IMG/VR virus record: IMGVR_UViG_3300028805_000080
Strand: one strand, 5' to 3'
Length of the DNA: 64,000 bases
Origin: a virus
Taxonomy: Duplodnaviria; Heunggongvirae; Uroviricota; Caudoviricetes
The notes beneath the pieces were generated by a model, which was given only the letters and a program-made list of their open reading frames with translations, did no database searches and was not told where the DNA came from. The position numbers were made by a program, and so were the translations under genes. Position 1 is the stretch's first letter, and each line of letters starts with the position of its first letter. Shown here piece by piece: positions 1-64,000 of the stretch.

Positions 1-3000
1 AACAATCATTAACCGATATTCTTGAATCATTTAGTTGTATTAGTAAAGATTATAATGAAATTGAAAATAAGATTGAATTAAATAAATATTCACATATATT
101 ATATTCAGATTGTAGTGAAGAAGAAAAAAATAATTTCTTTCAAGATCAATTACAATTATTAGAGTGTCTTGTTACAAATAGTGTATATGATAAGACTGGT
201 ATAGTATTAGATTGGAAAGAGATATATAATTTACTTTATGATGAAGATTATTCAAAAGTAGAGAAAGCTAATCGTAGAGTGGTTTATCCAACAAGTGGAA
301 ATGATCGTCCAATTGGAGATATGGCATTTCAAGTTTGGAATGGCTTACAAATTATTGACCTTGATATTAAAGATGAAGTAATTTCTGATAATCTTAAACC
401 AATATTATTTGATGAGTTAAGCAAATTTCATTGGTTTTTAGGTGTGTGCAAATCAGCTTCTAAAAAATCTTTGCATATATGGACAAAGATAAGGCCAATA
501 TCTGTAGAATTCAAAAATCGTCGTATTGAGTATCTTTGTAATTTTAGACATAAGTATTCATATATTTATATTATATTATCAAAATATATGGATCAATATG
601 GTTATACAAAAGATGATATATTAAAATATGTTGATATGGCAATGTCAAAACCACAACAAGGTATTTTCATATCATCAGATACAGCTATGATGTCTACTAA
701 TTTTAAAGATACTAGATTAGATGTTAATTTCGAAAGTGCATTCAATACCGGAATAGAAAGTATTGATTGGATTAGTCATCCAGAATTAAAACAAATATTC
801 TCAAAGCTTGAATGGTTTATTAATGATAATTTTGATGAAAAACAAAATGTAGAAATTTCAAATATTGAGAATATAAATGATTATGATATTTCTAAATCTA
901 AAGGCAAGAAACATTATAAGCACTTTCAACGTTGGCAATTAGCTAATACATTAGTAAATATATTTGGAGAACAAAAAGCATTTAATATATTAGTTAATTT
1001 ATGTAAAGATACAAATCCTAGAGAGTTAAAAGGAGATGTTAAGACAGCTGCAATACATAATAAGCCAATTAGTATATGGGCTGTTAAAGAATTGAATACA
1101 CAACATGGATTTAATATTAAAATTAAAGATAATAATGTAGATTCTAAAGTTGAAGAGATAAATAATGCTATTAATAATGCCGATGTAAAGTCTGATCCAA
1201 TAAAGATATTGAATGACAATACTAAACAAGTAAATTTATTTATCAAGAAAGATCAATATTTAAGTGATATTAAAGATGATATTATAAAGAATCTTGATCA
1301 AATAACTCTTTTAGAAGCTGGTGCTGGATATGGTAAGACTGAGATGATTAAAGCTTTGAAAGACAAGACTTTATTGATTTTACCATTCACATCAACAATT
1401 AAAGCAAAAGTAGAAGCTAGTGAAGTAACAAAGAATTGGTTATATTTCTATGGTAATAAAAAACCAACACTTCAAGATATATTAGGAGAACAAAATATGT
1501 CAATGACAATAGACAAGTTCTCAAGATTAAATGTATATGAATTAGCTGCAGCAAATTTCAAATATATTGTCATTGATGAGTCACATTTATTATTTACGAG
1601 TTCTTATAGAGATGTAATGGGTCCTTGTATTCAAAGATTAGCTAATTGTAAAGCCAAAGTAATTATGATGACTGGTACTCCTACTGGCGAGATGTTATTC
1701 TTTCCAAATATCAAGCACATCAAAGTAAAGAAGGAAGATATGCGTATAAAAGAATGTATTATCAATCTTGTGCCAACACATACTGAACAATTATTAGATA
1801 TGTGTAATTCAATGGTTGATGATATATTAGAGAATAGAAAGATATTGTTTCCAACTAACAATGGTAATCTTTATTATGAACAAGTAACAGGTATCTTGCA
1901 AAAGATATTAAATGAAAGAAAATCTGCACATCAACTTAAATCATTCTATTATAAGAAATCACAATATGGTGAAGAGTCAATGGATAATATCAATATAAAC
2001 AAGACAATTGGAGATAATGATATTATATTTTGCTCTACATATCTTTCAGTTGGTGTTGATATTTGTGATAGAAAACCATTCTCGGTATATTTTAATGAGA
2101 CATGGATTCCGCAAGATATTGAGCAGTTTGCCAATAGATTACGCAATAATGATTTATATATTAAGATTTATTTACCATTAGCGGATAATAATGGAGTTCC
2201 ATACAATTATTATTATACAAATCCATTAGACCTTAGTTTTAATCAAAAAGACTTGATGTTAGCCAGAGACTTAGTGAAGACTTGTAATGATATGCTTGAA
2301 CGTAATGAAGAAGAATCAAAATATAATCCATTGATTAGTTCTTTATTAAGTACAAACAAATATCTTAAATATGATGAGAATGATTGTAAGTATTATATAG
2401 ATGAGACAACATATAAATTAAAAGTATTTGAAGAACGTTATTCTGAATATTCTAAACAATTAGATGTTATGATGGAAGGAATGCGTTATTATGGATATGA
2501 TGTAAAATGTGTTAAAAGTGATAAAGAAATAGATAGTTTAGTAAAAGATGATATTGAAGAATTCATGAAGTCTTGTCGTAATCTTAAATTTAATGCCGAT
2601 ACGATAAAAGTACAAAAGCTTCTTGATCATATTAGTGATGGAAATATTGATATGTATAGAGAATTGCTTAAAGGTAATTATTCAATATTCAAAGACAAAG
2701 ATGATGAGAATGAGAAAATAAGAAAAGAAAATGATTTATATGTTGAAGATATTGAGATATTAGAGAAACATATACCTATCATATTAAGTCTTTATAAAAA
2801 TTATGATTGTGATACTATAAGAGATATTTATGAATATTGTATTGAAAGAAAGACAAATAGATTGAATTTCTCTAAACTTAAAAGAATCAAGACATTTGTA
2901 CACATCGAAAGTAATAGAAAAAAGAAAAGACTTGATTTTCCTATACTTAAATTTATTAAAGATTCTCAAGAATGGGCAAGAAATAATTCTACAACAACAA

Positions 3001-3581
3001 AACATGAAATAGAGTTATTCTTGGCAGAATGGACATGTAAGTATTGTAATTCAATAAAAGATGTTATAGTTGATGACAAGGATTATGCAGAAACAATATT
3101 TGAGATTATTAAAGAATATTGGAATGTAATAATTATTCAATCAAAACCAAAAAATGGTAATATTGTCATTTCTCCATTTGAGTTAATATGGAAAACAAAA
3201 CAACAACTTAATAATGCTTATGGAGATTGGAATACTCAAACTTTCTTCTTAGAGCAACTTATTAATGAAATGAAAGATGATGATAATGATCAAGTAGAAG
3301 AAGATGAAGTAATACCAGAATTTGAACATACAGAAAAAGTTAAGCTTGAAGATATAATTAATGAGCTTCCAAGTATAATTCACAAAGAGTTTGACTATTT
3401 TGATTATAGTGATAAGGATGAGTCTAATGATAGATTCTTAAGAAAGCAAGAGAATACAAATGCATTAAGAGAGAACATTTTTGTAAACAATAATGATGAA
3501 GAAGAGGTAAAACCAAAGAAAAAGAAAGATATGTCATTAGATATTGAGTTTGAAGAGAATAATGAAGAGTTACCATTTTAA
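1..3581 (+). CDS. Large SF2-type DNA helicase, probably replicative (5'-partial). The reading frame is open from nt 3, so the real start lies upstream of the window; the track's GTG start at 279 is an artefact.
   Basis: Walker A 'EAGAGYGKTEM' and DExH box 'VIDESHLL' are present. A motif III-like 'MMTGTPTGE' is also present. There is no stop codon in frame between nt 3 and 279. Confidence 0.5.
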   Translation, partial: QSLTDILESFSCISKDYNEIENKIELNKYSHILYSDCSEEEKNNFFQDQLQLLECLVTNSVYDKTGIVLDWKEIYNLLYDEDYSKVEKANRRVVYPTSGNDRPIGDMAFQVWNGLQIIDLDIKDEVISDNLKPILFDELSKFHWFLGVCKSASKKSLHIWTKIRPISVEFKNRRIEYLCNFRHKYSYIYIILSKYMDQYGYTKDDILKYVDMAMSKPQQGIFISSDTAMMSTNFKDTRLDVNFESAFNTGIESIDWISHPELKQIFSKLEWFINDNFDEKQNVEISNIENINDYDISKSKGKKHYKHFQRWQLANTLVNIFGEQKAFNILVNLCKDTNPRELKGDVKTAAIHNKPISIWAVKELNTQHGFNIKIKDNNVDSKVEEINNAINNADVKSDPIKILNDNTKQVNLFIKKDQYLSDIKDDIIKNLDQITLLEAGAGYGKTEMIKALKDKTLLILPFTSTIKAKVEASEVTKNWLYFYGNKKPTLQDILGEQNMSMTIDKFSRLNVYELAAANFKYIVIDESHLLFTSSYRDVMGPCIQRLANCKAKVIMMTGTPTGEMLFFPNIKHIKVKKEDMRIKECIINLVPTHTEQLLDMCNSMVDDILENRKILFPTNNGNLYYEQVTGILQKILNERKSAHQLKSFYYKKSQYGEESMDNININKTIGDNDIIFCSTYLSVGVDICDRKPFSVYFNETWIPQDIEQFANRLRNNDLYIKIYLPLADNNGVPYNYYYTNPLDLSFNQKDLMLARDLVKTCNDMLERNEEESKYNPLISSLLSTNKYLKYDENDCKYYIDETTYKLKVFEERYSEYSKQLDVMMEGMRYYGYDVKCVKSDKEIDSLVKDDIEEFMKSCRNLKFNADTIKVQKLLDHISDGNIDMYRELLKGNYSIFKDKDDENEKIRKENDLYVEDIEILEKHIPIILSLYKNYDCDTIRDIYEYCIERKTNRLNFSKLKRIKTFVHIESNRKKKRLDFPILKFIKDSQEWARNNSTTTKHEIELFLAEWTCKYCNSIKDVIVDDKDYAETIFEIIKEYWNVIIIQSKPKNGNIVISPFELIWKTKQQLNNAYGDWNTQTFFLEQLINEMKDDDNDQVEEDEVIPEFEHTEKVKLEDIINELPSIIHKEFDYFDYSDKDESNDRFLRKQENTNALRENIFVNNNDEEEVKPKKKKDMSLDIEFEENNEELPF

Positions 3582-3592
3582 TATTTTATTTT

Positions 3593-4333
3593 ATGCGTCT
3601 AATAATTGATAATACTTCTACAAGTGGAACATTTTTTGATAATATTCATAATACTAATTGGTTAGTAAGTGAATATGATATTGATAACATTGAAGAGATA
3701 AATGATTTTAAAGATAAGATTGGAAAATCTTCTAAAGTATATATTAAAGATGATTTAGTTGATAATAATGGATTCGTATATTATCAAACTAATCAATTAT
3801 ATTCTCTAACTAAATATGATTATATAAATGAAGATACAATAGAAGATTTTAAGACACCTTATTATGATAAACTTTTTGAAACTATTAATGACTCTTTTAT
3901 AATTACAAAAGAACAATATAATAATTGGCTTTATTATCAAGATGAACATAAAGATTGTCGTATAGATAAGAATACAGGTAAACATAAGTTTGGAACAATA
4001 GGTGGAGGATCTTCTCTTGTATTCCAAATAAACTATTGTTCTGAAGAGATGTTTCCTAAATTTGGATTTATTGGAGCTAAATGTAATGCTTGTGATAAGA
4101 TTAGTAAACTTACTGGAAAAAATGATCCAATAGAAAATTTAGATAGTAGATATGAAAAATTCAAGAAATATGGATTCAAATTTAATCTTGTAGAATTCTA
4201 TCGTTTTATTGAAATATATAATGAGTATAAATCTACTATGACAATATCATTTATGGGAACTGGATTAGGAAATTGTATTTCCATTAAAGTAAAAGATTTT
4301 GTATTTGAAATAACAGATAACTCACATTGGTAA
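3593..4333 (+). CDS. Hypothetical protein (246 aa) with a CxxC pair 'KCNACDK'.
   Basis: Long ORF whose codon usage matches its neighbours; no recognisable domain. Confidence 0.4.
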   Translation: MRLIIDNTSTSGTFFDNIHNTNWLVSEYDIDNIEEINDFKDKIGKSSKVYIKDDLVDNNGFVYYQTNQLYSLTKYDYINEDTIEDFKTPYYDKLFETINDSFIITKEQYNNWLYYQDEHKDCRIDKNTGKHKFGTIGGGSSLVFQINYCSEEMFPKFGFIGAKCNACDKISKLTGKNDPIENLDSRYEKFKKYGFKFNLVEFYRFIEIYNEYKSTMTISFMGTGLGNCISIKVKDFVFEITDNSHW

Positions 4334-4334
4334 T

Positions 4335-4613
4335 ATGAATAAAATTAAGAATATATTAGAAAGAAGGTCTGCTAAATGGCCAGAATATTATGATGAATGT
4401 GATGCCAAAGAGTATCATGAATGGTTTATAAAAGGTACTAATATCAAGTTAGGATTTGATTATATTGATGGCGAAACTAATGAACATTGTTGGTATTGTA
4501 TAATTTGTGATGGATATGATATGATGGATCCTTATGATAGTGAAAAAGATTTACTTGAGCATTTTGAATGGATGTTAATGAATAAGGATTTGATTTGGAG
4601 ATATTATGAATAG
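4335..4613 (+). CDS. Hypothetical small Cys/His-rich protein.
   Basis: Tightly packed 2 nt after the upstream gene. Confidence 0.35.
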   Translation: MNKIKNILERRSAKWPEYYDECDAKEYHEWFIKGTNIKLGFDYIDGETNEHCWYCIICDGYDMMDPYDSEKDLLEHFEWMLMNKDLIWRYYE

Positions 4614-4725
4614 AAATTTTCCTTATAATGATGAATATAAAATGGCTTATGAATTTGTTAGAATATATTTAAAAGCTAATACAAAAGAAGAACAAATAAA
4701 AATGGTTCATAAAATTTACAAATAA
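4606..4725 (+). CDS. Possible 39-aa small protein 'MNRNFPYNDEYKMAYEFVRIYLKANTKEEQIKMVHKIYK', missed by the 60-aa ORF cutoff.
   Basis: Its ATG overlaps the upstream TAG stop. It fills the gap to 4732 exactly. Confidence 0.25.
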   Translation: MNRNFPYNDEYKMAYEFVRIYLKANTKEEQIKMVHKIYK

Positions 4726-4731
4726 TTAATT

Positions 4732-6075
4732 ATGATTGAAAATATTAAAGGATATTCATATAATGACTTGACAATTGTACCTAGTGTGATTTCAAAGATT
4801 TCTTCTCGTTCTCAATGCTGTTGTTGGGAAAGTGAAGATTTTTTACCTATTTGGACAGCTCCAATGGCAAGTGTAGTATCTCCAAAAAATAGAGAAGAAT
4901 TTGAAAATCATGGTATACATGCAATTATTCCAAGAAATATACCTTTGGAAGATAGAATCAAAGAAATGAATGATCATAATTGGGTAGCTTTGTCTTTAAG
5001 AGAGTTTGAAGATTTATTTATTACAAATTATAAAGATAGAACTTCTTATTGGTATGGTATTTGTGTAGATATTGCAAATGGACATATGTTATCTCTTTAT
5101 GAAAAAATTGAAAAAGCTAAACAATTGATAAAAGAGAATAATTCTTATCTTTCTATAATGACTGGTAATATTGCTAATCCAAAAACTTATGAATATATTG
5201 TAAAAAATTTTAATATATATAATCAAAAGACTGGAAAATATGATTGCTTAATTGATTATATTAGAGTTGGTATAGGTGGTGGATCTGGCTGCATAACTAC
5301 TAGTAATGTTTCTATTCATTATCCACAAGCTTCTCTTATAAATGAAACTTATAAAGTTAAAAAGAAACTTAAAAGTGAAACTGAAAGAGAAAATGCTTAT
5401 GAAAGCAGAGGAGTTTGGGGTAATCTTCCAAAAATCATTGCTGATGGTGGTATTCGTAATTATGATCATGTAATTAAAGCATTAGCATTAGGAGCTGATG
5501 GAGTAATGATTGGTAGTATTTTCTCTCAATGTATTGAATCTTCTGGAGATAAAACAACTAAAAATATCAATCAAAAACTTAATCTTAGATTTCATATAGA
5601 AAGATATAGAGATTTCTATAAAGATGATAAAGGAAATTGGTGTGGATATTATACCAATGAATTTATAGAAGAGAATAGTAAAGTTTGGAAGAAATCATTT
5701 AATGATATAAAAACTAAAGTTATTGCTGGTTTATTGTCAAAAGATGATGCAGAATATAAATTAGCTGCTTTACAATATAAAGATAAGATTAATAGTCTTA
5801 AAGAAGCTAAGTTTATTGGTAATATTGATGTAAAATTCTTTGGAATGGCTTCTGCTGATGGGCAAAAATCTATTGATGGAGAAAAGAAAAAGACAGCAGA
5901 AGGAATTACTAAATGGTTACCAGTTAAATATACTATAGAAGGTTGGGTAAAGAATATGGAAAGCTATTTACAATCAGCTATGTCATATTGTGATTGTAAT
6001 AAATTGTCAGATTTTATTGGAAAACCAACTCTTATTGTCAATTCAATTTCGGAGATTCAAGCAGTAAATAAATAA
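4732..6075 (+). CDS. IMP dehydrogenase / GMP reductase family (TIM-barrel) protein.
   Basis: N-terminal 'YNDLTIVPSVIS', then 'PIWTAPMASVVS'. Active-site loop 'GIGGGSGCITT' with the catalytic Cys. 'IADGGIRNYDHVIKALALGADGVMIGS' is present. No CBS pair is evident. Confidence 0.6.
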   Translation: MIENIKGYSYNDLTIVPSVISKISSRSQCCCWESEDFLPIWTAPMASVVSPKNREEFENHGIHAIIPRNIPLEDRIKEMNDHNWVALSLREFEDLFITNYKDRTSYWYGICVDIANGHMLSLYEKIEKAKQLIKENNSYLSIMTGNIANPKTYEYIVKNFNIYNQKTGKYDCLIDYIRVGIGGGSGCITTSNVSIHYPQASLINETYKVKKKLKSETERENAYESRGVWGNLPKIIADGGIRNYDHVIKALALGADGVMIGSIFSQCIESSGDKTTKNINQKLNLRFHIERYRDFYKDDKGNWCGYYTNEFIEENSKVWKKSFNDIKTKVIAGLLSKDDAEYKLAALQYKDKINSLKEAKFIGNIDVKFFGMASADGQKSIDGEKKKTAEGITKWLPVKYTIEGWVKNMESYLQSAMSYCDCNKLSDFIGKPTLIVNSISEIQAVNK

Positions 6076-6077
6076 TT

Positions 6078-6506
6078 ATGGATTTAGAAGTAGTTTTTCC
6101 AAAATATATTGATATGGATGGAAGGTCTATTGTAATACGTAGAGGTAGACCTTATTATAGAGGCGAAGATATTCTTTGTAAATATTATAGGCCTTGTGGA
6201 GAATGGTCATGTATTATAAAATATAGAAAGTACTCTTATTGGTATACATTTGGATTTGATGGACAATTAGATTTTGAGCCTGTAGAGATTAATCTTATAA
6301 CTCCTGAAGAATTTCTTAATGATAATGCATATTGTATAAGTGAAGCAACATCAAGAATGTTCAAAGAAGCTTGGGAAGATATACCAGAAGATATAAGAGA
6401 TCATCAAGATATTTGGGAAGAAATTGATGAAGAAGGAACTTCTCATGGTTGGTGTCATAAAGAATATTATAAAGACTTGAATTATAAATACACAAATATT
6501 TGTTAA
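6078..6506 (+). CDS. Hypothetical protein (142 aa) lying between the IMPDH-like gene and nadE.
   Basis: ORF in the same operon-like run; Cys/His/Trp rich. Confidence 0.35.
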   Translation: MDLEVVFPKYIDMDGRSIVIRRGRPYYRGEDILCKYYRPCGEWSCIIKYRKYSYWYTFGFDGQLDFEPVEINLITPEEFLNDNAYCISEATSRMFKEAWEDIPEDIRDHQDIWEEIDEEGTSHGWCHKEYYKDLNYKYTNIC

Positions 6507-6507
6507 T

Positions 6508-7395
6508 ATGAATTATAAGAAAATTTTTGATACATTAGTTGAACATACAAGAAATTATCTTAATAGTTTTGGATTAAAGACAATGGTATTAGGAATAAGT
6601 GGTGGTATTGACTCAACAATTACTGCTGCTATTTGCTCTGAAGTTGTTAAAAGATATCATGATGATAATTTCAAATTTGTTGGTATAAGTCTTCCATGTA
6701 GTACTAATTCAGAAGAAGAAAATCATGCAGCACGATTGACAATGGATGCATTTTGCCAATATTCTTGGACTTGTAATTTAGAAGAGATATATTTACATAT
6801 GAAAAATGTATGTGAAGAACATATCAATTCTTCTACATTATCATTAGGTAATATAAAAGCTAGGCTTCGTATGATTTATCTTTATAATCTAGCATCAAGA
6901 ATGAATGGGTTAGTTATGGACACTGATAACCTTACTGAGCATTATTTAGGATTTTTTACTATTCATGGTGATGTTGGTGATTATAATCCAATAGGAGGAT
7001 TATGGAAGCATGAAATATATGAATTATGCAAGTTTATCAAAGAACAATATGATAATGATGTAGATCCTAATGGAGAAAACCAGCTTAAAGCTACTGCATT
7101 AGACTATGCTTATAAAATTATGCCTACTGATGGAAATGGAGTATTGCCTGGAGGAGACTTAGCACAAATTGCGCCAGGATATACTTATGAAGATGTTGAT
7201 AAAGTATTAAAATGGTTAGTTGAAGATTTCCATGAAATAAATCCTCCAGTAGAAGCTATCAAAGAATTTTCTAAGTCTACTGGATTTAGTGAAGAAATGA
7301 TTAATGGAATTATAAAAAGACATAGTAATTCTAGTTATAAAAGAGGAAGATTACCAGTTACAATACCACGTTCACATTTGATTTATTTGATATGA
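6508..7395 (+). CDS. nadE: NH3-dependent NAD+ synthetase.
   Basis: PP-loop 'GISGGIDSTITAA' (SGGxDS). Overall NadE-like length and layout. Confidence 0.75.
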   Translation: MNYKKIFDTLVEHTRNYLNSFGLKTMVLGISGGIDSTITAAICSEVVKRYHDDNFKFVGISLPCSTNSEEENHAARLTMDAFCQYSWTCNLEEIYLHMKNVCEEHINSSTLSLGNIKARLRMIYLYNLASRMNGLVMDTDNLTEHYLGFFTIHGDVGDYNPIGGLWKHEIYELCKFIKEQYDNDVDPNGENQLKATALDYAYKIMPTDGNGVLPGGDLAQIAPGYTYEDVDKVLKWLVEDFHEINPPVEAIKEFSKSTGFSEEMINGIIKRHSNSSYKRGRLPVTIPRSHLIYLI

Positions 7396-7988
7396 TAGCA
7401 ATATTTTTAGGAACTTTTAATCCACCACATATAGGACACTTGAATTGTATTCAAAGTGTTCTTGATCATGAAATAAGTAAGCAAATAACAAAAATACATA
7501 TTATTCCTTGCTATCAAAATCCTAATAAAGAAGGAAGTGTAGATTTTGATATCAGATTGAAAATGTGCCAAGAGCTATTCAAAGGATTTTCTGATAAAGT
7601 AGTTGTTGATGCTCTTGATAGAGATCATAAATGGATATTTACTTATGATATGCTTGAGTATTTTATGAGAAATGAAGATAGTTATATAAAAGCAGATTTC
7701 TTATGGATTATTACAAGAGAAACTTATGGAGAATTAAATAATAATAAATGGCATAATTCTGAAGAGATAATATCAAAATATATTACTAAGATGATTATTG
7801 TTGGTCCTAATCTTGAAATGGACATACAACCAGATAATATTTGGTGTAAACAATATGTTCAACTTAGGCCAGGAATAAATGTTCATTCAACAGATATTAG
7901 AAATCTTATTAAAAATAAGAAAACTCCAAATATATATTTGAATAATGATGTAATTAATACTATAAAAGAAAATAAGCTTTATATATAA
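7392..7988 (+). CDS. nadD: Nicotinate/nicotinamide mononucleotide adenylyltransferase (NMNAT/NadD-like).
   Basis: N-terminal (H/T)xGH nucleotidyltransferase motif 'IFLGTFNPPHIGHL'. Its ATG overlaps the nadE TGA (ATGA), which indicates translational coupling. Confidence 0.65.
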   Translation: MIAIFLGTFNPPHIGHLNCIQSVLDHEISKQITKIHIIPCYQNPNKEGSVDFDIRLKMCQELFKGFSDKVVVDALDRDHKWIFTYDMLEYFMRNEDSYIKADFLWIITRETYGELNNNKWHNSEEIISKYITKMIIVGPNLEMDIQPDNIWCKQYVQLRPGINVHSTDIRNLIKNKKTPNIYLNNDVINTIKENKLYI

Positions 7989-8005
7989 TTTAGATAAATT
8001 CTTTA

Positions 8006-8680
8006 ATGAAAACAAAAAAGAAAACATTATTTAATAAAAACCATATATTAATAGAAGAATATAATAATGAGTTTAGAAGTATACCATATGTTTGTCAAAA
8101 AGATGATATGATTGATAATAAATATGCTATATCTTCTAGACTTTATTATCCTTATGATGAAAATAGAAAATATAATGTAAAGACTATTGCAGAAATAAAA
8201 GAGTCTCCATTAGGGTTTTATTATAATCAAACAAAAACTGTCAAAGAATTAAAAGATAAATATCAAGAGAAAATTTTTGATAGACATCCTATATTATATA
8301 GAAATATTTATATATTTGGTCCTAAATATCATTATATAATCAAATATCCATATTTATATAATAATGTCAATATTGGAAAAGAGACTAGGCCTTATGATAT
8401 TGCAGACACTAATGGAATAGAAGATCATTTTATAGTTGACTTAAAGAATGTATTAGATACTATTTTTGAAATTTGCAAAAATGATAATATTTCATTAAAA
8501 GAAACAAATTATAAATATAGTAATCAAAAGTATGAGAAATTTCATATTGGAGAACTTAAAAAAGATGTATATATAGATATTTTTGGATTTGCTAATGGAC
8601 CATTATCACAATCAAATAATGATAAGATATTAAGTCATGGATTTGATTTGAAAGATAGCTTTAGAAAAAGAAAAGAATAA
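8006..8680 (+). CDS. Hypothetical protein (224 aa) downstream of nadD.
   Basis: ORF only. Confidence 0.35.
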   Translation: MKTKKKTLFNKNHILIEEYNNEFRSIPYVCQKDDMIDNKYAISSRLYYPYDENRKYNVKTIAEIKESPLGFYYNQTKTVKELKDKYQEKIFDRHPILYRNIYIFGPKYHYIIKYPYLYNNVNIGKETRPYDIADTNGIEDHFIVDLKNVLDTIFEICKNDNISLKETNYKYSNQKYEKFHIGELKKDVYIDIFGFANGPLSQSNNDKILSHGFDLKDSFRKRKE

Positions 8681-8682
8681 TT

Positions 8683-8892
8683 ATGTATTGGATATTATAT
8701 TTTATAACTTTTATTATTTCATATATCATTTTACGATATTTAGTAATTTCAAAAAAATGTGGATTTATTGATGATCCTCAGTTAGTTACTTTTTTATTAG
8801 CATTATTTTGGCCAGTATTTTTATCTATAATTGGAATATCTGAATGTGGTAATTATATTGATAACTTTATCAAATCAAAATTAAATAATTGA
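8683..8892 (+). CDS. Small membrane protein with two hydrophobic helices.
   Basis: 'ILYFITFIISYIIL...FLLALFWPVFLSIIGI'. Confidence 0.35.
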   Translation: MYWILYFITFIISYIILRYLVISKKCGFIDDPQLVTFLLALFWPVFLSIIGISECGNYIDNFIKSKLNN

Positions 8893-8910
8893 TTTTATCT
8901 ATATAGAATT

Positions 8911-9627
8911 ATGTATATTGCTGGTTATTATAAAGATCTATGGTTTTGGTATAAGAAAGAAAATAAGCCATTTTGTATAATGTTTGCAAAGTGGACTGAT
9001 GAATTATTGTCTTGGTCTATTACATTCTTTGATACTATTGAAGAAGTAAAAGAAGAGACAAAATTACTTGAAGAATTATATCAAAATGTTTCTAGGCCTT
9101 ATAAAGAAGTTATACCAGAAGAGTCATCATATTTTAATAAGAAATATAGAATAGTATTTGATAAAGATAATCAATATTATTGGGGATATATAGTAATTGA
9201 TTTCAATAATGAGAAAATTCAATATTTTAGAGATGGAGTATATATACCAACTACTACATTAAAAAAGAAATATTGGTTTCTTAATCAATGTTATCATTTT
9301 AGTAAAAAAGAAGATCAATTATTAATAAAAGATAAATTATTAAGAACTGAAAAGGATTCTAATATTAATGATTATAAATTTAATGCCGGAGAATATGATG
9401 GATGGCTTCAATTTCGTTGGGGAGATAGAAAAAACGCAATAGGAGTTTATAAACCTGAAGAAGAGAAAAGCAATAATAAACATAATAACTATAAGCCTAA
9501 AGATAAATATTTTAAAAAATATGAAGAAGACATTGAATTGACTGAAGAAGAAAAGATTCAAGAAGAAATGGATAAAGATCTTGATAAAGAAAATTCGAAG
9601 TATTTAATGAATAAGTATGGTTGGTAA
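8911..9627 (+). CDS. Hypothetical protein.
   Basis: ORF only. Confidence 0.35.
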   Translation: MYIAGYYKDLWFWYKKENKPFCIMFAKWTDELLSWSITFFDTIEEVKEETKLLEELYQNVSRPYKEVIPEESSYFNKKYRIVFDKDNQYYWGYIVIDFNNEKIQYFRDGVYIPTTTLKKKYWFLNQCYHFSKKEDQLLIKDKLLRTEKDSNINDYKFNAGEYDGWLQFRWGDRKNAIGVYKPEEEKSNNKHNNYKPKDKYFKKYEEDIELTEEEKIQEEMDKDLDKENSKYLMNKYGW

Positions 9628-10610
9628 AAAAATATATAAATATGAAAGATTATCTAGAATTAAATTATACTCCAAAGTTTATAAATCTTTTAAAAGATAA
9701 GCCAAAATTATCTGCACAAAAGAAACAATTAATCATATATTATTTAAGTAGTTATTTTTTAAAGAAAACAAAAAAAGAATTATTAAATGAATATGATCAT
9801 CATGCATTTAGTTGGAATACAAATAATGAATTAATATTAGAATTACATAATATATTAGGATATTCAGATTTATATGATAAAAAAGAAGATTATACATCAT
9901 GTGATAGTAAAAATATACATGATAACTCTCATTCAGTATTCTTTTTATTATATAATTTTAATACAAAACAAATAGCTATTCAAGGATATTTAAAAAATGA
10001 AAGAAAGAAAATAAATTATTGGGATAATGCAGTAATTGAAGATATTGAAAAATTTACAGAATATGATTTTGATAGAATACTATCATGTGTTCCTGTTGAT
10101 TATCATATTAGAGATGAGCAAATCAAAATAGCATTAGATGATATTTTAGAAACTTTTCCAGTAAATAGATTCTATACTTATAGAAGTAGTTCATATTATG
10201 ATAATGAAACAATAATAGGATATCTCTATAAAAGAGTAAGAAATAAAGATTCTATTACATTATATTTTAATAGATATTCTGTTGCTAATGAAAAATTATC
10301 TGACAAAAAAGATAAATATGAAGTTTATTTCTTAAAAAAAGATAAATTTATTAGTGATCATAAGATTGAATTAAAAGAAGATATTTATGTTAAAGAAAAA
10401 ATATATAAACATAGAGAATCAATAATTAAGAATCTTAAAGATAAAATCAATCAAAATAAGAGTTCAATTAATAAACATGAGTCAATAATTAAGTCTTCTC
10501 AAAATACTATTAAAGATTTAAATAATGATATTTTAAAAATCAATAAAGAAATTGAACAAAAAACTAATGATTTAAATAATACAATTATAGAAGATATTAA
10601 AATTTTATAA
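9621..10610 (+). CDS. Hypothetical protein with a C-terminal coiled coil.
   Basis: K/E/N-rich heptad-like C-terminus. Confidence 0.35.
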   Translation: MVKKYINMKDYLELNYTPKFINLLKDKPKLSAQKKQLIIYYLSSYFLKKTKKELLNEYDHHAFSWNTNNELILELHNILGYSDLYDKKEDYTSCDSKNIHDNSHSVFFLLYNFNTKQIAIQGYLKNERKKINYWDNAVIEDIEKFTEYDFDRILSCVPVDYHIRDEQIKIALDDILETFPVNRFYTYRSSSYYDNETIIGYLYKRVRNKDSITLYFNRYSVANEKLSDKKDKYEVYFLKKDKFISDHKIELKEDIYVKEKIYKHRESIIKNLKDKINQNKSSINKHESIIKSSQNTIKDLNNDILKINKEIEQKTNDLNNTIIEDIKIL

Positions 10611-10613
10611 TAT

Positions 10614-11237
10614 ATGTCGAATTATTGTCATTTTGTCGGTTTTGAAAATTGTAAGTTTTCTGAGCCAAAGCTATTCAAGAATAAATATTGGATATCAGTA
10701 AATTATTTTTTATGTGATAATGATGATCCAAATTTTAGAATGCTTGATTTTTTAGAAAATAAATATGTTCCTGAAGGTTGTAGAATACCAACTAAAGAAG
10801 AATTTGAAGAATTAGTAAACGAATATCCATTTTTTGTAAAGCAAAAAAAAGATTTAATTAAAGGAGAATTTACAGAAAATTATTATGGAAAAGAAAGAAT
10901 ACAGAAATATGAATTGCCCGTATTCACTTTTAGAAATGAACTTGGATTAGAAGTAAGTGTATATACTTATGATGATAGCTGGTCTGGATTTAAATATGGT
11001 CCTATATGTTTTACTAAAGATGGATATGATGAATATATGGATAAATATAATGAGCCAGATAAATATAATGATGAAGGACTTAAATATTGGAATCCAGTAA
11101 AAGATGATAATAAAGCTTGGTATGGACAACAATGTTATGATATAGCATGTAAACAATATTATGAGCATTTTGACTATAGAGTACCACGTTGTATGATTTT
11201 AATAAAAGACCCAAATAAATATGAATTAATTTCATAA
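10614..11237 (+). CDS. Hypothetical protein.
   Basis: ORF only. Confidence 0.35.
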   Translation: MSNYCHFVGFENCKFSEPKLFKNKYWISVNYFLCDNDDPNFRMLDFLENKYVPEGCRIPTKEEFEELVNEYPFFVKQKKDLIKGEFTENYYGKERIQKYELPVFTFRNELGLEVSVYTYDDSWSGFKYGPICFTKDGYDEYMDKYNEPDKYNDEGLKYWNPVKDDNKAWYGQQCYDIACKQYYEHFDYRVPRCMILIKDPNKYELIS

Positions 11238-11251
11238 AATATATACTTTCA

Positions 11252-11300
11252 TATTTGAATTTTTTTAATTGTTTTCTATATTATTATTGTAATTAAAAAA
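11252..11300 (+). promoter_or_regulatory. Conserved promoter-like element 'TTGAAT-N16-TATATT...TTGTAATTAA', copy A of two (the other is at 42936..42985).
   Basis: About 45 nt nearly identical to the sequence upstream of the gene at 42993. It resembles a sigma-70 -35/-10 pair with 16-nt spacing, about 25 nt before the ATG. Coordinates approximate. Confidence 0.45.
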
Positions 11301-11307
11301 TTCAAAT

Positions 11308-12036
11308 ATGAAAGTTATAGGTTTCGCAAACAAGTTCTACACACTCTGGGAAGTTACTGAAGATACAAGAGATCTTGGTAATGGACATAAGTACGTTGTT
11401 ACCCACTTCGCCTATATCAAAAATATTTCCTTCGACAAGGAAACTGCTTTCTCTAAATATCCTGAATTGGATTTTGATGAGAATCTTAGAGGTAAGACTC
11501 AGTCTTGGGATACTGAGAAAGAGATTTGGGATAATGTTGATGTTTTCAGATTTGGCAAATATAAGTATGAGAAAATCGATAATACAGATTTGAACTATCT
11601 TACTTGGTATTGGGATCAGATTTCAGGTGAGCATAAAGCTTATGTTAGTTCAGTTCTTGAAGCTAATGGTTATGAGATTCGTACTTGGGGAGATAACAAT
11701 CAGTATTTAGTTGATCCTGAAACTATTGAGAATGAGAAGAAAGCTATAGAGGCTATGAATGAGATGACTGAGAAGTTGAATAGTTCAGATTCATTCGAGA
11801 TTTGCTTCGATCATAATCCTGATGAAGATGGTTATTGTAGAGTTGATGATATTCTTTATCACTTCCAGGAGGTTAAGGAGAATTGGTACAATGGATTTCC
11901 TTATTATCTTCCAGTTTTGAATGGTAAGTCTAAGAGAATCAAGAACAAGAATATCAATGTAACTAAGTTCAATACTAAAAATCTTGAGAATGATTCATTA
12001 GTAGTAGAGATTTTAGATTTTGAAATTATTAAGTAA
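11308..12036 (+). CDS. Hypothetical protein (242 aa) with a GC-richer codon profile.
   Basis: Strong ORF. Its codon usage differs from its neighbours (C/G-ending codons). Confidence 0.45.
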   Translation: MKVIGFANKFYTLWEVTEDTRDLGNGHKYVVTHFAYIKNISFDKETAFSKYPELDFDENLRGKTQSWDTEKEIWDNVDVFRFGKYKYEKIDNTDLNYLTWYWDQISGEHKAYVSSVLEANGYEIRTWGDNNQYLVDPETIENEKKAIEAMNEMTEKLNSSDSFEICFDHNPDEDGYCRVDDILYHFQEVKENWYNGFPYYLPVLNGKSKRIKNKNINVTKFNTKNLENDSLVVEILDFEIIK

Positions 12037-12238
12037 TATGAAAAGACTAAAAGCAATTTGGAATATATTAACTTGTGATGAATTCTTCTTAGCTTGTTAC
12101 TATAATAATTATAATCCTAATATACAAACAATGGATGAAGTAAAATATATACATCCGAAATTTAGTAAATATTTTGCTGATTGTATTCGAAGATGGATTG
12201 ATGATATATATGATAATTTACCTAAATTTAAAGAATAA
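12020..12238 (+). CDS. Hypothetical small protein.
   Basis: ORF that fills the gap; weak. Confidence 0.25.
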   Translation: MKLLSNMKRLKAIWNILTCDEFFLACYYNNYNPNIQTMDEVKYIHPKFSKYFADCIRRWIDDIYDNLPKFKE

Positions 12239-12240
12239 AT

Positions 12241-12873
12241 ATGAATAAAGAAACAACTTTTTATGTAAATTCGGCAATTGACTTTTCAGAAAATGGTAGT
12301 TATTCACTTATTGATAAATCATTGGAAAATAAAGCAATGATTGTAATTACAGATGAAAAGGTAAAAGTTTATTTTGAAAGTGGTGCTCCAGAAATGGATT
12401 TTGGAAAAGATTATGAGTATTGCATGAAATTCATCAAAGATAATGAATTGACAATGGTAAAACTCATGAGTGGTGATAAGCGTTGGCATGAATATAATCC
12501 AAATCCAAAGGAGCGTAATATTGGTGATTGTACACTTCGTTCTTATTGTGCAGCATTTGGAATTTCTTGGGATAAGGCATTTGATATTGCTTCAAAAGTT
12601 GCAAAAGAAAATTCTTCAATGATTCAATATGTTGCCGATAAAGTACTTACTGAAGAGTTTAATTGTGTTATTGATGAAAAATATAATAAAAAGACAGTTA
12701 AGTCTAAAGATCGTATTAAAGTAAATGAATTTGCTCTTTCACATCCTTATGGTACTTATATTCTTCATGTACCTAAGCATCAAGTAACAGTTATTAATGG
12801 TGAATATTGGGATAGCTGGGATAGTGGAGACAAGAAAATTGATACAGTTTATATTGTTCCTAAAAAGAAATAA
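12241..12873 (+). CDS. Hypothetical protein with a 'GDCTLRSYCAAFG' Cys motif (cysteine-peptidase-like?).
   Basis: ORF only; the motif is suggestive at best. Confidence 0.4.
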   Translation: MNKETTFYVNSAIDFSENGSYSLIDKSLENKAMIVITDEKVKVYFESGAPEMDFGKDYEYCMKFIKDNELTMVKLMSGDKRWHEYNPNPKERNIGDCTLRSYCAAFGISWDKAFDIASKVAKENSSMIQYVADKVLTEEFNCVIDEKYNKKTVKSKDRIKVNEFALSHPYGTYILHVPKHQVTVINGEYWDSWDSGDKKIDTVYIVPKKK

Positions 12874-12875
12874 TT

Positions 12876-13151
12876 ATGATTAATCATGAAACATTAGGAG
12901 CACATATAAGAAATATTCTTAGTCCTTATGCTAATATAATTCAGATTCTCGAAGAGTTACATTCTGAAAAGACAGATGAAAAGACTAAGGAATTAATCAA
13001 GAATTATCTTCTTAATGAAATCAATCCATTTGATCTTAAGAAAAATCTAGATCATTTTATTGATGTTTCAAATCTAAAAGAAGTAGAATCAATTAATTGG
13101 AGAGCTACAGAACTTTGTGAAAGATATTATAAAGAAATTGAGAATAGTTAA
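12876..13151 (+). CDS. Hypothetical protein.
   Basis: ORF only. Confidence 0.35.
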   Translation: MINHETLGAHIRNILSPYANIIQILEELHSEKTDEKTKELIKNYLLNEINPFDLKKNLDHFIDVSNLKEVESINWRATELCERYYKEIENS

Positions 13152-13179
13152 CATAAGTAATTTTAAAATTTAAAAAGAA

Positions 13180-14031
13180 ATGCGAAAATTTATTAATTGG
13201 ATGTTTGCACTTGTATGTGCATTTGTATTGACAACAGGATTGTCTAGTTGTATTGGTTGTACAACAGTTGATTCTGGTGAAGTAGGTATTAAGTTCCATA
13301 AGTGGTCTACTGATGAGACAAGCTATGGTGGTGTTGAAGGTACAGTTAAAGGTTGGGTATTCTATAATCCATTCTCAACCGATGTATTTACTTATCCAGT
13401 AAATGTTCAACGTAAGAATTATGAGGCTTTTACAGTAAATGCAAAGGATGCTTCAACATTTACTATGGATCCTATGATTGCTTATCATATCAATCCTGAC
13501 AAGGCATGTGATATTTTCGTGAAGTATCGTAAGCCAATTGAGGAGATTGAGAATGGCTATATTAGGACTTGTATTTATGAAGCTTATCGAACATGTGCTA
13601 ATAAGTATACATCTGATAGTTTGATGTCTAATCGAGAAAGATTTGAAGCAGATGTACGTACACGTCTAGAGAAGTCACTTGCAAATGAAGGATTTATTGT
13701 AGATGAGTTTACTTCAGCTATTAAGCCACCACAATCATTGAGTGATATGATTGATGCAAAGAATAAGGCGGTACAAGCAGCATTGAAAGCCGAGAATGAG
13801 GTAAAGGAAGCAGAAGCTAATGCAAAGATTAATGTTGCCAAGGCTAAAGGTAATGCAGAAGCTACAAAGATTAAGGCAGATGCTGAAGCTTATTACAATC
13901 GAACAATTGCAGCTTCACTTAGTCCTTTGATTGTACAAGAGGATTGGATTGAGAAGTGGGATGGTACTCTTCCTCAAACAGTTACTGGTGGAGCTTCAGG
14001 TACAATGTTAATGATAGGAGCAAATAAGTAA
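13180..14031 (+). CDS. SPFH/band-7 (prohibitin-like) domain lipoprotein.
   Basis: Signal peptide with lipobox 'LSSC'. 'GEVGIKFHKW...' SPFH-like core. Ala/Lys/Glu-rich C-terminal helix. Confidence 0.6.
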   Translation: MRKFINWMFALVCAFVLTTGLSSCIGCTTVDSGEVGIKFHKWSTDETSYGGVEGTVKGWVFYNPFSTDVFTYPVNVQRKNYEAFTVNAKDASTFTMDPMIAYHINPDKACDIFVKYRKPIEEIENGYIRTCIYEAYRTCANKYTSDSLMSNRERFEADVRTRLEKSLANEGFIVDEFTSAIKPPQSLSDMIDAKNKAVQAALKAENEVKEAEANAKINVAKAKGNAEATKIKADAEAYYNRTIAASLSPLIVQEDWIEKWDGTLPQTVTGGASGTMLMIGANK

Positions 14032-14270
14032 TGAATATAGGAATTATCATAGGGCTAGTGACAGTTGTCTTAGCCCTAATTTTAAATTATCTTATCCTCT
14101 TTAAATTTGAGGATTATGGAAAGAAAGTAAAGCATTTTACAATAACATATTATTGGACTTGGTTTATTTCATTAGTTCCATTTGTTGGATTTATATGGAT
14201 GATAGTTTGGTTTATTTGTTATTGTGCAGCTGGATTTAAATGTACATCTAAACTTTTTGAAGAGAAATAA
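14031..14270 (+). CDS. Small two-TM membrane protein coupled to the SPFH gene.
   Basis: Its start overlaps the upstream stop. Hydrophobic helices. Confidence 0.4.
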   Translation: MNIGIIIGLVTVVLALILNYLILFKFEDYGKKVKHFTITYYWTWFISLVPFVGFIWMIVWFICYCAAGFKCTSKLFEEK

Positions 14271-14324
14271 ATATTATAAAGTGACTATATTAATTAAAAT
14301 ATATGGTCACTTTATTTTTGCATA

Positions 14325-16301
14325 ATGTCTGAATATAATAAAGAAGGAATAACTGATAATATAAATAATTGGGTAACATTTAATTTAGAAGGTTTTGAGT
14401 TTAGAAAATATCAATTAGAGACAATTGTTGATATTATATATAATATTTTAAATCCAGATACTGAAAACACTAATGGGTGTCAGATTATTGAAGCTCCTAC
14501 TGGTAGTGGTAAGTCAATTATAAATATTATTTCTGCTTGTGTATTAGCAGAATGTTATGGATTACGTTCATATATATTAGCAAGTGATCTTTATCTTTGG
14601 CAACAATATTATGATTTTATTCAAGCAAATATGATATTAAGAGAAAAGATTGGTTGTCTTAAAGGTAAAGTTGGAAATTATAAATGTAGAAGAAATAATG
14701 AAGATTTATCAGCTGCCGAATGTAAGATGGCTGGTTTATCATGGGCTTCATTATATAGTATAGATACTGCGAAAAAACATGGATTTGATTGTGCAAAGAA
14801 TTGCAAGTATATCAAAGAACGTAAACATGCATTAAAGACACAAGTTACATTAATGACTTATCAATTATATTCGTTAATAGTTGATGGAAATAATGAAGAT
14901 GATAAAGTACCTGTATTTGATGTGAGAGATGTGATATTTTGTGATGAGTGTCATAATATACCAAATATTGTACAAATGCAAATGTCTCCTACAATAAGGT
15001 ATTCAGATGCTAATCATGTATTCAATATATATAATTATGCAAATAGTAATGGACTAGACTTATTTGATGATGTAAAAGACAAGATAATTGACCAAATTCT
15101 TCTAGATAAATATCCTACTTTTGACAAATTAAGAGAAGATTGGGAAAATATTTGGAGCGTTGCATCTAACTATAGAAATGATAATGACACTGATTATAGT
15201 AATATTCTACAAATATTAAGATATTTTACACAATTTGAAGTTACTATCAATCAAATTTGTGATGATATAATGAAACGAATAAAAGATAATTCTATTGTCA
15301 CAAAACAAGATATGGATATTTATAAAGAATGTGATCATGTATTGAAATATTTAGGTCCATTGTATCAATTTACAAATATTATCAGTATGACTGGTAAGAA
15401 ATATTTTGTAAAGCAAATAAATATAAAAGAAGAAGAAATATCTAATATCGAATATCATTGTGCCAAAGAAGACTTTTTAGTATATTTGACTATATTGATA
15501 AAGACTAGATTTAAAGTAATGGTAAGTGCTACTGTAGGAGATCAAGAGTCTTATGAAGATAGTATTGGAATAAAATACTTTGGGATGAGAGTAAAAGGTC
15601 TACCTATAAAAGAATTATCTAAAGAAATAACAACAAATTCATTAGAAGAAAATATATTAGAAGGAGCAGAAACTATATTTGATGAGTCTTCAATATATAA
15701 TAGAATTCCTTCTACATTTGATTTCTCAAAATCTCCTATACATTTCTATAATAGATATAAGATGAGTTTTAGAGACCAAGAACAATCTATACATAATCTC
15801 AAACCAATTATATATAAGATATTAGAACAACAACTTAAGAATCAACGAGGAATTATACAAACAGGATCTTATAAGATTGCCCAAGATATTATTAAAGATG
15901 CTCCTCCAAATATTAAGAAAAGATTTTTATATTATAATGGATCTCACGAAAAAATAAGTAATGTAACAATACATAAGATGAGTATTGATACTATTCTTAT
16001 TGGACCAACTCTTAATGAAGGTATTGATTTACCTGGTGATCAATGTAGATTTATATTTATTCTTAAAGTTCCTTATCCACAAATTAAAGATAGATTAGTT
16101 GATGCTAAAATGAAATTATTTCCTACTTGGTATAATTATACTACTTCTAATTTGATTATACAAGGAATAGGAAGAGGTAATCGTTTTAAAGATGATTGGT
16201 GCATAACTTATATATTTGATGCATGTTTTTATAATTTATTTTTAGCAACTAAAGAGCAATATCCTAAAGAATTACAAGAAAGACTAAAAATATATAATTA
16301 A
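14325..16301 (+). CDS. Rad3/XPD/DinG-family SF2 helicase with a 4-Cys FeS-cluster insert.
   Basis: Walker A 'APTGSGKS' and DEAH 'FCDECHN'. Four Cys (CLKG...C...C...C) between motifs I and II. C-terminal 'LIGPTLNEGIDLPGDQCRFIFILKVPYP'. Confidence 0.65.
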   Translation: MSEYNKEGITDNINNWVTFNLEGFEFRKYQLETIVDIIYNILNPDTENTNGCQIIEAPTGSGKSIINIISACVLAECYGLRSYILASDLYLWQQYYDFIQANMILREKIGCLKGKVGNYKCRRNNEDLSAAECKMAGLSWASLYSIDTAKKHGFDCAKNCKYIKERKHALKTQVTLMTYQLYSLIVDGNNEDDKVPVFDVRDVIFCDECHNIPNIVQMQMSPTIRYSDANHVFNIYNYANSNGLDLFDDVKDKIIDQILLDKYPTFDKLREDWENIWSVASNYRNDNDTDYSNILQILRYFTQFEVTINQICDDIMKRIKDNSIVTKQDMDIYKECDHVLKYLGPLYQFTNIISMTGKKYFVKQINIKEEEISNIEYHCAKEDFLVYLTILIKTRFKVMVSATVGDQESYEDSIGIKYFGMRVKGLPIKELSKEITTNSLEENILEGAETIFDESSIYNRIPSTFDFSKSPIHFYNRYKMSFRDQEQSIHNLKPIIYKILEQQLKNQRGIIQTGSYKIAQDIIKDAPPNIKKRFLYYNGSHEKISNVTIHKMSIDTILIGPTLNEGIDLPGDQCRFIFILKVPYPQIKDRLVDAKMKLFPTWYNYTTSNLIIQGIGRGNRFKDDWCITYIFDACFYNLFLATKEQYPKELQERLKIYN

Positions 16302-16313
16302 TATTTAACTATT

Positions 16314-16547
16314 ATGAAAGATAAAGAATATTTGTCAAGGATAACTGTAGAAAACAACGAAATGAATGAAAAGAAAGTTGTTTGGGAAATTCCTTATAAT
16401 GATGCAAATCTAGATGATTGGCTTCAAGGATTCTTAACTTGTATGGTTGGTATTACTTTTAATGAAAAACAAGTTTTACGTGGTATGAAAGAATTTGCGG
16501 AAGAAAGATTATCCGATGAAAATTCTGGTGATTATTTATTTGAATAA
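16314..16547 (+). CDS. Hypothetical protein.
   Basis: ORF only. Confidence 0.3.
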   Translation: MKDKEYLSRITVENNEMNEKKVVWEIPYNDANLDDWLQGFLTCMVGITFNEKQVLRGMKEFAEERLSDENSGDYLFE

Positions 16548-16763
16548 TTCTTATTACAAGATCTATATTTAAAATATAAATGTTTAACATATTTTTTAAT
16601 TACGTAATTTTAATGGTTTAAACCTTTAGTTAAACATTAGGATGCTGGAAATCCTTCAAACCAGTGAGAAGATTTTAGAAGATAGAAGATGGTAGGTGTA
16701 ACCAGTTCGAGAGAATAGGTTACACTTTTATTAAAGAAACATATTAATTAAAAACAATATATT

Positions 16764-17645
16764 ATGAGACAAATTGATACAATATTTTTTGGAAATAATG
16801 GTTTGACAAGTACTTCAGCTAATTATATTGCTAATAAAGCTAAAGAATATATTAAAGAAATTGAATTAAGATTATCTAAATTGAATTTTGTAAGTGAAGC
16901 AGTTTGTTTGAATAATGAAGAAACAGGAACAATTATAAAAATTGGAAATACAAAAGAAGAATTACAAAATATTGTAGATACCGATATTAATAAGATTGGA
17001 GATATAAAGTCTTTAATTGCTTGGTTAAGAGAAGCTATTAAAGCAAAAGAGCATAATTCTATATATATTTCTTCAATTTATACTTATAATGATTTCAAGA
17101 AAGAAAATAATATTGAAGAGAAAGCGCCACAAAAAGAGACTATACCAACTGAAGAAGATATTATTTTTTCTTGGGATATAGAGAAACGAAAGAAATATTA
17201 TGATTTAGAAGCTAGATGTGCTGTTATTGGCCAATTGATTCATAATAATGGTCCTTTAGTAAAAGCAAGAGAAGATCTTATTAATGTTGAAAAAACTCCA
17301 AATATTGTAGATACTTCAAAAGAACAAATTATAGTATATAGAAAAACTCCTACTATAGATATTGAAGATTTATCTAATATTATTATGAATCTTCAAAATC
17401 AACATCGTAAACTTCAATCTGAATTAAATAGAATGAAACATGAGATTGATATCAAGATTAATCAAATGACTAATGAGATTAATAAGAAGTATAATCAAGA
17501 ATTAAATGAGTATAATCAATCTTATAAAGCTAACTATTCTAGATATTCAGAAGAATTGATTAAAAAACAAAATGAATTATTTAATGCAAAGATTATCATA
17601 CCAGAGTCTTTGAAAGAAATATATGAGTTTATCAATAAACTTTAA
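16764..17645 (+). CDS. Hypothetical coiled-coil protein.
   Basis: Q/N/K/E-rich C-terminal half. Confidence 0.35.
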   Translation: MRQIDTIFFGNNGLTSTSANYIANKAKEYIKEIELRLSKLNFVSEAVCLNNEETGTIIKIGNTKEELQNIVDTDINKIGDIKSLIAWLREAIKAKEHNSIYISSIYTYNDFKKENNIEEKAPQKETIPTEEDIIFSWDIEKRKKYYDLEARCAVIGQLIHNNGPLVKAREDLINVEKTPNIVDTSKEQIIVYRKTPTIDIEDLSNIIMNLQNQHRKLQSELNRMKHEIDIKINQMTNEINKKYNQELNEYNQSYKANYSRYSEELIKKQNELFNAKIIIPESLKEIYEFINKL

Positions 17646-18010
17646 AATCCAAACAATATTGTAAGTAAAATAATTATAAAGATTACTGGAGATTATTTGT
17701 ATATATGAATAAAATTTAATGCATTTTCATGCTATATTTAAATGGTATCGAAAACCATTTAGCCATAATATAGACTGATAAACTATATTTAGGCTTTGTC
17801 TGAACATTTATCTGACTCATATTATAAATTTTATTATTTAATCTTTTGTTACATTTGTAAAGTAATATTAGTGAATATGAAATACATTAAATAGTTTCAT
17901 TAGATGATTTTGATTTTGCTTTTGGATAATATGAGGTTTTTGATCTTATTCTTGTTCATTGTAAATTTTATTCATATAACTTACATATTGTTTTCTATTA
18001 TATATTCTTT

Positions 18011-18044
18011 AGCCTTATTGCTTTATTAGTGATAAGGCTTTTTT
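18011..18044 (+). terminator. Rho-independent terminator-like hairpin agccttat..ataaggct followed by TTTTT.
   Basis: 8-bp stem plus a T-run. It lies inside the 463-nt non-coding gap. Coordinates approximate. Confidence 0.4.
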
Positions 18045-18108
18045 GTTTTAAATATTGAATATATTAAAAAAAGTACTATATTTAATAAGTAAATTTAATT
18101 AAATTTTT

Positions 18109-18585
18109 ATGAAACATAAAGATATTATAACTCCACTTTCTAAATTTCCAACAGAGGTAATATTACATTTTTACCGTAAGAATCGTTTGTGCTCTACAGA
18201 TCGTTATAAATTTCATCGTCATTATAATCATAAAACACATAAAGAAGAATATTGGATTCCTTTTTATGGACCATTTGAGAAAGATGGATTTAAATGTGAA
18301 AGTATGATCATTGGCTTTCGTAAATCAACTGGTGAAGAATGTCATAAATTATTTACTGAAATCAAATGTAAGAATGATAAATACTGGGATGAAGATGGAT
18401 ATTACTATGGCTATAATGAATGGCATTATGGAGATAAAATGAAATTTAAATTTGATGGAATGTTCTGGGAAGGAACAATCAAAGAAATCAAAGATGAATT
18501 AAATAAACGAGAACATGTAGGAATATTCAACAAGAAAGATTATCGTAAATGGTTAATTAATTATAGGAAAACCAATAAAAAATAA
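18109..18585 (+). CDS. Hypothetical protein.
   Basis: ORF only. Confidence 0.35.
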   Translation: MKHKDIITPLSKFPTEVILHFYRKNRLCSTDRYKFHRHYNHKTHKEEYWIPFYGPFEKDGFKCESMIIGFRKSTGEECHKLFTEIKCKNDKYWDEDGYYYGYNEWHYGDKMKFKFDGMFWEGTIKEIKDELNKREHVGIFNKKDYRKWLINYRKTNKK

Positions 18586-18590
18586 TATTT

Positions 18591-18869
18591 ATGCTCAATA
18601 AGTTTATTTATAATTATCCTGATAGTAATAAAGAACAGAAAATTGTTATATTTGGTGTTAAAGGAGATATAATGATTTGTAAATGGTGGCCAAGTATTAG
18701 ACAATGGGTAGATGCAAAATATGAACAAGGAAATTGTCCTTATGGAACAATCTCATATCTTGAATGTGATGCAAGTATAAGTCAAGGAATTGTACGTTGG
18801 TGCTATTATTCAGATTTTTTAAGATTTATGAATATCCAACAAATTTTAAATATTAAAGAAGAAACATAA
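18591..18869 (+). CDS. Hypothetical protein.
   Basis: ORF only. Confidence 0.3.
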   Translation: MLNKFIYNYPDSNKEQKIVIFGVKGDIMICKWWPSIRQWVDAKYEQGNCPYGTISYLECDASISQGIVRWCYYSDFLRFMNIQQILNIKEET

Positions 18870-18874
18870 AATAT

Positions 18875-19090
18875 ATGATAGGAAAACCAAAATATAAAAT
18901 AGGTGATAAAGTTCAATTTTTCCTTAAAGGAGAAGGAACTTTTAGTGGTGAAGTATTTATAGTTGATAAATATGGTACTTTTGAAGATTCTAGTGATGTA
19001 TCTTATGATATTATGGTAGATAATTATGGCCCAAAAAAAGAACAATGTCTTTTTAAACATATTACAGAATCATTAGTAACATTACAATAA
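18875..19090 (+). CDS. Hypothetical protein.
   Basis: ORF only. Confidence 0.3.
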   Translation: MIGKPKYKIGDKVQFFLKGEGTFSGEVFIVDKYGTFEDSSDVSYDIMVDNYGPKKEQCLFKHITESLVTLQ

Positions 19091-19092
19091 TT

Positions 19093-19296
19093 ATGAAAGT
19101 AACTATAAATGATGGTAAAATTAGAGAGTATGATGTAAATGTAAAACTTGAACATAAGATATATTCTCAAATTTATACTATATTATTAGATTTGAAAAAT
19201 AATAAAAAGTATTTAGATATTCATTTAAAGAATATTGATATTAATAAATTATGTGATGCTTTTTGGAATAATAAAGATAAAGATATAATTGATTAA
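19093..19296 (+). CDS. Hypothetical protein.
   Basis: ORF only. Confidence 0.3.
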   Translation: MKVTINDGKIREYDVNVKLEHKIYSQIYTILLDLKNNKKYLDIHLKNIDINKLCDAFWNNKDKDIID

Positions 19297-19298
19297 AT

Positions 19299-19517
19299 AT
19301 GGATAAGATATTTCACAATTCATCAGAAACACCAATTGCTGGTAGTTATTATTATCTTATAAGAAAATTTGGAAGATATGGTAGAATAATTGGTGAAGGA
19401 GAATGGGAAGAAGATAATGAATGTTTTTATGACAATGATAATGACAGAACTTATCATTTAAGTGAGATTGATTATTATATGGAATTACCAGAACAAGATC
19501 AATTAGATAATTTATGA
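19299..19517 (+). CDS. Hypothetical protein.
   Basis: ORF only. Confidence 0.3.
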   Translation: MDKIFHNSSETPIAGSYYYLIRKFGRYGRIIGEGEWEEDNECFYDNDNDRTYHLSEIDYYMELPEQDQLDNL

Positions 19518-19687
19518 AAAGTTATTTAGTTTTAAGATATATTAGTTTTATATTTATTATTGGATCTATAATTATATATTCAATTATAAATAATCATGAA
19601 ATAAGATTTGGTTGTATTATGTTTACTATATTAGGAATATATGCACTAATCAATTCAAAAATAAATAAACATAGATTTTATAAATGA
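19514..19687 (+). CDS. Small 57-aa membrane protein 'MKSYLVLRYISFIFIIGSIIIYS...', missed by the ORF-length cutoff.
   Basis: ATGA overlap with the upstream stop and ATGA overlap with the downstream start. Length is in frame. Two hydrophobic segments. Confidence 0.45.
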   Translation: MKSYLVLRYISFIFIIGSIIIYSIINNHEIRFGCIMFTILGIYALINSKINKHRFYK

Positions 19688-20013
19688 ATAAAAAGAAAAT
19701 TTATATTAGTTTACCTATTGCATTTCAAGAAGATACTGTATATCAACGTAATAATGATGCAAAATCTTATTTGAAGACCAATTTTAGAAAATATGAATGG
19801 ATTTCACCTATAGATAATAATCATATTGACGATGAAGCATTAGGTAATCACTTAGCAATTGAGAGAACTGCTTACTACATGGGAAAAGATATTGAGCAAG
19901 TAATTCTTTGTGATGCAATATTGATGTGTCCTGGTTGGGAAAACTCTAAAGGTTGTAAAGTTGAGAAATTCACCGCTGAGACTTATGGAAAAGAAGTATT
20001 ATATATGAAATGA
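19684..20013 (+). CDS. DUF4406-like / nucleoside 2-deoxyribosyltransferase-like protein (paralog 1).
   Basis: 'KIYISLP...CDAILMCPGWENSKGCKVE...GKEV' pattern. Confidence 0.5.
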   Translation: MNKKKIYISLPIAFQEDTVYQRNNDAKSYLKTNFRKYEWISPIDNNHIDDEALGNHLAIERTAYYMGKDIEQVILCDAILMCPGWENSKGCKVEKFTAETYGKEVLYMK

Positions 20014-20348
20014 TTATGAAGAAGAAAATTTATTTAAGTCTTCCAATGACAGTGATGCCAAATGATATAAAAGAGAGATATATAGAACTATCTAAATATG
20101 TAAGTAAGCTTCCAAAATATAAAGATTATATTCAAGTTGGTCCAATAAACATTTGGTCGTATTTGAATATTCCAGATTATAAAGAAGTAAGTTTAAGATA
20201 TTCAAATTGTATAGGGCAAGATATTGAGAATCTTATTGAATGTGATGCAATCATAATGGGTCGTCATTGGGAAAAAGGACCTGGATGTAGATTAGAGCAT
20301 GAAGCTGCAAAGATTTACAACAAAGAAATAATCTATCAATTATATTAA
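20010..20348 (+). CDS. DUF4406-like / nucleoside 2-deoxyribosyltransferase-like protein (paralog 2).
   Basis: 'KIYLSLP...CDAIIMGRHWEKGPGCRLE...NKEI'. Clearly homologous to the upstream gene. ATGA overlap. Confidence 0.5.
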   Translation: MIMKKKIYLSLPMTVMPNDIKERYIELSKYVSKLPKYKDYIQVGPINIWSYLNIPDYKEVSLRYSNCIGQDIENLIECDAIIMGRHWEKGPGCRLEHEAAKIYNKEIIYQLY

Positions 20349-20358
20349 TATTTATATT

Positions 20359-20709
20359 ATGATTATATATTCTATTTCTGATTTAGTATCTAAGCCTTTT
20401 GATGATGAAGAAATTGAAAAGGTCAATAAGTATTTGATTTATTCATTGGTAATAGGCATGTTCAAACATGTTAAAATAAATCTTGATGATAAAGAGATAA
20501 TCTCATTAATCAAGAAAGATAATTGGTTTGCCAAATATAATTGGACAAAGAAACAACGAGATAGCTATAAGAAAATCCTTGATAAGATATTCTATAATCT
20601 ATATCGATTTGGCCCAATAAAATGTTCAAACTCATCTGAGGAGTTTCTTATTAAATATGGGTTTGAAATAAAATTAATAAAGCCAATAAAGAAAAATGGT
20701 AAAAAATAA
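20359..20709 (+). CDS. Hypothetical protein.
   Basis: ORF only. Confidence 0.3.
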   Translation: MIIYSISDLVSKPFDDEEIEKVNKYLIYSLVIGMFKHVKINLDDKEIISLIKKDNWFAKYNWTKKQRDSYKKILDKIFYNLYRFGPIKCSNSSEEFLIKYGFEIKLIKPIKKNGKK

Positions 20710-21079
20710 AATAATATATGCTTTATTTTTTTTAATATTTACTATTTTTATATTTTCACTTATATTTAATAGTATAAGTATTAATTATCTTTCTTATAAA
20801 TATAATATTGTAAATATTCAAGAAAAAACAGTATATGATAATGGGACTTATCATTATTATTTTAATTTTATAAAAGATAATAAACTTATAGAAGGAAGAA
20901 CTACACAAATAGAGAATATTCCTTGGGATAGTATCAATGCTAAAAAATGCCAATTAGTAAAATATAGAAAAGAAAGAATATTATTGTTTTTTGATCCTAT
21001 AAGAATAAGACTTATAGAATTTAGAGATACAGTAAAAAGTAGTTCAGATGAAATAATATATAAGAATGGAAAAAATTAA
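20696..21079 (+). CDS. Hypothetical protein with an N-terminal TM anchor.
   Basis: 'IIYALFFLIFTIFIFSLIF'. Confidence 0.3.
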   Translation: MVKNKIIYALFFLIFTIFIFSLIFNSISINYLSYKYNIVNIQEKTVYDNGTYHYYFNFIKDNKLIEGRTTQIENIPWDSINAKKCQLVKYRKERILLFFDPIRIRLIEFRDTVKSSSDEIIYKNGKN

Positions 21080-21464
21080 ACATCACTTGATTATAATTGG
21101 ATTTATATTCATTACTTTTATATTTTATATGTTTTCATTTACCAATATTGACTATGCGTATGATGATTTTGATATAAAAGAAATGACTCATATATCTGAA
21201 TATGATTGGTATGCTAAAAGATATATGAATCATAAGAAAAACTATGGATATACATTAATATATTATGATAAAGACAATAAAGAACAAAAAGTTTCGTTTG
21301 AACAAGATGATTGGTGGGCAAGCTATGATGTAAAGAACTTAAAACTTAGATTCAAATATAAATATAGAATCCATTTATCATTATTTGAATTTCCATTTGA
21401 AAAAGAAATAAAACTTGTAAATACCGAAAAATATATATATCGACCACAAAAATCTAACAATTAA
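21066..21464 (+). CDS. Hypothetical protein with an N-terminal TM anchor.
   Basis: 'LIIIGFIFITFIFYMF'. Confidence 0.3.
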   Translation: MEKIKHHLIIIGFIFITFIFYMFSFTNIDYAYDDFDIKEMTHISEYDWYAKRYMNHKKNYGYTLIYYDKDNKEQKVSFEQDDWWASYDVKNLKLRFKYKYRIHLSLFEFPFEKEIKLVNTEKYIYRPQKSNN

Positions 21465-21529
21465 TTAAATAGTTGTTAGATTTTTTTCTATTTTATATAT
21501 ATTCCATAAATATATTTTATATATTGTAA

Positions 21530-22159
21530 ATGGAAGTTTTTGTGGGTATTGACCAATCAATTAATAGTACTGGTATAACAATACAATGTTTTGAAAGAGA
21601 AAAGAAATTAAAAGAGAATTTCTATATTATCAAACCAAACAAATTAAAGAAAACAGAAATTGCTGCTTCTGAGAAAATATCTAATTTTGAATACCTTTGT
21701 TATAATAAACAAGAAAAATCAGAAGCAAAAGACAATAATGAGTTTGAGTTGAATAAATTACAAAATAATATAGAAATTACAGATTTCATTATTGAATTAA
21801 TAAAAAAGAATGTAAGTAATCTTGATAGACTATATGTTGCAATGGAAGGAATATCTTATCAATCTCATAAGACTCAATCTATTGTGGATTTGTCAGGGCT
21901 TTCTTATTTGATTAGATATAGAATATATAAATATTTCTTATCTCATCAAGATCAAATGGGTTGCATTAAGATATTCTCTCCTAATGAAATCAAGAAATTT
22001 GCAACTGGCAATGGATTAGCTCAAAAAGAAATAATGGTTAACTTATTCAAGACAATGAATAAAGAGTTTTCTATTATTCCAAAAATAGATGATTTAGCTG
22101 ACTCATTTTGGATATGTTCTTATATGAGAAAAATATTCTTAGATGAATATAAATATTAA
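21530..22159 (+). CDS. RuvC-like Holliday junction resolvase.
   Basis: N-terminal 'VGIDQSINSTGI' (RuvC 'GIDPG..TG'-like). C-terminal 'DDLADSFWI' acidic catalytic motif. Confidence 0.5.
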   Translation: MEVFVGIDQSINSTGITIQCFEREKKLKENFYIIKPNKLKKTEIAASEKISNFEYLCYNKQEKSEAKDNNEFELNKLQNNIEITDFIIELIKKNVSNLDRLYVAMEGISYQSHKTQSIVDLSGLSYLIRYRIYKYFLSHQDQMGCIKIFSPNEIKKFATGNGLAQKEIMVNLFKTMNKEFSIIPKIDDLADSFWICSYMRKIFLDEYKY

Positions 22160-22225
22160 ACTATCCAGGAGGCCCAGGTTTGCACACTGTTAATTTAAAT
22201 TCAAAAAGATATAAAACTATACAAC

Positions 22226-23218
22226 ATGGCAAAAATTTTAATTCTGATAATGTCCTGTGAAGATGATTTTTTCAAAAAACAAGAAAATCTTATAAGAGAG
22301 ACTTGGCTCAAGCCAGTAATTGATGGAAATTTTGAGAATATTGATTATTGTTTCTATTCCGGACAAGTAATTGAAAAACATAAATATAATAAAGATATTC
22401 ATTATCTAACATTAAGGTGTGAAGATAATATAAAGAACACATTTAAGAAGACTTATTATGCATTCAATGCTTGTAATAAAATCTTCAAAGATTATGATTA
22501 TATATTTAGGACAAACACATCAACTTATGTAAATATAGAGTTATTAGAAGGATTTGTCAATCATATTGCAAGTCAAAACAAGAATATATTATGGACTAGT
22601 GAATTATATTCATTAAGTAATTCATTTTGTCCTTATCCATTATATTTATATGGACGTGGTAATGGAATATTATTATCAAAAGAACTTATTGATATTATAT
22701 TAAAAAATGGATTAGGATATCTTTATCTTGAAAAATGCGATGATTGGATAATTGGAAATATATTAAATACTTATTGGATTAATCAAGGAAAGAATTATTT
22801 GGATTATATAAAAGGATATAAACATGGATGGTTTAAGTGTGTACCTGAGGAACAACCAAACAATCATAAACTTTGTGTATATGGAAACAAGAATAAAGAT
22901 TGGGAATTCTTAAGACAATTTATTACAATTCAAGTCAAGAGATATAGAGAAAGACATTTGGAAGAAGAACATTACAAAGAACTAGACCAAGCATTCAAAG
23001 AAAACAAATATGATTCAAAAGAGCAAATACTTATGTTTGCTAATGATAATTATGCTTATAGTAAAAATCCATCAGTTTTTATAGGATCTATATTAGGTTA
23101 TGCAAATTATGATGATTGGGTCAAATGTAATAAGATGCAATTATATAATTATCAAGTAAACAATAAAGCTAGTGATGATGAAGAAAGATATAATGAAGAA
23201 AACAAGATTTGGATGTAA
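22226..23218 (+). CDS. GT31-family (Fringe/beta-1,3-galactosyltransferase-like, GT-A fold) glycosyltransferase.
   Basis: 'KILILIMSCEDDFFKKQENLIRETW' (Galactosyl_T signature '...R..IReTW'). 'IFRTNTSTYVN' and 'YLYGRGNGILLS' follow. Confidence 0.5.
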   Translation: MAKILILIMSCEDDFFKKQENLIRETWLKPVIDGNFENIDYCFYSGQVIEKHKYNKDIHYLTLRCEDNIKNTFKKTYYAFNACNKIFKDYDYIFRTNTSTYVNIELLEGFVNHIASQNKNILWTSELYSLSNSFCPYPLYLYGRGNGILLSKELIDIILKNGLGYLYLEKCDDWIIGNILNTYWINQGKNYLDYIKGYKHGWFKCVPEEQPNNHKLCVYGNKNKDWEFLRQFITIQVKRYRERHLEEEHYKELDQAFKENKYDSKEQILMFANDNYAYSKNPSVFIGSILGYANYDDWVKCNKMQLYNYQVNNKASDDEERYNEENKIWM

Positions 23219-23223
23219 AAATA

Positions 23224-23251
23224 AAAGAGGTAAACTTATGTTTACCTCTTT
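23224..23251. terminator. Bidirectional rho-independent terminator between convergent genes.
   Basis: Perfect 12-bp stem aaagaggtaaac/gtttacctcttt with loop ttat. Flanked by A-run and T-run. Confidence 0.6.
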
Positions 23252-23256
23252 GTATA

Positions 23257-23532
23257 TTATTTGAAATCTTCTTCGAAATTTTCTATCCATTTGTCAAAGC
23301 TTTCTGAATTTTCATTAGCTGGATGTGTTAATTCAGATAATTCATCATCTGATAAATCATATTCATCCGCAAAATCTGCAACATTATCATAGATGTATTC
23401 TTTGAACTCTTCAAACTTATTCAAATTATTTTCATCTTTTAATGAATTAGCCCATTCAATAAAATTATCTTGAATTTCATATAGTCTATCTTTCTTTATA
23501 GATTCCGTAATAAATTCATTAATATGTTTCAT
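23257..23532 (-). CDS. CTS-tagged small acidic protein (putative capsid-internal/injected protein).
   Basis: N-terminus 'MKHINEFITE' matches the T4 internal-protein capsid targeting sequence (MKTYQEFIAE; I-x-E cleavage site). The body is highly acidic. Confidence 0.5.
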   Translation of the reverse strand: MKHINEFITESIKKDRLYEIQDNFIEWANSLKDENNLNKFEEFKEYIYDNVADFADEYDLSDDELSELTHPANENSESFDKWIENFEEDFK

Positions 23533-23543
23533 AATTACTAATT

Positions 23544-25040
23544 TTATTTTTTACCAGCAGCAGCTAATTTCTTTGCTTCTTCTTCAGCTTTCTTTTGTTC
23601 TTCTTCTTGTTTTTTCTTTTCTTCTTCTGCTTTCTTAGCTTCTTCCTCTTCTAACTTTTTCTTTTCATCTTCAATTTTCTTTTGTTCTTCTTCGGCTTTC
23701 TTAGCAGCTTCTTCTTGAGCTTTCTTCATTGCATCTTGATGAGTCTTATCACCATTATTCTCCAAAAGAGCTAAGTCACGAGCAGCTTTGTTAAGAACAG
23801 CAATAATTGCAGGATCATTCTTATATTGTTCAGCTAACATAGCAATCTTCTTCTTACGAGCTTCCATTTGAGCTTCTTTTTGTGCAGCTAACTCTTCTTG
23901 AATTTGCTTATATTCATCTGGACTTTGTTTCTTTACATCTTCATTAATTCTATCTTCAAAAAGATGTCTTAAATCAATACCTGAAACAGCTGTAACTTCT
24001 TTAAGAGCTTCTGTCATATAATCGAAGTCTTTTGTATAAGTACCATTATGAATAGAACTATTAACTGACATTGTTACATTTTCTTTAGCTTCAATGATAG
24101 TGCAAATAGTACCTGTTGAAGTACGAAGAACTTTAGCACAATCCATTACAAATACTTGACCAAATGATTCAAATACTTGACCAATTGCAGAAGTCTTGCT
24201 CATGAAATCAAATCTTTCATTCATTGTAAGTGCCTTAGAAAGAGTATCACAATATTCCATCCATTTTCCAGCATCTTCAAATGTTTCATTAATACGTTGT
24301 CCTTTGGTAAATTCAAGAGTTGTCTTTTCTTCGGCTTCTTTAATGACTACTTTACAGGTATCAAAACCAGATTTCCAAGAATAAGATAAAACACCTTCAT
24401 CATTTGCAAATGACTCAAGAAGAGCATTGATATTTCTGAATTTTACATCATCACAAACAGCTTCACAAACTTTTGTTTGATCTTTGTTAATCTTATATGT
24501 CTTATTCAACACATTGAAGTATTTATCACCTTCTTCATTCTCATATACATAAGAAATTGGATTTACAACTGAATATTGAGGAGTTGCAGCTTCTGTAATA
24601 GTTGACTTGAATACTTGCTTGCATACATTTCTAAATTCAGGAATATATTGTACTCCTTTAAGAGCTCCTGACTTAATATAAGAAACAACTTGTGATTCAT
24701 CCATTTCAAGAAGTTTTCCAACTTGCTCAACACCAGTCTTTGCAATATAGTTGTAAGTAGATCTATTATTCTCAATAGATTCACATGCACTAGCTAATTG
24801 CCAAGAAATCTTATTTTCATTAATAAAACCTAATACAGACTCTAAAATACCAGCTAGACCTGTATCGAAGCTATATTTTTGTGCTTCATGTAAGAAGCCA
24901 TTAACAATACCACAAGATGCAGGATTTGTAAACAAATAAGCCTTGTAGTTCTTAACCATCTCTTTACCTGCTTCAGTCACAGCATTGCAATTATTCAATT
25001 TGCTTGCGAAATCGAGGTCTTTAAGTAATTTTATGTTCAT
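23544..25040 (-). CDS. Virion/scaffold-like protein with a long C-terminal E/K-rich coiled coil.
   Basis: C-terminal '(EEAKK/AEEEKKK)n' coiled coil. GC-richer codon usage suggests high expression. Confidence 0.45.
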   Translation of the reverse strand: MNIKLLKDLDFASKLNNCNAVTEAGKEMVKNYKAYLFTNPASCGIVNGFLHEAQKYSFDTGLAGILESVLGFINENKISWQLASACESIENNRSTYNYIAKTGVEQVGKLLEMDESQVVSYIKSGALKGVQYIPEFRNVCKQVFKSTITEAATPQYSVVNPISYVYENEEGDKYFNVLNKTYKINKDQTKVCEAVCDDVKFRNINALLESFANDEGVLSYSWKSGFDTCKVVIKEAEEKTTLEFTKGQRINETFEDAGKWMEYCDTLSKALTMNERFDFMSKTSAIGQVFESFGQVFVMDCAKVLRTSTGTICTIIEAKENVTMSVNSSIHNGTYTKDFDYMTEALKEVTAVSGIDLRHLFEDRINEDVKKQSPDEYKQIQEELAAQKEAQMEARKKKIAMLAEQYKNDPAIIAVLNKAARDLALLENNGDKTHQDAMKKAQEEAAKKAEEEQKKIEDEKKKLEEEEAKKAEEEKKKQEEEQKKAEEEAKKLAAAGKK

Positions 25041-25123
25041 ATGATTTTATTTGGTATATTTATGTTCTTTATTTAATAAAAATAAATTTTTCTATAAATA
25101 ATAATATAAAAAAATAATTATGA

Positions 25124-25408
25124 TTAAAGACGCCAACCCATGGTGCCACATACACTTGCTAACACAAGGCGACTTGTCATAAGTGATCCTAATGAGCCTT
25201 TTGGATCAATTCCTAAAGCTTTACAAATTGCTTGTCCAAGCTTAGGTCCTATAGAAGCTCCAAGAATAGCTCCTCCAATAGCTCCTAATATGCCTTCATC
25301 AATTGGTATGCCTGCTTCTTTAGCTTCTTGTAATTTTTGAATTATATCATCATAAGACAAGTCTTCTGTCAAAGGCTTCTCTGTTACAAATTCATCGATA
25401 TCTTTCAT
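25124..25408 (-). CDS. CTS-tagged glycine-zipper membrane-active small protein.
   Basis: 'MKDIDEFVTE' CTS. 'GILGAIGGAILGASIG' GxxxG zipper. Confidence 0.5.
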   Translation of the reverse strand: MKDIDEFVTEKPLTEDLSYDDIIQKLQEAKEAGIPIDEGILGAIGGAILGASIGPKLGQAICKALGIDPKGSLGSLMTSRLVLASVCGTMGWRL

Positions 25409-25413
25409 AATTA

Positions 25414-25770
25414 TTATAATTTATTTTGAATATTTCGTAATATATTAATCATTATATTATATAAATCTTTCCAAGTTCCTGATTCAGTCCATTCAGAGTC
25501 TACTTCTTTAGAAAATTTCATATATTTTCCTAAATCTTTTAATCTCATTGAAATATTACAAATATTATTATTAAATTTTGTAAATTCAATATAGCAAACT
25601 CCTAATTTTCCACAATCTACTGAAATATAAGTATCTTTTTTAGACTCTAATGATTTTTGAATTTTCTTAAATAAAAAAGAATCATTACGTTTACCACTTT
25701 CTATTTGTGATATATTACAAGAAAACTCCTGATTTAATGATTCTAAAATAAAAGTCTTAATATCTTTCAT
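25414..25770 (-). CDS. CTS-tagged hypothetical protein.
   Basis: 'MKDIKTFILE'. Confidence 0.45.
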   Translation of the reverse strand: MKDIKTFILESLNQEFSCNISQIESGKRNDSFLFKKIQKSLESKKDTYISVDCGKLGVCYIEFTKFNNNICNISMRLKDLGKYMKFSKEVDSEWTESGTWKDLYNIMINILRNIQNKL

Positions 25771-25787
25771 AATTATATAATATTATT

Positions 25788-26066
25788 TTAATCTAAGTGT
25801 CTAGGACTACCACTATGTGAAAGCTCATAGTCATACCATTTTTCTACAAAACGATCTTTGACTTCCTTTTCATCAAAAGATTTCTTAGCTCTTTCTAATA
25901 GATCATACCATAGTTTCTTATAGTCTTTATAGTTATAATTATTTACTTCATCTCCCCATCCAGCAGTAAATGCTAAAGAATAAAGTATCTTATCTAAATC
26001 ATCAATAGTTAATGAAAATGTTGCTGATGATTTTTCTTCATTTATAAAATCATTGATATTCTTCAT
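25788..26066 (-). CDS. CTS-tagged hypothetical protein.
   Basis: 'MKNINDFINE'. Confidence 0.45.
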   Translation of the reverse strand: MKNINDFINEEKSSATFSLTIDDLDKILYSLAFTAGWGDEVNNYNYKDYKKLWYDLLERAKKSFDEKEVKDRFVEKWYDYELSHSGSPRHLD

Positions 26067-26083
26067 ATTTATAATAAAAATAT

Positions 26084-26398
26084 TTATTCAGTTACAGGAT
26101 TTTGATAATAGAATCTTGCTAAGTCTACATCATCGCCAATTTTCATTGCATCATCTTCTTGTTCTGTACCGATATAGCAATCTTGAATTTCTTTAATCCA
26201 AATTTTTATTTCTTTATCAGAAAGATTAGCAAACATATCTCTATATTGATCTTCTTCTAAATTTACATTAGTGACAAGTCTATTAAACCATTGCCAGTCA
26301 CTTGCAAATTTTTCTTGATCACTTCTACTATCATCAATTATTTGAGAATTCTTATTGACTTTAAGTTTCTCATCAATAAAATTATTAATAGTCTTCAT
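26084..26398 (-). CDS. CTS-tagged hypothetical protein.
   Basis: 'MKTINNFIDE'. Confidence 0.45.
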   Translation of the reverse strand: MKTINNFIDEKLKVNKNSQIIDDSRSDQEKFASDWQWFNRLVTNVNLEEDQYRDMFANLSDKEIKIWIKEIQDCYIGTEQEDDAMKIGDDVDLARFYYQNPVTE

Positions 26399-26583
26399 TT
26401 ATAAATTATATGTATTTTATTTACATCTTTACAATCTCTAGTTTTTGATAAGATATCCATATATAATTGAGGTTCATTATTATTATAATACTTATCAAAA
26501 ATTAGATTATTTTCTTTATCATAAATCTCTAATTTTAATACGTCTCTATATATTATAACTGTATATAATATATTCTTTTCCAT
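26395..26583 (-). CDS. Hypothetical small protein (no CTS).
   Basis: ORF with ATGA-type overlap. Confidence 0.3.
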   Translation of the reverse strand: MEKNILYTVIIYRDVLKLEIYDKENNLIFDKYYNNNEPQLYMDILSKTRDCKDVNKIHIIYK

Positions 26584-26594
26584 TTTTTTGTTTT

Positions 26595-27011
26595 TTAAAT
26601 GGATAAATTCTCATATATTTTCTTGAAATTTACCCCATATTTTTTTATTTTCTTCTTTATATCTTCATCATATAAAGATTCATCAAAACAATATAATGGT
26701 AATTTATTTGCTAAATTCATTGACTTATTATATAATTTTGCGTCAACGTATATGTCATCAAAATTCTTGTTTTCAAATAGTTTCTTTAATTTATCAATAT
26801 TTTCATTATCTTCATATAAGAATAGAATATGATTATCATTTATATTGAATTCATATACTATTTGAGATTTATTTAATTTTCCAAAATCAATATCTTCTTT
26901 GAATTTTCCTTCATAAAGAATTTTTTGATTATAAGTTACTTTACATTCAAATTCAAAAAGTTTATCATATAATTCTTTATTATTTTCTTTTATATATGAT
27001 AGGTTTTCCAT
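26595..27011 (-). CDS. Hypothetical protein (no CTS).
   Basis: ORF only. Confidence 0.35.
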   Translation of the reverse strand: MENLSYIKENNKELYDKLFEFECKVTYNQKILYEGKFKEDIDFGKLNKSQIVYEFNINDNHILFLYEDNENIDKLKKLFENKNFDDIYVDAKLYNKSMNLANKLPLYCFDESLYDEDIKKKIKKYGVNFKKIYENLSI

Positions 27012-27015
27012 ATTA

Positions 27016-27333
27016 TTAATTATTTTGTTGTTTTTCTAACCATTCTAATGATTGATGATAACATTTATTAAAATCATTATATTCACTTTCCCAATCACCA
27101 TCAAATCCTATATCATATCTTGTAGATCCATTTTTGTATATAAATATTGTAAAATCTCCAGTATTTCCACCAGGATGATTTTTAAAAGTTATTTTACAAT
27201 TATATTTTTTAGCTTCTTCTTTTAAATCATTTATAGCTATTTTATAATTTGATTTATTATATTCAATAGTTTTTAGTTTTGTATCTTTATTGATTTTTAG
27301 CTTTTCTATTATATATTCAACTATTTTCTTCAT
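27016..27333 (-). CDS. CTS-tagged hypothetical protein.
   Basis: 'MKKIVEYIIE'. Confidence 0.45.
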   Translation of the reverse strand: MKKIVEYIIEKLKINKDTKLKTIEYNKSNYKIAINDLKEEAKKYNCKITFKNHPGGNTGDFTIFIYKNGSTRYDIGFDGDWESEYNDFNKCYHQSLEWLEKQQNN

Positions 27334-27724
27334 TTAATAAATCTATTATTTTTTTGAATGTATCTATAGAAGAAATTGGAAAAAATGATCTATCCATAAA
27401 TATTCCTAATACCGAACGATTCTTGTCTCCATCATCATTCAATAAATCATAATTATTAATAGTACCAGTTATTTGTGGATAATGCTTAGCTGTCTTTGCA
27501 CGAATCCATTCCATATTACGTACATGTTCTTTACTATTAATATTAATATCTTTATCTGCTATTAAGAACATTGGCTCTCTTGACCACTCAAACTTATTCT
27601 CATCCCAATTAGCCATACGTTTCATAATAGCATTGATAATATCTCCATCTAAAAGTTTTGATATTTTCTTTCCTATTGTAGATTGATCTTTAGATTCATT
27701 AATAAATTCATCAATATTCTTCAT
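27317..27724 (-). CDS. CTS-tagged hypothetical protein.
   Basis: 'MKNIDEFINE'. Confidence 0.45.
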   Translation of the reverse strand: MKNIDEFINESKDQSTIGKKISKLLDGDIINAIMKRMANWDENKFEWSREPMFLIADKDININSKEHVRNMEWIRAKTAKHYPQITGTINNYDLLNDDGDKNRSVLGIFMDRSFFPISSIDTFKKIIDLLNEENS

Positions 27725-27756
27725 AAAAACTATTCGTGATTTATTAAAAATAAAAT

Positions 27757-27787
27757 AAATAAAAAAAGAGAAGTATTAAACTTCTCT
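27757..27787 (-). terminator. Rho-independent terminator on the - strand, inside the CTS gene array.
   Basis: 9-bp stem aagagaagt/acttctctt with loop attaa. The A-run on + equals a U-run after the hairpin on the - strand. Confidence 0.5.
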
Positions 27788-27803
27788 TAATTTATATTAA
27801 TTA

Positions 27804-28811
27804 TTATATTTCTTTAATTAAACTTTCAAATATTGCTTTAAATTTCTTAAGAGGTAAAACAGTAGAATGTTCTAATGCATATCCATAAAGTCCTCCTCCT
27901 TCATTAGTTACAATATCAAATGTTATATCTTTTGACTTATCTCCTTTAGTAACTGTTACAATAAATCCTTCAGTCCATGCTCTACCATTTCTATTCATAA
28001 TAGCTTTACCTTCAGAAGTCTTAGCATTCTTAAATGCTTCTTTCCATTCAATTGTATAATCTTTTAATGACTCAAAATATTTATATACTGATTTTGTAAT
28101 CCAGCTTTCAGATATTTTCTTTGTTTCTTTATCAAGACGTTTCATATCTGAGTCATCAACTTTTTGATCTTTGTATTTTTCAGTATAAGCAACAATTTCT
28201 GCTTTATTCAAAAGTTTCCTATTTTCAATTTCATATCCAAATACTGAAACTGCTTCAGGCCAACTAATAAGCATTGCAGCTAGCCAACGAGCAACTAATT
28301 TCTTATCATCTTTAATAGATTTAACTAGTCTTTCTGGATCTGAATGCTTATTGAAATATCCTTTCATCTTGTCAATATGCTTTTGATCTGTAGAATATTT
28401 TGAAGTATCTGCGTTCTTTACTTCTTCTTCAAATTTTTCAGCTGCTTCTTTCTCTCTTGCAGCTTCTCCATCTACTGCCTCTTGATATGACTCATCTTTA
28501 GATCTATCATATTTAAAACAAAGTATTGCATAATATTTAGAATTAGCATTAACTTTTCTAAATCTACTTATACCTTTATTCTTACTAAGTCTTTCTTTCC
28601 ATTCATCAACTGAATCTCTAGAAATTCCATAAAGAGCATGTGTTTGAACTTTATCAAATAATGATTGAACATAAACTCCATATCTATCTCCACTACCATA
28701 TTGATAATTAAGCCATTCAGTATCACTCATATTCTTGATTCTTCCTTCTAAAACCAAGTCACTAATATTAAGAGTTCTTTGCTCTCTTATAAATCTATTA
28801 AAAGATTTCAT
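27804..28811 (-). CDS. CTS-tagged 335-aa protein.
   Basis: 'MKSFNRFIRE'. Confidence 0.45.
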   Translation of the reverse strand: MKSFNRFIREQRTLNISDLVLEGRIKNMSDTEWLNYQYGSGDRYGVYVQSLFDKVQTHALYGISRDSVDEWKERLSKNKGISRFRKVNANSKYYAILCFKYDRSKDESYQEAVDGEAAREKEAAEKFEEEVKNADTSKYSTDQKHIDKMKGYFNKHSDPERLVKSIKDDKKLVARWLAAMLISWPEAVSVFGYEIENRKLLNKAEIVAYTEKYKDQKVDDSDMKRLDKETKKISESWITKSVYKYFESLKDYTIEWKEAFKNAKTSEGKAIMNRNGRAWTEGFIVTVTKGDKSKDITFDIVTNEGGGLYGYALEHSTVLPLKKFKAIFESLIKEI

Positions 28812-28836
28812 AATTATACTAATTTTATTATTTTAT

Positions 28837-29043
28837 TTAATATTGTATATTTTCATCATCATCAAAATGAGCAAAAATATTTCCTTCTTCTTTTTTGCCA
28901 AATTCAGATAATTGCTTAGAATATTTAGAATCTATAGAAATCTCACATGATATTGGTAATCCTTCTTCATCTACTAAATCATTAAAAGCAACATGTATTG
29001 TTTTCGTTTTATTTTCATTAATAAAATTATCTAAATGCTTCAT
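28837..29043 (-). CDS. CTS-tagged small protein.
   Basis: 'MKHLDNFINE'. Confidence 0.4.
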   Translation of the reverse strand: MKHLDNFINENKTKTIHVAFNDLVDEEGLPISCEISIDSKYSKQLSEFGKKEEGNIFAHFDDDENIQY

Positions 29044-29067
29044 ATCTTATTAATATATTTTTAAATA

Positions 29068-29550
29068 TTAATCTGCTTCTAAATCTTTTATTGTAAGTTT
29101 TGTCTCTGGATTAAGTTCTTTAATTAATTCATAAAAGAATTTAGCACTTTTATCACCAAAAATGTTAACTTTATCTTGGAATTTTTCACCTGATACATAA
29201 GTACCAGGTCCACTTCCACCATATGTTACTTCAAATCCAAATAATTCATCACTATTAATAACATAATAAATAGATGTTTTTGGTATACGTATAAATATAT
29301 CATCATAATTTAAGTGACGACATAATCTACGTGTTTCACCATCCCATACTTCAGGAAATCTTATAAAAAATTCTCCTTCACTCATATACTTATCAAAATA
29401 TTTTGGTAATTCTTCTTTACCACGTTTAAAATATTTATTAAGTATATCTTGTAATTTTTTAACTTCTGGTGAATAACGTTTTTTATCTGCTTCTTTACCA
29501 GTAGGTCCATATTTACCTTCAATTATTAAGAACTCTTTTAAATGTTTCAT
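29068..29550 (-). CDS. CTS-tagged hypothetical protein.
   Basis: 'MKHLKEFLIIE'. Confidence 0.45.
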   Translation of the reverse strand: MKHLKEFLIIEGKYGPTGKEADKKRYSPEVKKLQDILNKYFKRGKEELPKYFDKYMSEGEFFIRFPEVWDGETRRLCRHLNYDDIFIRIPKTSIYYVINSDELFGFEVTYGGSGPGTYVSGEKFQDKVNIFGDKSAKFFYELIKELNPETKLTIKDLEAD

Positions 29551-29561
29551 TTTTATATATA

Positions 29562-31193
29562 TTAATATTTTTTACCTCCACGATCTGCTTGAAGTTTCAT
29601 TTGTGTTGTAATCATTGATTTAGCATCTTCATCTGTAAAATCTGGATCATCATCACAAGCTTCAAATATTTTTGAGCATATGCCAAAAGTACGAATTGAG
29701 ATTTCCATCTTTGATTTGTTCTCAGCTAGTTCTTTAAGATATTCAAATGCTTTTTGCTTTGCTTTAGGAGAAAGATGTTCTGGATCAAGATTTGGTATAA
29801 GCTTCTCAATAATCTTCAATATATCTTCTGTTGAGAAATGAATATCTTGTATAAATGAACGTCCTCTTAAAGCAGTATCTAATTGACCAGCATTATAGTT
29901 TGTTATTATAATTATAGATCCATTATAATAGAATTTCTTTGGAATATCCATACCTTCATCATCTTTAAGAGGTCCACTAATTCCATATTTTACTAATCTT
30001 CCTTCATCATCACTTGTGGAATCTAATGCAGCTTTAAGAATATTGATTACTTCTTCAGGAGCTTTTGGCCCTACTAATCCATCTGCATCATCAATAACAA
30101 TGACATCTCCTTTATTCTTATAATCTAATAGTTGCATATATAATACTCGAGGAGTGCATTTTCCTTTTATAGTACAAAGATTATGACCTTCATGATATCC
30201 ATTAGCTTTAAGAAGTTGTTTTACTCTATAAGACTTACCAACACCAGGAGCACCACAAAGAATAACAGATGGAGTGATTCCTTTCATGACCATCTTTATA
30301 TATTTCTCCATTTCTTTGAACACTTGTTCTGGTTCTTTTTTGATACTATTTATCTCATTTTCTGCTTCTATCTCTTCTTTTGATGATTGAACCTTGACAA
30401 CTACATTCTTTTGAATAGCTAACTTGACTTCTTCAATAGTTGCTGCTCCACCCTTTACAGCTTTCTTTATCTCATCATATTCAGAAGCTAATCTTTTGAA
30501 TCTTTCTTTAGCTTCTGGAGAATCTTTACGATGATCAATAGCATCTTTCAATTCTTCTAGTCTTTCTTTTTTCCAATTCAACAAGTCTTCATAACTACCT
30601 TCCATAAATACATTATTTTTTAAGTTATAAATAAATGTATCTGTTACTAATTTTTCTTTTAATCCTTCTTGTATAATATAAGGAAATGCACCAATATAAA
30701 ATGGATATTCAACTCCTTCTTTTACACCATTTGCAAATATTGACTTAATGAACTTTGTAGCTGAATTTTTCTCCAAATTAAAATCTTTAGTATTGATTAC
30801 ATAAGAGATTAATGGAATAAAATAAGCTATTGAACAACCAAATGTCTCAATAGTCATATCTGATTTTCCTTGACCATTAAAGAAAACATCCATATTCTTG
30901 AAAAAAGAAATAGAATAAATCTCACTTGATTTTCCTGAATTAAGCCAATTGAATGTAAAGCAAATAGGATTCTTAGACTTAGCAATTACAAACAATTCAG
31001 AATAACATTCATTCTTGTTTATCTCTAAATCAAAATTTCCTAATGATACAATAGTTTCTTTAGTTTCTTTTTTCAATAAGTCTAATATAATTTTTTGAGC
31101 TTTTCCTAATTCAGAATTCTTAAAAGCCTCAACAACTATATTTCTATTTTTATCATTGATTTTCTTATTTTCAACAAACTCTAAAAAATTCAT
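29562..31193 (-). CDS. AAA+ ATPase domain protein.
   Basis: Walker A 'LCGAPGVGKSY' and Walker B 'VIVIDDADGL'. Sensor 'IIIITNY' and Arg 'LRGR'. The N-terminus 'MNFLEFVENK' is only partly CTS-like. Confidence 0.55.
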   Translation of the reverse strand: MNFLEFVENKKINDKNRNIVVEAFKNSELGKAQKIILDLLKKETKETIVSLGNFDLEINKNECYSELFVIAKSKNPICFTFNWLNSGKSSEIYSISFFKNMDVFFNGQGKSDMTIETFGCSIAYFIPLISYVINTKDFNLEKNSATKFIKSIFANGVKEGVEYPFYIGAFPYIIQEGLKEKLVTDTFIYNLKNNVFMEGSYEDLLNWKKERLEELKDAIDHRKDSPEAKERFKRLASEYDEIKKAVKGGAATIEEVKLAIQKNVVVKVQSSKEEIEAENEINSIKKEPEQVFKEMEKYIKMVMKGITPSVILCGAPGVGKSYRVKQLLKANGYHEGHNLCTIKGKCTPRVLYMQLLDYKNKGDVIVIDDADGLVGPKAPEEVINILKAALDSTSDDEGRLVKYGISGPLKDDEGMDIPKKFYYNGSIIIITNYNAGQLDTALRGRSFIQDIHFSTEDILKIIEKLIPNLDPEHLSPKAKQKAFEYLKELAENKSKMEISIRTFGICSKIFEACDDDPDFTDEDAKSMITTQMKLQADRGGKKY

Positions 31194-31211
31194 AAAATAT
31201 CATAAATATCT

Positions 31212-32894
31212 TTATATAAAAATAACATTTACAGGATCAAGACGTAATGATGTTTCTTTACCTAATGAAGAATTCTTATTTGGATAATACAATATATCTC
31301 CATGTAATAATCCTAAATAAAGATTGTTGTCAATAGATATATTTCCTATATTGTCTAATCCTAAATTCAAGTTAGTCTCATAATTATATCTTATCTTATC
31401 ATATCTTATTTGACCATTCAATAAAGTATTTGAATATTTATAATAATATCCATTATAGAATGCTTGTTCATTAGCTTCAGATATAATCTCTATATGTAAA
31501 GACTTTATATTTTGTACATGATCTAATATATATTTCACTATATCTGATTTTGATATGAAAGTAATATTATAATTCAATTTAGAAAAATATTTTATAACAG
31601 TATTTTGTACTTCTGTTTGTATAGTATCTTTATAATATAAATCAGTAGGCTTTATATAGCAAATTATAGAATATTTATATATAACTGGATCAATGAATTT
31701 CACTTGTATACCAGCAAAAGTATTGTTTGAATTCTTAAGTACGGTTATTATGTCATTCTTTTGCGAATTGGTCAAAATCAAATCTTTATCATTCAAGTCT
31801 TTATATTCAGAAATATCTTTTATATCTTTTATCTTATTACTAATAGCACTAATTATCAATGTATTAGAATTATTCTCTGTCCAAATATTAAAATTACCAA
31901 TAAATGAGAAATGCTTCAAGAATAATGTATAATTATCTAATGAAGCTAATACATTGCTTCTAGAATTATATCCTATCATTTTACGAACATCATCAATAGT
32001 ATCTGCATCAGTTCCTCCACTTATATAATTATTTATCTTGAGATTAATATAATTATTCAAATTGATTTGATTTCCATTATAGTCATATCCTCTATCTACA
32101 AAAGAAAAATTGACATTACTTATATTGTTTATGTTTCCAGATTTACCATTATGCAAAAGATATTCTACTTTGATATTTGATCCTCCTTCAGGTATTTTTC
32201 CATAAATTCCATTACCAAAAGTAATATCTAATTCATTATCAAATCCTCCACTAATGACATATTCTTCTCCATCTTGAGTCATATCATACATATTTGATAC
32301 CGGTTGCCATTCAATATTATTAACAAATACTTTTGTATAATTCTTATCATACATACCATTTACATTAATATGTATAGACTCTAATTCTTCTCCTTTAGCG
32401 GTATAGTTTGCTGTCTTTAAATATCCTTGAACAATCTTGAAGTCATAGTTTACCAATGGATAATTTATATCAAACACATATCTATCACTTTGTATATACA
32501 ATATATAATTCATATTATTCTCTGTATTTTGAATAGATATATGGTTATCAATATATATCTTACGTATTTCTTTTGAAAGATTTGTATTGCTAATCAAAGA
32601 AGCTGTCAATATTCCTGTAGCTGCTGATCCATAATAAGGCTCATATCCAGAAAGCTTAGCTAATGAATATATAGATTTCTTACGTACTGCTGTCTCAATA
32701 TTTTGTTCTGTGAAAGCATCTTCAATATATATCATAATATTTTGAACAATACCTTTCAATCCATTGAATATTATCTTGAAAATTTGATTATCACTATATT
32801 TTATACCTAAGTTAGAGAAAATCTTACTTAAGTATGTATTTACAGAATTATCAAAATTATTAAAATTAGTTTCTATTAATGTAAATAGTTTCAT
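31212..32894 (-). CDS. Putative baseplate wedge protein (gp6/J-like by position).
   Basis: Immediately downstream of the gp25-like gene. Called from size and synteny only. Confidence 0.3.
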   Translation of the reverse strand: MKLFTLIETNFNNFDNSVNTYLSKIFSNLGIKYSDNQIFKIIFNGLKGIVQNIMIYIEDAFTEQNIETAVRKKSIYSLAKLSGYEPYYGSAATGILTASLISNTNLSKEIRKIYIDNHISIQNTENNMNYILYIQSDRYVFDINYPLVNYDFKIVQGYLKTANYTAKGEELESIHINVNGMYDKNYTKVFVNNIEWQPVSNMYDMTQDGEEYVISGGFDNELDITFGNGIYGKIPEGGSNIKVEYLLHNGKSGNINNISNVNFSFVDRGYDYNGNQINLNNYINLKINNYISGGTDADTIDDVRKMIGYNSRSNVLASLDNYTLFLKHFSFIGNFNIWTENNSNTLIISAISNKIKDIKDISEYKDLNDKDLILTNSQKNDIITVLKNSNNTFAGIQVKFIDPVIYKYSIICYIKPTDLYYKDTIQTEVQNTVIKYFSKLNYNITFISKSDIVKYILDHVQNIKSLHIEIISEANEQAFYNGYYYKYSNTLLNGQIRYDKIRYNYETNLNLGLDNIGNISIDNNLYLGLLHGDILYYPNKNSSLGKETSLRLDPVNVIFI

Positions 32895-33236
32895 TTATCT
32901 AAATTCATATTCTTTTTGTATTTTATGATCTTGATCAATATATAAATCAATCTTCAATCTATATATGCTTCTATATTCACCTTCTAAAAATTCTACATCA
33001 AAATTATAATTGAAGAATTTCAAATAGAATAATGTTGAAAGTTTTTCTGATATATATTGTCTTAATGATTCAGTTGTTGGTGTCAATGTCCAAAGAAATT
33101 GATCAAGACTAACTCCATATTGTGTATTTCCAATTAATTCAGTGCATTCTGTATTGAACAACAAATCTAATTCTTGAATTGCTGCATCTAAATTATTTTC
33201 AATGAATATTCTATTATCAAGAGCTAAATCTAACAT
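32895..33236 (-). CDS. gp25-like baseplate wedge protein (GPW/gp25 family).
   Basis: 113 aa. 'GVSLDQFLWTLTPTTESLRQYISEKL' resembles T4 gp25 'GCDLSDQLFENMTPLTADTVERNIESAV'. Confidence 0.5.
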   Translation of the reverse strand: MLDLALDNRIFIENNLDAAIQELDLLFNTECTELIGNTQYGVSLDQFLWTLTPTTESLRQYISEKLSTLFYLKFFNYNFDVEFLEGEYRSIYRLKIDLYIDQDHKIQKEYEFR

Positions 33237-33238
33237 AA

Positions 33239-35419
33239 TTAATATATTGTATAATTTCCAGATGTTATATATTCAAAATTATTGTCTAAGATATTATATA
33301 TTCCATTCATATTCTCTAATAAATTAGAATTAATATTGAATATGACATTGATGTCATTTCTTGAACTTTCTTTAATATTATTTCCATCAATATTCAAAAT
33401 AAACAAATCAACTTTATTCATGAATTCACTTAAGTTGATACCAATATTTTGAGTTACTCCTTGTCTTAATCTTATGTTTTGCAAGTCTTGTACTTTATAG
33501 AATACTGGCTTATATATAATTTTGGTTGAACCAGTATTAGTATTTGATGAATCAATATTTGTTTCTTTTTTATCTACTATAATGCAATTCAATTTATCTA
33601 TCAAATTAAATCCTTTGTTTATATTCATAAAATCACTAGTAATAAGATTATTTTGGTTTTCAAAAAGAATATGGTCAACTTTAATATCATTTATAAGATA
33701 TTTGAACCATTCTTTTGTCAATACTACATTATTTCCTGTTATAATAATATTTAATCTCTTGTCAATAAACTTGCTTCTTATAACTAATATGTCATTCAAT
33801 TGTTTCCAATCATTTACAATATTATCTAATGAGAAACTAAAATCATATATGAAATTATTATTTTGGTTATCAGTGTTTATTTTGGATTCAAATATTATCT
33901 CATTGAAGTTTATATCATTAGCAATTTGGATAATGTAACCAGTAGATCTAATTTCTTCAATATCTAATTCTTCTCTAAATTCATCTTGAATTAATTTACC
34001 TTCTTCATCAAACAAATCAGAGATATTCTCATTTATATAGAAAGAATTATAGTATTTTGTAACTTGATTGACATATTTGTCTTCATATTCATTATTATCT
34101 AATTTTCCATGAATATCTACATTATAATAATTATCATCTTTATGTATTTTTCCAGGAAACTCAAATGAATTCAATATGCTAATTATATTGTTGTCAAATC
34201 CTAATTTAGACTCCAATCTAAAATCAATATTATCAATAATAGATGTTGTTATCGGATTAATATCAGAATTAGAATATATGTTATTGTTTATATTATCATA
34301 AGGATATAAAGTCAAATTAAGAGACTTATTGATATATCCATTACTATATAAGTTTGATAACAAGAATATTTTTTCATTATTATCAACAATATATGGTTTT
34401 ATCAATGTTGACAAATAGCATTTATTAGTTCCATCATCAACTTCTATTTCTTCTTGATGAGATGGTTCTACATTAGAAATCTCTTGGATATTCAATTGAG
34501 CGATTTTCCTAACTTTTGAATTATCTCCAGCATCATAATCATGAGATGTATACCATATCAAAGCTTTAAGATAATTAGCAGCAAGATAATTCATTTCAGC
34601 ATCATCAGTATAATTACCTTCTAAGATATTGGAGTGGGCATCAAATACCCATACTTTTGCATCTTCTCTACCACTCTCAAACTTTAATGCATCATGAAGT
34701 ATGCTATATTTAGATTCTATATAATTGAATATTTGTGAATGATCTACAGATTTCTCTCTACTTAAATGAGAGTACATTGCAGAAGTTATACCATATCTAT
34801 GACGAAGCTCATGAAACAATACATGATTTGTACAATAGTTTCCACCAGATGTTTGCACTAATCCATAATTACCTTGTACATTGCTTTTATAATAATAAGC
34901 AGAAGCAGTTTGCTCTTCAGGATTATATTTTATAGGTATAGTCTTTGCATATTGTGCATAACTGTTATATGAGTTATTTACATAAGCTCCTAACTTGTTT
35001 ATATATCTTAATACTTCTTCTATCTTATTTTTTACAATCAAATCATTTGAAGTATTTTCTGTTGCTATTAAATTATATGATATATTACCATAAGCCAATG
35101 TTGTCTCAATAATAGGATCAGTCAATTGTACTTTATGCTCTTTATGATAAACATAATATATTATATATGGTACAATAGTTATTTCAGTCAAAGCTGGTAA
35201 ATCATCTATAATAATTATAATAGAATTGATATGAAAATTTAAACTTGCTTCTTTGTTAAATGTTTGTCCATTATAAGAATATTGAATTCGAATTTTACCA
35301 ACATTCTTAGATACTAATATGCTTTTATCTATACTAGTATCTATCAATGAAAACATGATTACATTTGCACCAACTGAATATTCAAATCTTATATTATTAA
35401 ATATTTCAATATTAGCCAT
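33239..35419 (-). CDS. Large baseplate/tail-associated protein with an HExxH motif.
   Basis: Sits upstream of gp25 where hub/spike genes usually are. 'LFHELRHRYG' is a possible Zn-metallopeptidase motif. Confidence 0.3.
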   Translation of the reverse strand: MANIEIFNNIRFEYSVGANVIMFSLIDTSIDKSILVSKNVGKIRIQYSYNGQTFNKEASLNFHINSIIIIIDDLPALTEITIVPYIIYYVYHKEHKVQLTDPIIETTLAYGNISYNLIATENTSNDLIVKNKIEEVLRYINKLGAYVNNSYNSYAQYAKTIPIKYNPEEQTASAYYYKSNVQGNYGLVQTSGGNYCTNHVLFHELRHRYGITSAMYSHLSREKSVDHSQIFNYIESKYSILHDALKFESGREDAKVWVFDAHSNILEGNYTDDAEMNYLAANYLKALIWYTSHDYDAGDNSKVRKIAQLNIQEISNVEPSHQEEIEVDDGTNKCYLSTLIKPYIVDNNEKIFLLSNLYSNGYINKSLNLTLYPYDNINNNIYSNSDINPITTSIIDNIDFRLESKLGFDNNIISILNSFEFPGKIHKDDNYYNVDIHGKLDNNEYEDKYVNQVTKYYNSFYINENISDLFDEEGKLIQDEFREELDIEEIRSTGYIIQIANDINFNEIIFESKINTDNQNNNFIYDFSFSLDNIVNDWKQLNDILVIRSKFIDKRLNIIITGNNVVLTKEWFKYLINDIKVDHILFENQNNLITSDFMNINKGFNLIDKLNCIIVDKKETNIDSSNTNTGSTKIIYKPVFYKVQDLQNIRLRQGVTQNIGINLSEFMNKVDLFILNIDGNNIKESSRNDINVIFNINSNLLENMNGIYNILDNNFEYITSGNYTIY

Positions 35420-35427
35420 TATAAATC

Positions 35428-36609
35428 TTAATATCTTATTATAATTTTATTTATTCTAGATGTTTCTGGTAATGAATATATCTTATAATATGTACCATCT
35501 AACACATTAAAGAAATCAAATGGTTGATTTCCATCATAACTAACATCTGTATTATTCTCTTTCCATCCTATTGATGTCCAATCAGTAAAATATGTTGGAA
35601 TCATAAGATGAAATGGATTGCCATTCTTTGCAATGCTTATCTCATATGCATATTCACCATTATTAAGTGTTCCATAATGTCCAATTAATCCAGATCCTTC
35701 TCTATTAAGATAACCACAATTGATATTATTAGGCATTGATATATTGTTGAAATATAAATTAGAATATTCTGTATAACAAGTCCTATAGCAAATCCATGAT
35801 CTATTCTTTGGCGGTTGTATTATATAATATGAAGGTTCTAGACAATTATAGTATATTCTTGAACTTATGAATTTCTTAGTTGATGAATTGACTCCTAAAA
35901 TACCAATTTTCAAATCATTTGTATTGTTTTCAGCTAATGTGTAATCAATACAAATTCTTGAAAAGTCAATTGTAGCCTGTTGGATATTTGGCTTACAGTA
36001 TTTTATAACTGGTATAGGATTTCCAACATCATCAGTTACAAGCAATTCATTGCTAATTGCCATTATTTCTGTCAAACCAACTTCTTCATTCACATTATCA
36101 TATTTATAGAATGAAACATAATGTTTTGTCTTGCCATTTTCTACTTCAGTAGATATTTCTTCTTTACATCCAGGAAGATTTCTCTCATATTTAATATAGA
36201 AATCATTAGTGAATGTAGTTTTTTCTGGATCAACTAACAATGCTTTTAATCCACCACTATGTTGTAAATATAATCTATCACATTCTTCTCCATATTCATA
36301 TACTCTTGTAACATTAAACAATACAACTTCTTCATACGTTGAATAGTCAATATAATAGATTTTGCATGTATGTTCATGATTCAAATCATATTGACCAACA
36401 TCTTCTAATAACCAAATATAATTGTTTAATTTACCTAATAGCCAACTATTGTTATATTGATAATTAGAAGTCTCTGTACAATATTGGCTTTCAGTAGTAT
36501 CTTCTATTAACAATTTAACACGACCATTATTCACTTTATCATCATTTATGAATAATAGCATAGATGAATTATGTTCTGGTAAAAGTATCTCTTTAGTAAA
36601 ATTAGGCAT
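35428..36609 (-). CDS. Cys/Tyr/Asn-rich virion-associated protein.
   Basis: Called from position in the structural module. Confidence 0.3.
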   Translation of the reverse strand: MPNFTKEILLPEHNSSMLLFINDDKVNNGRVKLLIEDTTESQYCTETSNYQYNNSWLLGKLNNYIWLLEDVGQYDLNHEHTCKIYYIDYSTYEEVVLFNVTRVYEYGEECDRLYLQHSGGLKALLVDPEKTTFTNDFYIKYERNLPGCKEEISTEVENGKTKHYVSFYKYDNVNEEVGLTEIMAISNELLVTDDVGNPIPVIKYCKPNIQQATIDFSRICIDYTLAENNTNDLKIGILGVNSSTKKFISSRIYYNCLEPSYYIIQPPKNRSWICYRTCYTEYSNLYFNNISMPNNINCGYLNREGSGLIGHYGTLNNGEYAYEISIAKNGNPFHLMIPTYFTDWTSIGWKENNTDVSYDGNQPFDFFNVLDGTYYKIYSLPETSRINKIIIRY

Positions 36610-36733
36610 TGATTATTGTTTGTGTATTTAATTTACTAAGAAGCTCTTTCTTAATATCTAATAATGATTTTCCTTCAATAGGATTCAAAATTTTTTCTTG
36701 ATCTTCTTTTTTATGAAATGATAATGTAGACAT
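36602..36733 (-). CDS. Possible 43-aa small protein 'MSTLSFHKKEDQEKILNPIEGKSLLDIKKELLSKLNTQTIINA'.
   Basis: Fills the gap. Its stop overlaps the downstream start. Confidence 0.25.
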   Translation of the reverse strand: MSTLSFHKKEDQEKILNPIEGKSLLDIKKELLSKLNTQTIINA

Positions 36734-36741
36734 GATTATAA

Positions 36742-37389
36742 TTAATTTTTTTGTCTTAAATATGTATTGATATCTTCAGTGGTGTTTATTTGATTAAAGT
36801 CTTCTATAAAATACACTTTGTTTTTCTCATCAAAGATAAAGTCAATATTTGGAATCTTTATTTCTATATATCCAATATACTTTTGATAATTATAAGTCAA
36901 TTCTTTCTCATAGATTTTATTATAATTGCTTGATAAATTACAAATATAATGAAAATGAATATCATTAATGTAATTGTCAATATATATGATATAATCTAAG
37001 TCTTTCTTAATAGTAGGATTATATATTCTTATCTTATCACATTTTATTAAATCATTAGTCTTATCACACTTTATCTCATAAGCAAAGTCTTTTATAGAAG
37101 ATATATGATAATAGCTATATAACTCTCCTAAATTTGAGAATTTGATTACATTATGATCATCATGTATTGGATATACTATTTGACTAGTCTCGGTATTCTT
37201 TTCTAGTTTATTGTATATATCTTTCTCAATAAAGAAAATATCTTTATCATATACAATATCATTATAAATCTCAAATTTTCTAAGTATTACAAACTTACTT
37301 TGACAATTATAATCTATAAAATCTTTACCATTCTTATACAATTCACAAATATATTGATAATCACCTAAATGAATTTGTGTTCTTTTCAT
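36742..37389 (-). CDS. Hypothetical protein, first gene of the - strand module.
   Basis: ORF only. Confidence 0.3.
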   Translation of the reverse strand: MKRTQIHLGDYQYICELYKNGKDFIDYNCQSKFVILRKFEIYNDIVYDKDIFFIEKDIYNKLEKNTETSQIVYPIHDDHNVIKFSNLGELYSYYHISSIKDFAYEIKCDKTNDLIKCDKIRIYNPTIKKDLDYIIYIDNYINDIHFHYICNLSSNYNKIYEKELTYNYQKYIGYIEIKIPNIDFIFDEKNKVYFIEDFNQINTTEDINTYLRQKN

Positions 37390-37439
37390 ATAAGAGCTTA
37401 TTTATCTTTTATTAAAAATAATTTTTAATCTATATTTTT

Positions 37440-37468
37440 TTGATCTAAGGCTTATATTTATCTATATT
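37440..37468 (+). promoter_or_regulatory. Sigma-70-like promoter TTGATC-N17-TATATT in the divergent intergenic region.
   Basis: -10 element about 35 nt upstream of the ATG at 37502. Coordinates approximate. Confidence 0.3.
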
Positions 37469-37501
37469 AAAATGATTATTAACAAATAAATATTTTAGAT
37501 T

Positions 37502-38092
37502 ATGGAGAATTTTCCTGTAGATTATATTGATAAAGAGACTGGTGAAAAGAAAGTAGCTTGGATTAGTCGTAGTGTAGCTGTTTCTGGTATTGTATTTTGT
37601 AAAGACCTAGATGGTGATTGGTGTATATTAGCTAATAAGCGTGGTAAAGGTACTCCAGATTTCCAAGGTTATTGGAATTGTATTTGTGGATATCTTGACT
37701 ATGATGAGAATGCTAATCAAGCAATGAATCGTGAGATATTTGAAGAGACAGGACTAGATATTCCTGGAAGAAGATTCATTCATTATTTTGTAAACTCTAA
37801 TCCTAAAGAGAATAGACAAAATGTAACTATTAGATTCTATTGTATACTTAAGTCAGATATTACAGAATGGAGTAATTTCTCAAAAGACAAGATGGAGAAA
37901 GATGAAGTAGCTGATATCAAATGGATTAAAGTAAAAGATATTAATGATTATCAATGGGCATTTAATCATAATGACTTGATTAATTATACATATAATACAT
38001 TTGTAAATATAAGTTGGTGGAAGAGAATTATTATTAATTGGTATAATACTCATATCATTAAGCAATTAGTTGAAAGTTTATATAAGAAATAA
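37502..38092 (+). CDS. Nudix hydrolase.
   Basis: Perfect Nudix box 'GYLDYDENANQAMNREIFEETGL' (Gx5Ex7REUxEExGU). Confidence 0.65.
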   Translation: MENFPVDYIDKETGEKKVAWISRSVAVSGIVFCKDLDGDWCILANKRGKGTPDFQGYWNCICGYLDYDENANQAMNREIFEETGLDIPGRRFIHYFVNSNPKENRQNVTIRFYCILKSDITEWSNFSKDKMEKDEVADIKWIKVKDINDYQWAFNHNDLINYTYNTFVNISWWKRIIINWYNTHIIKQLVESLYKK

Positions 38093-38628
38093 TGGATAAA
38101 GACAAATATTTACAATCTATAAAAGATGATAAGATCTATAAAGTAATGGATAATTATCTTCTTCAAATGTCACCATGGGAACATGGTGACAATCGTCGTT
38201 TATATGAATTTGAAGATGATGACTTTATGATTGTTACTTATCAAAATGCTTGTATGATTGTAAATAAACAATTTCTTGAATCTGATGAAGAATGGGAGCA
38301 TAATGGAAAACAATATATTGCACGTTCTTTAAAAAATAAGACAATAGAAGAACATACTGCAATGTTGAATATGCTTCCTTCTCATTATGTGAAAGATTCT
38401 ACAAAAGTAATGTTGACTACTCCTAATATTGATAACATATCTATTCAAGATATGCAAGGAAATACTTTCAAAATGGTAAAACATAAAGGAAAGATTTATT
38501 ATATGCTTATTATAAATTCTTTCTTACCAAAAGTAAATCTTTATGATACATTTGGAAAGTTTTGTCAAATAGTCAATATTAAGAATGTCAAGCCAATATT
38601 TAATGTAACTGATAGAAAATATATATAA
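38092..38628 (+). CDS. Hypothetical protein.
   Basis: ORF only. Confidence 0.3.
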   Translation: MDKDKYLQSIKDDKIYKVMDNYLLQMSPWEHGDNRRLYEFEDDDFMIVTYQNACMIVNKQFLESDEEWEHNGKQYIARSLKNKTIEEHTAMLNMLPSHYVKDSTKVMLTTPNIDNISIQDMQGNTFKMVKHKGKIYYMLIINSFLPKVNLYDTFGKFCQIVNIKNVKPIFNVTDRKYI

Positions 38629-38633
38629 ACAAT

Positions 38634-38873
38634 ATGGAGAATTTAGGAATATTTATTAAAAATCAAACAGAAGATATTCAAGATACTTATCCTAAAATAG
38701 AAGAGCTCCCTGATGGTAGTTATACAGGATTATTTTATGCATATACCTTTGAACTTCCTGACGGTAGAAAATTTAAAACTCCTTATGGAATAAAATGTGG
38801 TCGTTGGACAAATCATAAAGAAACTTTTGAAATTAAAGATCATAAATTAACTAATTATAAATATGACTATTGA
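38634..38873 (+). CDS. Hypothetical protein.
   Basis: ORF only. Confidence 0.3.
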   Translation: MENLGIFIKNQTEDIQDTYPKIEELPDGSYTGLFYAYTFELPDGRKFKTPYGIKCGRWTNHKETFEIKDHKLTNYKYDY

Positions 38874-39045
38874 AGATTTTAAAGATTATGATATATTTGT
38901 TGATTTTTCTAATGGAGATAAATTCTATTTAAAAGATTTTGAAATAGATGAAGTCAATAAAAAAATTATATTTAAAGGATCTCCTAGCCAAGCTAATTGG
39001 ATTAAAATTGATGCTTTATATCCTACTATGAAAAATATGAAATAA
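38863..39045 (+). CDS. Hypothetical small protein.
   Basis: ORF only. Confidence 0.3.
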   Translation: MTIEDFKDYDIFVDFSNGDKFYLKDFEIDEVNKKIIFKGSPSQANWIKIDALYPTMKNMK

Positions 39046-39051
39046 TTATTA

Positions 39052-41748
39052 ATGGCCATTTTAGATTTTATTGATTGTATAAATACATTTTCAAGTAATA
39101 TAAATATAAATATATCTTCCAGTTCTACTCTTACTAATTATCTTCAAGATATATATAATGAATGTAAAGATCAATATAATGGAACAACTAGAAATGGATT
39201 ATCATTATTTTATAATCAATCATTATTTCCTAATGTATATGATTATTTTGTAAATGATAGTTCATCTTTAGGAACTACTGATAATGCTATAAATTCATTA
39301 ATAGGATGGTGTATGGCATTAGTATTAACCGAAATTATACCTAAAAAAAGAAATACTATATTAAAAGTCGGATATGAATTAGGAGGATATGATAAAAATA
39401 GTAGATTATATGGATATAGCTTTAAAAAAGATCCAATGGTTGCTAGATTAGTAGCAGGAGCTATTTATGTTACAATGAGATCAACAAAAAATCCAGATAA
39501 AGCTACTATGAAAAGTGAAGTAGGAACTAATAGTGATGGTTGGAACTGGAGTTTTCAAAATGGATATGATACATCATCTACTGCAGTAGGAGAAGATAAT
39601 TTTTTTATTGATTTTAGAGGTTTTATGCCTACTGCGCCAGGTCCTAATCATTCTTCTAGTATACCTGATTCAAAAGATAGTTATAATAATATACAAGTTG
39701 ATAGAGATATTCATGAAAATACAATAGTACCTAATTATAATTTAGATAGTGGATCTTATCGTCAAGAAACTGCTCAAGCTATATCCGATAAAGATATGGA
39801 AGTTGAACATTATTTTGGATCTAGTATTACAGTTTCTGGATATACAATTAGTCCTATATTTGGATCATTACATAGTAAAATTGATCGTACCGATGGCTTT
39901 GGGAAGTTTATGCATTGGGTTACAAGAACTGGAATGGCATCTAGAAAAATTTTACAAAATACATCTGAATATTATAGATTTAGACCAGGATGTGGATGGG
40001 ATTCAGCTAATACAAAAAATTCAACTAGTGATGATAGACGTAATGCTTTAGCTGACTTTGATATAGAAGATAGTGATGGAAGTAAGGAATTTTGGGATGA
40101 ATCAGGTACTGGAATATCCCACTATTATTATGATGAAAATGGTAATTGGACTAAATCAGATATAAAATCTGCATCAGAATATAAAAATGCTCAACAAACT
40201 TCATTACATAATAATTCTTATCCTTCCGGACATTCATCTGGTATTTGGTGTGTTGGACAGACTTTAATGGAATTATATCCAAGTCAAGCTACTACTATTA
40301 TGCAAACTTGTAATAGATTTGCTATTGAGAGAACTATTTGTAGATATCACTGGACATCAGATACAATTATAGGAAGAGTATTAGGAAGTGCAGCTAATGC
40401 ATTATTACATGCTACAAGTGATTATGATACAATTAAAGGAGGAAATTATAGTTCTTTAACTAATCTTACATTACCATCAGGAGGATCTTCTGGTGGAGGA
40501 AGCTCTATTACAACAGAAACAGGTGATGCTAATTTAAATAATGAACCAACCGAAGTTAATAGAGAAGGTAATTTTTCTGCAACTGGCAAACATAATAGTC
40601 TTAGTGGTGGTTTAAATGCTGATGGAACAACTTATACATCACCAGAAGAATTAGGAACTATAACATTAATAAATACGACATTAGGAGTTCCTAGTATTCT
40701 AGGTATATATATAGCAGAAGGAGGATCTTCTATGTTGAATTTAGCAGATATTTTCATTGAACAACCTGTAGAAACTCCTAATACATTAACAATTAAAACA
40801 TCAAAAGTATTATCTAATGGAAATAATACATATCGTAGAGTTAAAGTAGCATTTGGATGGAATAGTGGAGCTATACAAGGTTATGTAAATGTATATCAAA
40901 AAGCTAATTCTGGATCTGGAGGAAGTGGAGGATCAGGTGGATCTGGTGGTGGTTCTAATGTAAATCCAAGTGGTGGCTCAACTGGTTCTAGTGATGATAG
41001 TGGAACTCAAGGATCAGATAATATTGGAGGAATAGGAAATATTAGACTATTAAAATATAAGAAAGATATTATTCATGAAGTAGCATCTAGAATATCTCCA
41101 ATAGATGATCTTCAAATATATGGACTTTCTTATAATGGACTTACTTTATATTCATATTTTCATAATGATATTTGTATTGACTTACAAGATTTATGGAGTC
41201 ATTATTATAATTTAAGAGTAGAATATGACAAACTTAAATTATTTTATGATAGCTATAAAACATGGGCAGATAATAATTTAGAAGATTTAAATACAATACT
41301 ATCTGAATTACCAGGTATTTATAATGCTATTAACCAAGCAAATAGTGATATTCCTGATTTTGATTATACTGAAACAGTAATAGATAGTATAACTGTTAAT
41401 GATGATGGTGATCCAGTAGTTTCATCACATACAGAAACACATTATCCATTTAGTGGATGGTCAATGGATAATTTTACAGTTTCTCAATTAAATGATAATA
41501 ATATTCCTGATCCTAATGATATTGATCCTCCAGTAGTTAATCTAGCTGAGCAAGGAAAGCTTTATGATGAATATACTTATACTTGGCATAAAGGATCATC
41601 AACTTATGGAATGCCTTATGAAGATGTGCAAATGCCAGATATAATTTCTTATGTGCCAACAATACAAAATTATTGGCAAGCACAAATCTATACTTATATG
41701 AAATGGAGTAACAATCAATTTGATAGTCATTATCCATTGACACCTTAA
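39052..41748 (+). CDS. Large modular protein with a PAP2/class-A acid-phosphatase-like domain and Gly/Ser linkers.
   Basis: '...YRFRP...', then 'SYPSGHSSG' (PSGH), then 'ERTICRYHWTSD' (R-x5-H-x3-D). Linkers 'GGSSGGGSS' and 'SGSGGSGGSGGSGGGS'. Confidence 0.45.
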   Translation: MAILDFIDCINTFSSNININISSSSTLTNYLQDIYNECKDQYNGTTRNGLSLFYNQSLFPNVYDYFVNDSSSLGTTDNAINSLIGWCMALVLTEIIPKKRNTILKVGYELGGYDKNSRLYGYSFKKDPMVARLVAGAIYVTMRSTKNPDKATMKSEVGTNSDGWNWSFQNGYDTSSTAVGEDNFFIDFRGFMPTAPGPNHSSSIPDSKDSYNNIQVDRDIHENTIVPNYNLDSGSYRQETAQAISDKDMEVEHYFGSSITVSGYTISPIFGSLHSKIDRTDGFGKFMHWVTRTGMASRKILQNTSEYYRFRPGCGWDSANTKNSTSDDRRNALADFDIEDSDGSKEFWDESGTGISHYYYDENGNWTKSDIKSASEYKNAQQTSLHNNSYPSGHSSGIWCVGQTLMELYPSQATTIMQTCNRFAIERTICRYHWTSDTIIGRVLGSAANALLHATSDYDTIKGGNYSSLTNLTLPSGGSSGGGSSITTETGDANLNNEPTEVNREGNFSATGKHNSLSGGLNADGTTYTSPEELGTITLINTTLGVPSILGIYIAEGGSSMLNLADIFIEQPVETPNTLTIKTSKVLSNGNNTYRRVKVAFGWNSGAIQGYVNVYQKANSGSGGSGGSGGSGGGSNVNPSGGSTGSSDDSGTQGSDNIGGIGNIRLLKYKKDIIHEVASRISPIDDLQIYGLSYNGLTLYSYFHNDICIDLQDLWSHYYNLRVEYDKLKLFYDSYKTWADNNLEDLNTILSELPGIYNAINQANSDIPDFDYTETVIDSITVNDDGDPVVSSHTETHYPFSGWSMDNFTVSQLNDNNIPDPNDIDPPVVNLAEQGKLYDEYTYTWHKGSSTYGMPYEDVQMPDIISYVPTIQNYWQAQIYTYMKWSNNQFDSHYPLTP

Positions 41749-41765
41749 AAATATTAAATTTATAT

Positions 41766-42335
41766 ATGCGAGATATATTTATTAGAAGTATTTTAGCTGG
41801 TATCTCTATTGGTTTAGGAGGAGCTATATTTCTTAAGCTTGGAGGAATTATTGGAGCAATTATGTTTGCTTTTGGATTATTGATAGTAGTTCACTTTAAA
41901 TTACCATTATATACAGGAACAGCAGGATTCATTGAAGTCAATAAGTTTCAAGAATGGCTTAATATGTTTATAATATTAATTGGAAACATTATTGGATGCT
42001 TCTTGTTATCATTATTGAATATAAAAGGAATTGATGGATCTCAAATAATCCAATCAAGAATAGATGGAGGATTATTGAATGGATTATTAATGGGTATTGG
42101 GTGTGGATTGATAATGACATTAATAGTTAAAGGAGGAAGAGATAAGAATCTTCTATTGATATTATTTGGAATTCCTTTATTTATTCTATTAGGATTCTAT
42201 CATTCAATTGCTGATGCTTTCTATTTTGCAGTTTCTAATATGAATTTAGAATATTTACCAATCTATTTTATAATTGTGTTAGGTAATTTTATTGGTTGTA
42301 ATATTCCTAGGATTTTAAAATATAATAAAGAATAA
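41766..42335 (+). CDS. Compact formate/nitrite transporter (FNT)-family channel-like membrane protein.
   Basis: Six hydrophobic helices. 'GFYHSIADA' resembles the FNT 'GFEHSIANM' signature. 'EWLNMFIILIGNIIG' and 'VLGNFIGCNI' resemble FocA segments. Confidence 0.45.
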   Translation: MRDIFIRSILAGISIGLGGAIFLKLGGIIGAIMFAFGLLIVVHFKLPLYTGTAGFIEVNKFQEWLNMFIILIGNIIGCFLLSLLNIKGIDGSQIIQSRIDGGLLNGLLMGIGCGLIMTLIVKGGRDKNLLLILFGIPLFILLGFYHSIADAFYFAVSNMNLEYLPIYFIIVLGNFIGCNIPRILKYNKE

Positions 42336-42337
42336 TT

Positions 42338-42757
42338 ATGAATAAAGCATTTGCAACTATTGAAGGTATTAGAGAAGAAATTGAAAGAAATGATTTGTTT
42401 GATTTTCAATTTATTCCAGAAGAATCAAAAGAATTATCAGGATGTATTTCTAGTATAGCATTTGGACATGATAGAAAAGAACTTTATATCATTTGTCAAG
42501 ATTGGACTAAAGAAACTATTATAAATTATAAAAATGAAGAAAGTACAGTAAGTTTGATAACAGAAGAATTAGTAAATAAAGGATATAAAATCTTATTATA
42601 TGATTGTACTGGTAAAATAACTTGTGTATTTGAATTTGAAGATTGTCATTTGAAAGATAAAGCAGAAATCAAATTAGAGTATGATATTGGGCCAATTAAA
42701 ATTCCTATGTTTGTTATTTCACTTTCTTATAAGAATATTTATAAATTAACTGAATAA
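42338..42757 (+). CDS. Hypothetical protein.
   Basis: ORF only. Confidence 0.3.
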   Translation: MNKAFATIEGIREEIERNDLFDFQFIPEESKELSGCISSIAFGHDRKELYIICQDWTKETIINYKNEESTVSLITEELVNKGYKILLYDCTGKITCVFEFEDCHLKDKAEIKLEYDIGPIKIPMFVISLSYKNIYKLTE

Positions 42758-42759
42758 AT

Positions 42760-42942
42760 ATGATATTATTTTTTTATATTCTTGGAGTTATATTATTTTT
42801 TATTACTCTAAGACAAGATTCAGAAAATCCATTATGGTGTGATATTATATTATCATTATTTTGGTTTATTTGTATAACTTTAATATTATTATTTATCATA
42901 GGAATATTGATATATAATATAATTTTATATATTAAAAATTGA
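42760..42942 (+). CDS. Small two-TM membrane protein.
   Basis: 'ILFFYILGVILFFITL...FWFICITLILLFIIGILIY'. Confidence 0.3.
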   Translation: MILFFYILGVILFFITLRQDSENPLWCDIILSLFWFICITLILLFIIGILIYNIILYIKN

Positions 42943-42985
42943 ATTTTTTAAATACTTTTCTATATTATAATTGTAATTAATAAAA
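42936..42985 (+). promoter_or_regulatory. Conserved promoter-like element, copy B (TTGAAT-N16-TATATT...TTGTAATTAA).
   Basis: Near-identical to copy A at 11252..11300, with the same spacing to the ATG. Coordinates approximate. Confidence 0.45.
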
Positions 42986-42992
42986 GAATAAT

Positions 42993-43364
42993 ATGGAAAA
43001 GTTATTTGTCACAGTATTTAGAGCCGCAGGATATCCTGATTGTACCGGTAATGGACTTTCAAGTCGAGTAGATTCATCAACATTGTTTTTTGATTGTTCT
43101 AGAGAGGAAGCTATTGAGTGGTGTAAGTCTAATGGAAAGTCTCCAGAGTATATGTTTTTCTTAGTTAAAAGAGAGCTATGGGGAGAAGATCATTCTTATG
43201 CTGAGCCGTTGATTAAGCCAGAAGGTAGAGTTCAGGTATTTGGAGGCAATTTCCTTTATACTTCTGACTCAAGAATGTATAAGACTGGAGGAGTATATAA
43301 AGCTCCTGTACCTATTCACGATAGATTTGAGACATGGGAAGAGTTTGATGCAATGTCAAGATAA
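42993..43364 (+). CDS. Hypothetical protein (123 aa) with a GC-richer codon profile.
   Basis: Strong ORF preceded by the conserved promoter element. Confidence 0.4.
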   Translation: MEKLFVTVFRAAGYPDCTGNGLSSRVDSSTLFFDCSREEAIEWCKSNGKSPEYMFFLVKRELWGEDHSYAEPLIKPEGRVQVFGGNFLYTSDSRMYKTGGVYKAPVPIHDRFETWEEFDAMSR

Positions 43365-43533
43365 ATAACGTTAAATCTAATATTCTTAAATCTAATTACT
43401 ATGAAAAACACTTTTTATTTAAAAATTTTTTATTATTAATTTGAAATTGATAAAATAATTTATCTATTTTAATTTAACAAGATGAAGAAATTCATTTTGG
43501 AGCAACTAAATATATTAACATAAAATTTAAATT

Positions 43534-45462
43534 ATGAGCAACAAAAAGATTATTGGTATCGATCTTGGTACTACAAATTCATGTGTAGCCGTATTTGAAG
43601 GTGGCGAATCACAAGTTATTGTAAATTCAGAAGGTAAACGTACTACTCCTTCAGTAGTTGGTTTTACTAAAGATGGAGAACGTAAAGTTGGTGATGCAGC
43701 AAAGCGTCAAGCAATTACAAATCCGAATAATACTGTTTATTCTATAAAGCGTTATATGGGTATTACTTATGATAAGGTTAAAGATACAGATAAGAAGGTG
43801 CCTTATCATCTTATTAATGAAAACAACCTTCCTAAAGTGGATATTGATGGAAAGAAATATACTCCACAAGAAATTTCTTCTATGATTCTTACTAAAATGA
43901 AAAAGACGGCAGAGGACTATCTTGGAAATGAAGTTACTGAAGCAGTTATTACTGTTCCAGCCTACTTTGATGACCAACAACGACAAGCAACAATTGAAGC
44001 TGGTAAAATTGCTGGTCTTGATGTAAAGCGTATTGTAAATGAGCCAACTGCTGCAGCACTTGCTTATGGTATTGATAAGTCAGATAAGGATATGAAGATT
44101 GTAGTATTTGATTTTGGTGGCGGTACTCATGATGTATCTATTCTAGATTTTGGAAGTGGAGTATTTGAAGTATTAGCTACTGGTGGAGACACTCATCTTG
44201 GTGGTGATGATATTGATAATATTCTTATTAATTATATGGTTGATGAGTTCAAGAAAGATAAAGGTGTTGACTTGACAAAAGATCCAATGGCAATGCAACG
44301 ACTTAAAGAAGCTGCAGAAAAAGCAAAGATTGAACTTTCTTCATCAACAACAACAGAGATTAATCTTCCTTATATTACAGCTAATGAGAATGGACCTCAA
44401 CATCTAGTAATGAATATTACTCGTGCTAAGTTTGAACAATTGATAGATCCTATTATCAAGCGTACTATTGAGCCATGTCGTACAACTCTTGAGCAAGCAA
44501 AGCTTTCTACATCAGATATTGATGAAGTTATTCTTGTTGGTGGTTCTACTCGTATTCCGGCAGTTCAAGAAGCTGTAAAGAATTTCTTTGGTAAAGAACC
44601 TTCTAAAGGTGTTAATCCTGATGAAGTAGTTGCTATTGGTGCATCTATTCAAGGAGCTATTCTTAATAAAGAAGAAGGAGTAGGTGATATTGTTCTTTTG
44701 GATGTAACTCCTATTTCTATGGGTATTGAAGCACATAATCAATTTGATCCTGAAGGACGTATGGCAAAGCTTATTGAGGCTCAAACAACTATTCCTTGTC
44801 GTAAGTCACAAACATTTACTACAGCAGTAGATAATCAAACAGCAGTAACTATTGTAGTTCTTCAAGGTGAGCGTACTTATGCAAAAGATTGTAAGACTAT
44901 TGGTACATTTAATCTTGAAGGCATTGCACCAGCTAAAGCAGGTATTCCTCAAATCGAAGTAACATTTGATATTGATGCTAATGGTGTATTGAAAGTTTCA
45001 GCAAAGGATCAAGCAACTGGTAAGGAGCAAAAGATTACAATTCAAAACAATAATCTTTCTGATGATGAAATTGAAAGAATGAAAGCTGATGCAGAAGTTC
45101 ATAAAGAGGAAGACAAGAAACGAGAAGAATTGATGAATAAGTTGAATATGAGTCAAATGTTTATTAATTCTATTGATCAAGCATTGAATGATGATAATCT
45201 AAAAGATAAGATTACAGATGAAGATCGTAATAATATAACTTCTGCAAAGGATAATCTTGACACACTTCTTAAGGAATATCAAAAAGCAGAAAATAAAGAA
45301 GATGCTATGTCAAAGATTGAGGAAGCACAAAAAGCTCTTGAAGAAGCATGGAATCCAGTAGCTCAAAAGATTTATGCTCAAGCACAAGCTTCTAATCCTC
45401 AAGGAGCACAAGCATCTAATCCATTTGGAGATATATTCAATGGAGCAGGTAATACTCAATAA
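43534..45462 (+). CDS. dnaK: Hsp70 chaperone DnaK.
   Basis: '[14 protein letters not shown]', '[10 protein letters not shown]' and '[11 protein letters not shown]' are present. Full-length with a C-terminal lid. Confidence 0.9.
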
Positions 45463-45546
45463 TAAATATATAATTTAAACTCTCAATAGGATTCTCTTGT
45501 AGAGTCCTTATAATAAAAAAATTCAATATAATTGGAGGTAATTATT

Positions 45547-45990
45547 ATGAAAAATGCTTTAAGTTTTTGGAAACCAATGAATTTATTTGGTTTTAATGAT
45601 GATTGGTTTGATGATTTTAAAGATCCATTCTTTGGAATTTCTAAGACTTTTACCAATTCCCCTAAAGTAAACATTAAGGAAACTGATAAAGCGTATGAAA
45701 TAGAAATTGCCAATCCTGGATTTACAAAAGATGAGACAAAGATTAAGATTGAAGATGGAGTACTTTATGTATCAATGATTTCTGAGTCTAAAGATGAGAA
45801 AGAAGATGATCAAAAGTATCATGTACATCAATGGTCAAAATCTACTTATCATGAATCTTGGAAACTTCCTGAAAATGTAATTGAAGATCAAATTGTTGCA
45901 AAGAACAATGATGGAGTTCTTGTTATTACATTACCTAAGAAGGAAGAAGAGATTAAGAAAGTTGAATCAAGGACAATTGAAATTGAATAA
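45547..45990 (+). CDS. Hsp20/alpha-crystallin small heat-shock protein. Start is probably this ATG, not the track's upstream non-ATG start.
   Basis: 'VNIKETDKAYEIEIANPGFTKDETKIKIEDGVLYV...LPKKEEE' ACD pattern. GGAGG Shine-Dalgarno sequence 8-9 nt upstream of the ATG. Confidence 0.7.
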   Translation: MKNALSFWKPMNLFGFNDDWFDDFKDPFFGISKTFTNSPKVNIKETDKAYEIEIANPGFTKDETKIKIEDGVLYVSMISESKDEKEDDQKYHVHQWSKSTYHESWKLPENVIEDQIVAKNNDGVLVITLPKKEEEIKKVESRTIEIE

Positions 45991-46049
45991 TTTTATTAAG
46001 AGTTTAATTGGGATGGGACATGTCCCATCCCATTTTTAATTTTTAATAT

Positions 46050-47093
46050 ATGGCAAAAGATTATTATAAGATATTAGGTATAGATAAGAATGCTACTGAA
46101 GATGAGATAAAGAAAGCTTATCGTAAAGCTGCAGTAAAATGGCATCCAGATAGATGGACAGATAAGTCAGAGAAAGAAAGAAAAGAAGCAGAAGATAAGT
46201 TCAAAGAAATCACAGAAGCAAATAATGTATTGAGTGATCCTGATAAGAGAGCTAAATATGACAAGTTTGGTGATAATTGGGAGCAAGCTCATGGATTTGA
46301 TTTTGACTTTGGTGGCTTTGATGATATAATGGGTGATTTCTTTGGAAGAAGACGTAAACCTAAAGGACCTTATCCAGGTCAAACAATTACAATGAACTAT
46401 TATATTGATATTCATGATATATTCAATGGTGTCAATAAAGATATTGAGATTGATGTAGATGTAAGATGTCCAAGTTGTAATGGTACTGGTGGTGAAAGTG
46501 AGATTTGTAGTCATTGTCATGGTACTGGTATGATTTCAAGAACTAACAAGACTCCATTTGGTATTATTTCTCAAGAGTCACCTTGCCCATATTGTCATGG
46601 ATTAGGAAGAATAATCAAGAAGACTTGCTCAGATTGTCATGGAGCAGGAATGAAAAAGAAGACTAGAAAAATCAAGTTGAATATCAAACCATTTACCCAA
46701 AATGGATATCCAATGAAATTTACTGGTATGGGATATGAGTCAAAAGATCCTAAAGGACTTAATGGAGATTTGATTATTCAAGTAATTTATAATATTGATT
46801 CAAAGAAATATGTAATTCAAGGAAATACTGTATATGAGAAAATAACTATTCCATATTATGATTGTATATTAGGAACAACTATGAAAGTAAAGTTGCCTAA
46901 TAACAAAGAAAAAGAGATTACTATTAAACCACTTTCTAATAATGGTGATAATGTTGTATTATATAATGAAGGAATAAATGGAGGACAATATATATTTGTT
47001 ATTGAACCAGAATTACCAAAGAGAACATTAAGTAACAAGCTTTCTAATGAAGAGAAAGAACTATTAGAAAAGATTAAGAAATTACATAAATAA
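46050..47093 (+). CDS. dnaJ: Hsp40 co-chaperone DnaJ.
   Basis: J-domain 'DYYKILGIDKNATEDEIKKAYRKAAVKWHPDR'. Four CxxCxGxG zinc-finger repeats. G/F region. Confidence 0.85.
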   Translation: MAKDYYKILGIDKNATEDEIKKAYRKAAVKWHPDRWTDKSEKERKEAEDKFKEITEANNVLSDPDKRAKYDKFGDNWEQAHGFDFDFGGFDDIMGDFFGRRRKPKGPYPGQTITMNYYIDIHDIFNGVNKDIEIDVDVRCPSCNGTGGESEICSHCHGTGMISRTNKTPFGIISQESPCPYCHGLGRIIKKTCSDCHGAGMKKKTRKIKLNIKPFTQNGYPMKFTGMGYESKDPKGLNGDLIIQVIYNIDSKKYVIQGNTVYEKITIPYYDCILGTTMKVKLPNNKEKEITIKPLSNNGDNVVLYNEGINGGQYIFVIEPELPKRTLSNKLSNEEKELLEKIKKLHK

Positions 47094-47141
47094 ATTTTTA
47101 TTTTTATATATAATAAACAATAAAAATATAAAATATTAAAT

Positions 47142-47720
47142 ATGACTAGTCAACAATTAGACGAAAAATATTCTCAATTAACTGGTATTCATACTGCAGT
47201 TTCTGAATTAATTGAAGCAGCTTCTACAGCTGAAGAAAAGAAAAAGACTTATGATCATTTAATGTGGCATATCAAGAATGGTCTTATTCGTGGTGTTGAT
47301 GGAATTAAAGAATTAGTAGAAGAAGTTCTTCCCGCTTTAGCCGAAGCTCTTGAACAACCATCTACAGCAGAACCAAGTGAAGAAGATGAATCTAAATATA
47401 CAGCAGAAGAAGCTGCTGCTTATAATTTACAACTTGATAATGCATTACAATATGGAGCAATTAAGACTCCTGCAGTAGAAGCTGTTGAAGCACAAGATGC
47501 GGTTCTTTATGAAGATGTTGAAGAATATAATGCCGCTAAAGGAACAGAATTAACTGAAGAGCAATTTGAAGAATTAGATGAAGAAGAAAAGATTAAGACT
47601 CCTGCAGTAGAAGCTGTTGAAGCACAAGATGCTATTCCTTATACAAATGAAGAAGTAGATGCTTATAATGCCACATTACTAGGAGCAGTACATGCGGGTG
47701 ATACAAAGTCTAATTCATAA
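47142..47720 (+). CDS. Acidic Ala/Glu-rich protein with an internal exact duplication.
   Basis: 'IKTPAVEAVEAQDA' occurs twice. GC-richer codon usage. Confidence 0.4.
   Translation: MTSQQLDEKYSQLTGIHTAVSELIEAASTAEEKKKTYDHLMWHIKNGLIRGVDGIKELVEEVLPALAEALEQPSTAEPSEEDESKYTAEEAAAYNLQLDNALQYGAIKTPAVEAVEAQDAVLYEDVEEYNAAKGTELTEEQFEELDEEEKIKTPAVEAVEAQDAIPYTNEEVDAYNATLLGAVHAGDTKSNS
47460..47632 (+). repeat. Two exact 41-bp direct repeats (attaagactcctgcagtagaagctgttgaagcacaagatgc) 132 bp apart, in frame within the CDS.
   Basis: Read directly from the sequence. Coordinates approximate. Confidence 0.7.
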
Positions 47721-47748
47721 TAAATGAATTTACATTTAATTATTATAT

Positions 47749-47780
47749 AAGGTGAACAGTAATGTTCACCTTTTCTATTT
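47749..47780 (+). terminator. Rho-independent terminator after the acidic-protein gene.
   Basis: 10-bp stem aaggtgaaca/tgttcacctt with loop gtaa, then ttttctattt. Confidence 0.55.
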
Positions 47781-47805
47781 TAAATATATTGAAATTAATT
47801 TAATT

Positions 47806-48018
47806 ATGCAATATAAATTCAAATATCAAAAAGACGGAATAACATTTGTATATAATAATGATAAGATAATAGCAAAATATAAATTAGATTATCGTTGGAA
47901 AGAAGTCAATTATTCATATAAAGATAATTATATACAAATAAGAATATTTAATGGAATAAAGAAATATCAAGATGTCTTAATAGAATTAAATAAAGAAGAA
48001 ATTCAAGAAATACCATAA
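47806..48018 (+). CDS. Small hypothetical protein. The ATG start is preferred; the track's 47752 start is a GTG inside the terminator hairpin.
   Basis: 'MQYKFKYQKDGITFVY...'. The upstream portion of the track ORF overlaps the terminator. Confidence 0.3.
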   Translation: MQYKFKYQKDGITFVYNNDKIIAKYKLDYRWKEVNYSYKDNYIQIRIFNGIKKYQDVLIELNKEEIQEIP

Positions 48019-48036
48019 ATAAATAAATCAAATAAG

Positions 48037-48291
48037 ATGTTACCAGGATTTATCACATTATTTAAAGATAAAGAAGGATTTGTACATTTATATTTTTTTC
48101 AAGGATTGACAGATGAAGAAAGGCCTTATTATAATAAATTGAATTTACAAAATGATAAATATAAATATAAGTTAATAGAACATACAGATAATTCTTTTGA
48201 ATACATATTTGAGAATAAGAAAATCAAAAGTATGACATGTAATTTAGTTTCTTATACTAACAAGACATATAATACAATATTGACATTATAA
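48037..48291 (+). CDS. Hypothetical small protein.
   Basis: ORF only. Confidence 0.3.
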   Translation: MLPGFITLFKDKEGFVHLYFFQGLTDEERPYYNKLNLQNDKYKYKLIEHTDNSFEYIFENKKIKSMTCNLVSYTNKTYNTILTL

Positions 48292-48294
48292 AAT

Positions 48295-48326
48295 TGGTAG
48301 GTAACTCTTAATTGAATTACCTACCA
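48295..48326. terminator. Bidirectional terminator hairpin between convergent genes.
   Basis: 10-bp stem tggtaggtaa/ttacctacca with a 12-nt loop. Confidence 0.45.
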
Positions 48327-48359
48327 TAATTAATTAGAAATTGTGTTTAAAATTATTTA

Positions 48360-50753
48360 TTAATCTGTAATATGTCCATCAACTATTGTTAAAGGATTAA
48401 ATGAAACATAGATTTCATCTGAACTTGTATGAGCAACATTATATCTACCAACTTTTACATAATTGTAAATATTATTTTGTGGAGTATTGATTACTAATAG
48501 AAGTTTTGTTCCTTTATAAAGTAATATATCACCAGGTAATAGATTCTTTGTCAATGAAGTGGTTTCATCATTATCTGTAAATATCTTGCTTGGTAAATTA
48601 ATTTCATAAGCAAATTTCTCTTTATTTTTAGTCAAAGTTATTCTATCAACCGATTCAAAATAATCTAAAAGATATTGTCCGCCAATATTATCATTTATAT
48701 TGAATTCAAATTCGGCTAAGTCTCCTTGATTATCATTTACTGGCATTACATATTCAATAGAAGTTCCATCAACATTAAGTTTCTCTTTATAATACATATA
48801 ATATTTCTTAATAAATGCAAGAGGATCTAATGTATATTGGAATTTAATTGGTTTAGAATTTGAAGTATATTTACCAGTTTCCATAATTTCATCACCAAAA
48901 GCATTACGTAACTTTAGATATTCTTTTCTTGTCAAATCATGAGAATCTTGTCCTACAATAGATATATTACCACTAAATTCATTCAATCCAATATATTTTA
49001 ATTTCAATACATCATTTACTTTATAGTTTATAAAATTGATACCAACAAGATTTGTATTATTGACAATACCATCTTTTAATATTGATATTTCTTTTCCTTC
49101 AACTTGTGTATTATCGAGAATATCTACCCAAGTCTTAATGAATGATTGAATATTCAAACCAGCACCACTTACATTATTCAAAGTTACATTTATCAAATTA
49201 GATGTTGGAGTATAATTGAACTCATCGATTTGAATATTCTTTAATGATAATGTATTCAATGTTTCTGGTAATGATATATATTCAAATTCAAGATTTTGTT
49301 TAGGAATAAATGATTTGATATTACTTCCAATAGCATTGAATATCTTAAGATTAGATAATTTATTCAATGTAAAATCTTTCTTCAAATTAGAACAATTTAC
49401 AATATCAATTTCTTTAAGAGACTTTAGATTACTAATACCATAAATTTCTTCTATAGGACTTTCATAATCCATTGAGCCAATACGTAAATATTCAAGATTA
49501 GAAACATTATTATTTTCAATTATCCAGTTAGTATTTGTAGTCTCATATACATTAATCTTCTTATCATATTTATTGATAAGATTAATCTTCTTTATATTAT
49601 TAGAAATACTTGTAAAATCTAATCCTTTAATATTTTCTGGATTTACAATATCAAATGTTTGTATTTCTTCAAGATCTTCTAAATTACTAATATTGAATTC
49701 TGTCAAATCATCACATAGTTTATCTTGTCCACAAACTTTATTAGTATTTATATTTACATTGAAATAATTTTCATTCAATGGATCAACTTTTACTAATAAG
49801 TCATTTTCTTGTAAATTAGTAGTATCAATATCAAAAGTAATTCTATTATTGAACCAATTATTATATTTACTATTGAAATTGAAATAAGCATAAAGATTCT
49901 TATTATTCAAAGAATAAGTATTCAAGTTAAGGGTCAATACATTATCTAATTCAGATATAAAATAAGTCTTCAAATCTCCATATTCTTCAACAACTCTGCT
50001 AGTATTGTTTTCAAAGAATAATTCCATACGGTTATCAAATCTATTAATATCTGATATAGAATATGTATAATATGTATTGAATCCTGTATAAGTTTGATCT
50101 GTAGGAACATAAGCAATTGTACCATCAGCTAATGTAATTTGACGCATGATGTAACCAGTATAAGCAACATCATAAGCAATTTCCATATAGTTATAGTCTA
50201 CAAATTGATTACTAAAGTCATATGTTTTTGTCTCAAATCCTTCTGTAACTGTATAGATAGTATTTTCTCCTCTATAAGGATATTTCTTATGTGCATATGA
50301 TATTTCTTTAAGCTCTACATTATTCTTATAGTAATTAAGCTTATTGAATCTCATATCATTAACATTCAATAACAATTCAATTAATTTTTGAGATGGAATC
50401 ATATATGTATTATCAAAATCACTATTCAAGTCATCTTCATAATTATAATTGAAAGTAAGAATATTCTTATCAATTTTAATATCAACTTGATTATTCTTGA
50501 ACTTACCCATATATGATATAGTTGCATTGATAATATCACCAATATTATTATATTTAGTAGGATTTTCACCAAATATATTAGAAGGCATATTTGACCAATA
50601 ACTATTATTATCTCGTGTTAATGATAATTCTCCAAAATATGATGTTTCAGTGCCATATAGTCTATTCTCTACAGCATAAGCAGCTTCTTCAGCTTCTCTA
50701 CCAGAATAGAATGTGATATTTGGCAATACTGATACTGTTATTGTTTTATTCAT
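48360..50753 (-). CDS. Tail fibre / receptor-binding-like protein with leucine-rich-repeat-like segments.
   Basis: 'NLEYLRIGS...ISNLKSLKEIDIVNCSNLK...LSNLKIFNA' LRR-like periodicity. Asn/Tyr-rich. Adjacent to the fibre genes. Confidence 0.4.
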   Translation of the reverse strand: MNKTITVSVLPNITFYSGREAEEAAYAVENRLYGTETSYFGELSLTRDNNSYWSNMPSNIFGENPTKYNNIGDIINATISYMGKFKNNQVDIKIDKNILTFNYNYEDDLNSDFDNTYMIPSQKLIELLLNVNDMRFNKLNYYKNNVELKEISYAHKKYPYRGENTIYTVTEGFETKTYDFSNQFVDYNYMEIAYDVAYTGYIMRQITLADGTIAYVPTDQTYTGFNTYYTYSISDINRFDNRMELFFENNTSRVVEEYGDLKTYFISELDNVLTLNLNTYSLNNKNLYAYFNFNSKYNNWFNNRITFDIDTTNLQENDLLVKVDPLNENYFNVNINTNKVCGQDKLCDDLTEFNISNLEDLEEIQTFDIVNPENIKGLDFTSISNNIKKINLINKYDKKINVYETTNTNWIIENNNVSNLEYLRIGSMDYESPIEEIYGISNLKSLKEIDIVNCSNLKKDFTLNKLSNLKIFNAIGSNIKSFIPKQNLEFEYISLPETLNTLSLKNIQIDEFNYTPTSNLINVTLNNVSGAGLNIQSFIKTWVDILDNTQVEGKEISILKDGIVNNTNLVGINFINYKVNDVLKLKYIGLNEFSGNISIVGQDSHDLTRKEYLKLRNAFGDEIMETGKYTSNSKPIKFQYTLDPLAFIKKYYMYYKEKLNVDGTSIEYVMPVNDNQGDLAEFEFNINDNIGGQYLLDYFESVDRITLTKNKEKFAYEINLPSKIFTDNDETTSLTKNLLPGDILLYKGTKLLLVINTPQNNIYNYVKVGRYNVAHTSSDEIYVSFNPLTIVDGHITD

Positions 50754-50762
50754 ATATTATCA

Positions 50763-53450
50763 TTAATTAATTATATTTATTGTACATTTTTGACTTAAGT
50801 TAGTTCCATCAATAGTCTTTACAAATATTTCAGTTTCACCTTCTGATATACTTAAGATATTACCTAAATTATCAATAGTTGCTATTTCTGGATTTGTTGA
50901 TTCAAATGTAATATTTTGATTTGTTGTATTATCAGGAACTACTGTGGCAATTAATGAATAAGTCTCATTTACATTCAATGTCAATTGGGTATCTGATAAT
51001 AACAATTCTCTAGTAGGTATAGAAACATTTGCATTTATACTTGTAATGATACCACTATTATCATCGGCCATAGCATAAATCTTAGCTTTACCTTCACCTA
51101 TAGCTGTTACACGACCATTCATAACTTTGATTATATCTTCATCAGATGTGTACCAAATAAGTGTCTTGTTATATGCATCAGCAGGAGTAATTACATAAGG
51201 TATATTGTATTCATTACCAATATAAAGATCAATGTCATTTCCTTCATTCATCTCTATTGCTGTAATCAATGTTACAGAGCTTACATGACATCTAGCAAAA
51301 ACTCCACTTCCATCAGCAGCTTCAGCAGTTATTACAGCATCTCCTCCAGCAATTGATCTAACAAATCCAGTTTGGTCTACAGAAACTTTATCTGGATCAC
51401 TTGATGTCCAAATGATTGTCTTGTCATCAGCATCATCATTTACTGTAGCTTCTAATTGATAAGTATCTCCTAAGTCAAGTGATACTACAGATTCATTCAA
51501 TTCTAAGCTTCTTACAGGAGTATAGCTAATTATTGTAACGTAAGTATGAACATCTGATCCATCCTTTGGTGAAACAACAATTTCAGTATTTGTCTTAGAA
51601 CTAATATATATTCTACCATCTATACCATTAGTTTCATTACCAATAGATACTGAACTATTTGGAGTAACCACTGACCAATTAAGAGTCTTATTAGATGCAT
51701 TTTCTGGTCCTACTTCAGCTTCAATCTTAGTAGAATGTCCTACTAATATATTCAATGAATCTTTAACTTCAAACTCTTCAACATTAGGATCAGCTATTAT
51801 ATTGATAAGAGTATCATCAATAGTAAGCTTAGAATTTCCTTGTTGAGCTAAAGTAATAGTCTTAGTTCTATTGTTTAATGTAAGATTACTTGAAATCTTG
51901 ATTATAGAATCATCTTTCATAATTTCTTCTCCAAGTAATTCATTTATTGTTTCTTTATTCAATTGAGATCCAATATTACCAATAATTACTTTATTAGTAT
52001 TCTTTACATAAATAGTTTCAACAGCTGTATCAACTGTTACATCAATACGACTAATAATATCACTACCATCGGTAGACTCAGCATAAATTGTTACACGACC
52101 TTCAGAGTTCAATGTAATCTTACCAGTCTCATCAACAGTGGCAATTTCATCATCGCTAGAATACCAATTGATTGTTGGGTTTGTAGCATCTTCAGGAACA
52201 ACTGTAGCATGTATTTGTTGCTCATATCCCTTGAATGCTTTAATAGTTGTTGTATCAAATAATATATCAATTACTGGAATTACAACATTAATATTTATTG
52301 TGGCAAATATACTTGAATTTTCTTCTGAGTAAATCTTGATGCTTGTTTCTCCACGCTTACCTAATGCCATAATTCTACCATCTTCAAATACCTTAACCAT
52401 CTCTTCATCATATTCAATACATATTGGTGAATTAAGATAATCAGTAGGTAATATATCAATACTCTTTGTAATGATTGAATTGATAGGTAATGTGATATTT
52501 GGATTAACAACTGTAATACTAGTAATTGGTTTATGAAGTATGACAATTTCTTCTTCTTTAGGATCTTTATCTACTACTCCATCATCACCTAATTCTTCAT
52601 CACTATATATCAATGTAGCTTTGACATCTTCTGATTTAGTAACAAACTCTAAATCCATCCAAACCGGTATACTAACCTTCTCATATACCCACTCAGAAAC
52701 ACCTTCACCTGTATCTTCATTAGTAATAGTTGTCTTAAGCCATCTAGTATAGTATTCTCTATCTGGATTTCCAAGATAATAATCATTCCAAATATCAAAT
52801 GAAGAATTAGCTTCAACATAGTCATTCAATGTCTCATCGAAATAATAATATCTTTCATCAGCTTCATCTTCATAAGTCCAATATTTGATATAAGTCTTAT
52901 GATTTACATTGTCATTATGGATAATAAAAGTATTTTGATTATTATTTCTTGTTCTAAACTCTAAATCAATAAATACTTGCTCATTGAATCTAAGTTGATA
53001 TTCTTCATCAGTCATTATTACTTCAGATATTGACTTCAAGAAATCTTCTAATACTTTACCACGATAAGCAGACCAAACTTTAGTGCTATCATTTGTAACA
53101 TCATCATTAACAATAACAAGAACATCTTGAGCACGATTCAATACTTCTTGTTGATTGAAAGATTGACCTTTATCACCTTGAGGACCTTTGTTACCATCTT
53201 CTCCAGTTTCTCCTTGGGTACCATTATAAACATAAAGATATTGACTTTCATTAGTATCATAATCAATACGAATAGAATTCAAATGATCATTACCATCACC
53301 TAATTGATTGATACCAACGATTTTTCTACCTTTAATAGATGATAAATCAATTTTATAGTTACTTTTACCAGATGCAACAATAGTCTTACCACCAGTTATG
53401 AGTTTATATAGAATAGGTAAATCTGATAGTTTATTTACTTTTGTTATCAT
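50763..53450 (-). CDS. Tail fibre protein with a collagen-like Gly-X-Y segment and multiple Big_2 (bacterial Ig-like) domains.
   Basis: 'GETGEDGNKGPQGDKGQS'. At least four Big_2-like repeats, e.g. 'YQLEATVNDDADDKTIIWTSSDPDKVSVDQTGFV...'. Confidence 0.55.
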   Translation of the reverse strand: MITKVNKLSDLPILYKLITGGKTIVASGKSNYKIDLSSIKGRKIVGINQLGDGNDHLNSIRIDYDTNESQYLYVYNGTQGETGEDGNKGPQGDKGQSFNQQEVLNRAQDVLVIVNDDVTNDSTKVWSAYRGKVLEDFLKSISEVIMTDEEYQLRFNEQVFIDLEFRTRNNNQNTFIIHNDNVNHKTYIKYWTYEDEADERYYYFDETLNDYVEANSSFDIWNDYYLGNPDREYYTRWLKTTITNEDTGEGVSEWVYEKVSIPVWMDLEFVTKSEDVKATLIYSDEELGDDGVVDKDPKEEEIVILHKPITSITVVNPNITLPINSIITKSIDILPTDYLNSPICIEYDEEMVKVFEDGRIMALGKRGETSIKIYSEENSSIFATININVVIPVIDILFDTTTIKAFKGYEQQIHATVVPEDATNPTINWYSSDDEIATVDETGKITLNSEGRVTIYAESTDGSDIISRIDVTVDTAVETIYVKNTNKVIIGNIGSQLNKETINELLGEEIMKDDSIIKISSNLTLNNRTKTITLAQQGNSKLTIDDTLINIIADPNVEEFEVKDSLNILVGHSTKIEAEVGPENASNKTLNWSVVTPNSSVSIGNETNGIDGRIYISSKTNTEIVVSPKDGSDVHTYVTIISYTPVRSLELNESVVSLDLGDTYQLEATVNDDADDKTIIWTSSDPDKVSVDQTGFVRSIAGGDAVITAEAADGSGVFARCHVSSVTLITAIEMNEGNDIDLYIGNEYNIPYVITPADAYNKTLIWYTSDEDIIKVMNGRVTAIGEGKAKIYAMADDNSGIITSINANVSIPTRELLLSDTQLTLNVNETYSLIATVVPDNTTNQNITFESTNPEIATIDNLGNILSISEGETEIFVKTIDGTNLSQKCTINIIN

Positions 53451-53467
53451 ATGTTATTTATCTATAT

Positions 53468-53641
53468 TTAATTTTTCCAACCATCAGTATTAGACCATGG
53501 TTTATCATTTATCCAATATCCACGACCAAAACAACTTCTAATATATTGCCATATAAGCTTATGTCCTTCATATATAGCAGCTATATGACGTGTACCTTTA
53601 TATATGGTTGTTATTTGTCTATTATCTACATATAAAGCCAT
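53468..53641 (-). CDS. Possible 57-aa protein 'MALYVDNRQITTIYKGTRHIAAIYEGHKLIWQYIRSCFGRGYWINDKPWSNTDGWKN'. It probably replaces the + strand track ORF 53441..53635.
   Basis: Lies between two - strand fibre genes with short gaps. Trp/Gly-rich. Confidence 0.3.
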   Translation of the reverse strand: MALYVDNRQITTIYKGTRHIAAIYEGHKLIWQYIRSCFGRGYWINDKPWSNTDGWKN

Positions 53642-53659
53642 GATTAATAATTGATTTTT

Positions 53660-54199
53660 TTATTCTTCAAATATATAATATTTTGTATCATCATATATTC
53701 TTCCTTCACTTTCAGCTCTATCATATTCATCTTGAGTATCAAAATAAACTTCTTTAAGTTCTGAAACTTGTTGATTAAGAATCATACCCATTGCAGCACT
53801 AAGCATACGTTCAGTAAGCTCTTCATCAGTAAAGTTTGCACCATCTAAAGAATTTACAATCAAACTCTTGATGTCATCAGCTGTTTGGTTATATAATGCA
53901 ATACCACTATCACCACGTTCACCTTTATCACCAGTTTGACCTTTTAGGCCTTGTGAACCTTTCTTACCATTATAGATAGTAAATGATTGTGATGTTCCAT
54001 CATTAAGATTCATAGTAATAGTATTTGCAGCACCATCGCCATCATTATTTGTTTGTGTAATACTGTTAATAATATTACCAATTAAAAGTTGAGTTGGAAT
54101 TTTATAAGATTTACCTTTATAAGCAACCATTAAATACTCATCACCAGTAAGATTATTTAATTGGTTAAAACTAGATATTTTTCTTCCATTTACAGCCAT
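53660..54199 (-). CDS. Short tail-fibre-like protein with a collagen-like segment.
   Basis: 'GKKGSQGLKGQTGDKGERGDSG'. Its N-terminal ~90 aa are homologous to the N-terminus of the 50763..53450 protein. Confidence 0.45.
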   Translation of the reverse strand: MAVNGRKISSFNQLNNLTGDEYLMVAYKGKSYKIPTQLLIGNIINSITQTNNDGDGAANTITMNLNDGTSQSFTIYNGKKGSQGLKGQTGDKGERGDSGIALYNQTADDIKSLIVNSLDGANFTDEELTERMLSAAMGMILNQQVSELKEVYFDTQDEYDRAESEGRIYDDTKYYIFEE

Positions 54200-54254
54200 T
54201 TTAGTATATTATAAATAATTTTAAACATTTCTATTAATCAATTTAGAGTAGTAT

Positions 54255-54437
54255 TTACACATATTCCATGACCATAAAAGCATCTTCCTCTTCAGTCATG
54301 ATAATATCTTTGTTGTTTTCTCCCATGATTACAACAAATCCACTAAAATTCTTATTGATATAATTATCTAGGAAATCACCTTCATTAAGGTCAAAGTTTT
54401 CACTATCTGTATAAATCAATATACTCTTTTTATCCAT
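54255..54437 (-). CDS. Hypothetical small acidic protein.
   Basis: ORF only. Confidence 0.25.
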   Translation of the reverse strand: MDKKSILIYTDSENFDLNEGDFLDNYINKNFSGFVVIMGENNKDIIMTEEEDAFMVMEYV

Positions 54438-54544
54438 AATTCTTAATTAATTTATTTAAGTCTTTAATTTATTAAAAATAAATATTATTGAAAGGTTATT
54501 TTAGGAAATACTATTTTAAATTATAAAAATACAAAGTAGATTAT

Positions 54545-54868
54545 ATGGATTTCATTAATTCAATATCAACTATTGAAAATGTTAATTTTTCAAAACCAAC
54601 AACAACTTTAGATGAAGATTTATTCAAAGAAGATGTTATTGATGAGAATGATATTGATAATTGGACAATTGATGATTTGTTTGGTGCTATTCCTAAGACA
54701 TTAGAATGCTTTGGTGAACATATTTGTAGTTTTCATCTATGGTATAATAAAGAAATGAATATGTGGAATTGCTCATATGATACTGATTGGGGAGACCATT
54801 GTTATGCGAATCATCATGAAGACTTGTTTGAATGTTTAAAACTATTATATACTGAGATAAATGAATAA
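54545..54868 (+). CDS. Hypothetical protein.
   Basis: ORF only. Confidence 0.3.
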   Translation: MDFINSISTIENVNFSKPTTTLDEDLFKEDVIDENDIDNWTIDDLFGAIPKTLECFGEHICSFHLWYNKEMNMWNCSYDTDWGDHCYANHHEDLFECLKLLYTEINE

Positions 54869-55304
54869 AATAAATTGGAGTACTCTTAAAAAAGAAGATA
54901 AATTATATTTATTGATTCCTATATTAGAAAATGATGGAATCATTAATTATATTTATCAAGAGAGTCAAGTAATTAATGTTCATCATTATAGTTGGTGTGC
55001 TAATATCAGATTTAAGTATACTAACAATAATGGTAAAAGACAACGTGTAGAATTATGTGTCAATAAATTAAAATTTGACTATCCTGTGGTCAATATTTCA
55101 AAAGAGACAGGATGGGCAAGAGATAATGAAATCAATTTTGGAGATATTCTTGTATCATTTGAAAAAGATAATCTTAAAATAATATTTAGAGATGTTATTA
55201 GCAATACAATTGACTTAGAATATAAAAGAATAGAAACTATAAAGAATAATATAAATAATCTTAAAAAATCATATGAAAAATTTTTTAGAGAAACAAAAAT
55301 ATAA
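54861..55304 (+). CDS. Hypothetical protein.
   Basis: Overlapping start. Confidence 0.3.
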   Translation: MNKINWSTLKKEDKLYLLIPILENDGIINYIYQESQVINVHHYSWCANIRFKYTNNNGKRQRVELCVNKLKFDYPVVNISKETGWARDNEINFGDILVSFEKDNLKIIFRDVISNTIDLEYKRIETIKNNINNLKKSYEKFFRETKI

Positions 55305-55722
55305 AATAATGAAAGACTTGCAGAATGGAGATTTTGTATATATATTAAATGTAAATAAAGATCCAATGATTATACTAGATTGTATTATTCAAAATGTATT
55401 TACAAATGGACCAGGAATTTCTTCAATATATTCAAATAAGTTTAAAATCATATTACCTGATGGAAGTATTAGATATTTTTACTCAAATGTTCCGAATATT
55501 AGTTTTGGAAAATTTGAAATATATGATATAGAATATCCTGATTTAGATTATGATAAAGGAGATGAATATTTTATTTGTACTAATAGAGATTACTTGATTG
55601 ATGAATATATAAGTAATTCTAAGAAAGCAATTGATTATTGGGAAACTATTATAAAAAACTATACTGAATTACTAGAAACTGAAAAGAAAAGAATATTATA
55701 TATTGAACAACAAAGAATATGA
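55273..55722 (+). CDS. Hypothetical protein.
   Basis: ORF only. Confidence 0.3.
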   Translation: MKNFLEKQKYKIMKDLQNGDFVYILNVNKDPMIILDCIIQNVFTNGPGISSIYSNKFKIILPDGSIRYFYSNVPNISFGKFEIYDIEYPDLDYDKGDEYFICTNRDYLIDEYISNSKKAIDYWETIIKNYTELLETEKKRILYIEQQRI

Positions 55723-56309
55723 TAAAATGGAAAACCGGAGATATATTCAATACTTCTTGTAAGACAATTGTCAATACAGTAAATTGTGAAGGAGTAATGG
55801 GTAAAGGACTAGCATTAGAGTGTAAGAAACGTTATCCATTTATGTTTAAAGTATATCAATATGCTTGTGCTTATGGAAAGAATGGAACACCAGATCATCC
55901 TATATTAAAAGAAGGTGGAGATTTATATTTCTATTGGAATCCTAAAGCTAATAAAGATGAAGCTTGGTTACCATTTGATAATGAATTAGAGAAAATACTT
56001 CCTAATATTTATGAAGTATATGATAAGCACCATATATTGAATTTTGCCACAAAAGTATTTTGGAGAAATCCATCAAAATTAGAATGGATAGAAAGAGGAC
56101 TTTATAATTTTTGTATAAAAGATTATGAATATGGAGATATAAAACATAAATATTATAATTTAGGTCCAGATACTTATAATAAAGCATTGACTTCTATTGC
56201 ATGGCCAAAATTAGGATGTTCAAATGGAGGACTAAGATGGGAAGATGTAAAACAATTAATGATTAAATATTTAGATCCATTACCATTTGTTTGTGAAATT
56301 TATGAATAA
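55719..56309 (+). CDS. Macro domain (ADP-ribose binding/hydrolase) protein.
   Basis: 'GDIFNTSCKTIVNTVNCEGVMGKGLALE' resembles the macro 'GDIT..DAIVNAAN..L..GGGV..AI' pattern. 'IAWPKLGCSNGG' resembles 'iAfPaistG'. Confidence 0.5.
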   Translation: MIKWKTGDIFNTSCKTIVNTVNCEGVMGKGLALECKKRYPFMFKVYQYACAYGKNGTPDHPILKEGGDLYFYWNPKANKDEAWLPFDNELEKILPNIYEVYDKHHILNFATKVFWRNPSKLEWIERGLYNFCIKDYEYGDIKHKYYNLGPDTYNKALTSIAWPKLGCSNGGLRWEDVKQLMIKYLDPLPFVCEIYE

Positions 56310-56337
56310 AGAAATATTAAATTAATTTAAATATATT

Positions 56338-56688
56338 ATGATAGATAGTTATACAAAAGTTATTTATGGATGGAAATTAACCGGAGATAATGTTAATAAA
56401 ATCCAAAAAGAATTAGAGAATATTGATGAAGATTATATAAATATATTGGATTCATTTATTATTGAAGATCCAATGTGTGGCAATTATTTTTATTTTGGTG
56501 CATTATTAGGTTCATTTGATAATGATTTTGGAGATGATGATGCAGAAATTAAAGTTGATGAAAAACTAGTAGAAAAATGCACTTCTAAATATAATAAGAT
56601 GCTTGAAGATAATCCTAAGATAGATAAGGTATTTAAAAAGTATCAAAAAGAAACTCCTCATCTTTATATAATGTTAAACAAATGGTAA
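56338..56688 (+). CDS. Hypothetical protein.
   Basis: ORF only. Confidence 0.3.
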   Translation: MIDSYTKVIYGWKLTGDNVNKIQKELENIDEDYINILDSFIIEDPMCGNYFYFGALLGSFDNDFGDDDAEIKVDEKLVEKCTSKYNKMLEDNPKIDKVFKKYQKETPHLYIMLNKW

Positions 56689-56694
56689 ATTATT

Positions 56695-57411
56695 ATGATT
56701 TATTTTAATAAACAATTAGTAACTGATTTTTATCAATATGATTTAAAGAATTTTACCAAAGATAATTATATATGTTCTTCAGATTCTTATTATAAAGAGT
56801 TTTTTGAAATAATCAAAATGACAGATGAAATTATTGAGCAATTATTTGAAAATTCTCTTTATGAGTTTAGTTTTGTATATTCAATTTCTGGAGAAGGATT
56901 AAATAAAGAAATAGAATTCAAGAAATTCAAGATATTCACAACATGTAATAATATATTCAAAAGAATGTATTATGAACATCATATAACACCTTTAATAGAA
57001 ATTGAAGATAATTGTGGCTGCTTGAGAATCCATATAACTTCTAGTTATAAAAAGAACTATGTATATGATAGTAATGGATGGGGAGATAATACTAGACAAT
57101 CTGGAAGAACAACTAAAAATGCTAATCAATGTATAGAATTAGCTTATAATCAATGGACAACTGAAAGTAATACTCCTGTTAATATAATAGATCATGCCAC
57201 ATTCTCAATGTATTGTAGTGATCCATGGATGAGGGGTAGAAGAATGACTGGAATGAATCAATGTAATAAGCTTTTATTTGATAAAATTAGAGGAAGAATA
57301 GATAATGAATTTCCAGATGAAATGATTAAATTTATTAGAATGACAAATAATTGTGATATATTGTTTATGTTTCCTCATTCTAATAAAATTGATTATGATA
57401 ATATTAGTTAA
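56695..57411 (+). CDS. Hypothetical Cys-rich protein.
   Basis: ORF only. Confidence 0.3.
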   Translation: MIYFNKQLVTDFYQYDLKNFTKDNYICSSDSYYKEFFEIIKMTDEIIEQLFENSLYEFSFVYSISGEGLNKEIEFKKFKIFTTCNNIFKRMYYEHHITPLIEIEDNCGCLRIHITSSYKKNYVYDSNGWGDNTRQSGRTTKNANQCIELAYNQWTTESNTPVNIIDHATFSMYCSDPWMRGRRMTGMNQCNKLLFDKIRGRIDNEFPDEMIKFIRMTNNCDILFMFPHSNKIDYDNIS

Positions 57412-57517
57412 ATATATTAAAAAGTGTTAAATAATAGAATTAATTAATTTTTATTATTTAACATTTTATTTTTTATTGTCTATATTAAAATATTGATTCC
57501 CAAAATAATATAGATAA

Positions 57518-58768
57518 TTGGGAAACGTGGCTAGAATTGTTAATATTAATTTATGTAAAACTAATCAAGCAAAAGTTGATAAGTGGCTTGTTAAATATAG
57601 AAAATCAACAGAAATTCTTGAAGATGATTATAATTATTTAATACAGTTATTAAATAATATTATCAAGAAAGATACATATTCACTTAAAGCTTGTTCTGAA
57701 AAGAATATTGTAGAATTTTATTTAGATTATCTTACAATAGATATGAATAAGAACAAGATAGAAATTTACAATAATAAATATTGGGAAGAAGTCAAGAAAA
57801 ATGTTAGAAAGAAATTAGCATCAAAGTATACAGATGGCAAATTCTTTGATAATAATATTGATATTTATTTTAATGAAGTAAAAGGTGAATATATAAGAAT
57901 TCCATATAATGAATCTGATAATCTTGAACTTTGTGAAGAAAATTATGATATATTCATAAAAAATAATCTTAAATTAGTTATTGAATGCGCAAAAAGGTAT
58001 CAAAATCTTGGATTACCATTTGAAGACTTGATACAAGCTGGTAATATGGGATTATTAATGTGTCTTAAGAAATACAAAAAAGACAAAGCTAATCTTCGAG
58101 TATCAATGCTTAAGATATTAGATCAATCTGAATTAACAAAATTTGATTATGATGAAAGTGAGAAATTAGTTAGAAAGGCTTTTGTATATAATAAGAATTT
58201 AGACACAACTATCAATAAGCTTCCTAAAGATGGATTCAAGAATAAATTAGATTTTGAAATATGGATAAAGAATAATATAAAACCAGCTTCTTTTGCTTCT
58301 GTAGCATTTATGTGGATACGCGCTTATATTATCATTGAGTTAAATCAAGTATCAAGTTTAGTTCATGTACCACAATCAGCTCAAAAGACCGGAACATCAG
58401 TTGCAAATATTATTAGATTAGATAGTATAAATCCACATACAGATGATTGTTACCATGATAATCAAACTTCTAAAATCACTGATGAAGAATTCATTATAGA
58501 AGATGAGAATCTTGAGAATATAGAAAGACAAAATATATTCAAAGATTTAATAGATAATTCATTATATAATCTATCAAATGTAGAAAGAAGAATAGTCAAG
58601 AAAAGATTTGGAATAGATTATCCTTATGAATTATCAATAAATGATATTGCCGAGAATGAAAACCTATCTATTAATAAAGTTAAGTACATATTGAATAATT
58701 CATTAAAGAAAATAGCAAATAGTATACCAGAAAGAGATAAAGAAGTAATACATCAATTATTATCATAA
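57518..58768 (+). CDS. Sigma-70 family RNA polymerase sigma factor (phage-encoded). Start uncertain: the track uses TTG, and the first in-frame ATG is at ~57743.
   Basis: Region 2 'LVIECAKRYQNLGLPFEDLIQAGNMGLLMCLKKY'. Region 4 HTH 'LSNVERRIVKKRFGIDYPYELSINDIAENENLSINKVKYI'. Confidence 0.65.
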   Translation: MGNVARIVNINLCKTNQAKVDKWLVKYRKSTEILEDDYNYLIQLLNNIIKKDTYSLKACSEKNIVEFYLDYLTIDMNKNKIEIYNNKYWEEVKKNVRKKLASKYTDGKFFDNNIDIYFNEVKGEYIRIPYNESDNLELCEENYDIFIKNNLKLVIECAKRYQNLGLPFEDLIQAGNMGLLMCLKKYKKDKANLRVSMLKILDQSELTKFDYDESEKLVRKAFVYNKNLDTTINKLPKDGFKNKLDFEIWIKNNIKPASFASVAFMWIRAYIIIELNQVSSLVHVPQSAQKTGTSVANIIRLDSINPHTDDCYHDNQTSKITDEEFIIEDENLENIERQNIFKDLIDNSLYNLSNVERRIVKKRFGIDYPYELSINDIAENENLSINKVKYILNNSLKKIANSIPERDKEVIHQLLS

Positions 58769-59403
58769 TGCAATATAGAAGTAAATATTTAGAAATCAAT
58801 ATAAAGAAAAAGCAACATTTAGCTTTTGAGTTTATGCCTTATGGATTTGGATATGATAATCCATTATTAATAATTAAATTATTCATTATATCATTTTACA
58901 TTACATTACCATTTAAGATTAAAGAAAAAGATAGTGATATTAGTTATGGATTTATATTCTATGATTTAGATCATCCGCATTGGTGGCCAGATTGCCTACG
59001 AATTTCATTTGGAAATTATAGTAAGTCTTATGATATGCCTTGGCTATTAGTATTATTTGATACCCAATATGAATCTAATTTTGTTAAAGGAAATATTCAT
59101 TTAAAAGATACTAATAAAAATGATAATATATTTAAACAATCAGCAAGAATATTATTAAATAATGGAAATTCATTAGGGCTTAAATATTATAAAGAAACAA
59201 GAATCTTAAAAATGAAACCATTTGGGCATTATATAGAATTTAGGAAAAAAATTTTAAATGTATTAAATATAGAATATAATGAGCCAAATTATGATATAAG
59301 TGATAAAGGAAGAACTTTTGATATGATATTTTTTAATAAGAATGAAACTACACAAGAAGCTTTTGAAAGATATTGTAAAAAATATAATTTAAAATTAATA
59401 TAA
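58768..59403 (+). CDS. Hypothetical protein.
   Basis: ORF only. Confidence 0.3.
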   Translation: MQYRSKYLEINIKKKQHLAFEFMPYGFGYDNPLLIIKLFIISFYITLPFKIKEKDSDISYGFIFYDLDHPHWWPDCLRISFGNYSKSYDMPWLLVLFDTQYESNFVKGNIHLKDTNKNDNIFKQSARILLNNGNSLGLKYYKETRILKMKPFGHYIEFRKKILNVLNIEYNEPNYDISDKGRTFDMIFFNKNETTQEAFERYCKKYNLKLI

Positions 59404-59487
59404 AAGGAGACTTAATCAAGTTTCCTTTTATTTTTTATAAGAATTAAACTATATTAAATATACTTAAATTTTAAATATTGAATATTA

Positions 59488-61380
59488 ATGGCAAAGAAGA
59501 TTGAAGAGAAATATCAAGAGTTATCTGAAGTACAGCATATTCTTCAACGTCCTGGCATGTGGGTAGGATCAACAAAGTCTGAAGAAAAGGATGCATTCAT
59601 ATATAATAGTAAGACAGGTAAATTTGAAATGAAAATCATCAATTATATTCCTGCGATGTCGAAAGTAGTAGATGAAGTTATATCAAATTCTGTAGATGAA
59701 TTCAGACGTAAAGATAATATGGGTCTCACTGAGCTTTATGTAAAGATTGATAAAAATACCGGAGAAATCATTGTAAGAGACAATGGTGGCATTCCTATTG
59801 TAAAACATAAAGAAGTAGGTATTTATATTCCTGAGTTTATATTTGGACGTTTAAGAACATCTTCAAACTATGATGATACTGAAGATAGAAATGTAATTGG
59901 CACAAATGGAGTTGGTGTAAAAATTGCAAATATTTTTTCTACTAAATTTGAAGTAATATCTGCAGATGGCAAAAATGAGTTTCATCGTTCATGGTCAAAT
60001 AATATGGAGACATTGAATAATGATCTTAAAATTACAAAATGTGGAAAGAAGACTCATTATACTCAAACACGTTTTAAATTAGATTTTAGTAGATTTGAAA
60101 CAGAATTGGCAACTTTTGATAATGATTTCATTAATATAATTCATAAAAGATGTATTGATGCCGCAGCAGCTAATCCTGGACTTAAAGTAACATTCAATAG
60201 TGGTGATGAAGATATAGAATGGAAATTTAAGAAACTTGATGAATATATTGATCTTTATTCTAATCTTTTGAATATTTCTGATAAGATTCCATTTGAAAAT
60301 AATTTGTGTACTGCATATATATTTCCAGATAGTTCAGTAGATATTGGTTTTGTAAATGGTGCGGAATGTTCAAAAGGTACACATATGAGAGCATTACGAA
60401 ATGAGATTAATCAAACTATTGTAGAATATATTACTAAAAAAGATAAAATCAAAGATTTGACAACTCGTGGAGTAGATAATAAGTATAGTGTATTTATAAA
60501 TATCAATGTATCAAATCCTAGCTACGATTCACAAACTAAAGATACGTTGACTACTCCTATTGATAAATTCTCAAAAGATGAAAATATTAAATGGGAAGTA
60601 AATGAAAAATTCTTAAATAAAATTATTAAATCAGAAATTGTAGAATTAGTTCGTGACTGGTATAAACAAAAAACTGCAGCAGAAGATGAAAAAGCATTAA
60701 GAAAAATCAATAGAGAGTCTAGTAAAGGATTAAATCGACCAGATAAATATATTACTTGTTCTTCAAAAAGAAAATCAGAAAGACAACTTTGGATATTTGA
60801 GGGAGATTCTGCAAAATCTGGTCTAAGAGGTGGAAGAAATCCGGAAATTCAAGCAGGCTTGATTATGAGAGGTGTACCATTGAATTGTTATGGTATGACC
60901 CCAGTACAGATTATGAAAAATGAAGTATTTAATGATATTGTAACAGTACTTGGTCTTAAATGGGGTAAAGAATTTAATATTGAAGATCTTAATTTTGGCA
61001 AGATTGTAATAGCTACAGATGCTGATGTTGATGGAGATAAGATTGCAAGTCTTCTTTTAGTTTTCTTTAATAATTGGCCTGAACTATTTGAAAAAAATAT
61101 TGTATGTAGAAATATTTCACCTATTATTATTTCTAGAAAAGGAAAAGATTGTAAGAAATTTTATAATATTGAAGAATTTAAAGAAGCTGAAAAGAAACTT
61201 AAAGGATATTCACATAAATATGTAAAAGGTCTTGGTGGTCTTTCAAATCAAGAGTCAAAGGAAATGTATCAAGAGCCAAAATTTATGTATTTCAAAAAAG
61301 ATGAAGCTGCAGATAGTATGTTTAGAAAATGGTTTGCAAAGGGAGATGCAGAAACAAGAAAGAAGATGCTAAATTCATAA
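59488..61380 (+). CDS. Type II DNA topoisomerase ATPase/TOPRIM subunit (T4 gp39-like / GyrB-like).
   Basis: GHKL ATPase 'VDEVISNSVDE...VRDNGGIP...GTNGVGVK'. TOPRIM 'LWIFEGDSAKSG' and 'ATDADVDGDKI'. Confidence 0.8.
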   Translation: MAKKIEEKYQELSEVQHILQRPGMWVGSTKSEEKDAFIYNSKTGKFEMKIINYIPAMSKVVDEVISNSVDEFRRKDNMGLTELYVKIDKNTGEIIVRDNGGIPIVKHKEVGIYIPEFIFGRLRTSSNYDDTEDRNVIGTNGVGVKIANIFSTKFEVISADGKNEFHRSWSNNMETLNNDLKITKCGKKTHYTQTRFKLDFSRFETELATFDNDFINIIHKRCIDAAAANPGLKVTFNSGDEDIEWKFKKLDEYIDLYSNLLNISDKIPFENNLCTAYIFPDSSVDIGFVNGAECSKGTHMRALRNEINQTIVEYITKKDKIKDLTTRGVDNKYSVFININVSNPSYDSQTKDTLTTPIDKFSKDENIKWEVNEKFLNKIIKSEIVELVRDWYKQKTAAEDEKALRKINRESSKGLNRPDKYITCSSKRKSERQLWIFEGDSAKSGLRGGRNPEIQAGLIMRGVPLNCYGMTPVQIMKNEVFNDIVTVLGLKWGKEFNIEDLNFGKIVIATDADVDGDKIASLLLVFFNNWPELFEKNIVCRNISPIIISRKGKDCKKFYNIEEFKEAEKKLKGYSHKYVKGLGGLSNQESKEMYQEPKFMYFKKDEAADSMFRKWFAKGDAETRKKMLNS

Positions 61381-61438
61381 AATAAAGGTAGACTTAAATC
61401 TACCTTTTTATATTTTATTATATAATTTAATTCATATA

Positions 61439-62098
61439 TTAAATCTTATAGAATACTCCTGTATTTAATGCTGTCATATTATTAATATGTTCTTTGTAAA
61501 ATTTTAAATCATCATAATTAAAAAAATCTTTTATCATTTTAAAGTTTCCACATTTACAATATAATGATGTTACTCGTTTATCTTTACCATGTGCACATAT
61601 ATAAATTTTATGTTCTTTCTTACACATTTCTTTTAATTTTTCAAAAAACACTTTAATTGTCGCAATAGGACTAATATCTAATTCTTTTGAATTATCAGGT
61701 AACATTTCTAAATAAGTAACATATATAGATTTTTCTAAAAATGCTGAAGGACTAATATTTGTATTACGTATTATAGGTCTACTAAATATTTCATATATAA
61801 ATTTACAATAAAATTGAAGTATTTTATCATTTTTATATTTAATATATGTCTTCTCAGTATTTATAAAATCAAATATTGCAAAAATACCAATACATTTATT
61901 TTTATACATCATTTTATAATGTTGAGAATCTTCCCAATATGGTAATTCTGAAGAATCATTCACTCCTAATTTTTTGAATCCATCATTATGATTTAATATT
62001 TTTTCAGCATCATTATGTGACATTTGTTCTATTTTAAATTCTTTTGATAATTCATTTGATAGAATTGATTCTAATATATATTGTACTAATGAAACCAT
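61439..62098 (-). CDS. Hypothetical protein on the opposite strand between the two topoisomerase genes.
   Basis: ORF only. Confidence 0.3.
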   Translation of the reverse strand: MVSLVQYILESILSNELSKEFKIEQMSHNDAEKILNHNDGFKKLGVNDSSELPYWEDSQHYKMMYKNKCIGIFAIFDFINTEKTYIKYKNDKILQFYCKFIYEIFSRPIIRNTNISPSAFLEKSIYVTYLEMLPDNSKELDISPIATIKVFFEKLKEMCKKEHKIYICAHGKDKRVTSLYCKCGNFKMIKDFFNYDDLKFYKEHINNMTALNTGVFYKI

Positions 62099-62176
62099 AT
62101 ATTAATTATTTCTATTTTTATAAAAATAAAATTAAATATATTTGAACTATATTTATATAATATTTATATATTAAAC

Positions 62177-63559
62177 ATGGATAAAATACAAAAGAGAACT
62201 ATAACAAATTTTCTTAATACAGAATATCTTAATTATGCATTTTCTGTATTAGAAGAACGTGCTATTCCTTCAGTCATTGATGGATTCAAGCCTGGAGCAC
62301 GTAAGATAATGCATGCAAGTCTTGCTGGTACAACAAAAGATGGTAAATTATATAAATTGTTAGCATTGTCTGGAGATGCAATGAGAGTATCATTATATGC
62401 ACATGGTGATCAATCACTTAATGATACAATTGTAAGAATGTGTAGAACATTTACAGATAACTTAAACCCACTTGAATCTGATTCACAAGTAGGATCATTG
62501 AGAGATCCTGACTCAGCTGGTGCTCCTCGTTATCTTTATGTTAAGCATTCAAAGTATATGAATCTTATTTATAAGATTGATTATGATTTGTTAGATTTTG
62601 TATTTGAAGAAGGACAATATGTTGAACCTATGACATATCTTCCAATTATTCCAACAATATTATGCAAGAATAATATTGGTGTTGCTGTTGGCTATTCAAT
62701 GCACAATCAAGCATATGATCCAATTGATATTATTGATGCTTGTAAAGATGTATTAAATTGTCGAGCTGATAAGAAAGATAAGATAAAGACTTTAATAAGA
62801 CCATATATAAAAGGTATTAAAAAAGAAAATTGGAGATTTGAAGAAGGTAATTGGTATAATTATGGTGAATGGAAATTAAATCAATCAAAAGATTTAATGA
62901 TTGTAACTGATTTACCTGCTGATGTTTCTTATGAAGATTTTGAGAAGCTCCTTAATAAGTTTAAAGAAGAAGATTATATTAAAATGTGGAAAAATAAATC
63001 TACTGATGGTGGAGTTAATTATGAAATAACATTTTCAAAGAAACAACTTTCAATTGAAATGAAAAAAGATCGTTCAGGAAAACGAATTGCAAATAAATTC
63101 AAGTTGATAAAGCAAGTTCCTGATGATTTACTTTGGCTGCTTGATGAAAATCATAAGTTGAAGAATTTCCAAAATAAGAATGAAGTAATTGAATATTTTG
63201 TTTCTTATCGTCTTGGAATCTATACCGAAAGAAAAAAGAAAATGGTTAAGATTCTTGAAGAAAGAATCAAGAAGAATGATGAGTTAGTCAAGTTTATTGA
63301 ATTAGTATGTAAAGGAAAACTTAAAATTCGTAATCGTAATAAAAAAGATATTAAAGTAGATATGGATAATTACAAACTTCCTATGGAATTGATTACTACT
63401 CCAATGTCTAAAGTAACTATTGAAGAACGAGATGAATTATTACGTCAAAATCAAGAAATGAAAAAAGAACTTGAATATATTAAGAATACAACTGAGAAAC
63501 AAATGTATATTAATGATTTGAATAGCCTTAGAAAAGAAATTGAAAAAGATTTTAAATAA
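62177..63559 (+). CDS. Type II DNA topoisomerase breakage-reunion subunit (T4 gp52-like / GyrA N-terminal-like).
   Basis: 'LEERAIPSVIDGFKPGARKIM' (GyrA N-terminal pattern). A probable catalytic Tyr region 'RYLYVK' (residues 118-123). Confidence 0.7.
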   Translation: MDKIQKRTITNFLNTEYLNYAFSVLEERAIPSVIDGFKPGARKIMHASLAGTTKDGKLYKLLALSGDAMRVSLYAHGDQSLNDTIVRMCRTFTDNLNPLESDSQVGSLRDPDSAGAPRYLYVKHSKYMNLIYKIDYDLLDFVFEEGQYVEPMTYLPIIPTILCKNNIGVAVGYSMHNQAYDPIDIIDACKDVLNCRADKKDKIKTLIRPYIKGIKKENWRFEEGNWYNYGEWKLNQSKDLMIVTDLPADVSYEDFEKLLNKFKEEDYIKMWKNKSTDGGVNYEITFSKKQLSIEMKKDRSGKRIANKFKLIKQVPDDLLWLLDENHKLKNFQNKNEVIEYFVSYRLGIYTERKKKMVKILEERIKKNDELVKFIELVCKGKLKIRNRNKKDIKVDMDNYKLPMELITTPMSKVTIEERDELLRQNQEMKKELEYIKNTTEKQMYINDLNSLRKEIEKDFK

Positions 63560-63560
63560 T

Positions 63561-64000
63561 ATGAAACTAATTAATTGTTTAGGAAAAGATTTTGATAATG
63601 CTTGTTTTAATTTAGCAAGTGATATGATTTCTCATGGAGCAATTCCAGATATTATTATAGGAGTAGCAACAGGAGGATCACATGTAGCTCTTAGAGTATT
63701 TAATTATATGAAAGTCTCTAATCCACATATTAAATATTGTGAGGTGACTATACAACGTCCATATACATTATTCATGAAGAATATAGGAATCAAGAAAATA
63801 TTTAAGATAATTCCTAAATGGCTATTAGATCAAATACGAATTTGGAATATTAATATACATGAATATTTTTATGAGCATATTAATAAGAATACAAAAAGAA
63901 AAGGTAATATATTTATACCAAACAATATAACAGATATAATTAATGGAAAAGATCCAATTCATATTATGCTTATTGATGATACTGTTGATAGTGGGACAAC
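63561..64000 (+). CDS. Type-I phosphoribosyltransferase-fold protein (3'-partial; runs off the window).
   Basis: 'DIIIGVATGGSHVAL' hood/flexible-loop-like segment. PRPP-binding motif 'IMLIDDTVDSGT'. Confidence 0.45.
   Translation, partial: MKLINCLGKDFDNACFNLASDMISHGAIPDIIIGVATGGSHVALRVFNYMKVSNPHIKYCEVTIQRPYTLFMKNIGIKKIFKIIPKWLLDQIRIWNINIHEYFYEHINKNTKRKGNIFIPNNITDIINGKDPIHIMLIDDTVDSGT

Follow-up and report, generated by a model that had tools for sequence, protein, structure and literature searches.

Does a complete Hsp70 chaperone set in a phage genome represent a block of host genes captured lately, or a part of the phage that is handed down within its own lineage? The question is raised by a window of 64,000 nucleotides, the whole stretch of DNA analysed here, which lies on a contig of 321,221 bp. 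The window belongs to a phage, with a baseplate wedge, topoisomerase II and helicases present, it reads well in the standard genetic code, and no tRNA genes were found in it. Three contiguous open reading frames on its plus strand encode DnaK (43534-45462), Hsp20 (45547-45990) and DnaJ (46050-47093), an assignment made in a preliminary description of this DNA and upheld by the ORFs and their Pfam domains. Such systems were said there to be rare in phages, and indeed a DnaK match is found in 43 of the 50,697 records of a GenBank-derived phage collection; several of these "phage" records resemble bacterial contigs. Phage DnaK, DnaJ and Hsp20 as such are already known from PHROG families, Lak phages and moraphages. 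What is new here is the Shine-Dalgarno (SD) sequence of hsp20 in all 61 sampled loci, the remodelling of the DnaK arch and latch, and the finding that, of the three genes, hsp20 is the best conserved. We consider it probable that this Hsp70 module has been inherited vertically and has adapted to phages, within a lineage from animal gut and rumen whose members are huge (about 220-474 kb). This reading starts from direct observations: what the genes are, that their motifs are intact, where DnaK falls in the tree, how the codons match those of the window, the synteny, and the conservation of leaders and SD.

The first gene, dnaK, encodes a full-length Hsp70 of 642 aa (Pfam HSP70 E 2.4e-240, residues 6-613) with NBD, linker, SBD-beta and helical lid. 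It passes both NCBIfam DnaK equivalogs (NF001413, 892.7 against a cut-off of 648; TIGR02350, 871.4 against 822.55) and is matched by E. coli DnaK structures at E 1e-200. The residues for ATPase activity and J-interaction are conserved throughout, the interdomain linker reads IVLLD, and D8, K70, E171, D194, T199, D201, R167, N170, T173, D393 and G32 are invariant in 18/18 examined members of the DnaK clade. The second gene encodes an alpha-crystallin small heat-shock protein (sHsp) of 147 aa (Pfam HSP20 E 6e-20, 71.7 bits against a cut-off of 20.8; phrog_432 9e-22; wheat Hsp16.9 6.5e-12). Its N-terminal arm is rich in Phe and Trp, and the signatures A-x-x-x-x-G-V-L (here AKNNDGVL) and C-terminal I-E-I are conserved over 17 homologues. 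The third gene encodes a class A (type I) J-domain protein of 347 aa, whose Pfam domains all score above cut-off (J domain 1.5e-25, CXXCXGXG 1.6e-14, DnaJ_C 9.3e-20). It has HPD at residues 32-34, a short G/F stretch (GFDFDFGGFDDIMGDFFG) and, as had been claimed, all four zinc fingers (CPSCNGTG, CSHCHGTG, CPYCHGLG, CSDCHGAG). It matches phrog_14336 (3.3e-62) and Streptococcus DnaJ 6jzb (8.7e-46), and at 285.8 bits it stays under the NCBIfam DnaJ_bact equivalog cut-off of 377.2, which marks it by sequence as a divergent DnaJ. With every catalytic and co-chaperone motif intact, this very large phage carries a complete and apparently functional DnaK-sHsp-DnaJ set.

The preliminary description further proposed a recent acquisition from a host. 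On such a view dnaK, hsp20 and dnaJ would have been captured lately, and the SD and higher GC would be left-overs of the donor. The cassette was described as a GC-richer block with a distinct codon profile, of which the first half stands: its GC is 0.30-0.35 against a window mean of 0.262, and four other 1-kb windows reach 0.31-0.34. The second half does not, and the excess is located in codon positions 1 and 2 (GC1/GC2/GC3 of DnaK 0.54/0.35/0.15). Compared across the window, synonymous usage of the trio is not distinct but the same as in the rest of the phage, with GC3s values (0.125, 0.150, 0.152) inside the spread of the other genes (0.117±0.046, n=57) and codon likelihood scores at the 27th, 21st and 41st percentile. 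Higher GC of a conserved gene in an AT-rich genome is therefore a matter of amino-acid composition and not of foreign origin, which corrects a common shortcut. Low GC3 alone is not enough to dismiss a low-GC donor, however, since one low-GC Paludibacteraceae dnaK has a GC3s of 0.166.

Phylogeny bears on the question as well. The nearest cellular DnaKs are those of gut and rumen Bacteroidales, as recent capture would have it, yet they are only 59-66% identical, the best reaching 66% over its full length; for Bacteroidota DnaKs the figure is about 63%. By comparison, 51 relatives fall at 73-100% identity on contigs of up to 454 kb, those at 73-99% all being on huge-phage contigs, and the next identities are 70% or less. 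In a neighbour-joining tree with just five non-Bacteroidota outgroups, the window DnaK clade is phage-only (100% bootstrap), and Bacteroidota form a group with LR7565xx phages (97%) that excludes it. The window clade joins the DnaKs of Lak megaphages and of what we call type B phages (for example L095, 388 kb; L097, 221 kb; an IMG/VR contig of 435 kb) at 86%, a grouping of which long-branch attraction could be the source. Moreover, none of the hits retrieved for hsp20 is a close bacterial relative, and the sigma-54-type promoters of Bacteroidales dnaK genes are absent in the phage. A phage-specific DnaK clade outside the Bacteroidota, together with codon usage that matches the genome, contradicts recent acquisition, which we regard as very unlikely even though the SD sits on hsp20 alone. 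The dnaK ancestor was probably acquired in the distant past, from a source resembling Bacteroidota, and then evolved inside phages.

The surroundings of the cassette lead to the same answer. It occupies the same slot on independent contigs of 220-474 kb, among them L004 (454 kb), L008 (264 kb), L052 (410 kb), L095 and L097, amid flanking phage genes that are just 42-86% identical, and its synteny extends to phages with flanking genes of about 50% identity. In 61 metagenome loci, collected via protein similarity, DnaK is encoded upstream in 50 of the 52 cases open to testing and DnaJ downstream in 44 of 45. The dN/dS values of the cassette (0.11-0.44) signify purifying selection, although they are rough figures with dS saturated at 0.7-1.1. 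These data also bear on a chimeric contig, in which assembly or binning would have fused a bacterial chaperone operon to phage DNA, a thought encouraged by the bacterial-looking records mentioned above and by one relative binned as "Firmicutes". As independent assemblies, drawn from different samples and studies, repeat the gene order and the flanks, composition and codon usage run on into the flanks, and no SD-free bacterium of 26% GC matches the cassette genes, the probability of such an artefact is negligible.

The host of this inherited module is most likely a member of the Bacteroidales, to judge from the nearest DnaKs, the A-rich, SD-free leaders and the relatives of the baseplate wedge. 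The latter are found in Sphingomonas phage PAU, in Bacteroidota jumbo phages, in Lak and in genomes of the Mahaphage clade, the last of these being assigned to Bacteroidetes hosts by Al-Shayeb 2020; the homologues in Lak, other huge metagenomic phages and cultured Bacteroidota jumbo phages are distant.

Putative regulatory features are conserved along with the genes. Directly before dnaK lies a leader box, GAGCAACTAAATATATTAACATAAAATTTAAATT (43500..43533, plus strand), that is kept across cassette loci. In 11 of 12 loci it takes the form GAGCWACTAwAAATAT..AACATAAAT and stands 28-37 nt ahead of the ATG, L118 having the variant GAGCTACAA, and it occurs also in phages whose DnaK is just 53% identical. 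The 64-kb window holds a single exact match to it, and mismatched matches stay at chance level. Immediately 5' of the box is a hairpin (43478..43499, plus strand; 9-bp stem, -8.6 kcal/mol in RNAfold), and in 11/12 cassette loci a hairpin of 7-12 bp with a differing stem sequence ends at this same spot; that of L118, whose variant box escaped the anchor search, was left out of the comparison. Past the dnaK stop, the hairpin GGATTCTC-TTG-TAGAGTCC (45489..45507, plus strand) can be read in the sequence. It recurs with compensatory changes in L004, L095, L096, L115, L116, L118 and L119, is absent from L052 and L097 and, as it is not followed by a T-run, is no canonical terminator. An intrinsic terminator does follow hsp20 (46009..46042, plus strand), in which TGGGATGGGAC-ATGT-CCCATCCCA forms 10 pairs (6 G-C) before the T-run TTTTTAATTT, and its hairpin is kept with stem variants in L004, L008 and L052. 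Beyond dnaJ comes orf192 (47142..47720, plus strand), an acidic ORF of 192 aa with a repeated IKTPAVEAVEAQDA unit, apparently co-transcribed with dnaJ and followed by a terminator-like hairpin (47749..47772, plus strand; 10-bp stem, then TTCTATTTTA). It has no match in Pfam, PHROG or NCBIfam and its AF2 single-sequence model is unusable (pLDDT 47), but about 50 N-terminal residues are similar by eye to those of the post-dnaJ ORFs of L004 and L008, and orf192 may be a further member of the module. Two transcription units would result: one from the leader hairpin and box through dnaK and hsp20 to the terminator, the other from dnaJ through orf192 to the final hairpin.

A further conserved element precedes hsp20, where the leader (45526..45546, plus strand) contains GGAGG at 45534-45538 and the spacer TAATTATT; the GGAGG, which reads GGAGGT with the next letter, stands 8 nt ahead of the ATG at 45547. 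The preliminary description called this a textbook SD with almost no counterpart in the window, and it was right: among 83 called ORFs, hsp20 alone has a correctly spaced GGAGG, a weaker AGGAG at the ORF starting at 14031 is the sole other SD-like case, and upstream regions of the window genes are A-rich, with about 6% G and no SD signal. One well-placed GGAGG among 83 genes is unremarkable in itself (about 0.13 are expected from the 34 GGAGG in the window), and it is conservation in relatives that makes it significant. Over 12 loci, mean pairwise identity is 0.89 at -21..-1 of hsp20 versus 0.46 at -60..-22. GGAGG is present in 61/61 metagenome loci and in all 32 distinct leaders, 29 of which have it at the exact position of the window, and its distance to the ATG is 7-9 nt, usually 8. 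The leader motif is unique within the window, and at the remaining gene starts of these phages no GGAGG is well placed. Judged by these alignments, the hsp20 SD is under strong purifying selection.

Several roles can be considered for the element. High expression, the plain reason, is doubtful because Bacteroidales, if they are the host, reportedly have ribosomes that make no use of SD sequences; in Bacteroidia these are reported to be SD-blind, with the anti-SD sequestered (PMC7797042, PMC9976891). The same reports lend weight to the view that the GGAGG is not ribosome-binding at all but a protein or small-RNA site, a processing site, or part of a thermosensing hairpin (UUCAAU/AUUGGA). This last variant is modelled on elements controlling bacterial sHsp genes. 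Only GGAGGU can pair with 16S, yet AATT and the spacer are also nearly fixed, and part of the SD is paired in the minimum-free-energy fold. Placing and spacing are nevertheless exactly SD-like in every one of the 61 loci, the predicted fold does not surpass those of shuffled sequence (z = -0.72), Rfam has no match, thermometer family or other, and the supposed partner TTCAAT is neither kept in all loci nor covarying. We take a role other than ribosome binding to be conceivable but less likely than not. RNA thermometers of the ROSE, fourU and hsp17 types were considered and rejected on the Rfam, fold and covariation results. A bolder proposal is that the invariant SD acts as a regulatory switch, read by a subset of host Bacteroidia ribosomes with an exposed anti-SD, and, together with the rebuilt DnaK described below, makes the cassette a phage-specific, client-dedicated system; we regard it as a long shot. 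Ribosomes lacking bS21, or altered by stress or phage, are candidates for such exposure. The rpsU (bS21) gene of Flavobacterium johnsoniae likewise has a lone, strong, conserved SD in an SD-less genome, where an extended pairing (about -20 kcal/mol) autoregulates bS21 (PMC9976891, PMC13000453). The pairing here is a 6-nt core on a phage sHsp gene, and the window yielded no bS21 gene; the analogy serves only as a lead.

While the catalytic face of the window DnaK is canonical, its substrate site is not. The hydrophobic arch, for which we took Met or Leu at 404 with Ala429 as the criterion (Mayer 2021, PMC8215388), is remodelled, with His at 404 in 18/18 clade members and A429 kept. M404H is accompanied by T403A, G405N/T and V407R and, in loop L1,2, by an insertion of 5 residues. 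The lid latch R467-D540 (plus D431-H544) is lost as well: 19/19 clade members have R467A and D540Q, whereas R467 is kept in 36/36 and D540 in 35/36 Bacteroidota DnaKs, position 544 being already variable in these. Such remodelling suggests a narrowed or shifted client range. Given a DnaJ that scores below its equivalog cut-off and a DnaK with non-canonical arch and latch, generalist activity of the pair is not assured.

A specialised client is also what one would expect if phage DnaK and DnaJ acted mainly on host circuits, in counter-defence or takeover, and not in folding phage proteins. Imaginable targets are DnaJ-dependent immune sensors, chaperone-addicted toxin-antitoxin systems, heat-shock regulation and lambda-type remodelling of replication complexes. 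Precedents exist, as phage sensing by bNACHT25 is mediated by DnaJ and the J-protein of RB43 acts on sigma-32, both according to studies cited in PMC12619734, and the lambda O-P-DnaB complex is taken apart by DnaK (PMC8215388). On the other hand, PADLOC gave no match for the cassette genes or their neighbours, a class A DnaJ and an sHsp with a Phe/Trp-rich arm make up the classic hold-and-refold set, and the cassette stands amid morphogenesis-type genes (baseplate wedge, Ig-domain and LRR proteins). We think counter-defence or host takeover unlikely as the main role.

If the module folds phage proteins, where does nucleotide exchange come from? The earlier statement that the window lacks grpE agrees with phmmer searches with two GrpE probes, which found none in the window or related loci; a pattern-based scan found none in two large relatives, and none of 39 GrpE-bearing IMG/VR contigs is a cassette contig. 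The DnaK clade nonetheless keeps the cleft residues K/R55, R56, E/D264 and E267, whose bridges K55-E267 and R56-E264 have been linked to slow, GrpE-dependent exchange (Mayer 2021, PMC8215388), and the loop at G32 has the Bacteroidales sequence NSEGK. Host GrpE would be the supplier. A divergent or distant grpE is possible in this phage, because Lak-A, Lak-C and LR756504 carry grpE at loci far from dnaK.

Comparison with known systems helps to place the module. Lak megaphages (Prevotella phages of about 540-550 kb) are likewise huge phages of gut Bacteroidales with adjacent dnaK and dnaJ, and their DnaK shares with that of the window a TPI(S/T) motif, an MSNK N-terminus, a replaced T403 and a lost arch Met/Leu (M404N in Lak). 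However, identity is just 49% for DnaK and 36% for DnaJ, Lak DnaK is without the loop insertion and conservatively keeps the latch (R467K, D540E), no hsp20 match is found in Lak genomes, and these use an alternative genetic code. Type B phages have the same gene order, the hsp20 SD leader and the dnaK box with hairpin, and hsp20 is the gene best conserved between them and type A; they differ in one added ORF (128-255 aa, no family) between hsp20 and dnaJ, and their Lak-like DnaK is 52-54% identical to that of the window. Moraphages, large aquatic phages with predicted Bacteroidota hosts, carry DnaK and DnaJ, some of them also Hsp20 (Arch Virol 2025, PMC12619734). According to that paper their DnaKs are nested in Flavobacteriaceae, interpreted as recent transfer, which sets them apart from the gut lineage described here; operon, SD and substrate-site features are not reported in it. 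Cyanophage Hsp20 (phrog_432; about 32-35% identical to the window sHsp) and stand-alone J-proteins such as RB43 Rki are precedents for single components, which are thought to recruit host Hsp70.

The E. coli DnaK-DnaJ-GrpE system with IbpA/IbpB comprises the same families with the same expected division of labour (PMC8215388). A gammaproteobacterial DnaK, that of Sodalis, shares about 56% identity with the window DnaK, whose ATPase, linker and J-binding residues are all identical to those of E. coli DnaK. Unlike in E. coli, no grpE was found, the sHsp lies inside the operon and is not an IbpA/B equivalog (NCBIfam), the arch (M404H plus 5 aa) and latch are changed, and the G/F region of DnaJ is short. 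In the resulting model, of which we infer the host, its GrpE, the clients and the transcription units, translation of hsp20 would start at the invariant SD and the sHsp would keep aggregation-prone phage proteins recoverable by DnaK and DnaJ. DnaJ would bring clients and set off ATP hydrolysis by DnaK, and the purpose of the whole would be the folding and assembly of the very large proteome of the phage.

Phage Hsp70 systems have been listed in surveys of huge phages and hardly analysed. The present case indicates that a megaphage lineage can own such a system from old and inherit it stably, so that it is no passing host-derived gene. Its DnaK keeps the interfaces to ATP, DnaJ and probably host GrpE while the client site is rebuilt, which suggests specialised clients and provides a natural experiment in Hsp70 specificity. 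The lone conserved SD, in phages of hosts said to be SD-blind, gives a testable handle on specialised translation in infected Bacteroidia. If it were indeed a switch, sHsp synthesis would follow the condition of the translation apparatus in the course of megaphage infection, and with the rebuilt DnaK the cassette would be no copy of the host heat-shock system but one with translational control of its own.

On the + strand lie dnaK (43534-45462; 642 aa, Pfam HSP70 E 2.4e-240), hsp20 (45547-45990; 147 aa when the ATG is taken as the start, with a Pfam match) and dnaJ (46050-47093; 347 aa), and ORFs and Pfam together bear out the complete chaperone cassette proposed in the preliminary description. 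The TTG at 45532, which the ORF finder chose as the start of hsp20, is an unlikely one since it sits upstream of the Shine-Dalgarno (SD) sequence. DnaK scores above both NCBIfam DnaK equivalog cut-offs and matches E. coli DnaK structures at E 1e-200. Its residues were numbered via Sodalis DnaK standing in for the E. coli protein and cross-checked on the E. coli structure alignment. Inactive ATPase motifs had been named as grounds for doubting function; instead, the catalytic residues D8, K70, E171, D194, T199 and D201 are invariant in the DnaK clade, as are the J-domain contacts R167, N170 and T173, the linker and G32. The DnaJ has a J domain with HPD, a short G/F stretch, all four CxxCxGxG zinc motifs and a C-terminal domain, and scores under the NCBIfam DnaJ cut-off (285.8 < 377.2). 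In the small heat shock protein (sHsp, Hsp20), the alpha-crystallin domain, GVL signature and terminal I-E-I are all present.

The terminator scan placed a strong terminator 3' of hsp20 (46009-46042, +) and another 3' of the 192-aa ORF that follows dnaJ (47749-47772, +), which suggests two units, dnaK-hsp20 and dnaJ-orf192. A sigma-70 promoter scan did no better than chance, with 34 found against 32.9 expected. The 192-aa ORF (ORF192, 47142-47720) holds the unit IKTPAVEAVEAQDA twice. Since a 148-aa version lies beside an identical DnaK on another contig (L002:4169-4615), the copy number of the IKTPAVEAVEAQDA unit may vary between contigs.

It is in the substrate site that this DnaK departs from the norm. 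In every member of the window clade (type A), the universal GIET(M/L)G-GVMT is replaced by a 16-residue version, with the substitutions T403A, M404H and V407R and, at the loop L1,2 tip, an insertion of five residues, and the latch pair R467 and D540 has become Ala and Gln. The arch Met is also absent (M404N) from the DnaKs of Lak and of the type B phages, which have a Lak-like DnaK and an extra ORF between hsp20 and dnaJ, but these retain the latch. Position 404 of DnaK is Met or Leu; specificity is altered by arch changes, and client release is slowed by the latch (Mayer 2021, PMC8215388).

The preliminary description saw no grpE in the window, and at the level of a probe search this holds: GrpE probes found nothing below E = 0.3 among six-frame ORFs of the window and all fetched cassette loci. 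GrpE is encoded far from dnaK in Lak-A, Lak-C and LR756504; the homologous ORFs in Lak-A1 (L122, 219 aa) and LR756504 (L123, 200 aa) carry an FxxxxHxA motif. A pattern-based scan recovered 39 GrpE-bearing IMG/VR contigs of up to 554 kb, none of them a cassette contig, the 435-kb and 410-kb ones included. HscA is independent of GrpE since it lacks the cleft salt-bridge residues (PMC8215388). Because the phage DnaK retains these (K55-E267 and R56-E264), it would be expected to need an exchange factor. ORF192 (AF2 model pLDDT 47) and the ORFs of 128-255 aa that relatives carry between hsp20 and dnaJ were candidates for this role, but none of them has any family match. As far as the window, a part of its source genome, shows, use of the host GrpE is the simplest reading.

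The preliminary description also took the cassette for a recent acquisition with a distinct codon profile. The block is indeed GC-richer (0.30-0.35 vs 0.262 for the window), but it is the first and second codon positions that carry the excess, as in DnaK with GC1/GC2/GC3 of 0.54/0.35/0.15. The cassette genes have GC3s of 0.125, 0.150 and 0.152 (remaining genes 0.117±0.046) and fall at the 27th, 21st and 41st percentile of a synonymous-codon likelihood score. Because both measures are within the range of the other genes, the codon profile is the phage's own. GC3s of Bacteroidales dnaK is mostly 0.49-0.69, with one low-GC Paludibacteraceae at 0.166. Across the window, GC skew flips sign at every switch of gene orientation (23000, 37000, 48000 and 54000), and no tRNA or Rfam family was found there.

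Protein searches with DnaK returned 51 proteins at 73-100% identity, on contigs of up to 454 kb, before a step to 70% or less; the exact sequence sits on a 321,221-bp metagenome contig. The nearest cellular DnaKs in a genome scan are from Bacteroidales (Prevotellaceae, Bacteroidaceae and Paludibacteraceae), at 59-66% identity. In neighbour-joining (distance-based) trees with 100 bootstraps, the window clade is monophyletic (100%) and joins type B and Lak (86%). Their sister group is Bacteroidota plus three Mahaphage-clade genomes (LR7565xx; 97%), and phage and Bacteroidota DnaKs together stand apart from five other phyla (97%). This cassette recurs on 454-kb, 264-kb and 410-kb contigs in the same neighbourhood, with an FNT-like membrane protein 5' and LRR and Ig-domain proteins 3', although these flanking proteins share just 42-86% identity with those of the window. 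A protein-based scan of JGI metagenomes gave 67 loci; of those that could be tested, 50 of 52 have DnaK upstream and 44 of 45 have DnaJ downstream. dN/dS is 0.11-0.44, with dS saturated. Taken together, the identity step, the phage clade, the synteny with diverged flanks and dN/dS support long vertical inheritance in a lineage whose DnaK groups with Lak's. The recent acquisition is thus rejected on both comparisons proposed for it, since DnaK falls in a phage-only clade and the codons are those of the genome. By its sequence, the cassette appears to be an ancient, phage-adapted Hsp70-sHsp-DnaJ module.

The more distant type B phages (221-435 kb) have the order dnaK-hsp20-ORF-dnaJ, and in a 225-kb pig-gut phage dnaK and dnaJ stand together with no hsp20. 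Between types A and B, Hsp20 is 68-73% identical, DnaK 52-54% and DnaJ 49-50%; the reverse is normal in cells, where Hsp70 is much better conserved than sHsps. One type B phage carries, 6 kb downstream of its cassette, a truncated ORF with a weak match to the N-terminus of ribosomal protein L12 (L096:12361-12435). The 410-kb relative (L052; ONIZ01000001.1, 410,106 bp), from a rumen bin labelled 'uncultured Firmicutes bacterium RUG343', carries the phage cassette and is also in IMG/VR as a viral genome; this scaffold very likely represents a huge phage placed in the wrong bin.

Phage chaperones as such are already known. PHROGs holds families for phage DnaK (phrog_22485), Hsp20 (phrog_432) and full-length DnaJ (phrog_14336), and a 2025 paper described Moraphages that encode DnaK and DnaJ, some of them also Hsp20 (PMC12619734). 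A jumbo-phage survey lists sporadic DnaJ and cyanophage Hsp20, and a prior report counted DnaK-type ATPases in huge phages; chaperones go unmentioned in the papers on Lak and huge phages. What is new is in the details, namely the operon of this lineage with its SD and the remodelled DnaK. When the region was searched by megablast against GenBank phages, the sole match was a 73% dnaK fragment (LR756502), so a close deposited relative is absent among them, and the best Hsp20 homologue in a GenBank-derived phage collection reaches 40%. Records for Listeria phage LM 4-11-1, Staphylococcus phage SA 1306 Kay, Enterococcus phage Efs 1-1-1 and similar (H4, H7-H12, H15, H17; H86-H93) carry grpE-dnaK-dnaJ at bacterial-like identity and resemble bacterial DNA deposited under a phage name.

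The window itself is phage DNA of ~26% GC encoding a baseplate wedge, topoisomerase II, helicases and Ig-domain tail or head proteins. The wedge has distant relatives (24-31% identity) in Sphingomonas phage PAU, in jumbo phages of Tenacibaculum, Chryseobacterium and Flavobacterium, and in Lak and LR7565xx genomes, the last two groups being assigned to Bacteroidetes hosts by Al-Shayeb et al. We infer a Bacteroidales host. Just 5' of the cassette (39052-42335) are two cargo genes unusual for a phage, one for an 898-aa protein that combines a PAP2 phosphatase domain with long Gly/Ser linkers and one for the 189-aa formate/nitrite-transporter-like (FNT-like) protein, which relatives also encode; a 447-aa IMP dehydrogenase/GMP reductase-like gene lies at 4732-6075 (Pfam IMPDH 1.4e-29; phrog_9582). 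PADLOC found no defence-system match.

Upstream of dnaK (43478-43533, +), a hairpin adjoins the box GAGCWACTAwAAATAT..AACATAAAT. The stem sequence varies between phages while the box is conserved, and 11 of 12 loci share this layout, among them those of phages whose DnaK is just 53% identical. The box fails as a general phage promoter motif, since within 64 kb it occurs nowhere but at the cassette. Bacteroidales dnaK genes (L010-L041) have a sigma-54-type -24/-12 element, TTGGCAC-N5-TTGC, ~60-110 nt upstream, whereas the phage dnaK leader has no such boxes. An A-rich ATATTAAC-type stretch near the ATG, common to phage and host dnaK, was too weak for interpretation. Two relatives have an insert in dnaK at one shared codon boundary, DFGG|GTHD in the phosphate-2 motif (L052:2491-4000; Lak-B4, L094:6592-7179). 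The inserts (~1.5 kb and ~590 nt, respectively) share 5' and 3' sequence blocks and, like group I introns, come after U and end in G; the larger holds a 373-aa endonuclease-like ORF (phrog_15137, 5.7e-8). Rfam gave no match at E≤0.1 on either locus.

The claim of a lone clear SD was well founded: a well-placed GGAGG occurs in 1 of 83 window ORFs, 8 nt before the hsp20 ATG (45534-45538, +), where upstream regions are A-rich with ~6% G. Related loci repeat the pattern: of ~300 ORFs there, hsp20 alone has an SD at its start. Across 12 loci, pairwise identity of the hsp20 leader is 89% at -21..-1 vs 46% at -60..-22. GGAGG is present in every one of the 61 complete loci (32/32 distinct leaders) of an unbiased metagenome set, at an identical position in 29 of the 32. 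Pairing with the 16S tail is limited to GGAGGU, yet the spacer TAATTATT is fixed. The leader folds no better than shuffled sequences, Rfam at gathering cut-offs matched no thermometer, leader family or group I model in the window, and a single occurrence in 64 kb, at the cassette, speaks against a general phage promoter motif. An exact-match scan with the 22-nt leader returned 11 unrelated prophage contigs, a chance identity of SD regions; in these mid-GC IMG/VR contigs of 5-56 kb (L098, L101, L102, L104, L105, L108-L113) it precedes an unrelated 125-aa ORF.

Bacteroidia ribosomes are reported to be blind to the SD, their anti-SD being sequestered by bS21, bS18 and bS6, and SD-led rpsU is translated by bS21-free ribosomes (PMC7797042, PMC9976891, PMC13000453). 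A bS21 probe (approximate sequence) found nothing below E = 0.3 in six-frame ORFs of the window and phage loci. If the host is a member of the Bacteroidales, the invariant hsp20 SD is unexplained. This makes it the most interesting lead, and the interest of the cassette rises if the SD is a signal for specialised translation.
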